A DNA stretch of 30,946 nucleotides from an uncultured virus (IMG/VR IMGVR_UViG_3300010945_000722) (lineage: Duplodnaviria > Heunggongvirae > Uroviricota > Caudoviricetes). Positions within the stretch are counted from its first letter, which is position 1; each line of letters starts with the position of its first letter. Where the stretch lies: positions 62,001-92,946 of IMG/VR virus record IMGVR_UViG_3300010945_000722; one strand, given 5' to 3'. Of this stretch, positions 1 to 30,946 are shown piece by piece. Both the position numbers and the translations under genes were made by a program. The notes beneath the pieces are model-generated. The model did no database searches and had not been told where the DNA came from. It saw only the letters and a program-made list of their open reading frames with translations.

Positions 1-179
1 TCAGCAAGAGTATCTATAAGAACCAGGAGAGAATCGTAATACCCATTTAAAGCTTTATGCTCTGCAAAATTAGTAGTTATTAAATGTGTTGTATGAGCTA
101 TATCTCTGGATTGAAATAGTATTCCTATAAATTCTCCGGGAGTACTCTTTTTTTTAAACTCTTCATATAAATTTGCCAT
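1..179 (-). CDS. Ferritin/Dps-like phage protein (DUF5856-like), runs off the left edge
   Basis: Hand translation from ATG at 179: MANLYEEFKKKSTPGEFIGILFQSRDIAHTTHLITTNFAEHKALNGYYDSLLVLIDTLA...; H-x2-HL...AEHKAL...YD...D pattern of small phage ferritin-like proteins. Not in the ORF track. Confidence 0.65.
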   Translation of the reverse strand, partial: MANLYEEFKKKSTPGEFIGILFQSRDIAHTTHLITTNFAEHKALNGYYDSLLVLIDTLA

Positions 180-221
180 GAGGATTTATTTTGATATGCT
201 AATTTACAATTATTTTGTCAA

Positions 222-409
222 TTAATGCACTTCAATTTCCAGATTATCCACTATCATCCACTGACAGTTGGTTTGATTCATGGTGTATCCAAAATCATCC
301 TTTAAAGCTATGAAAAAATCATCTGCATCCTTTTCTGCATAAATATTAGTATCATAGTCAAATACATGCACAGCTCCTGTTTCAAAGTCAAGAATTATTA
401 TTTTTTCAT
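222..409 (-). pseudogene. Small ORF (~62 aa) with an apparent 1-nt frameshift in an A6 run just after the ATG
   Basis: ATG at 409 overlaps the upstream TGA but reads ATG AAA AAA TAA. The -1 frame is open to 222 (IIILDFETGAVHVFDYDTNIYAEKDADDFF...EIEVH*). Confidence 0.5.
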
Positions 410-663
410 TGTTTTCTCTTTTTAAGGTTTTTAATTGCTGCTTCAGCTATAAAATCAATAAAACTTCCTCCTGGATTATCAGTATAAAAATTTGAAGCAC
501 AAACTACTATTTCTAAAGTATCCCCTAAAAGTTCTGTAATTTCAAATTGTGCAGGTAAACCTGGTCCGGTACTATCATCATCTGGTGTTTCAGGTGTATA
601 AAATCCTGTAACTACAATTTCTAAATTATCACTGATGTTGATTGTCGTTGCTACTTTTTTCAT
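406..663 (-). CDS. Hypothetical phage protein
   Basis: 85-aa ORF, tightly packed with neighbours on the coding strand. Confidence 0.7.
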   Translation of the reverse strand: MKKVATTINISDNLEIVVTGFYTPETPDDDSTGPGLPAQFEITELLGDTLEIVVCASNFYTDNPGGSFIDFIAEAAIKNLKKRKQ

Positions 664-973
664 TGCTTTCCTCCTTTATTGTTTTTAAATAATCAGATAA
701 TAAAATGATAGAAGTTTCATCTCTACATTCTCCAAAACACCAACTTAATCCACTTTGTCCTTCCATTCCTAAACTGTCATCATTAACATTAACCCATATT
801 TCTTTAGAAACCATTAAAGAACCACATTTAGAGCAGCACTGATAATCTCCAAGAAGCTGGTCAAATCCAGCTTCTATAAATTTTTTTTCAGTAGGAAAAA
901 CCATAGGATTTTTGTGCAAGTCAATAAGGATTTTTACTGTATCCTGTAAAGCTTCAATTTTACTCTGTGCCAT
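629..973 (-). CDS. Hypothetical protein with Zn-ribbon-like cysteines
   Basis: CSKCG...WCFGEC; likely start MAQSK (973), overlapping the upstream stop. Confidence 0.7.
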   Translation of the reverse strand: MAQSKIEALQDTVKILIDLHKNPMVFPTEKKFIEAGFDQLLGDYQCCSKCGSLMVSKEIWVNVNDDSLGMEGQSGLSWCFGECRDETSIILLSDYLKTIKEESNEKSSNDNQHQ

Positions 974-1868
974 TGTTTTCTTTTTTACGGTGAATAAATG
1001 TGTGTTTGACTCCAAGCTCAGGAATCAATATTTCCATTAACTCTTCTGACACTGCAATACTAATAGCCTGTGTGTCAGAAGTGATATGAAAACCGGATTC
1101 ACCATTCCCAGGTAAGGCTTCCATATACTTTATTTCAGAACCTGGATGCTTGTGCATAAGATATTCAGATACCTGATTAAGCAAAGAAATTTTAGATTCT
1201 AATGAAAAGTCCTGATACTTTTGCATGGCCCTTTCTTCTTGTCTTTTTAACCAAAGACCCATGTTAGCAGGAAATATGCCATCTTCATCAGAATCCCAGA
1301 GATTAAGTTGTTCTCCAAACCAATTTTTACTTTCTTCTTTTTTCATGTCTTCTTCGTATTTTTTGTAAAGTTTACATTCACTACCTTTTATCCAGTTTTT
1401 ATGAGTAGCATCAGGAGTAAGGTAATATTCATAGACTCCATCATCCTCCAATTCATCAGCTCTCACTATTAAATCTGAAAGACCTCTTTTGTTAGTATCT
1501 GCCCATATATTTTTTACAGCACTAAAGTGTTTTGATTGATACCATAAATCTTTAAAATTATGATTTCCATCTATCTCTCCTGTTGTTCCCCAAACAATTA
1601 CATGACCTTTGTGCCCATCTGGTCTGTTTGCTAAAGCTTGTGAGAGTTGTTTAAAGCAGTTAGTCATACTTAAATTGTATTCCTCTGCTTTTGCTTTAGT
1701 CATTGGAAAACCTTCCAAATCATAGACTGTTACCAACTCTTCAGGCTCAGGCTCATCAATAGTACCCTTAACCCAATTGCCACTGCCACAATGGGGACAT
1801 TCTCCCTCTTTATCAGGAGCTGCAAAAAATTGTTCACAGCTCCCACATTGATAGTTTTCTTTACTCAT
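960..1868 (-). CDS. Hypothetical protein with N-terminal Zn ribbon
   Basis: CGSC-x11-CPHCGS at the N-terminus; ATGA overlap with the upstream gene. Confidence 0.8.
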   Translation of the reverse strand: MSKENYQCGSCEQFFAAPDKEGECPHCGSGNWVKGTIDEPEPEELVTVYDLEGFPMTKAKAEEYNLSMTNCFKQLSQALANRPDGHKGHVIVWGTTGEIDGNHNFKDLWYQSKHFSAVKNIWADTNKRGLSDLIVRADELEDDGVYEYYLTPDATHKNWIKGSECKLYKKYEEDMKKEESKNWFGEQLNLWDSDEDGIFPANMGLWLKRQEERAMQKYQDFSLESKISLLNQVSEYLMHKHPGSEIKYMEALPGNGESGFHITSDTQAISIAVSEELMEILIPELGVKHTFIHRKKENNGTE

Positions 1869-2110
1869 AGCAGTTCTCCTTTTTGTACATTAATAAAAGC
1901 CTGTAATTCAGAAATTTTATCATCTTCATCTTTGTCATCATAGCTAAAAATAGTTTCAATTCTAAGATACTGTTCTAATAAAATTTCTTGTATAGCTTTT
2001 TCAGCATCAGTGTAAGTGATAAGCTTTTCATAAGCACCTAATTTATTTTTAGTCATCAGGTCTAATGAGTTGTTCTTTTCTAACAAATCTCTTAATTTAG
2101 CAATACTCAT
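1865..2110 (-). CDS. Hypothetical protein
   Basis: 81-aa ORF in operon-like packing. Confidence 0.7.
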   Translation of the reverse strand: MSIAKLRDLLEKNNSLDLMTKNKLGAYEKLITYTDAEKAIQEILLEQYLRIETIFSYDDKDEDDKISELQAFINVQKGELL

Positions 2111-2115
2111 GATTT

Positions 2116-2700
2116 TTATTTTAAAAGGTGTACATTAAATTCTTCTTCTTCTTTTCTTAGCGGAAAATCCAGCTCTCCATCAAACTCATCAGGACTGATT
2201 GTTGTTTCAAACTTCTTATTTAAACTTTTTACAAATTCCACTTTGTAATTGTTGTCTTTAATAAGAACTTTTTGTACTTCAGGTCTTTGAGCAAAAAATT
2301 TATTAACGTCTTGCTTAGTGTACATTTTAGAAAACTGACTAACTTTAAAAGTTTCATAAGTTTTGTAATGCTGTTCCGGAAATTTGATAACAACCATGTG
2401 CAGACATCCTTCCTGGACATCATCATACACATAGTCATCCTCATACATTATCTGGTCTTTTATCCAGATTAAAAATTTATTAAAAGTTTTTTGTTTCAAT
2501 TTAGATGAAACATCTACCAAAATGAAAAGGTGTTTTTCAAATCTTACTCCACTTTTAACTGTAATCATGTCTCCTATTCCAAGTCCAACCTTGGTGATAG
2601 TATTTACTTCCAATCCAAATCTGGCTCCATACACATTAATGCATGGAGCCAGATATTTTTTGGTCTTATTAATAACAATTTCTCCAACTTGTATTTTCAC
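2116..2700 (-). CDS. Hypothetical phage protein
   Basis: 194-aa ORF with a GTG start behind an A-rich leader. Confidence 0.8.
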   Translation of the reverse strand: MKIQVGEIVINKTKKYLAPCINVYGARFGLEVNTITKVGLGIGDMITVKSGVRFEKHLFILVDVSSKLKQKTFNKFLIWIKDQIMYEDDYVYDDVQEGCLHMVVIKFPEQHYKTYETFKVSQFSKMYTKQDVNKFFAQRPEVQKVLIKDNNYKVEFVKSLNKKFETTISPDEFDGELDFPLRKEEEEFNVHLLK

Positions 2701-2726
2701 TGGTTTTGTTTTTAGGTATTAAAAAA

Positions 2727-3176
2727 TCAACTTCCTCTGGAATTTCTTCTGTTAGCTGCTCTTGGATTGGCTGCAGAAAGTGCTTCAGCTTCTTCTCTCA
2801 TGATTCTATCTTCTTCAGTTTCAAATTCTTCTCTTAAATCATCATCATGAAGATTTCTTTCATCATCATCAGCTTCTTCTAAATTGGGAAGAGGTTCTCC
2901 ATCAGTGTCAAAAACTATCTTTGCAGATTTTCTCTGATTCATTCTTTCAAACTCTTCATCAGCTTTCCTGATAGCATCATCCAAAACACCAGTTGAAGCT
3001 GCAGTAGATGGATTAGGAGCTTTCCATCCATTCTTTACAGCTTCAGCCATCATAGCTCTTCCTATGGTATAAGATCTTTCAGCAAGAACTTCAGGTTCCA
3101 TTTGCTTTTTTAATACCATTACTTCCAGCATTACTCCAGGGAGAGATGCCGCTGCAAAATCATGTATGTCTTTCAT
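2727..3176 (-). CDS. Hypothetical protein with acidic C-terminal half
   Basis: 149-aa ORF; D/E-rich region EEADDDER...EEFETEEDR. Confidence 0.8.
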   Translation of the reverse strand: MKDIHDFAAASLPGVMLEVMVLKKQMEPEVLAERSYTIGRAMMAEAVKNGWKAPNPSTAASTGVLDDAIRKADEEFERMNQRKSAKIVFDTDGEPLPNLEEADDDERNLHDDDLREEFETEEDRIMREEAEALSAANPRAANRRNSRGS

Positions 3177-3182
3177 GGCATT

Positions 3183-4340
3183 TTATTTTACAAATAACAA
3201 CTCATCATAACTCATGATAAATTGATTTTGGTTTTCAATAATAATTCTGTCAGTTTCAAAACCATTTTCCAAATGCCACTCATACAAATCTAAAGCTTGA
3301 TTTACTCCAAGTACCTCTTTAACAACAGGAACAGAGTAAACAAGATGTTCTTTATCTACTGCATCAGTAACATCTGTATAACCTTCAGGTTTGAAGTGCT
3401 CGTACATTTTAGGTCTGCCATGTGTGGCAAAACTCAGCATATCAGGGCTACAAGTGAAAACACAAGGTTGTCCTTGTGCATCTCTTTCTGTAGTTTCTAC
3501 CATAAATTTAAATGGTAAAACTGTGTACCCAAGTCTAAGATAAGTTTCTTTAAATCCAATGGTGTACCAGGCAGCCTGAAAATCATACCTATAATTTTTC
3601 ACATCCCAAAGGAAATTAACTGCAGCATTTCTGGTAGTTTTTAAGTCAAAAGGTTGTACAGTTTTTGCATTGTGATTGACAATATACCAATCCGGTAACA
3701 TCTTACAGGAGTGGCCTCTGAAAGTGAAGTAAATTGGCTCTTGAAATTTTAATTCAACACCTTCAGATAATTCAAAAAACTCTCTTGTGACAGGGTGGCT
3801 AGTAAGACTCTTGTAAACTGCAAAAATGATTTCATTTTCTTCAGGAGTAAGTATTTGTTTCCCAGCACTTTCAATTAACTCTTTCCAGTAGTAAAAGCCT
3901 TCTTTTACAATAGAAGCAGGTCTGGTATCTTGTTCCCAGTTGTCTTTTCTTCTGTTCATAAAATACTGATGCAATTCACAACTGTCATAGATAAGTTGAA
4001 TGTGGTCAGAAAGTTGTGGAGCTTCTTCTAACAAAGCTTCTAAACTGCCATATTTTATTTTGGCATTTTCCAATGTCTGTTGTACAATAGACATAATGGC
4101 TGCAGAAGGTTTGTTAACAGAAGCTGCATAGTATTTTTGATGAAAATACTCTTCTCCCATTGTAATTAATGTGTCTACACCATTTCCGTATATGATATGA
4201 GATTTCTCTTCATAAAACAAATCAGTGTTGTCTTGCTGTTGCTGTGCCTTAAAAGCTTTTACTCCACCTTTAAGCAAAGCCTTTAAAAGACTTTGGTTTA
4301 ATCCGGGATGTTCCCGGTAATCTTGTATTCTCGATTCCAT
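3183..4340 (-). CDS. PD-(D/E)XK exonuclease (RecE/exonuclease VIII-like)
   Basis: KMLPDW...FDLKTT and YRYDFQAAWY motifs; N-terminal LNQSLLK. Confidence 0.85.
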   Translation of the reverse strand: MESRIQDYREHPGLNQSLLKALLKGGVKAFKAQQQQDNTDLFYEEKSHIIYGNGVDTLITMGEEYFHQKYYAASVNKPSAAIMSIVQQTLENAKIKYGSLEALLEEAPQLSDHIQLIYDSCELHQYFMNRRKDNWEQDTRPASIVKEGFYYWKELIESAGKQILTPEENEIIFAVYKSLTSHPVTREFFELSEGVELKFQEPIYFTFRGHSCKMLPDWYIVNHNAKTVQPFDLKTTRNAAVNFLWDVKNYRYDFQAAWYTIGFKETYLRLGYTVLPFKFMVETTERDAQGQPCVFTCSPDMLSFATHGRPKMYEHFKPEGYTDVTDAVDKEHLVYSVPVVKEVLGVNQALDLYEWHLENGFETDRIIIENQNQFIMSYDELLFVK

Positions 4341-4342
4341 AT

Positions 4343-4765
4343 TTATTTTTTTGGGTATGCTGTTTTAAATAATTTCATAAAATCATTAAGAGTCATGGTA
4401 ACAATTGTGTCAAACTCTGTTCTTTTTCCTTTTGCAGGTTTTTTATGCACCACTATTTTTGGGTAGTGGTGCTGTGGTTCAGTTTCTGGCAATCTTGCAT
4501 TCATTTCATCTTTCATCATCTTTAACTCTGATACAGGTTTCATATTTTTCTGTTCTCCTACTTTAGATTGCACATTGAGTGGAATAAAATTCAGATCAAT
4601 TTTACAATTGTCAAGTATTCTGGAAGAGTTTCTGGTAGTAGTACACTTTTCAAAAGGAGTTTCTGTTTTGAATAAAAGAGCTAATTCTCTTTCCCCATTG
4701 TGTCCTTTTGTTCTGCTGGTTTTTCCATGATGAGTTTTTTTATTTTCTACATCAGAAGGTAACAT
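4343..4765 (-). CDS. Putative Holliday junction resolvase (PD-(D/E)XK)
   Basis: SRTKGHNGERELA...KIDL...NVQSK; likely start MLPSD at 4765 (ORF track starts at 4840). Confidence 0.7.
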   Translation of the reverse strand: MLPSDVENKKTHHGKTSRTKGHNGERELALLFKTETPFEKCTTTRNSSRILDNCKIDLNFIPLNVQSKVGEQKNMKPVSELKMMKDEMNARLPETEPQHHYPKIVVHKKPAKGKRTEFDTIVTMTLNDFMKLFKTAYPKK

Positions 4766-5459
4766 TGCGGTTTCCTGTGTTTTGTGACGTGTGCTGCTCA
4801 ACTGCTTGGTTTTGGTTTGAAGGGATAATTTGGGTGTCATATAAAAGATTGTTTAGTGATTTAAGATACTGTTTCATTTCATCAACAGTATCAAAGGTAG
4901 GATATTCATAGGACCTTTTATACACCTGTGCCCGGATATCAGTAGTGTACAGCAGGGTTACTTTTGCTTCAGTACATTGTTTTATGTACTGATTAAACAT
5001 ACTTCTGAGTCCAACATGTCCCTTATCCTGATATCTATAATCTATCATAAGACAGATTTTACTATAATCAGGATTATTCCAGTCCATTTCAAACAAATAC
5101 TTTCTGTCAATAGTAAGCATAAGCAAAGGGTAGTAATCTCTTATATCAGAAAAGTATACCATACCTTTTCTGATATAATAATTAAAAGGTCTTCTGCCAC
5201 CAAAACAAACCATTCTCATGTCCAGTAAAAAAGACTTTAAATATTCTTCTTTATTACTTGAATGTGCAGCTCTTGCTCCTTTTTCTACTTCATTGTATAA
5301 CAACACTTTTTTTCTTGTCAAACCTTGTACTTTTGTAACTACAGTTCCTTCAAATCCAGCATGGATAGGAACATAGGCATTAGCTACACTATCAGCAATT
5401 TCAAGCTTTTTTGCATCACTGCCTACATTATGCAGTCTCTTTTCCTTTGTGAGTATCAT
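4752..5459 (-). CDS. Hypothetical protein directly downstream of and overlapping the E1/ThiF gene
   Basis: ~235-aa ORF; first ATG at 5459 lies within the 3' end of the ThiF gene. Confidence 0.8.
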   Translation of the reverse strand: MILTKEKRLHNVGSDAKKLEIADSVANAYVPIHAGFEGTVVTKVQGLTRKKVLLYNEVEKGARAAHSSNKEEYLKSFLLDMRMVCFGGRRPFNYYIRKGMVYFSDIRDYYPLLMLTIDRKYLFEMDWNNPDYSKICLMIDYRYQDKGHVGLRSMFNQYIKQCTEAKVTLLYTTDIRAQVYKRSYEYPTFDTVDEMKQYLKSLNNLLYDTQIIPSNQNQAVEQHTSQNTGNRNVTF

Positions 5460-6171
5460 AAGAAGGTGGTTCAATGGTGACTAAATCCAGAGGGATAAAA
5501 TAACTCCAGTAAAATGGTACTTCCCGGATATCCTCCTGCTCTCTTACATTTGTAAGATGATTAGTGAAAAAAGCTGTCATGTGTGATCCAATCATGGCTG
5601 CAGAGTGTGAAGTTTGTTTCATAGTACAAGCTTCAGGTTCTACTTCAGAACTTGAAAACAAGTGTTTTTCATACTGCTCCACATTATCAGTTTTTACACA
5701 AAAAATCTGCATCTGTTCAGCTCTCAGTCTGCCATCAATAAAAATTGGATTGATTCCCTGAGCTGTCCAATAAGGAATTTTTTCTTTCCATTTAGTGAAC
5801 ATCAGTTTTCTGGCTTCCATATTATCAAAGCAAGAAAAAGAGTAGTAATGTGCCATAGATTTTTCATTGTAAGGATTGTGAAAAGGCATTACTGGTATTT
5901 GTGCAAGAAACTGTACCACACTATTAAGAGCATGCACTTTAGCTTCTCCTATGTGTGTACCACCATACAGTTGTCCACCTGTATTATGAGTTTCTACAGT
6001 ATCCATGTCAAATACCAGGCACTCAAAATTAGCTCTTGACAAAAATAAAGTCAACCAACTGCCTATTCCTCCTGCTCCTCCAACTAATGCACTTCTTGTT
6101 TTTACTTCAAACCAGGGAGCCCCTTTAAATCTCCCAAAGTGTTCCGGTGTTTTATCAATTTGTTCTTCCAT
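5428..6171 (-). CDS. E1-like / ThiF-MoeB family adenylyltransferase
   Basis: VGGAGGIGS nucleotide-binding loop, DMDTVETHNTGGQLY, K, FDNMEAR and DGRL; candidate thioester Cys in EACTMK (5626-5628); no CxxC zinc pairs. Confidence 0.92.
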   Translation of the reverse strand: MEEQIDKTPEHFGRFKGAPWFEVKTRSALVGGAGGIGSWLTLFLSRANFECLVFDMDTVETHNTGGQLYGGTHIGEAKVHALNSVVQFLAQIPVMPFHNPYNEKSMAHYYSFSCFDNMEARKLMFTKWKEKIPYWTAQGINPIFIDGRLRAEQMQIFCVKTDNVEQYEKHLFSSSEVEPEACTMKQTSHSAAMIGSHMTAFFTNHLTNVREQEDIREVPFYWSYFIPLDLVTIEPPSYDTHKGKETA

Positions 6172-7550
6172 TAGTTGTATTTTTTCTTGTTTTCAATTCT
6201 TTTTCTCTCTTTTTTTGATAAAAACTTATTGTCAGATTGATGCACAATAGGTACTATAAATTGTGACTCTTTTTCTACTGCTTTTTTCATGTTAACCTCA
6301 AAAGATTTCATGTAGGGAATAACAGAAGATAAAAATCTGAACTTGATTTCATGCTCTTCCATAAGAACAATAACTTCAGATAAAGTATCTAAGAAACTGT
6401 CCATATCATGTTGTTCTCCGGAGTAGTATTTATCATATATAGCATTGTAATTTTCTACAATACTTTTGCCGATTTGCATACTTTTCCACTCTGATGTTTC
6501 TATATCTTCAAAAGCCTGGTATAAAGTGTCCCCTTTAACAAAAGTACCAAATCTAAGTAACAGCATAAGAAAACCTATTTCACTTTTGCTATGAGATTTG
6601 GTAGGGTGTTCATCATTTAAACTTGCAAAAATATTTGTTGCCGTAAAACCTGTGCTTTTCTGTCCTCCATATACAGCAGAAGAATTTGGCCAGGATGGAT
6701 CATCATCATAATCTTCTGCACCCAAGCCACCCCTTCCATGTAAAGCAGGATAAGTAGGATAAGTGGGATGAGTAGGATAAGTACGAGAAGTGGGGGATTT
6801 AAATGGGTTATTTTTAACATCACTTTCTTTCTTTTTAGCAGTCAGAGTTTCAGCAGCTTTTTGTATGATACCTTTGACTCTACCCATAAATGTTTCAGGA
6901 ACAATAATGTCTTCTTTTTCTGTAGTAATTTTGCAATCATACAAAAGCATTTTTTCCTTTTTATAGGTAATGGTAGTAGTATTTAAATCATAAGGATTTC
7001 CCAATTCATTTTTTGCAGTGTAAAGAACATCTGCACTAAAATCTACTGTAGCATAAATGGCAATTTTACAACAAAAGTCCATAAAATTGTTTACTATAAG
7101 AGATAAATAGTAAAAATGATTTTCACAATTGTCTGCCAATTCCTGGCTATCTGTTCCAGAGAAAAATACAGCCATTGTATTATGAGAATGGATGTGTCCG
7201 ATTAAAACTTTTCCATTCTGATAATCTTCTTCTAAAGTAGGCTGAGTATCTATTACCTCATCAAAATACTTTAGCAATTCTTCAAAATTGTTATAAGAAG
7301 TAAAAGCTTGTGTACCCTTATCTAAAGGGATAATATCTCTTAAAACAATGTGAAAGTTTTCTATATCTGCTATAGTACCAATAGGTTCATATAACAAAAT
7401 ACCTGACCATTCTTCTTTAGGAATGGATTTACAAAGATACTTAACTTTGTCTTTAAAACTTTCCGGCATTTTAACTTCAATAACAGGCTTCAATTGCACT
7501 GTATCTAGAGATTTTTTCGGTAAGGTCTTGTTGTAATTTAGATTTGACAT
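6171..7550 (-). CDS. JAB/MPN+ (JAMM) metalloprotease with long C-terminal extension
   Basis: EEWSG catalytic Glu and GHIHSHNTMAVFFSGTD, matching the E...HSH-x7-S-x2-D JAMM motif. Confidence 0.9.
   Translation of the reverse strand: MSNLNYNKTLPKKSLDTVQLKPVIEVKMPESFKDKVKYLCKSIPKEEWSGILLYEPIGTIADIENFHIVLRDIIPLDKGTQAFTSYNNFEELLKYFDEVIDTQPTLEEDYQNGKVLIGHIHSHNTMAVFFSGTDSQELADNCENHFYYLSLIVNNFMDFCCKIAIYATVDFSADVLYTAKNELGNPYDLNTTTITYKKEKMLLYDCKITTEKEDIIVPETFMGRVKGIIQKAAETLTAKKKESDVKNNPFKSPTSRTYPTHPTYPTYPALHGRGGLGAEDYDDDPSWPNSSAVYGGQKSTGFTATNIFASLNDEHPTKSHSKSEIGFLMLLLRFGTFVKGDTLYQAFEDIETSEWKSMQIGKSIVENYNAIYDKYYSGEQHDMDSFLDTLSEVIVLMEEHEIKFRFLSSVIPYMKSFEVNMKKAVEKESQFIVPIVHQSDNKFLSKKERKRIENKKKYN
6747..6782 (-). 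repeat. In-frame 9-bp tandem repeat x4 encoding TYP-THP-TYP-TYP
   Basis: aggataagt aggataagt gggatgagt aggataagt on the + strand. Confidence 0.85.
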
Positions 7551-8673
7551 AATTTTTTATTTGTGGGTGTAGGAAAAATTGTAAGTTTTCTGTGTTTGAA
7601 TCTTGTCTGTGAATAACAAAAGGAACTAGTTGTTTTCTAAACACAAGTTTATTGTTTAAATGATCAGTTGTAACTCTTACACTTCTTGATGAAGTAGATG
7701 TAGAAAAAGAGCAGGTATTATTAGAAGAATCTTTAACACAAGCAACACTCCCTGTTACATTGCAAATGTTGTTGTAATCTGAAATATTATTGGAAAATTT
7801 CACAAACTCTTCTAATTGATTATCATCTGCTATAAGAAAAGAGCCTGAAGTTTCGTCATAAACTATCTTAACTTCTTTTTTAGGTTCCCAAGCTTGCATA
7901 GCAGGTTTTAACATGTTTTCATAATACCTTACACAAGTATTGTAATCTACAGAAATTAAGCTATGTCTTGCTGCCACTCTATTCATTGCTATAAAAGGTT
8001 TACCTTCTGTAGACTCCCATTTTACCATAGTTTGAATGTGAAACAATAATAATTGAAAGATATCACAATCAAAATTATTTTGTAGTTCTACAAGTAAGTC
8101 GAGTATCTCTCCATTACCAAGACAAAAACTTTTCCAAATACACTTATCATTAGAATGACTATATGGAAAAGAATTAAAATCGTCAATTAAATAAGACCCT
8201 CTTAAGTGGCTTTGAAGATATCCGGAACTGATTTCCTCAGGTGTTGCTGTCATTCTGGTTCCAGATATGTTTTCCAGTTTAAACTTTTTAGTTACAAAAT
8301 CAAAAGTGATGTCTATGCTAACATATAAATCCCTTATAATATGTGTGTGTTTTGCAGTATTAGTAATAGTAAACTCTTTAAAGTGTAAGATAGGACAAAA
8401 CACTACATCCCACACAGAAGTTGTTTCCTGGTAAGGGTAATTTATCCAGTTGTATTTTGTGACAGTTCTACTTTTTTCTTCTAAAATTTTAATATGTAAG
8501 TCACAATCATCTCCAAAACATGCTTCTAAACACTCTTTAACTTCTGAGAGCATTTTCTCCCACTGTTCATAGAGTACCCCTTCCTGCACTTTTATTGCAA
8601 TCCAATCAGGATCTGTTGCAACTCCCTGCATATTGAGGTCTATGTTGTACTGTAATAATCCTTGTCCTGTCAT
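7477..8673 (-). CDS. Putative prokaryotic E2-like (UBC-fold) protein
   Basis: YLQSHL...KSFCLGNG resembles the E2 H-P-[NH]...[IVF]-C-L signature; lies between Ubl-like and JAB genes; likely start MTGQG at 8673. Confidence 0.5.
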   Translation of the reverse strand: MTGQGLLQYNIDLNMQGVATDPDWIAIKVQEGVLYEQWEKMLSEVKECLEACFGDDCDLHIKILEEKSRTVTKYNWINYPYQETTSVWDVVFCPILHFKEFTITNTAKHTHIIRDLYVSIDITFDFVTKKFKLENISGTRMTATPEEISSGYLQSHLRGSYLIDDFNSFPYSHSNDKCIWKSFCLGNGEILDLLVELQNNFDCDIFQLLLFHIQTMVKWESTEGKPFIAMNRVAARHSLISVDYNTCVRYYENMLKPAMQAWEPKKEVKIVYDETSGSFLIADDNQLEEFVKFSNNISDYNNICNVTGSVACVKDSSNNTCSFSTSTSSRSVRVTTDHLNNKLVFRKQLVPFVIHRQDSNTENLQFFLHPQIKNYVKSKLQQDLTEKISRYSAIEACY

Positions 8674-8692
8674 GATAATTGGTTTAAAAATG

Positions 8693-8721
8693 AAAAACAG
8701 TGCACCTAAAAGATGCACTGT
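8693..8721 (-). terminator. Intrinsic terminator between the Ubl-like and E2-like genes
   Basis: Minus strand ACAGTGCATCT-TTT-AGGTGCACTGT followed by TTTT. Confidence 0.75.
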
Positions 8722-8745
8722 CCAAAAATAATAAAAACATGAAAT

Positions 8746-9657
8746 TTAATATCGGCTTCTGTCCTGCTGTCTGCTCTTTAAGGAGCTGCTGATAGCTGCT
8801 GCCTCTTCCTGCAATTCTCTGTCCATTCTCTCTTCTTCTTCTCTCTGCAACTGTTCCTCTGTTTTTGGTGCCGGTCCAGGTGTAAGCTGCTGAGGGGCAT
8901 TTTTATTCAAAACCTGTCTGATACTTTGAATAGCTTCAACAGCATCTGAGATACCATCTAAGATGTCTCCATCAGATTTATCAATACTGTTTAAAAGAGT
9001 TTCTGCCTGATTTACTTTTTCCAAGTCAGAAATTAAAGGTTGTCCTTCTGTATGAATAGTAGCTTGTGCAGCTTTATCTCGGATATCATCCATTGCAGTG
9101 CTTTTGGATTGTGCCACTGATTGTACCACATCACCTATTAGCTTTCCACCTGAACCAATTTCTTTGGATTTTTCAGCTTTTTCTTTTTTTACTTTCTCCG
9201 GCTTTGCTACTACAGGTTGTCCTGGTGTATACACCACTGTACCTGTATAAGAGCCAATTAAAGCAATCATTTCAAGTGTGCTTTTCATGGTGTAGTTCTT
9301 GCCCTCATTGAAGTGAGCTTTTGCAGAATCACCACTCTGTGAGATAGCAGCCTGAATGTAGCCTCTCAGGTCTTTGTATGCCCATATTGAGACATCCAAT
9401 CCTGAGTCAGTCTTTTCCGGTAACAGGTAAACTAAGAAATCTCCTTTGGGAAGAATGGCATCAGGGACAACCAGATTGTTTCTGGTAGCTCTTTCAACCA
9501 CAGACATGTTTTTGTATACTACACCTGCAGCATCAAAGTCTTTCATTAGTTCCCCCCATGTTTCAGCTTTAGACTCAACTACAAATTTTCTGCTGTTTTG
9601 TCCTGAAGAGAAAGCGGTTACTTTTCTCATACCTTTTACAATTATTTCGTCTGACAT
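8746..9657 (-). CDS. Protein with putative N-terminal ubiquitin-like (beta-grasp) domain ending ...KTDSG, plus C-terminal extension
   Basis: Likely start MSDEII at 9657 (303 aa). Residues ~10-86 show a strand-strand-helix-strand-strand pattern (RKVTAF / KFVVES / TWGELMKDF / MSVVE / DAILPKGDFLVYLL) ending at Gly86. Confidence 0.6.
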   Translation of the reverse strand: MSDEIIVKGMRKVTAFSSGQNSRKFVVESKAETWGELMKDFDAAGVVYKNMSVVERATRNNLVVPDAILPKGDFLVYLLPEKTDSGLDVSIWAYKDLRGYIQAAISQSGDSAKAHFNEGKNYTMKSTLEMIALIGSYTGTVVYTPGQPVVAKPEKVKKEKAEKSKEIGSGGKLIGDVVQSVAQSKSTAMDDIRDKAAQATIHTEGQPLISDLEKVNQAETLLNSIDKSDGDILDGISDAVEAIQSIRQVLNKNAPQQLTPGPAPKTEEQLQREEEERMDRELQEEAAAISSSLKSRQQDRSRY

Positions 9658-9667
9658 TTTTTTTGTT

Positions 9668-10363
9668 TTACCAATTAATAATATTTTTTCCTTGAAATTG
9701 CAGGATATTGTTTGCCTGCCAAAAGTGTTTGCACCCATAAAAACCCCCTGTATTACCGGGGTAAGATTCTGAAGCTGGGTGTGCTGACTTCAGAATTTGT
9801 GCTTCTGATGTAGTTGGAGTGTAGTTTTTTATCAACTGTTCATATTCGTGTGCATAGGACCCCCACAGCATCCACACAGGCTGCTGTATTGCCAGTAACT
9901 TAATGACTTCATTGGTAAAAGGTTTCCACTGTCTTATGTGACTCCCTGGCCTGTCTTTTTCCACTGTCAAAGATGTGTTTAATAAAAACACTCCCTGCTG
10001 TCTCCAGTGATGTAGTGTTCTCCAGTTTCTGTCCTGCATTGCAATTTGCAATTCATTACATTCTCCATACTCTTTCAATAACTCCTGTTGAATTATTTTA
10101 AGAGATTTAGGAATAGAAACTGTTTTGTCCACTGCAAAAGAATAGCCTACTGCTTGCCCTGCTCTCGGATAAGGGTCTTGTCCTAGTATCACTACTTTAA
10201 CTTCATTGAGTGGCATTCTGAACACATTAAAAATATTCTGAGGCTGTGGATAAAACTGACACTTGGGAAGTATCTGAGTATTGAGTTCTACCATGCTTGG
10301 GAGATTAAAGAGGGGTGTCAGCTGATGTTGCCATGAAGCATGTATGTTTACCGGGATACGCAT
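9668..10363 (-). CDS. ung: Uracil-DNA glycosylase, family 1
   Basis: VVILGQDPYP, GVFLLNTSLTV, MLWG and SAHPAS motifs. Confidence 0.95.
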   Translation of the reverse strand: MRIPVNIHASWQHQLTPLFNLPSMVELNTQILPKCQFYPQPQNIFNVFRMPLNEVKVVILGQDPYPRAGQAVGYSFAVDKTVSIPKSLKIIQQELLKEYGECNELQIAMQDRNWRTLHHWRQQGVFLLNTSLTVEKDRPGSHIRQWKPFTNEVIKLLAIQQPVWMLWGSYAHEYEQLIKNYTPTTSEAQILKSAHPASESYPGNTGGFYGCKHFWQANNILQFQGKNIINW

Positions 10364-11340
10364 TGGTTGTCTTTTAAAAATTGAATTAATTTTGTTTCAT
10401 CTTTTTTTCTGAGCTCTGCAGGATCTTTACAACCTGTAAGTACCGGAATGTAAATAGGATGTACCTTATCTTCTTGTAACAACTCATTGATGTAATCTGC
10501 AAGCTCTTCTGAAGCTCTTAAACCTGTTTCATCATTGTCAAAGAGAATAAGTATTGTTTCATACCCTGTACAAAGTTCTACAAGCATTTCATCAGGGGGT
10601 GTCATCCCTTCATTAGGAAACCAGACACACTGTTCTACACCTGCATTTTTAAGTACTCTCCAATCTTTGTAAGATTTTGTAATCAACAATAATCTGTCAA
10701 AGAAAGAGACAGATTTTATCCCTCCTATACTTTTTACAGTACAATTAGATAACCACTTAGCTTTTTTATTAGCATAAGGTCTGTACACTTTTACTTTGTT
10801 ATCTTCAAATTCAGTGTAAACATACCCCACATCTTCAGGTCTGATAACAATCCATCTTTCAGATTTTGAAGAATAAAACTTATACCATATTAATGGAATA
10901 ACTCTATCTTCTATGAGTTGTGTTCTGGTAATCCCATAGGGAAACCAAAAATCTTTATCTCTAAGTTGAAAATCTCTGGATTTAAATTGTATTTCAGATG
11001 ACTCTTTTGTAACAGTGTGTTGAGGAGTTGGAAAATCTTTCATAGAAAAATGTCTTCCTATTATTTCAATAGCTTCTGTATAAGTTGCTTTATAAGCATC
11101 TTGTATCATATTGAAAATATCCCTGTGAGTAGGTTTATCTGCAAAATCAATAAACCACAGCTTTCCATTATACCATTCAAAGTAACAATTAGGTGTGGTA
11201 TCAATTCTGAACCGGGAAAAAACCCTTTCATAAGGAACTATAGGATGACCTGTAATAAGTTTTTCAACTACTTTAGCCTGGTCAAAATAAGTTAATATCT
11301 GCTCTTTGGTGAGAAAACCTTCTTCATTGTATCCGTACAT
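10348..11340 (-). CDS. DNA primase (TOPRIM), phage type
   Basis: LLLITKSYKD, ILFDNDETG and KDPAE motifs; degenerate N-terminal Zn-binding-like region (RIDTTPNC...FIDF). Confidence 0.85.
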   Translation of the reverse strand: MYGYNEEGFLTKEQILTYFDQAKVVEKLITGHPIVPYERVFSRFRIDTTPNCYFEWYNGKLWFIDFADKPTHRDIFNMIQDAYKATYTEAIEIIGRHFSMKDFPTPQHTVTKESSEIQFKSRDFQLRDKDFWFPYGITRTQLIEDRVIPLIWYKFYSSKSERWIVIRPEDVGYVYTEFEDNKVKVYRPYANKKAKWLSNCTVKSIGGIKSVSFFDRLLLITKSYKDWRVLKNAGVEQCVWFPNEGMTPPDEMLVELCTGYETILILFDNDETGLRASEELADYINELLQEDKVHPIYIPVLTGCKDPAELRKKDETKLIQFLKDNQCVSR

Positions 11341-11353
11341 GAGGAAAAATTAA

Positions 11354-11383
11354 AGAAAAGCCTTACATAAGCAAGGCTTTTCT
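11354..11383 (-). terminator. Intrinsic terminator after the SSB-like gene
   Basis: AGAAAAGCCTTGC-TTAT-GTAAGGCTTTTCT on the minus strand. Confidence 0.75.
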
Positions 11384-11408
11384 ATTGAAAATAAAATAAA
11401 AGTTGTTG

Positions 11409-12188
11409 TTACCAAACTGCACCTGGATCAGTAGGACCTGCATCAGCAGAAGTTCCCATAGCATTGGCAGGCATCTCTGTTTGAGCCTCTTCTTCTTTGC
11501 CTTCTTCCTGCATGTTAGCATACTTGCTGTTCATGTACCAGCCTGTTCTGGTGAAAGGATGTTCATTTCCAGCACCATCCACATACTTCAAAGCTCTTCT
11601 TTCTTTGTCATCAGGGTCAGCTACTACAACAGATTTCCAACTTCCACCTACAGCAGGAACTGCAGCACAGATGAATTTACCTTGTTTAGTTTTGTTGGGA
11701 ACTTGTAAAAAAGTTCTGTTGTTTTCTCCTGAAATTTGCCATTGATATTCCATAAAAATATCTAAAGAAATTTGGCTTGTGTTTTGTGGAAACAAAGCTC
11801 TTAGTACTCCAATATAGTCTTTAAAACTGTTGATAGGAGTTGCTAAAGCTCTTTGAATGGTTTCTGCCGGAACATAACACTTCAACAAAGCTACCATCCA
11901 GGCATTGAACTCATCATAAGCTGCTCTAAATAATTTCTTAGCTTCTTCAGTGCTTTCAGATGTAAATTCTACACCTTCTTTGTTGTACACTTTTTTCACC
12001 GGAAACTTTCTGCAACTTACATCTCTGCCATTCACATCAAAGACAATATCCACTGCCTCTCCTTCAGTTCCACCTGCACCACCATTGGTGATGTATTCAA
12101 ACTTCTTTAGTTTAGCTGCACCTGCATTCAGTCCAAAGCCAAAAGGTGCACTTTTAACTTCATCATCCTGATAACCGTAGTTATTCAT
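11409..12188 (-). CDS. Putative single-stranded DNA-binding protein
   Basis: Position between AAA ATPase and primase; acidic flexible tail ending in an aromatic residue (W); followed by a terminator. Confidence 0.5.
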   Translation of the reverse strand: MNNYGYQDDEVKSAPFGFGLNAGAAKLKKFEYITNGGAGGTEGEAVDIVFDVNGRDVSCRKFPVKKVYNKEGVEFTSESTEEAKKLFRAAYDEFNAWMVALLKCYVPAETIQRALATPINSFKDYIGVLRALFPQNTSQISLDIFMEYQWQISGENNRTFLQVPNKTKQGKFICAAVPAVGGSWKSVVVADPDDKERRALKYVDGAGNEHPFTRTGWYMNSKYANMQEEGKEEEAQTEMPANAMGTSADAGPTDPGAVW

Positions 12189-12237
12189 AATTGATACTTT
12201 TCTTTGTTTGTTGTTAATAATTGTTTAGTTCAATGGC

Positions 12238-12594
12238 CTAGTTAAAAGCTCCGTTTGTGGCAGAAACTTGCGGCTCATTATTTTCTGGTGTTGATTCAGA
12301 AATTGGTTCAACTACTGCTTCAGCTAAAGGTCCACCTTCATGTGCATCTGCAGAAGCAGACTCCACATCATCTACCAAATCAAAAGAAAGCTCTTTTGGT
12401 CTGATAACTTTTTTGTTTTTCAATTTAGGATGTTGAAACATTTTTGCAACCTCAAAAGGTTTCAAGCTGTACTTTGCTCCAATAGCTTTTCTGTCTAAGC
12501 CATCTTTTAGATCTTGCTGCACCTGGCTCACAGTGATAGCTTTCTTTTCTGGTACTGCAACTTCTGTTGCATTTGTTGTTGTCTGTCCTGACAT
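12238..12594 (-). CDS. Hypothetical protein (possible HTH-like core, acidic tail)
   Basis: 118-aa ORF; helical ITVSQVQQDLKDGLDRKAIGAKYSL segment. Confidence 0.75.
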   Translation of the reverse strand: MSGQTTTNATEVAVPEKKAITVSQVQQDLKDGLDRKAIGAKYSLKPFEVAKMFQHPKLKNKKVIRPKELSFDLVDDVESASADAHEGGPLAEAVVEPISESTPENNEPQVSATNGAFN

Positions 12595-12650
12595 TTTTTA
12601 AAGATTTTTGAGTTAAAAATAAAAAGATTTTTAGATTCTATTACAAAAGC

Positions 12651-13508
12651 CTAAGCTAATGGTCCGGGTTCTTCTGATAAAATTACAGGAGTAACAGGAG
12701 TAACCTGCTCTGAAGCAACATCTGATTGCACCACAGGAGCTTCTCCTGCATAGTATTCATTAACTTTTTTGACAACTAAACCAAGGTCATTGATTATAGT
12801 AGGGGGGAACATACCCGGAGCTGATTTTGCTCCTGCTGTTTCTCCATCATCATTAGTTACATAAAATTTTACTACTTTTTTAATGTTGTTTTCACCGGTT
12901 TCCATGCCAGTTTTTCCTATCAGGCAGATGTCAAATTTACCACCGGGAGTTAAATACTCATCTACCATTTTACCTGTAGTTTTTAAAGTATACTCTACTC
13001 TGGATTCATCTGCTGCCAAAGGCTTCATCTGATAGTGTCCCATGACAATGATATTTCTGTCTTCCAAACCTTCTAAAGCTTTGAAAATAACACCCATATC
13101 ATACCCCACTTTCTTAGGAGCATCCCAACCTGTCTTCAATGCATTATCCATGTAATAATCCTGCATAATGTAGTTAGTGTCATCAATGACAATAGTTTTA
13201 ATTCTCGGATTTGTTTTTAGCAGTGCGAGTACTTCTGCTATTCTTTTGGCATCATTGGAGATAAAGCGGCTTGTACCCCTTAAATCTTCAATTTTAACAG
13301 GAACTCCTTTACTCTTTGCAGAGGGAAAAAGCTTTTCACTACCACGAAATGGTAAAGCTTTAGAAGTCACTGAAATAATGTAAGATTCTTTGGGATCTAA
13401 CCCTTCAATACCCAATTCTGCACTTGGCCCTATTCCGGTACTTTTACCGAAACCTGAAGGAGCCAAAATCAAGATTTTTGCCATGTTTTTTAGCTGTGTT
13501 TTTGACAA
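12651..13508 (-). CDS. AAA-family P-loop ATPase (AAA_24/Sak4-like)
   Basis: Walker A APSGFGKST; Walker B TIVIDD. Confidence 0.85.
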   Translation of the reverse strand: MSKTQLKNMAKILILAPSGFGKSTGIGPSAELGIEGLDPKESYIISVTSKALPFRGSEKLFPSAKSKGVPVKIEDLRGTSRFISNDAKRIAEVLALLKTNPRIKTIVIDDTNYIMQDYYMDNALKTGWDAPKKVGYDMGVIFKALEGLEDRNIIVMGHYQMKPLAADESRVEYTLKTTGKMVDEYLTPGGKFDICLIGKTGMETGENNIKKVVKFYVTNDDGETAGAKSAPGMFPPTIINDLGLVVKKVNEYYAGEAPVVQSDVASEQVTPVTPVILSEEPGPLA

Positions 13509-13516
13509 GTGATAAA

Positions 13517-14647
13517 TTAAGTTCTTTCAATCAGTTTAGTAAAGTTGTTATTGTTACCACTCATGTTTAATCTGATGTGCCTTGGACAAAAAGTTTCTCT
13601 GCTTTCTACTAAATGAAGACTTCTGTAGTTGGGGTACAGCACTTCTTTATTGTTGCCTGTCAACTTCATACCAAAATGTTTGTCAAGATTGTACTTGTCA
13701 TCATTAGCATTAAACATGGTGAACAAATAGTTACAAGCTTCACTTAAATTTCCTGTATCTTTTATATCATCTCCTGTAGGATATAAGCAGTCTTTCATGT
13801 ATTTAAGCCTGTCTATATCAGACATACTTCTGTTAAGATGTATGATGTTAATGAATGTAAAATGACAGAGATTTCTAAGTTCTTCCTGATACTCTAAAAC
13901 CTTATCCACTGTTTCTTTTTTATTAAAACCTCTTTCCGGAGGTACTTTTCTTAATGTGTCTAAAATAATAATGCGGTACTTTTCAGAGTTATCTGCTTTA
14001 TAGCCTATTACCCTCTGTTTCTTTACCTTTTGACCTTTAGCATCTGTAGTTTCATAATCCTGATAAATAAACTTTCCATTAGCTTTTGCATAGTTAATAA
14101 GATAGTTTCTGATACCGGTAGGATTCTCTCTTTGTTCTATAAAATCTATTTTGCCTTTTTTGATTTGAACACCATTTTCATTGTACTCTCCAAAGAGTGG
14201 AATTATCCTTCTAAGATAGATATTTTTAAGCATATTTTCATGCTCTGTGGATACTTTTATTTGCTCTAAAGTCACTTCATCCAGCAGTTTTCCCATAAGA
14301 TAATTAGCACTGATTTCATATTTTTTTCCATTGGTATAAGTAAAGCTTTCAATGCCATAATCATACAGAAAAAAATAAGCTGCAAACTTAAATTCTTTGC
14401 TAATTCTATCCATTTCATAAGAAAAATATGTCCATTCAATTTCTATTTCAGGTGGAGTAAGCAAATAAGGAGAAAGCACAAAAGCAAAATCAACAAAAGT
14501 ACTTTTACCTACCTTTGGTCCTGCTGCCACTCCAATCATACTTTTTCTGGGTATGCCCAACATAGCAAGATCCAGATCTTTTATGCCTGTAGATGGGCCT
14601 TTATTTTTACCCAATTGCCCATCTTTAAAAGCTGCTACAAAATTCAT
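13517..14647 (-). CDS. DnaB-like (SF4) replicative helicase
   Basis: TGIKDLD, Walker A AGPKVGKST, FSYEM, IIILD, HLNR, DIKDTGNL. Confidence 0.85.
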   Translation of the reverse strand: MNFVAAFKDGQLGKNKGPSTGIKDLDLAMLGIPRKSMIGVAAGPKVGKSTFVDFAFVLSPYLLTPPEIEIEWTYFSYEMDRISKEFKFAAYFFLYDYGIESFTYTNGKKYEISANYLMGKLLDEVTLEQIKVSTEHENMLKNIYLRRIIPLFGEYNENGVQIKKGKIDFIEQRENPTGIRNYLINYAKANGKFIYQDYETTDAKGQKVKKQRVIGYKADNSEKYRIIILDTLRKVPPERGFNKKETVDKVLEYQEELRNLCHFTFINIIHLNRSMSDIDRLKYMKDCLYPTGDDIKDTGNLSEACNYLFTMFNANDDKYNLDKHFGMKLTGNNKEVLYPNYRSLHLVESRETFCPRHIRLNMSGNNNNFTKLIERT

Positions 14648-15228
14648 GACATCATTCCTCCCATGTGTCTGCTGACCTCTGTTACCTGGTCAGACTTCTT
14701 TTTGTTTTGAACCAATTCCAGATACTGTTCAAGCCGGCTTCTTTTAATGTTTGAACCATCTTCTTTATTGATTTTAGAAATAAAATAGTCTGCCTGCTGA
14801 AGAAACTTAGTCTCTCTTTTTTTACCATACCGGAACTCATCCAAATACATGTTAGCAGCATCAAACACTTCATCTTTTCTAACTTCAGGATGTTGAGAAA
14901 AAAACTTTTTCATTTTATCAATACAACCTTTCTTATCTCCACCGGCATCTCCTCTGATTTCCATAAAAAGCATTCTCCACTCCAACACCCATTGCCAATT
15001 ACTATCATAAGTTTGTCCTTCAAATAAAGGGATGTTCCACATAACAGAAGGAACCTCTCCTTCATAATCTCTGGTTACAATCTTTGAAAAGTTTACCTGC
15101 TTGATAGTTTCTTCAGGAATAATACCTGAAGTTTTCAGGTTATAAAATACACCTAAAAGATAAAGCAACCCTTCATCTTCATTGACATTAAACTCTCTGA
15201 GCTTGTCTTTGATTTTCTCGTTTATCAT
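14644..15228 (-). CDS. Hypothetical replication-module protein
   Basis: 194-aa ORF with ATGA overlap into the DnaB-like gene. Confidence 0.8.
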   Translation of the reverse strand: MINEKIKDKLREFNVNEDEGLLYLLGVFYNLKTSGIIPEETIKQVNFSKIVTRDYEGEVPSVMWNIPLFEGQTYDSNWQWVLEWRMLFMEIRGDAGGDKKGCIDKMKKFFSQHPEVRKDEVFDAANMYLDEFRYGKKRETKFLQQADYFISKINKEDGSNIKRSRLEQYLELVQNKKKSDQVTEVSRHMGGMMS

Positions 15229-15243
15229 CTTGTACTGTTGTTT

Positions 15244-16512
15244 TTAGATTACTAATTCTTCTTCTTTTCTAAACCGGATTCTGGTAATTTTAGAACTATC
15301 TAGTCCAGCTGTAGCTTTAATGTACCAATTTTCATCTACTGTGTCAATGCAAAGAATGATAATCACTTTAGCTACATGACCTTTTTTGTATCTGAGTATT
15401 CTGCCAATTCTCTGTATCAGATTCCTGTCATTACTGTTAAGCTGTACAATAATAGCATTGTCAACTTTTATAGGGATGTTATGCCCTTCATTGAGACTTT
15501 TTACACAGGCCAGCTCATGTATCTGACCTTTTTTAAATCTGTTTAAATCTTCATCAGAAGACTTTGAGTGGAAAACATGTGGACTTAGCTTTTCAGCTTG
15601 TTCTATGTTAGCACAAAAAATCAATGTTCTTTCATCCTGTGGTAATCTTGCTATCACTTGCTTTGCAACTTCCAACTTACTTTCCAAGTTATAGATAAAA
15701 TGCATTCTGTTAATAGTCTTAAACTTTAAAGCTGCATTTTGTTGTGCAGTCCTATTGCTGTTAAACATCAGAGAATTGATAGTTTTGGTCAGATATTCAT
15801 AATGATTCTTTTCTGTATTAAGGAAAGGTTTATCTTTACTGCCACCTGGTACAGTTTTCTTTGTACTCTCCAGTCTTGTTTCTACTACAGTTATCTCATA
15901 AGGAGCTACCATTCTCAGTTTTACTGCAGTATCTAAAGATAGAGTATACACTGTTTTCAAATTAGCTTCTCCTAATAAGAACTTTTTAGTAGAATCTGAT
16001 GGGGGAGTGGCACTTAAAGCTATACACTTTTCTATTTTGTTTTGCCTGAAAAAAGAAGAATTAGACTCTGTAATGTTGTGAGCTTCATCAAAAATAACCA
16101 AATCAAACTCCTGTCCCACAATCTTACTCATGCTAACATGGCAAGTTCTTTCTACATTCTTATTATAAAGCCTGATAAGTCCCCATTTCCGGAACTCATC
16201 TTCCCAATTCTCATCTCTGAGCTTCTCTGTAGGCACACAGACCAGGATTTTGGCTGTCTTTTTAGCTGAAACTACATCTTGAGCAGCATCAATGGCAATC
16301 TTTGATTTACCAGCTCCTGTTGCAGCTGCAATAAGTCCCCAGCAATTACCCCACTTCACCCAATCTGCATAAGCTTCTTTTTGTACAGCTGTTTTGATAG
16401 CATTGGCAACTTCATCAGGAATATCTTCCATTTCTGAAAGTACCGCATCTATTTCATCAGATTTACTTTGTACTGATAATAGTCCGGGTTTAATTAGTTC
16501 TTCTATGCTCAT
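15244..16512 (-). CDS. Superfamily 2 DExH helicase
   Basis: ATGAGKS, DEAH, SAT, LNEGHN and QRIGRILR; likely start MSIEE at 16512. Confidence 0.92.
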   Translation of the reverse strand: MSIEELIKPGLLSVQSKSDEIDAVLSEMEDIPDEVANAIKTAVQKEAYADWVKWGNCWGLIAAATGAGKSKIAIDAAQDVVSAKKTAKILVCVPTEKLRDENWEDEFRKWGLIRLYNKNVERTCHVSMSKIVGQEFDLVIFDEAHNITESNSSFFRQNKIEKCIALSATPPSDSTKKFLLGEANLKTVYTLSLDTAVKLRMVAPYEITVVETRLESTKKTVPGGSKDKPFLNTEKNHYEYLTKTINSLMFNSNRTAQQNAALKFKTINRMHFIYNLESKLEVAKQVIARLPQDERTLIFCANIEQAEKLSPHVFHSKSSDEDLNRFKKGQIHELACVKSLNEGHNIPIKVDNAIIVQLNSNDRNLIQRIGRILRYKKGHVAKVIIILCIDTVDENWYIKATAGLDSSKITRIRFRKEEELVI

Positions 16513-16522
16513 TTTTATTTTT

Positions 16523-18454
16523 TTAGTGAATATCACTGTAGCTTTTGCCAAAATCAAGGCTTATACCTAAAGTAATATTTAGTTTTAAAATTTCATTTGT
16601 TTTTATAATGCATTGCTGTAAATCTTCTTTTACTTGTTCCTGTTTATCCTTATGCAAAGGAAAGATTACTTCATCATGAAACTGTCCACAAATTTTGTAG
16701 CTCTTTTGTCTTATATTCCTCACTTGAGTATCAAAACAAAACACTCCTGTACCCTGATTAAGAGTTGAAAATCTATCTTTATCAAATCTTAGTGAATACC
16801 AGAACCGGCTTACAGGATTAAAAAGCCACATTTGTCCATCTATGGTTTTTACTGCACAAGACTTAGCTATCTTTTTTACAGCCCAGTTTCTTTTCCAATA
16901 AATCTTATGTAAAATTTGTGCCTGTAATAAAGGCATTCCTGTTGTAAGACTTATTTTAGGGGGCCCTGCTCCATATACAGCTGAAAAGTTAACTTGCTTG
17001 GAATCTTTTCTTTGTTTAGAAAGTTTTTTCACTTCAGCTTTCCTCTCTTCCTGTGTCATATCCAGATACTTCTGGGCAATAAGATTTTCCGGAATAGGTT
17101 TACCATCCATCCACCTGTAAAAATAAGACTCTTCTTGTGTCATCATATTTGCTAATACTCCAATATCAACATGGGGATCAAAATCAGGACTTCTCATTTC
17201 TTTTACATACTCAGGGTCATACTTAAACATGTAGTGCTGCTTAGTGCTATCTTCAAGGGATGTCATATCACTGCCACAAAGGATATGGTCATCATCAGGA
17301 GCTATCAGACATCCTCTGATTTCTTTGCCATAGGGTTTGTGTATTGAAGGTAAATTTACTACTACAGTGTGCTGAAATCTGAGAGTATTTGTAAAACCTT
17401 TTATTTCCGCTTTTACAAAACCATCTTTATCTGCATTTTCCATAAAACCTTTCAAAATACCTAACCGGTGATTGATAATAAACAATCCTTCCAGTGCATA
17501 AATTGCAGGTTCTATTTCAGCTAGTAATTTTACACTTTTACACAAGCCATCTGCAGTACTGATTTGAGGCACATTTTTTATATTGTTGTCTTTAGCTTTC
17601 CTTAGAATAAAAGTAGCAGGTTTCCAACCTAAACCATATAACCAGTCTTTCAGTTGAGTCTGAGAAGATGGATTACCTGGTTCAGATTTTTCTTCCACAG
17701 TTAATATACCATTTTCAGGTTCCGGAACTTCTAATTCTTCAAGTAAACTATTCCATTTCAATGCAGCTGCAGAAGGAGTCCCATCTGCTTTTGTCATTTT
17801 TGCAGGTTTTTTGATGTCTTTGTAAGTTATGTTTTCAGGCATGGCTGCACTGAGCTGATCTACTCTTTTTTGTCTTTCTGCTGTAAGCATTCTAAAAACA
17901 AGCTGACATTTTTGGGTATCTACTTTCCACTTCACTTCCTCCTGTTCTCTGGCACAATCCAATTTAAAAGACAAATAATTAAGCAGTCTGATTTCATTAC
18001 CAGGCAGATAGATTTGCTGTAAATATGCCAGCTCCTGTAACCAAAGTTTAAAGTTAATTTCCACATCTCTGATACATCTTTCTACATACAATTGTAAAGA
18101 AGAATGTTTCCAGTCTTTTACTTCTATTTTAGGGATACCAAACTCTTCTCCGTAGCTCTCTAATCCATGCTTCAGTCTTTCCGGATACAAATACCAACTA
18201 ATACCTAAGGTATCCCAAAGTACATTAGTGATTTTTATCTGAAGTATTTTTTCACACAAAGGAATATCATACCTGATAATATTATGTCCAACTATTGCAC
18301 AATCAGAAGGTAAAGCAGAAAAAAAAGTAATCATATCATCATAGTGACTGAGCACTCCTCTCTTACCTTCATCATCATACCATACAAGGCAGTGTATAAC
18401 AGTAGCATCTTCTAAGAGCCCATCAGACTCTACATCAATTACACAATATTTCAT
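16523..18454 (-). CDS. polA: Family A DNA polymerase with 3'-5' exonuclease, phage type
   Basis: Exo motifs DVESDG, GHNIIRYD, CIRDV; polymerase motifs DMTSLE, RKDSKQVNFSAVYG, QFHDE; likely start MKYCV at 18454. Confidence 0.95.
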   Translation of the reverse strand: MKYCVIDVESDGLLEDATVIHCLVWYDDEGKRGVLSHYDDMITFFSALPSDCAIVGHNIIRYDIPLCEKILQIKITNVLWDTLGISWYLYPERLKHGLESYGEEFGIPKIEVKDWKHSSLQLYVERCIRDVEINFKLWLQELAYLQQIYLPGNEIRLLNYLSFKLDCAREQEEVKWKVDTQKCQLVFRMLTAERQKRVDQLSAAMPENITYKDIKKPAKMTKADGTPSAAALKWNSLLEELEVPEPENGILTVEEKSEPGNPSSQTQLKDWLYGLGWKPATFILRKAKDNNIKNVPQISTADGLCKSVKLLAEIEPAIYALEGLFIINHRLGILKGFMENADKDGFVKAEIKGFTNTLRFQHTVVVNLPSIHKPYGKEIRGCLIAPDDDHILCGSDMTSLEDSTKQHYMFKYDPEYVKEMRSPDFDPHVDIGVLANMMTQEESYFYRWMDGKPIPENLIAQKYLDMTQEERKAEVKKLSKQRKDSKQVNFSAVYGAGPPKISLTTGMPLLQAQILHKIYWKRNWAVKKIAKSCAVKTIDGQMWLFNPVSRFWYSLRFDKDRFSTLNQGTGVFCFDTQVRNIRQKSYKICGQFHDEVIFPLHKDKQEQVKEDLQQCIIKTNEILKLNITLGISLDFGKSYSDIH

Positions 18455-18464
18455 AGTTTGCAAT

Positions 18465-19022
18465 TTAAAGTTTTTCAATGATTAATATTTTACCTTTTAC
18501 TGTTTTGGATTCGGCTGACTGCCATATTTCTATAAGATTTAATTGCGCACTGCATTGACAATATTTCATTTCTTTACCACAAAAAATATTACAGTTTTTA
18601 GTGTTTATTGGTCTTTTTTCACCATAAGGATTCACAACAAACATTCCTTCATCTTGTATTGCCTTTTGGATTTTACTTTTAAATGATTTTACCCTACATT
18701 CATATTCAGGCAATCCAACAAAACACATATTTTCATTACTTGATAAATAATCTCTGTACAGATATGTATCTTCAATAAAAACTCCTTTATTAAACTTTTT
18801 CTTCTCCACCCAGCTTTCATCAACTTCAAAATCAAAGTCAAACATTGGCAGTGTGCATGTACCGTGTATTTTAAAGTCAAAACCAATTTTAAAATATTTC
18901 CAAAGTTTAAGTTTTTCTTCTCTGTAAATCAAATGCTCTGCTTGCACATTAAAGTTATGTACATCTGCAGGTAAAAATATTAAGTAGATAGTTTCTGATA
19001 TCTTTACTAGTTGCTCTTTCAT
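18465..19022 (-). CDS. Hypothetical protein
   Basis: Likely start MKEQL at 19022; Cys cluster near the C-terminus. Confidence 0.75.
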   Translation of the reverse strand: MKEQLVKISETIYLIFLPADVHNFNVQAEHLIYREEKLKLWKYFKIGFDFKIHGTCTLPMFDFDFEVDESWVEKKKFNKGVFIEDTYLYRDYLSSNENMCFVGLPEYECRVKSFKSKIQKAIQDEGMFVVNPYGEKRPINTKNCNIFCGKEMKYCQCSAQLNLIEIWQSAESKTVKGKILIIEKL

Positions 19023-19469
19023 AATGTGTTTTTGTTTTAAAATTTCTTCAGTATTTTCTGTGATTATGCTTTTCGGATTGCCACCCTGACTGTTCACCTA
19101 ATGTTTAAGTTTTTGTTGTTAATAAAATCACCTTAGAGCCTTTCCCCGAAAAGAGGAAAGGATAAAGTGTAAAACAAAGTCTGATTCTAACTGCCTTATG
19201 CAGTGGATTAGCACCTCAGCTTTGATTGTCAACACCCAGTATTGATGTTTCAAAGATGTTACCTACACTTCCATAAGCTTTTCTACAAGCCTAAATAAAA
19301 GTTTACTTCAGCTTCTGGAGGATTTCTGGTACAAGTTTTTCCACTAACCTGTATCTTCTAAGTGAAGCCACTAAAAATCATGTCTTGCTTTATTTTTTTG
19401 TAAATGTTTAGCACCCTCTTTCTTCCCGAACCTGTGCAAGCACTTGGTATTTGTAAAGAGTAGGGTCAG

Positions 19470-20039
19470 GTATTCATACATTTTGTTGCTATATCTGTTT
19501 CTTTAGAATGAATACTTTGCTGAGAACTCATTTGTGTTGTAGGCAGGATAGTCCAAGCCTCTTGAAACCTATTCCATATCTCAATTTGGAACAACACATC
19601 ATATATTACTATATGAATTTTAGAATTGTATATAAAATATCTTCCAACATCCATGAAGTTCGCATAGTTAGGTCTTAACATTTGGACTCCAAATCAAAAT
19701 AGGTTTGCAAAGTGTTTATTTACAATTCAAGGACTGTGATAACCTCGTTGATGAAATAGTCATAGGTAATTTAAGTTTCACCCCTTGTCATATTCCCTAA
19801 TTTCTCTGACTAAGATTTTATCTCTATCAACTGCATACAGTTTATGTATTATCCTGTATGGTTTTTGCCCCCACACCAACATCACTGTTGATGCAGGGTA
19901 TCATCTTTTTAAGAGGCCTTTGGTGGTTCCCACGCAGAGCCATTACCAAACTAACTCTGTCAGAGGTGTTAACAATGTCAACACATGAAATTTTACATGT
20001 AGAAATTACTCTTCAACCTTTTACGCATTTAAGATGATA
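19470..20039 (-). ncRNA. Candidate large structured non-coding RNA(s)
   Basis: Dense nested inverted repeats with G-U pairs favouring the minus strand; no convincing ORF. Confidence 0.5.
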
Positions 20040-20043
20040 TATT

Positions 20044-20180
20044 TTGATGGCAGGGAATTTCTTCAGACCCGGTTCCTGATAGCTCACACCTCCTGTATGA
20101 ATAAAGAGACTGGGCTAAACTGTTACCCTGCGGTTTTATCTTAGGGCATCTTTACTGAGTACTTATCCCCACCATATCAA
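20044..20180 (-). ncRNA. Candidate ~135-nt structured RNA
   Basis: Ends pair: AUGGUGGGGA / UCCCUGCCAU (10 bp, 2 G-U). Confidence 0.4.
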
Positions 20181-20189
20181 ATAAAAAAT

Positions 20190-20385
20190 AAACAGGCTTT
20201 GTTTATAAGGCTTATTCATAGTTTGGGTATTCTCTCCCTACTGGTAAACCAGGTGATTTTTCTACTATGGTTTTACTCAGGTGATTTAATGAAGGTGCAA
20301 TACCTCCTCTCACTATATCCACTAAAGGCATTTGCCAAACTGGTATCAATTTAATGGCTTACCAATTCTATGGGCCAACCTGTTT
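20190..20385 (-). ncRNA. Candidate ~195-nt structured RNA
   Basis: Ends pair: AAACAGGUU / AGCCUGUUU, followed by a U-tract. Confidence 0.4.
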
Positions 20386-20387
20386 GT

Positions 20388-20636
20388 CTAAGATATTGTA
20401 GTACTTGCAGGTTCTATTGGACTTATCATTTCTACTTTTTTTGGAACAGAAACTTCTTTAATCAACAGTGAACCGGCAAGAATTTCCTTATCTAAAATAT
20501 AAGTGTTTTGAGTAGTAAGAATTACTCCCTCTGACTGATGATTTTTAGCAATAGCTTTAAGCACTGCAGCTTCTACTTCATCTGTAGGCATAATAACTGC
20601 TGTGTATACAGAGTCTTTTACAAAGAATGTGTTCAT
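20388..20636 (-). CDS. Hypothetical protein
   Basis: 82-aa ORF with an A-rich leader. Confidence 0.7.
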   Translation of the reverse strand: MNTFFVKDSVYTAVIMPTDEVEAAVLKAIAKNHQSEGVILTTQNTYILDKEILAGSLLIKEVSVPKKVEMISPIEPASTTIS

Positions 20637-20659
20637 GTGGTATTTTAGTTTATAAGTTT

Positions 20660-20701
20660 AAAAAAAAGCAGCCAGAAGAAGAATAAGAAACTTCTGACTG
20701 C
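20660..20701 (-). terminator. Intrinsic terminator after the HNH-like gene
   Basis: GCAGTCAGAAG-12 nt-CTTCTGGCTGC followed by a T7-8 run. Confidence 0.75.
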
Positions 20702-20727
20702 CAGGGTTGCATGTCCCTTTACCTTTA

Positions 20728-21237
20728 TTATTTTTGTTGTTTTAAAATATTGATAAAATTTTTGACTTCAGAATCTGTCATGGTATTTTTCATGTAATTA
20801 ACAGCTATACTGACAAATTGTACATTATTTTTTATATAACCAATAGAAGAATCTATTCTATCTAAAGAAGCAGTATAAACAGGGTTGTTTTTTCCTTTTG
20901 AAACGGGGTGTAACAGTGCTACTTTTGAATATACACAAATACCTTTTTGAAGATTCCAAATGTCAAACAAGTCTTTTACAGATATATCAATCCTTTTTTC
21001 TCTTCTTTTTGCTTTGCTTATATGTATCCTTAATCCTGTAAACTCATCTTTTTTACCAGAGTGTTTCCATATCTCACCTTGACCTTTGTATGGATCAAGG
21101 TGAGTATGATTTTTCTTTCCAGAACATGTGCGAGAACAATAATTTTTTCTCCCAATTTTCTGTGACCTTTTTATTTCTCTGACTTCCCGGTCAAAAGCAG
21201 AGCCACAGTTTGCACAAATAATTGTAGTAGTTTTCAT
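20728..21237 (-). CDS. Free-standing His-Me-finger (HNH-like) endonuclease with N-terminal Zn finger
   Basis: CANCG...YCSRTC; QKGICVYS...SLDRIDSSIGYIKNNVQFV...NYMK. Confidence 0.8.
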   Translation of the reverse strand: MKTTTIICANCGSAFDREVREIKRSQKIGRKNYCSRTCSGKKNHTHLDPYKGQGEIWKHSGKKDEFTGLRIHISKAKRREKRIDISVKDLFDIWNLQKGICVYSKVALLHPVSKGKNNPVYTASLDRIDSSIGYIKNNVQFVSIAVNYMKNTMTDSEVKNFINILKQQK

Positions 21238-21287
21238 ACTGCAATATACAGAAAATTCTGTGGAGTTGCAATGTTTTGCTGTGGAGT

Positions 21288-21641
21288 TGGAGGTGAGGGG
21301 AATTAAACCCCTGTCCAGACAATCTCATTATCAAAAGATTTATTTATAGCTTAGGATGACATTTATACTTGTCCCAAAGTAGGGCTAACAGTTCCCTGTT
21401 ATGCTCACACCATCCTGTTTTATAACAGGCAACGTATAGTGACAATTAGGCTGCCATAAGTTCAGAAGCATTCACTTCTTCTTCAATAGCTGCAAGGGCA
21501 GTATCAATACTGTCTCTTCTGGAAGAGATGTAAAGAGCTGATTTGTTGTTGTTGTCAATTAAATTTGTTGTTTTAGTTTTTACAGGTAACTCTCCTGGCT
21601 AATCTTTTGTAACTCCACTGCTGTCAAATTCTGTCACCCCC
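21288..21641 (-). ncRNA. ssrA: tmRNA
   Basis: 5' GGGGGTGACAGAATTTGAC; 3' GGACAGGGGTTTAATTCCCCTCACCTCCA; acceptor stem GGGGGUG/CACCUCC with a G3-U Ala determinant; helix 2 (ACAAAAGATT/AATCTTTTG); tag ORF 21556-21446 ending MAA*. Confidence 0.95.
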
Positions 21642-21652
21642 TGTTGCTATCA

Positions 21653-21660
21653 CAAAGATA
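21653..21660 (-). promoter_or_regulatory. Bacteroidota-type -7 promoter element upstream of tmRNA
   Basis: TATCTTTG (TAnnTTTG), 11 nt upstream of the tmRNA 5' end, inside the inverted repeat TGCTATC-N5-GATAGCA. Confidence 0.7.
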
Positions 21661-21684
21661 GCATTTTTATCTGTAAAATATAAA

Positions 21685-21880
21685 AGCTGTGTTTAGCTTT
21701 GTCATCCCTCTCGTTGTCTTACTTTTTAAGCATTGGAAGTAGTACATTCCCAATCACAAATTGACAGGCAAATGCAGGGAAATCCGCAGAGCTTTTGAAC
21801 CTACACACTCAGGTCTGGAATAAACTTAGGCTAGCCTTCCGATAATGGCAGCTACTGCACAGCTAAGAGGTTTCCCTCTT
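21685..21880 (-). ncRNA. Candidate ~180-nt multibranch RNA upstream of tmRNA
   Basis: Closing helices AGCUGUG/CACAGCU and UAGCU/AGCUA, then UUU; preceded by an AAGAGG-GAAA-CCUCUU hairpin. Confidence 0.5.
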
Positions 21881-21881
21881 T

Positions 21882-22214
21882 TTATTTTCCATCAGGCCAA
21901 TCAATTGGTACTGCTTCTGCAGTATCACCAAAACCATCTTCTAAGTTGTGGATAATTTTTACAAGCAAATCTGCTTGTTCTGAAGTAGTCATACCAATTT
22001 GTCTTCCTACATCAAGCATACCTACAATAGTAGCTGTCAACATAGCTGTACTCATGTCTATACCAGGTAATGTCCACTTACCTGTTTTCAAATCAAGATA
22101 GTGCTCTTGCTTTACCGGAATAGGTGCAAATAAATTGAACTTTACTCCTGTCAGTGTGGTAGTATCATCTTTATGAACTACTTCACCAAATATTACCATT
22201 TTAAATGCTATCAT
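21882..22214 (-). CDS. Hypothetical protein
   Basis: 110-aa ORF starting 9 nt after the helicase exon 2 stop. Confidence 0.75.
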   Translation of the reverse strand: MIAFKMVIFGEVVHKDDTTTLTGVKFNLFAPIPVKQEHYLDLKTGKWTLPGIDMSTAMLTATIVGMLDVGRQIGMTTSEQADLLVKIIHNLEDGFGDTAEAVPIDWPDGK

Positions 22215-22223
22215 AGAAAAGTT

Positions 22224-22358
22224 TTAATTGTTATATAAAATGACTAAATCACTAGCTCTTGTTACAGCAGTGTAAAACAGTTTTGTTCTTTCATCTGATT
22301 TGAAATTCTGATTGATATCTTTCACATTGATGATAGCTTTTTTGTAAGTTGAACCCTG
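22224..22358 (-). CDS. Dda/RecD-like SF1B helicase, exon 2 (44 aa)
   Basis: Hand translation QGSTYKKAIINVKDINQNFKSDERTKLFYTAVTRASDLVILYNN*, which supplies motifs V and VI. Confidence 0.93.
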   Translation of the reverse strand, partial: QGSTYKKAIINVKDINQNFKSDERTKLFYTAVTRASDLVILYNN

Positions 22359-22368
22359 CATGGGTTAG

Positions 22369-23058
22369 CTAATTACTTTCATAATTAGATTGGACTATAT
22401 CTTGAATATTCTTTTCACATTCATTGTAATATTGCCAATGGTATCCATAAGGATTGTAATTCTTCTTATCTTTTAAGACGGAATACACATTACCATAAGC
22501 ATGTTTACTATTTATAAAATTATTTACTTCAAACCCATACTTAAACAGTCTTATTGGTTGTTCATACTTAAAACATACTATCCAATTAGATAACCCTTTA
22601 ACAGCAGGATTATTTAATCCCCTTCTACTTTCAGATAAATTCTCTGCAAATCCTTTGGGTTTTTTTCTACCTTTGTTTGATTTTGAAATCTTAGCTGATT
22701 GTTCTTCTAATTGTTTTTCTGTATAATACTTTGAAGTATGCTTTCCTTTACCTCCATCTGTCATATTTGTTAGGTTAGAATTGAGTTTTCTAAAAAATTG
22801 AATATAATATACCTCTCTTTCTTCCAGACTACTGTTTGTTACAACCTCTAAAAGATGTATTGTAGCTTTCTCTGGTCTTAAAGTAAGTAAGTATTCATAT
22901 CTTTTATTAGATTTTCTCAATCCCCTCTCAAATTCTCTCAAATGTTGATAATGAGTTCTTAATCTGTTATTGAGAGATGATGCAGTTGACCCTACATAAA
23001 ATATCTCTCCTGTAATAGGATTTTGTAAATAATATATAAACCCAAGTTCTGTATTCAT
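22369..23058 (-). CDS. Intron-encoded GIY-YIG homing endonuclease with NUMOD3-like repeats
   Basis: GFIYYL...FYVGST...R...H...ERE...N; basic SAKISKSNKGRKK segment. Confidence 0.9.
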   Translation of the reverse strand: MNTELGFIYYLQNPITGEIFYVGSTASSLNNRLRTHYQHLREFERGLRKSNKRYEYLLTLRPEKATIHLLEVVTNSSLEEREVYYIQFFRKLNSNLTNMTDGGKGKHTSKYYTEKQLEEQSAKISKSNKGRKKPKGFAENLSESRRGLNNPAVKGLSNWIVCFKYEQPIRLFKYGFEVNNFINSKHAYGNVYSVLKDKKNYNPYGYHWQYYNECEKNIQDIVQSNYESN

Positions 23059-23075
23059 CTTATGTGTTTAGACCA

Positions 23076-23083
23076 CAAAAATA
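23076..23083 (-). promoter_or_regulatory. Intron-internal TAnnTTTG promoter element for the endonuclease
   Basis: TATTTTTG 17 nt upstream of the ATG at 23058. Confidence 0.55.
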
Positions 23084-23337
23084 CAAAACTTTTATGAATT
23101 GTGATAGAAATAAACTCTACCTTTTCCAAAAAAGTCTCTTTCAACTTTAATGTACTCCCATATAGGGATAGTCTCTGAACCTTATTCCTCATCTAATTAA
23201 GGAATCTTGGCTGCTGATTGTCCATTGTAACATACTTACCTCTTTTACTATTCTACAATCATTACTGTTGCAGGGAGTGTGTAAGTCTTTAGGATATTCC
23301 AGTCAATTAAATAGATTTTATAAGAGCCAGTTTCCAA

Positions 23338-24489
23338 ACTCTTATGCACTGTAATGGCATGATTGTATGTCACATGAGCAAGTTGCTCAATAAACCAGTA
23401 GTATGCAGGCCAGGATTTTCTCTTACTTTTACAGTCACTTTTCAGTTCAGAAGAAAGTTTTCTGTATTCTGTTTCAGAATCTTCATGGATTACTCTGATG
23501 TAACCGTTTACCACATAAACTTTAAGGTTTACCTGTTCATAAGTTCCGGGGCCACTTGAAATCAAACCTTTTCGGAACTGAGTAGCAGCAGTAGGGTAGA
23601 TCATTCTTTCTTCTTTTATTTCCAGCTTTTTAACTTCAATTTCTTCATTGGTGTATCTGTCCAAATATGGTTTTGATAAAACTAAAACTTCACCAAGTTC
23701 AATTTTTGCAGGCTCTCCGTAAATTTTAGTTCTGACCAGTCTGTTCATTTTATCTACATCAGCATTATGCCAAGCCAGATATTTAATATCATCTGTACCA
23801 TTAACAGCAGCCAAAGCATCTATTACTTTTTGTTTGTCAGAAGAGTAGGTAAAACCTATGTATTTATTTTCTTCTGTTTCAGAAGCAACAATACACTCAT
23901 TATTACCTTTTACCCAACTAAGATTTCTACTTAAATCAATAATAGGATTACCTTCACCCTGTCTGATGATTTCAGTAAGTTCCACAATAGGATAATCTCT
24001 TGCAAAAATAGGAGATATACTCTCTTTAACCGGTGGTAACTGCTTTGCATCACCAATAAAAATAGTAGGCATACCTGGATGTTCATCCAAATACTTTAAT
24101 AGTTCCTTTGAAAGCATACTTGCTTCATCCACAATACAAAGACCTGCACCTTCAAATGGTAAAATGTTGGTTCTTCCCGGAACAAAAGTTTCTTCTCCTG
24201 TTTCAAAATTAATCTGTCTTGTCAATGATAATGCAGAGTGTACTGTCTTAAAAACAATAAAAGTTTCTTCCATTACTTTTTTCTTCAGTACTGCTAAAGC
24301 TTTATTTGTAGGAGCTGTTACATAAAACAATCCTCTTGCACCCTGATTTCTCAGTCTGCGTAATAGTTCCTGAACAAGATAGGTTTTACCTACACCTGCT
24401 GAACCCTGAAGTACTACTCTCTTTTTTCCCTGATTAAGGATAAGATATAGTAATTCACCTAATTTTTCTTCCTGATGTATTGTCAGCAT
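23338..24489 (-). CDS. Dda/RecD-like SF1B helicase, exon 1 (384 codons; spliced product 428 aa)
   Basis: GSAGVGKT, APTNKA, IVDEASM, GDAKQLPPV, LTEIIRQ, HAITVHKS| joined to QGSTY. Confidence 0.93.
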
Positions 24490-24491
24490 AT

Positions 24492-24767
24492 CTATTCTCT
24501 TTTAAATGGAAAGTAATCAATTATATTTATAATTTGAGTATCATCTTTACCGGAGCTAAGTCCCAAAGACTCACTCTTGCCAAATGCAAATCCTGTCTGT
24601 GCATTATATTCTCCTGCAGAAACAGCTTTGATATCTGCATTGTATTTCTTTTTATGAAATTCAGTAATAGCTTCAGCAACATCTTTATGAATAAGAGTGT
24701 TGGGAAATATAACAGGTATCATAGTGGTATTATCCTTTGTTTTGTGTTCAAACATTATATATTTCAT
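24492..24767 (-). CDS. Small hypothetical phage protein
   Basis: MKYIMF...PVIFP...H...VSAG...GKSESL pattern seen in small phage proteins. Confidence 0.8.
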   Translation of the reverse strand: MKYIMFEHKTKDNTTMIPVIFPNTLIHKDVAEAITEFHKKKYNADIKAVSAGEYNAQTGFAFGKSESLGLSSGKDDTQIINIIDYFPFKRE

Positions 24768-25084
24768 AGTTCTTCTGTTTTATTTAGTACAAATTCTTTA
24801 TAGTGTTTGAGGCAATAGAACATACCATGTTCATCTTCATATTTACCTGTTGATTTTCTCTGGCAAATAGAGCACTGATAAGGTTTTACATTAAAACCTA
24901 ATTCTTCAGAGTTTACATCCCAATGCACCTTTAAATCTTGAAGGAGCTCATATATTCTACCAGTTATTCTCTTTTCATTTTCAGTCATTACACTGGTATC
25001 AATATGAAAACCTGTAATCCTGGCTTTAGTCCAATTTCTTATTCTGGCTCTTTCAGCCAATGGTACTTCATATCTCTGAGCCAT
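24764..25084 (-). CDS. Hypothetical protein with C-terminal CxxC...CxxH
   Basis: CSIC...YCLKH; ATGA overlap with the next gene. Confidence 0.75.
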   Translation of the reverse strand: MAQRYEVPLAERARIRNWTKARITGFHIDTSVMTENEKRITGRIYELLQDLKVHWDVNSEELGFNVKPYQCSICQRKSTGKYEDEHGMFYCLKHYKEFVLNKTEEL

Positions 25085-25115
25085 ATAAAATGATTTTAAT
25101 TGTGATTGTTAAAAC

Positions 25116-25152
25116 AAAAAGAGAAAGCAAGACAGTTAAATGCCTTGCTTTC
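25116..25152 (-). terminator. Intrinsic terminator
   Basis: GAAAGCAAGGCA-TTTAAC-TGTCTTGCTTTC followed by TCTTTTT. Confidence 0.75.
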
Positions 25153-25169
25153 CTGCTTACAGTCCTGAA

Positions 25170-25814
25170 TTAGATAACCTGATTCTGGGACACTCCTACA
25201 CTGCCACCTACTGCCATTTCCAGCTCTTCAGCCAAAGCTTCAGAAGCATAGTAGTCTTCAGGTTCCGGAGTTCTCATATCATGTGTGTCTTTAGCCAATA
25301 CCGGCTCAAAGCTGTTCACACGATACTGGATCTTACCACTTTTGTCCAGAATTAACTGTCCTGCCTGTGGGTGTGTGTCAGGGTATCTTACTACCTGACT
25401 GTTTGCAAATGTGTCCAACTCAGTTACCTGTCTTTCAACAGCATTCTTTTGGTTTGCTGATAAAATAGGTCTGTTAGACAATACTTTCATGATGCCTTTT
25501 TGCGGCATGCTATCCAATCTTGCTTGGACTGCTGCAGCATCAACATCTTCAGGGACATCTACCCACGCAATGCGTTGCTCTGTAGATGTAAATTCCTGAC
25601 CTTCAATACCAAATTCTTCTGTAGAGAATAATCCTCCTGTCTTTGGCTGAACAGATGGATAGGTTGCATCAGTTGTTACCAACTGTCTCAATTGAACTGA
25701 CTGAGTGCCTTTCTTTTGATAGTCACTTTTGTACAATTTGTCAATTGTTACCGGACCGTGTGAAACCTTTTTCACGATTCCGTTTGTTTCTGTTGTGCTT
25801 GGTGTAGTGTTCAT
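25170..25814 (-). CDS. Hypothetical protein, probably highly expressed
   Basis: Likely start MNTTP at 25814; has its own terminator. Confidence 0.8.
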   Translation of the reverse strand: MNTTPSTTETNGIVKKVSHGPVTIDKLYKSDYQKKGTQSVQLRQLVTTDATYPSVQPKTGGLFSTEEFGIEGQEFTSTEQRIAWVDVPEDVDAAAVQARLDSMPQKGIMKVLSNRPILSANQKNAVERQVTELDTFANSQVVRYPDTHPQAGQLILDKSGKIQYRVNSFEPVLAKDTHDMRTPEPEDYYASEALAEELEMAVGGSVGVSQNQVI

Positions 25815-26565
25815 AAGAACTGTTTGTTTTAAATGACTCAAATAGCTGAGTTATGCTGTATTGCTGACAATACACCAGAACTAAGTTATAAATCCCAAAG
25901 ATGGGGAAGGAGACGCAATCCTTCCCTAATCTTCAGAATAGTCTACCAATCCGTTGATGGTAACACCTTACTTTCAAATCAACAAGAGAATACTGTTGCT
26001 CCTGCTGCTACTAATGTGGCTACATGAACCAGGTAAGCATCTTTTTTCATAGGACATGCTTTTTTATGGGTGAAGAAATAAAAAACAAAAGATGCCGGTA
26101 GGAACAAAATAACTAAAAATGGTAATTCAAAAAACGGAAATCCTACCGGCAAAAAACATTAACTAACTAACTTACCCTTAGGACAGGGAATTATCATCAA
26201 AACTATATCCATCTTCATCATCTTTTAATGGCACTTGCTGTGCTATTATAAAAGAGTTGATTGCAAGACAAGTCATAAAGACTAAAATAATAAATGTGGC
26301 CATATACTAAATTTTAAAGGTGAATAATCCAATGGGAGTGGACTCTCCAATGTAGAGAGTCCCAAAGTATTGTATCTTAACATTAGTTCAAAGTCAATAA
26401 TACCTGCAATACAGATGGTACATAATGGTCCAGAAGTTGCATTAGCTGCAAGACCACACCAAGAGTGTGGCTTTGTTGCCTCTCTGTATCAGGTGTATGC
26501 TAAAAATTCCACACTTATCTTAACTCCGGTAAAAGCCAGGCAAAAACCACACTATACATGTCTGG

Positions 26566-26585
26566 CAAAAATTAGTGGGGGTTGT
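26566..26585 (-). promoter_or_regulatory. Repeated 20-bp motif, copy 1 (candidate phage promoter)
   Basis: ACAACCCCCACTAATTTTTG. Confidence 0.6.
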
Positions 26586-26691
26586 TTCGGGGTAGAGAAA
26601 AATACAAACAGGAAGAAACCGGTGTTTCTCCCCATTCATAAAAAACAGCAATTAAAAAAACAATGTGATTACAAGATAGTTTTTTATTTAT

Positions 26692-27171
26692 TTATAAGTT
26701 GGTCTTTAACCATTCTTCTACATTGTAGTTTTCTAAAACTTTGTCTGCATCTCTATCAGAAAGTTGCATTGCAATTCTATCTAATTCACAGCGTTTTTCA
26801 TCAGCCCACTCAACTGTAAGCCTGACAATTCTTTCTACATCTTCTTTGCTGTACTTCTTTCCTGTAAGTGTGATGTCTTTTAATGGTGACATATCTACAG
26901 TTTTAAAAGGATTAGTGATTCCGGGAGTGTCTTTATTGTTTTCTAAATGTTGTTTGAAAGCTTCTGCAAGCTCACTATCAGATATATCCTCTTCTTCACC
27001 ACTTTTACCACCTACATATAAGCAGCACAGCATATTAATGAAGGTTGCAATGATTGCAGCAGTAGCCCAGCCATTACCATTGATTACAGTGCCTGTAAAC
27101 AGTGCACTGAATAATAAAAAGGCAGATATAAATAGCCACCATTTCCAGTTGTAGTCTGATATGTTTTTCAT
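26692..27171 (-). CDS. Membrane protein with two N-terminal TM helices
   Basis: WWLFISAFLLFSALFTG and WATAAIIATFINMLCCLYV. Confidence 0.8.
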   Translation of the reverse strand: MKNISDYNWKWWLFISAFLLFSALFTGTVINGNGWATAAIIATFINMLCCLYVGGKSGEEEDISDSELAEAFKQHLENNKDTPGITNPFKTVDMSPLKDITLTGKKYSKEDVERIVRLTVEWADEKRCELDRIAMQLSDRDADKVLENYNVEEWLKTNL

Positions 27172-27198
27172 TTTGTTTTTAATTAAAAAGTGATTGAA

Positions 27199-27417
27199 TT
27201 ATGCAGCAGTGAAAGAGTCCAATACTACACCTTTTTTAAGTCTTTTGGAAGCAATACCTATCAAAGTACAGACTACATTACAAGATGCCCACTCTGCACC
27301 TGCATCAGGAGGAATGAACTTCTCAGCTTCTAAAGGAGAAGTAGCACAAACCACAAATCCTATGTAGCAGTCAAGTCCGGTAGGAGCTGTTGTTGTTAGA
27401 AGATATAACTTTTTCAT
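27199..27417 (-). CDS. Small hypothetical phage protein
   Basis: 72 aa; FVVCA...EA...IG.A...GVVL.SF pattern. Confidence 0.75.
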   Translation of the reverse strand: MKKLYLLTTTAPTGLDCYIGFVVCATSPLEAEKFIPPDAGAEWASCNVVCTLIGIASKRLKKGVVLDSFTAA

Positions 27418-27638
27418 GTTATTTTTATTTTACTTGTCAGAATGAAGAATTTCTTTTCTTTGTTAGGATACAAATGTCTTTTAAAGATACACTTGTGAGT
27501 TTCAATGTTCAGCATATTATACCCTTTTTTAGTCACTCTGATAAACTTACATTTACTTTTAAGAGTGTAAAACCAAGGGAGTTTTACTGCAACATCATAC
27601 TCTTTACCTAAAATTAATTGGGTATAGTAGCCTTTCAT
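27414..27638 (-). CDS. Small basic hypothetical protein
   Basis: Likely start MKGYY at 27638. Confidence 0.65.
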   Translation of the reverse strand: MKGYYTQLILGKEYDVAVKLPWFYTLKSKCKFIRVTKKGYNMLNIETHKCIFKRHLYPNKEKKFFILTSKIKIT

Positions 27639-27781
27639 GACTATTGTTTTAAGAGTTAAAAATAAAGACACACCTACCACATACTTTGTAATGAGAGCTA
27701 CTCATCAGAGGTTTCGTTTATACAGCAGGACAAGGAGCTCCCTATTTCTATACTGCATTTTAGTAAGATGTGCTTTAATTG

Positions 27782-28075
27782 TTATTCATCACCATGAAAT
27801 TCACACACAAGTCTTTTCATGTCTCCAATGGTACTGGAACAGATTGTGTGTACATAGTTATGGTATTGCCAAATTTCACAGTTCCACATTTCATCCTGAT
27901 ACCACACCTGTCCGGAAAAGCCCCAACCAGGATAGTGAGACCAGAAATTGTTGTTCTTTAAAACTTCAGCAATCTCTTCATGAATGATATGGTCAAAATT
28001 TGATATGATACTCTCAGGATATTCTTCCCAATCAGCTGGCTTTCTTTTGTTTTCAATTATACCTTCCACCATGAC
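27782..28075 (-). CDS. Hypothetical protein
   Basis: Trp-rich ~97-aa ORF; start probably near the MVEG Met. Confidence 0.7.
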   Translation of the reverse strand, partial: VMVEGIIENKRKPADWEEYPESIISNFDHIIHEEIAEVLKNNNFWSHYPGWGFSGQVWYQDEMWNCEIWQYHNYVHTICSSTIGDMKRLVCEFHGDE

Positions 28076-28332
28076 TATTGCTTTATGGGTGAATGATAGT
28101 GACAATAGTCCCCCTGTTTGCTTACCTGCATTTTACATGGTGTACCATCTTTCTTTGTTCCGGAACAGTGTATTGCATTGGGATTGTGAAACCTGCAATA
28201 TTTCTCAGGTGATGTGACTTTCATTTTACAAGGCTGTCCTGCCTTGGTTGTACCTGAACAGTATGTTGCAGGATTTTGTGCTGTTAATCCTAATGTAAGG
28301 ACACACAGCAGGGATAAGATTAATTTTTTCAT
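28075..28332 (-). CDS. Secreted small protein with two tandem C-x9-C-x10-C-x2-H repeats (DUF5763-like)
   Basis: Signal peptide MKKLILSLLCVLTLGLTA|Q; CSGTTKAGQPCK...YCRFH and CSGTKKDGTPCK...YCHYH. Confidence 0.8.
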   Translation of the reverse strand: MKKLILSLLCVLTLGLTAQNPATYCSGTTKAGQPCKMKVTSPEKYCRFHNPNAIHCSGTKKDGTPCKMQVSKQGDYCHYHSPIKQ

Positions 28333-28360
28333 GTTATTTTAATTTATTTGAATGAATAAT

Positions 28361-28389
28361 AAAAAAGTGCCCTGGACTACAGGCACTTT
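28361..28389 (-). terminator. Intrinsic terminator
   Basis: AAAGTGCCTG-TAGTC-CAGGGCACTTTTTT. Confidence 0.65.
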
Positions 28390-28457
28390 AGTTTAACCAA
28401 AAACTATGAAGAACTAGTTTATCTCAGGTGAGATTTCAGCTGTTGTCCTACAACTGA

Positions 28458-28832
28458 TTATTTATTGATGCAACAATGTTTGTACTTTTTACCACTGCCA
28501 CAAGGACATGGTTCATTTCTCTGGATTTTTGGGTCTTCCTTACTATTTCTTACAGCTACAGCAGGTCTTCTTTCAGATTTAGGTATTCTGTTTAAATCCT
28601 GATCTATCATTTCTTTTATGAAAGCCATCTCTTTTTGTGCTTGTAATGATAAATCTGCAGTAGTTGCTTGTAAAAAAGTATCTAACTTATTTCTACCTGC
28701 AACAAGTACTTTCTTATTAGTGGTTTTTAAGTCAATCATTTTCTGAGTGACATGCCCATCTTCATCTTGTATAATGATTACATCAGGTGTACCTTCTTTT
28801 TTTATCTGTTCTGATAATGCTTTATTTTCCAT
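28458..28832 (-). CDS. SEC-C motif protein
   Basis: C-terminal KIQRNEPCPCGSGKKYKHCC; likely start MENKA at 28832. Confidence 0.85.
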   Translation of the reverse strand: MENKALSEQIKKEGTPDVIIIQDEDGHVTQKMIDLKTTNKKVLVAGRNKLDTFLQATTADLSLQAQKEMAFIKEMIDQDLNRIPKSERRPAVAVRNSKEDPKIQRNEPCPCGSGKKYKHCCINK

Positions 28833-29076
28833 GTCTAAATGTTTTTCTGAGTGGAGAGATAATGTAATCAATATTGGTGACATCTTCATGCCATTCCAAA
28901 TTGAAACCCTGGTCATAAAGTGCAAATTCAATGTCTGAGTCAGAGCCTTCACCCTTCATCATAATTCTTTGTGCTTCCACATAGTTTACTTTGCCTTCCA
29001 GCAATAGCATGGTAGATACCGGGATTGATGCCATTACTAAGAACAGCAAAATCATTGTTAATTTAAGTTTTTTCAT
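28822..29076 (-). CDS. Small protein with N-terminal signal/TM segment
   Basis: MKKLKLTMILLFLVMASIPVSTMLLL. Confidence 0.7.
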   Translation of the reverse strand: MKKLKLTMILLFLVMASIPVSTMLLLEGKVNYVEAQRIMMKGEGSDSDIEFALYDQGFNLEWHEDVTNIDYIISPLRKTFRHGK

Positions 29077-29583
29077 GATGTATTTATTTAAGGGATGATG
29101 AATAAAAAGGCTATATTATACAAATGTTTGTGAAAATTGAGATTTGAGAAAAGTGGTTAAAAACCCCTCTACTTTTCTAACTCACACTCAAGTGAGTGAT
29201 TATCAATGAGTTATATCATCAATAATCTACCCACTGAGTAGAGTGATGGCCTAATTCTGGCTTGTTGTGAACACCAAAGTGGGTGCTACTGTCACAACTC
29301 TTACAATTCTTGTTCTCATGTCTTTATTATTGAGGTGATTGGAATAAAAATAAAAGATGAGAGTGTGCCAGTCATAAACATACACCAAATGATCCTCTCT
29401 CACCCCTGTCCCGGAAGCAATCTATCCAGGAAGTACAGACTCCTTGGGCTCTGTTACACCTTCAACCTTGTTGTTCACCTTAGGTTAATGCCCACAATCA
29501 GATTGATACCTACCCCTGTGAGGAGTTCCAGCAGGTATCAGAGCTACTGATTTACCAGGTATTAAACCAGTATATTCAACAGT

Positions 29584-29603
29584 CAAGAATTAGTGGGGGT
29601 TGT
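29584..29603 (-). promoter_or_regulatory. Repeated 20-bp motif, copy 2
   Basis: ACAACCCCCACTAATTCTTG. Confidence 0.6.
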
Positions 29604-29837
29604 CACGGAGTAAGTAAGATAAAGGGATTGAAGAGGGCAGAAAAAATGGCACTTTTGGGACTTTTTTGGACTGCTAAGGTTTTCCCCCACACCCCCTTTC
29701 CAAAGCTGTTTTGCCTTAGGTATTCTATTCACCATGCCCACCCTCCACCCCAAAGTTACACCATAATTATCAAATAAAAAAGCTTTTTCCCATTTATTTT
29801 CAAAACTCTTGTTTGCCTGACCAGGTTGGGACAAAAC

Positions 29838-29873
29838 AAAAACAGAGTCCAAGCCTTGTGGGGCCTGGACTCT
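29838..29873 (-). terminator. Intrinsic terminator after the 92-aa gene
   Basis: AGAGTCCAGGCC-CCACAA-GGCTTGGACTCT followed by GTTTTTG. Confidence 0.75.
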
Positions 29874-29888
29874 TGTTGGTTGCTGTGA

Positions 29889-30167
29889 CTATAGGACAGT
29901 TTCTGCTTCGGTGAACATCACAATCCTGTTGAAGCTGTATGGCTTGCCGGATTCTTGTGATTCTTTCTCTTCAGTTTGCAATCCTAAGTTGCTCATGGAT
30001 GGGTTAGCTTTGATAGCCTTTACAGTATCCTTGTGGATGCTGATTCTGGTTCTTGTAGCATCTACCCAATCAGTCATCCAGTCTGTTGGATTACCTTGTG
30101 CATCATTTGATGTGTTCAGGTTCAGGTTGCTGACACCTAATTTGATTTTGATTTCTGTGATTGTCAT
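29889..30167 (-). CDS. Hypothetical protein, first gene of the leftward arm
   Basis: 92-aa ORF bracketed by motif copy 3 and a terminator. Confidence 0.8.
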   Translation of the reverse strand: MTITEIKIKLGVSNLNLNTSNDAQGNPTDWMTDWVDATRTRISIHKDTVKAIKANPSMSNLGLQTEEKESQESGKPYSFNRIVMFTEAETVL

Positions 30168-30208
30168 TGTTAAAGTGTTTAAGTTGTTAGTTAATGTGAC
30201 ATTATTGT

Positions 30209-30228
30209 CAAGGATTAATGGGGGTTGT
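30209..30228 (-). promoter_or_regulatory. Repeated 20-bp motif, copy 3
   Basis: ACAACCCCCATTAATCCTTG, 41 nt upstream of the ATG at 30167. Confidence 0.65.
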
Positions 30229-30445
30229 TATGGTAAGACTTAGTAGAGTCTTGTCAGGTGGCAGAGCTTGTGGTGGCTGTGCTGCTGGACAGGTAGGCAA
30301 GGTGTGGTGTGAGACACAGACACAGTGCTGTCAGCTTGCGGTAGCCTTGAGGTGGCTGAGGTTCAAGCTGTCCTGAGAGATACCATAACTATACCCTGCC
30401 TGCAAGAATTTGTTTCTTGAAATGAGGTGGGGGTATTTGTACTCT

Positions 30446-30465
30446 CAGAAATTAGAGGGGGTTGT
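30446..30465 (-). promoter_or_regulatory. Repeated 20-bp motif, copy 4
   Basis: ACAACCCCCTCTAATTTCTG. Confidence 0.6.
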
Positions 30466-30647
30466 TTGTGGGGAGGACCACATCTTCTCAAACCCATTAA
30501 ATATTTTTTAGAACCAAAAATTTTTTAGGTATTAAAATCTCTCATTGTAGGAACAGCAGGGGGAAGTTCTCTTGGTGGTTTTTCTCTACTTGGATATATC
30601 ATTGGTGTAAGTGCCGGATCTGTCATTGAAACAAAAATAAGAAATAA

Positions 30648-30678
30648 TTTGCTAATCTTAATTTTTATCTTAACTTTG
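30648..30678 (+). promoter_or_regulatory. Bacteroidota sigma-A-type promoter (-33/-7)
   Basis: TTTG (30648-30651), 19-nt spacer, TAACTTTG (30671-30678), just upstream of a + strand ORF. Confidence 0.75.
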
Positions 30679-30691
30679 TTTAAGAATTGAA

Positions 30692-30946
30692 ATGAATATG
30701 GAAAGTAAAGTTTTAAGGAAAATCCTCAGACTCCCTAGAGGAGAATATTACAAAACACACCTTCAAATAGTCAATGCTTTATTACCAATTAAGTTGACTA
30801 CAAAGGAAATAGAGGTCTTGGCAGCCTTTATGTCTTTAGATGGAGATATTGCCAAAGACAGGTTTGGAACTTCAGCAAGAAAGATTATTAAGAAAGATTT
30901 GAAACTTTCAGATGGTGGACTTGGAAACTATCTTAAAGCTTTTAAA
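30692..30946 (+). CDS. Putative winged-helix DNA-binding protein, runs off the right edge
   Basis: Hand translation MNMESKVLRKILRLPRGEYYKTHLQIVNALLPIKLTTKEIEVLAAFMSLDGDIAKDRFGTSARKIIKKDLKLSDGGLGNYLKAF... Confidence 0.7.
   Translation, partial: MNMESKVLRKILRLPRGEYYKTHLQIVNALLPIKLTTKEIEVLAAFMSLDGDIAKDRFGTSARKIIKKDLKLSDGGLGNYLKAFK

What the first reader, a model, noticed from the sequence alone, without database searches (positions are those of the whole stretch)
19470..20039. ~570 nt of densely base-paired non-coding sequence upstream of the polymerase region: candidate large ncRNA
Seen on the minus strand: a 13-bp stem with GUGA (GNRA) loop and three G-U pairs (19869-19898); a 9-bp helix 19899-19907/20031-20039 closing a multibranch domain; hairpins 19966-19984 and 19834-19860; helices 19533-19540/19591-19598 and 19470-19477/19508-19515; and a possible pseudoknot 19804-19810/19959-19965. 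This occurs in a genome that is otherwise tightly coding. Established: phages carry large structured RNAs near tRNA/tmRNA loci (GOLLD, ROOL). I cannot match this one to a known class.
Basis: partly seen in the sequence, partly recalled or inferred. Interest (0 to 1): 0.7.

Follow-up and report, generated by a model that had tools for sequence, protein, structure and literature searches.

The report
Tandem array of phage structured RNAs
The gene-free stretch in front of this phage's DNA polymerase genes is a row of separately folded non-coding RNA genes, and the largest belongs to a widespread phage RNA family that is missing from RNA catalogues and has no known job.

Summary
The ORF-free tract is 1,290 nt (19098-20387) and holds a head-to-tail row of separately folding RNA modules.

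- **Module E (19866-19408, 459 nt):** a full-length member of a large, almost phage-only structured-RNA family. Its 21-mer is exact in 116 IMG/VR contigs and in 4 of 185,579 prokaryote genomes. A covariance model built without this phage scores it 80 bits (E 4e-16), and covariation is strong. Rfam 15 has no match (not GOLLD, ROOL or introns).
- **Context:** the family sits co-oriented among phage tRNA/tmRNA genes. Its only deposited carrier, Cellulophaga phage phi14:2, holds it in a long intergenic region of the kind reported as an abundant, unexplained early transcript.
- **Module A (20385-20188):** belongs to a second uncatalogued family (7 contigs).
- **Modules B-D:** They are shared with only one sister phage but keep pairing through 15 double changes.
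- **Absence:** two other sister phages lack the whole array.

Function is unknown. I favour stable trans-acting RNAs tied to the phage's translation-takeover genes. Other agents of this scan found the same family on other DNA.

The parts
19098..20387 (-). Whole ORF-free tract (1,290 nt) between the 82-aa ORF and the 210-aa ORF/PolA
   Evidence: ORF lists under four codes; the longest gap in the 92,946-bp genome.
20188..20385 (-). Module A: member of a second recurrent uncatalogued RNA family, with a long-range closing helix and a conserved inner hairpin
   Evidence: Its 22-nt motif is exact in 7 IMG/VR contigs. RNAalifold on 7 sequences gives 22 pairs, 11 with compensatory changes, and the closing helix covaries at most positions. 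Fold z -2.90.
20043..20181 (-). Module B: 14-bp closing helix around a variable interior
   Evidence: Shared only with the L004 contig. The closing helix is invariant. Interior helices keep pairing through 9 double changes (helices 2-4). Fold z -1.48.
19899..20039 (-).
   Evidence: The isolated fold and RNAalifold agree. 4 double changes in its two tip hairpins against L004. Its motifs were found only in the L004 contig and in 0 metagenome records.
19869..19898 (-). Hairpin D: 13-bp stem with GUGA (GNRA) loop and three G-U pairs
   Evidence: Kept in L004 through 2 double and 4 single changes (helix 11). The G-U pairs exist only on the minus strand.
19408..19866 (-). Module E: full-length member (helices P1-P8) of the widespread phage RNA family
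   Evidence: Model R1, built without this phage, matches 19519-19632 at 80 bits, E 4e-16, over its full length. nhmmer from the window to family members reaches E 1e-18.
19834..19860 (-). P1 hairpin, the start of the 5' extension (P1-P2) seen in a subfamily
   Evidence: Its 19-nt motif is in 10 IMG/VR contigs. In 6 of them the RNA starts here, right after a CDS.
19599..19616 (-). P5 hairpin with GUAA (GNRA) loop
   Evidence: All 6 pairs covary across 44 sequences (helix 1).
19533..19598 (-). P6 helix enclosing P6a (conserved UUGAGA-type loop) and the variable hairpin P6b
   Evidence: helices 2, 3. P6 covaries in L025.
19519..19539 (-). 21-nt junction (3' strand of P6 plus J), the family's sequence signature. 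Its UUCUCA can pair with the P6a loop (candidate pseudoknot, untested)
   Evidence: Exact in 116 IMG/VR contigs and in 4 MAG contigs out of 185,579 species genomes.
19470..19515 (-). P7, an optional helix with a variable interior
   Evidence: The window has an 8-bp helix that differs from the consensus with matched changes on both strands. 71 of 81 members have at least 5 bp, and 12 of 93 replace P7 with a 2-nt linker.
19408..19467 (-). P8 and the conserved 3' end
   Evidence: The outer 5 bp are present in 81 of 93 unique 3' domains. The inner helix has 52 distinct sequences.
19098..19407 (-). Unassigned tail. It includes hairpin 19139-19161, just upstream of the next gene
   Evidence: Only the last ~72 nt are shared with L001, L002 and L004. 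The hairpin changes sequence but keeps pairing in L002 and L004.
21285..21641 (-). tmRNA gene, co-oriented, upstream of the array
   Evidence: Rfam RF00023, 74.2 bits.
20728..21237 (-). 169-aa HNH/EndoVII-type homing endonuclease ORF between the tmRNA and the array. Absent in L004 and L002
   Evidence: PHROGs hits; ORF maps and blastn.
20388..20636 (-). 82-aa ORF whose stop codon abuts module A
   Evidence: It is 95.5% identical in DNA to L002 but about 77% to L004.
16523..19097 (-). Downstream genes: 210-aa ORF and family A DNA polymerase
   Evidence: Pfam PF00476.

Best explanation
Window 19098-20387 (minus strand) is a cluster of RNA genes, not spacer and not one RNA. It holds five independently folding units in a row, each drawn together by its own closing helix: A, B, C, hairpin D and E.

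What the units are:
- E (19866-19408) is a full-length member of a large, uncatalogued, essentially phage-only family. The family is an eight-helix RNA with a GNRA-capped P5, a conserved P6a loop, an invariant junction and a conserved 3' end.
- A belongs to a second, smaller uncatalogued family.
- B, C and D are so far private to this phage and one sister.

How it most likely works (inferred, not shown):
1. The row is transcribed leftward with the early/replication block, in the same direction as the tmRNA gene upstream.
2. The units accumulate as stable RNAs. In relatives their ends coincide with tRNA 3' ends and tmRNA 5' ends, so host tRNA-processing enzymes could cut them out.
3. E acts in trans as a folded RNA that binds or mimics a component of the host translation or RNA-processing machinery, which is the same target area as the phage tRNA and tmRNA genes it travels with.

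My odds: it is an RNA-module array containing a family member, 0.9. It is made as stable RNA, 0.75. The trans-acting, translation-linked role, about 0.3.
For: Non-coding and strand:
- No ORF under four genetic codes.
- G-U pairs in D and in P5 exist only on the minus strand.

Membership of E:
- Model R1 was built from 44 sequences, none from this phage, L004 or the P1 subfamily. It hits 19519-19632 at 80 bits, E 4e-16, full length, with one copy in the window.

Structure of the family:
- 92% of cells are paired against 77% in shuffles.
- 104 double-change cells against 26.5 +/- 4.4 in shuffles (0 of 500 reach it); slid controls give at most 33.
- P7 and P8 helices come in 50 and 52 distinct sequences.

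Spread:
- 116 IMG/VR contigs of 12-373 kb.
- 4 of 185,579 species genomes, all MAG contigs.

Modularity:
- E-type units start directly after a CDS stop in 6 P1-type contigs.
- They start after a CDS stop in phi14:2 or after a tRNA 3' end in at least 7 of 71 anchored loci.
- Module A occurs without E in 5 contigs, and after an E-type 3' end and before a tRNA in L162.
- A's closing helix covaries.

RNA-gene context:
- 31 of 74 non-redundant loci have tRNA or tmRNA genes within 2.5 kb, all on the RNA's strand.
- 13 of them have a tmRNA downstream.

Expression of a relative:
- phi14:2 carries the family at record 2913-3359, inside a 685-nt gap.
- Drobysheva et al. (bioRxiv 10.1101/2020.03.07.982082, passages read) report two long intergenic regions there. 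They are transcribed rightward, above most mRNAs, from the earliest time point, without later decline.

No obligate protein partner:
- The best neighbour-protein cluster is in 14 of 74 loci.
Against: - There is no transcript data for this phage. Ends, processing and stability are inferred.
- E folds no better than shuffles (z -0.58).
- B-D rest on two sequences, and their structure was predicted from those same two.
- The invariance of the 21-mer in my set follows from how the set was collected.
- The candidate pseudoknot has no covariation to test it.
- Matching the phi14:2 copy to the paper's 'g004-g005 junction' is my inference from gap sizes. The paper's gene table is in supplements I could not open.
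- Two sister phages (L002, L001) lack the whole array while keeping the flanking genes, so it is dispensable for replication.
- In several relatives the RNA's 3' end lies only 20-30 nt before a start codon. That leaves room for a cis role.
- Nothing I ran bears directly on the proposed target.
Confidence: 0.7

Rival explanations
1. One giant ornate RNA of about 1.0-1.2 kb. Modules A-E would be domains of a single functional molecule, with a variable 5' half and a conserved 3' half, as described for GOLLD.
For: - The modules abut with 1-6 nt between them.
- No convincing promoter or terminator lies between them: 10 promoter-like sites against 10.6 expected, and 2 terminator-like sites against 1.8 expected.
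- The whole block A-E is present or absent as a unit among sister phages.
- The phi14:2 paper speaks of 'long' non-coding RNAs.
Against: - E and A each occur alone or in other orders in other phages.
- Every module closes on itself, and I found no conserved inter-module pairing.
- In 5 of 6 distinct variants, module A is followed by a U-rich run that could end a transcript.
Confidence: 0.18
2. A cis-acting leader: a structured 5' UTR that controls translation or stability of the downstream replication genes (210-aa ORF and PolA).
For: - It lies directly upstream of and co-oriented with those genes.
- In L025, L026, L029 and others, the family's 3' end is 20-30 nt from a start codon.
Against: - The family precedes tmRNA or tRNA genes or unrelated ORFs in other phages.
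- L002 and L001 keep the polymerase genes without the array.
- L004 has different ORFs downstream of it.
- The window has a 310-nt tail between E and the next gene.
Confidence: 0.06
3. A mobile genetic element or its remnant: a self-splicing intron, or the cargo of the neighbouring homing endonuclease, with the folding serving mobility.
For: - Presence/absence polymorphism with a short-homology junction.
- An HNH endonuclease ORF 150 nt upstream of the 82-aa ORF, and a second homing endonuclease at 22369-23058.
- The cassette is about 77% identical to L004 while the flanks are 96-98% identical.
Against: - No group I or group II intron, HEARO or other ribozyme model matches at E<=10.
- It interrupts no gene.
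- The endonuclease is absent in L004, which has the array.
- The family is usually found without any endonuclease nearby.
- The mosaic pattern is explained as well by ordinary recombination or endonuclease-driven co-conversion of a cargo RNA gene.
Confidence: 0.04
4. No RNA function: decayed genes, a replication origin or another DNA-level element.
For: - It lies next to the replication module.
- It is AT-rich.
- Module E is not thermodynamically special.
Against: - Compensatory base changes, strand-specific G-U pairs and conserved GNRA loops across about 100 unique sequences.
- No repeats or iterons were noticed.
- The family is mostly found among tRNA genes, not replication genes.
Confidence: 0.02

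Closest known systems
The unexplained abundant 'long non-coding RNA' regions at the left end of Cellulophaga phage phi14:2 (Drobysheva et al., bioRxiv 10.1101/2020.03.07.982082; passages read)
   Same: phi14:2 carries a member of the same family: 85.6 bits to model R1 at record 3097-3205, with the full unit at 2913-3359. It sits in a 685-nt gap followed by a tmRNA, on the rightward strand that the paper reports as transcribed.
   Different: - The paper reports only read coverage. It gives no structure, family, ends or function.
- The phi14:2 copy starts at P3. The window's copy has the extra P1-P2 arm and is preceded by modules A-D.
- My mapping of the copy to the paper's 'g004-g005 junction' is inferred.
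GOLLD RNA (Rfam RF02032) and ROOL RNA (Rfam RF03087)
   Same: Large, multi-helix RNAs carried by phages, often beside tRNA genes, with no assigned function. This description of GOLLD and ROOL is recalled from Weinberg et al. 2009 and 2017, and from the search-listing abstract of the cryo-EM preprint 10.1101/2024.12.08.627333.
   Different: - No sequence or structure match: neither model finds anything at E<=10 in this genome, nor does the full Rfam scan.
- The conserved core here is smaller (209-501 nt) and modular.
- Whether it forms multimers, as those RNAs do, is unknown.
Small stable RNAs encoded inside phage tRNA clusters (T4 species 1 and 2 RNAs; T5 RNA1). Recalled, not checked here.
   Same: Non-tRNA RNAs co-oriented with and adjacent to phage tRNA genes, presumably released by tRNA-processing enzymes, with function unknown.
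   Different: Those are short (roughly 100-140 nt) and tRNA-like. This family is 2-4 times larger and not tRNA-shaped (ARAGORN and the Rfam tRNA model do not call it).
Unnamed candidate structured RNAs from bulk IMG/VR mining (Fremin and Bhatt 2023, PMC10690425; passages read)
   Same: Same data source. It catalogues thousands of unnamed phage RNA motifs, including tRNA-like ones.
   Different: I found none of four contig numbers from this family in the supplementary files that could be searched. Three files could not be searched, so overlap with one of their 8,495 motifs cannot be excluded.

Membership tests
Uncatalogued phage RNA family (carried by phi14:2; module E) | Covariance-model match to the core (P5, P6, P6a, junction) | tested here: met
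   R1 was built without this phage. Window 19519-19632: 80 bits, E 4e-16, model positions 1-111 of 111.
Uncatalogued phage RNA family (carried by phi14:2; module E) | GNRA-capped P5 hairpin immediately 5' of P6 | tested here: met
   19599-19616, a 7-bp stem with a GUAA loop. All 6 family pairs covary.
Uncatalogued phage RNA family (carried by phi14:2; module E) | 21-nt junction signature and P6a loop of UUGAGA type | tested here: met
   Exact 21-mer at 19519-19539. The P6a loop at 19573-19590 keeps UUGAGA.
Uncatalogued phage RNA family (carried by phi14:2; module E) | P8 helix and conserved 3' end | tested here: met
   19456-19467 pairs with 19412-19424, and the unit ends at 19408.
Uncatalogued phage RNA family (carried by phi14:2; module E) | Co-orientation with phage tRNA/tmRNA genes | tested here: met
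   The tmRNA at 21285-21641 is on the same strand. In the family, 31 of 74 loci have such genes within 2.5 kb, all co-oriented.
Uncatalogued phage RNA family (carried by phi14:2; module E) | Abundant stable transcript | not testable with these tools
   Known only for phi14:2, from the paper's text. No expression data exist for this phage.
Module A family (second uncatalogued family) | Conserved 22-nt hairpin motif and a covarying long-range closing helix | tested here: met
   Motif at 20342-20363. The closing helix 20383-20377/20199-20192 fits the covarying helix of 7 sequences.
GOLLD (RF02032) | Match to the Rfam model (gathering score 150 bits) | tested here: not met
   No match at E<=10 in the whole genome. 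None in the scans.
ROOL (RF03087) | Match to the Rfam model (gathering score 99.1 bits) | tested here: not met
   No match at E<=10. The control genomes gave no hit either, so the search itself is unvalidated. The full cmscan also found nothing.
Group I / group II introns | Match to the intron core models, and interruption of a host gene | tested here: not met
   No intron family at E<=10 over 18900-21800 or at E<=5 in 15 other members. The only group-II-D1D4-1 hits lie elsewhere in the genome, at E 0.52 and above. The tract is intergenic.
HEARO / omega RNA of IscB-type HNH nucleases | Rfam match and an adjacent IscB-size nuclease | tested here: not met
   No Rfam match. The neighbouring HNH protein is 169 aa and of EndoVII/homing type.

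The most novel reading that the evidence does not exclude
Module E would represent a new class of large phage RNA with an activity of its own: a ribozyme or a self-assembling RNA particle. Phages of Bacteroidota-type hosts would deploy it, together with their tRNA and tmRNA genes, to take over or protect translation. The window would show it embedded in an exchangeable cassette of further unknown RNA genes (A-D) that phages swap, possibly with the help of the neighbouring homing endonuclease.
Probability: 0.2. Interest if true: 0.85.

Novelty: new variant of a known kind. Interest (0 to 1): 0.6.

Why it matters
Large, intricately folded RNAs with strongly conserved junctions are rare, and those whose function is known are mostly ribozymes or core cellular machines.

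- This family is widespread: 116 viral contigs from phages of 12 to 373 kb. It is absent from Rfam 15. In print it appears only as an unexplained, very abundant transcript of one laboratory phage.
- That phage, phi14:2 on Cellulophaga baltica, is cultured, so the function is directly testable.
- The window adds three things: a longer variant of the family (extra P1-P2 arm), a second recurrent family (module A), and three private modules.
- It also shows that the whole RNA block, with the tmRNA next to it, behaves as an exchangeable accessory cassette among phages that are otherwise 96-98% identical.
- This bears on the open question of what phage-borne RNA genes beside tRNAs (GOLLD, ROOL and the like) are for.

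Tried and rejected
- **Alternative genetic codes** (TAG=Q, TGA=W, TAA=Q) do not open a convincing frame. The best is 194 aa with 6 recoded TGA.
- **Rfam** at gathering score and at E<=10 on the window, on 20 family loci and on 15 more: only tmRNA, tRNA and chance-level hits. I first searched RF01998 from a wrongly recalled accession; it is group-II-D1D4-1, not GOLLD. I corrected this to RF02032.
- **blastn of the whole gap** against 50,697 phage records: no match at 1e-5. A typical family member finds only phi14:2.
- **Motifs of modules B and C:** only the L004 contig in IMG/VR and nothing in metagenome contigs.
- **Full-length covariance model:** the MAFFT alignments had 526 and 426 columns, over the 400-column limit. 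I therefore modelled only the 111-position core.
- **Neighbour-protein clustering:** no conserved partner. The top cluster is in 14 of 74 loci and has no Pfam match.
- **Promoter and terminator scan:** at chance level.
- **P1-loop/P3-loop kissing pair:** considered by eye and dropped, because P3-loop variants in L022, L024 and L029 do not compensate.
- **Contig numbers in the supplements of PMC10690425:** none found in the files that could be searched; three files were not searched.
- **Scripts:** I repeated them by other means.

Full report
**Setting.** The window is the last 31 kb of a complete 92,946-bp virus record with direct terminal repeats. The genome has a rightward block of late genes, including a major head protein and a 4,370-aa virion protein. 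It also has a leftward block of early and replication genes that fills the window: PolA, helicases, primase, Sak4-type annealing protein. This is the layout of crAss-like phages; that reading is an inference. The nearest deposited PolA is only 46.5% identical. With ORFs of 75 aa or more, the longest uncovered stretch in the genome is window 19098-20387, 1,290 nt. It stays closed under TAG=Q, TGA=W and TAA=Q. A tmRNA gene lies upstream on the same strand at 21285-21641.

**The observation.** For the exact interval, the fold is only modestly better than shuffles: z -1.86 on the minus strand and -2.51 on the plus strand. Comparison with relatives gives a clearer picture.

**Sister phages.** PolA relatives from IMG/VR gave four close loci with enough upstream DNA.
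- L004 has a homologous tract of 948 nt. Conserved blocks alternate with rewritten stretches and indels.
- L002 and L001 lack the block altogether. The 5' 26 nt of the tract are joined to sequence that forms L004's 3' tail.
- Flanking DNA is 96-98% identical between the window and L004, but the cassette from the 82-aa ORF through the array is about 77% identical. The tmRNA region does not align at all by blastn, although L004 and L002 have a tmRNA at the same place.
- The window alone has a 169-aa HNH endonuclease ORF between the tmRNA and the 82-aa ORF.

The RNA region is therefore an exchangeable, dispensable cassette.

**A widespread family (module E).** I searched IMG/VR with blocks conserved between the window and L004.
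- A 21-mer (19519-19539) is exact in 116 contigs of 12-373 kb.
- Across one genome for each of 185,579 prokaryote species, it is exact in only 4 MAG contigs.
- The contexts align into a common architecture: P3 hairpin; P4 around a variable insert; P5 with a GNRA loop; P6 enclosing P6a (conserved UUGAGA-type loop) and a variable hairpin; an invariant junction; optional P7; P8; and a conserved 3' end.
- 77 unique full-length units span 209-501 nt.
- On 44 sequences the named helices P5, P6 and P6a are 92% paired against 77% in shuffles. They show 104 double-change cells against 26.5 +/- 4.4 in shuffles (0 of 500), and at most 33 when the partners are slid.
- P6 never varies in that set, but it covaries in L025.
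- Of 93 unique 3' domains, 81 have a P7 region, 71 of those with a terminal helix of at least 5 bp in 50 distinct sequences. Twelve replace P7 with a 2-nt linker.
- A covariance model of the core, built without the window, L004 or the P1 subfamily, scores the window at 80 bits (E 4e-16, full length), L004 at 75.5 bits and phi14:2 at 85.6 bits. It finds nothing in L001, L002 or the distant PolA loci.
- A caveat: the junction's invariance follows from how I collected the set.

**Borders of E in the window.** A subfamily of 10 contigs has a 5' extension: a P1 hairpin plus P2 around an insert. In six of them the RNA begins at P1 directly after a protein gene. The window has this form, so E runs from about 19866 to 19408. 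The helix 19533-19540/19591-19598 is P6. The helix 19470-19477/19508-19515 is P7.

**The rest of the tract.**
- Module A (20385-20188) carries a 22-nt motif found in 7 contigs. Its long-range closing helix changes sequence but keeps pairing: 22 predicted pairs, 11 with compensatory changes, across 7 sequences. It occurs without E in five contigs. In L162 it occurs between an E-type unit and a tRNA.
- Modules B (20181-20043) and C (20039-19899) and hairpin D (19898-19869) have relatives only in L004.
- Across B-D, 87 predicted pairs are all kept in both sequences, 15 through changes on both sides, against at most 3 in slid controls. The structure was predicted from these same two sequences, which inflates the figure.
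- C+D folds well beyond shuffles (z -4.08). A gives -2.90, B -1.48 and E -0.58.
- The 310-nt tail (19407-19098) is unassigned. Its last hairpin (19139-19161) is also kept, with a different sequence, in L002 and L004.

**What it is not.**
- Rfam 15 gives nothing over the tract at gathering score or at E<=10.
- It gives nothing over the family in 20 loci at gathering score and in 15 further loci at E<=5.
- GOLLD and ROOL searched on their own give no match at E<=10.
- No intron, ribozyme or HEARO model appears.
- I found no name for the family in the literature searches I ran.
- Two large catalogues of unnamed motifs could contain pieces of it. For one (PMC10690425) I read passages and made a partial, negative search of its supplements. 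For the other (10.64898/2026.10.21.760802) I read only passages.

**Context and expression.**
- In 31 of 74 non-redundant loci, tRNA or tmRNA genes lie within 2.5 kb, always on the RNA's strand, and 13 have a tmRNA just downstream.
- Typical units begin 2-5 nt after a tRNA 3' end in at least 7 loci, or after other small recurrent RNA modules.
- No neighbouring protein is shared by more than 14 of 74 loci.
- The only deposited phage with the family is Cellulophaga phage phi14:2, a crAss-like phage. Its unit lies at 2913-3359, 9 nt after a gene, in a 685-nt gap. A second gap of about 690 nt follows and holds the tmRNA.
- Drobysheva et al. state that two long intergenic regions at that end of the genome are transcribed rightward at higher levels than most genes, from the earliest time point and without later decline, and that their function is undetermined.
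- I infer, but could not verify, that the first of those regions is this RNA. The gene table is in closed supplements.

**Reading.** The evidence fits a cluster of RNA genes expressed with the early block.
- *Shown:* non-coding status, strand, family membership, covariation, modular recurrence, association with tRNA/tmRNA genes, and presence/absence among sisters.
- *Inferred:* transcription and stability (from phi14:2), release by tRNA-processing enzymes (from the abutting tRNA ends), and a trans-acting role connected with translation (from the company it keeps and the lack of a protein partner).

The single-giant-RNA reading remains possible (0.18). Cis-leader, mobile-element and no-function readings are unlikely.

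**Earlier findings of this scan.** A look-up by sequence returned reports by other agents on other genomes that describe the same family. They call it uncatalogued, arranged in rows with other RNA modules, and equal to the phi14:2 transcript. These reports gave me the phi14:2 lead and the 'row, not one RNA' reading. I then tested both on my own data. They are not independent evidence.

Noticed in passing
window 21285-21641; L004 2978-3329; L002 4167-4518: The window's tmRNA is found by Rfam (74 bits) but not by ARAGORN. It does not align by blastn to the tmRNA that the 98%-identical sisters carry at the same place. The sisters' tmRNA encodes a 28-residue tag. The window's tag also looks long and ends similarly, but I read that only by eye.
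   Followed up: partly
window 20728-21237 and 22369-23058: Two homing-endonuclease-type ORFs flank the tmRNA region. The 169-aa HNH one is absent from L004 and L002. Together with the 77% versus 98% identity step, this suggests endonuclease-driven exchange of the tmRNA-to-array cassette.
   Followed up: partly
L002 4852-4975; L001 157-286: Sister phages without the array keep its first 26 nt, joined to L004's tail sequence. The result is a short hairpin that reuses module A's 5' strand. The junction shows a 3-nt homology (TGG).
   Followed up: partly
window 19139-19161 (and L004 about 4554-4585, L002 about 4907-4937): A 7-bp hairpin about 40 nt upstream of the next gene changes sequence but keeps pairing in all relatives, with or without the array. 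It could be a terminator or a translation element.
   Followed up: no
window 19205-19217: A 13-nt stretch in the unassigned tail resembles the family's conserved 3' end. Model R1 finds no second core copy.
   Followed up: partly
window 25842-26369, 29077-29582, 30244-30946: Three more stretches of 500-700 nt without ORFs of 75 aa or more. They have no Rfam match at gathering score and no similarity to any fetched locus.
   Followed up: partly
L041, L063, L064, L066, L073, L075, L082, L099, L109, L115 (just upstream of the family RNA): A ~50-nt conserved hairpin module immediately precedes the family RNA in 10 loci. It matches Flavobacterium phages of the elemo group by blastn. A second ~110-nt module recurs in 7 loci. 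Both are probably further uncatalogued small phage RNAs.
   Followed up: no
L002 about 4880-4900, L004 about 4528-4545, L077 (P7 position): The same 16-nt hairpin (4-bp stem, 8-nt loop) turns up in unrelated positions, once replacing P7 of the family RNA. It may be a portable protein- or RNA-binding motif.
   Followed up: no
genome 33535-46647 (outside the window): A single 4,370-aa ORF matches a PHROG of giant virion proteins over about 2,600 residues.
   Followed up: partly
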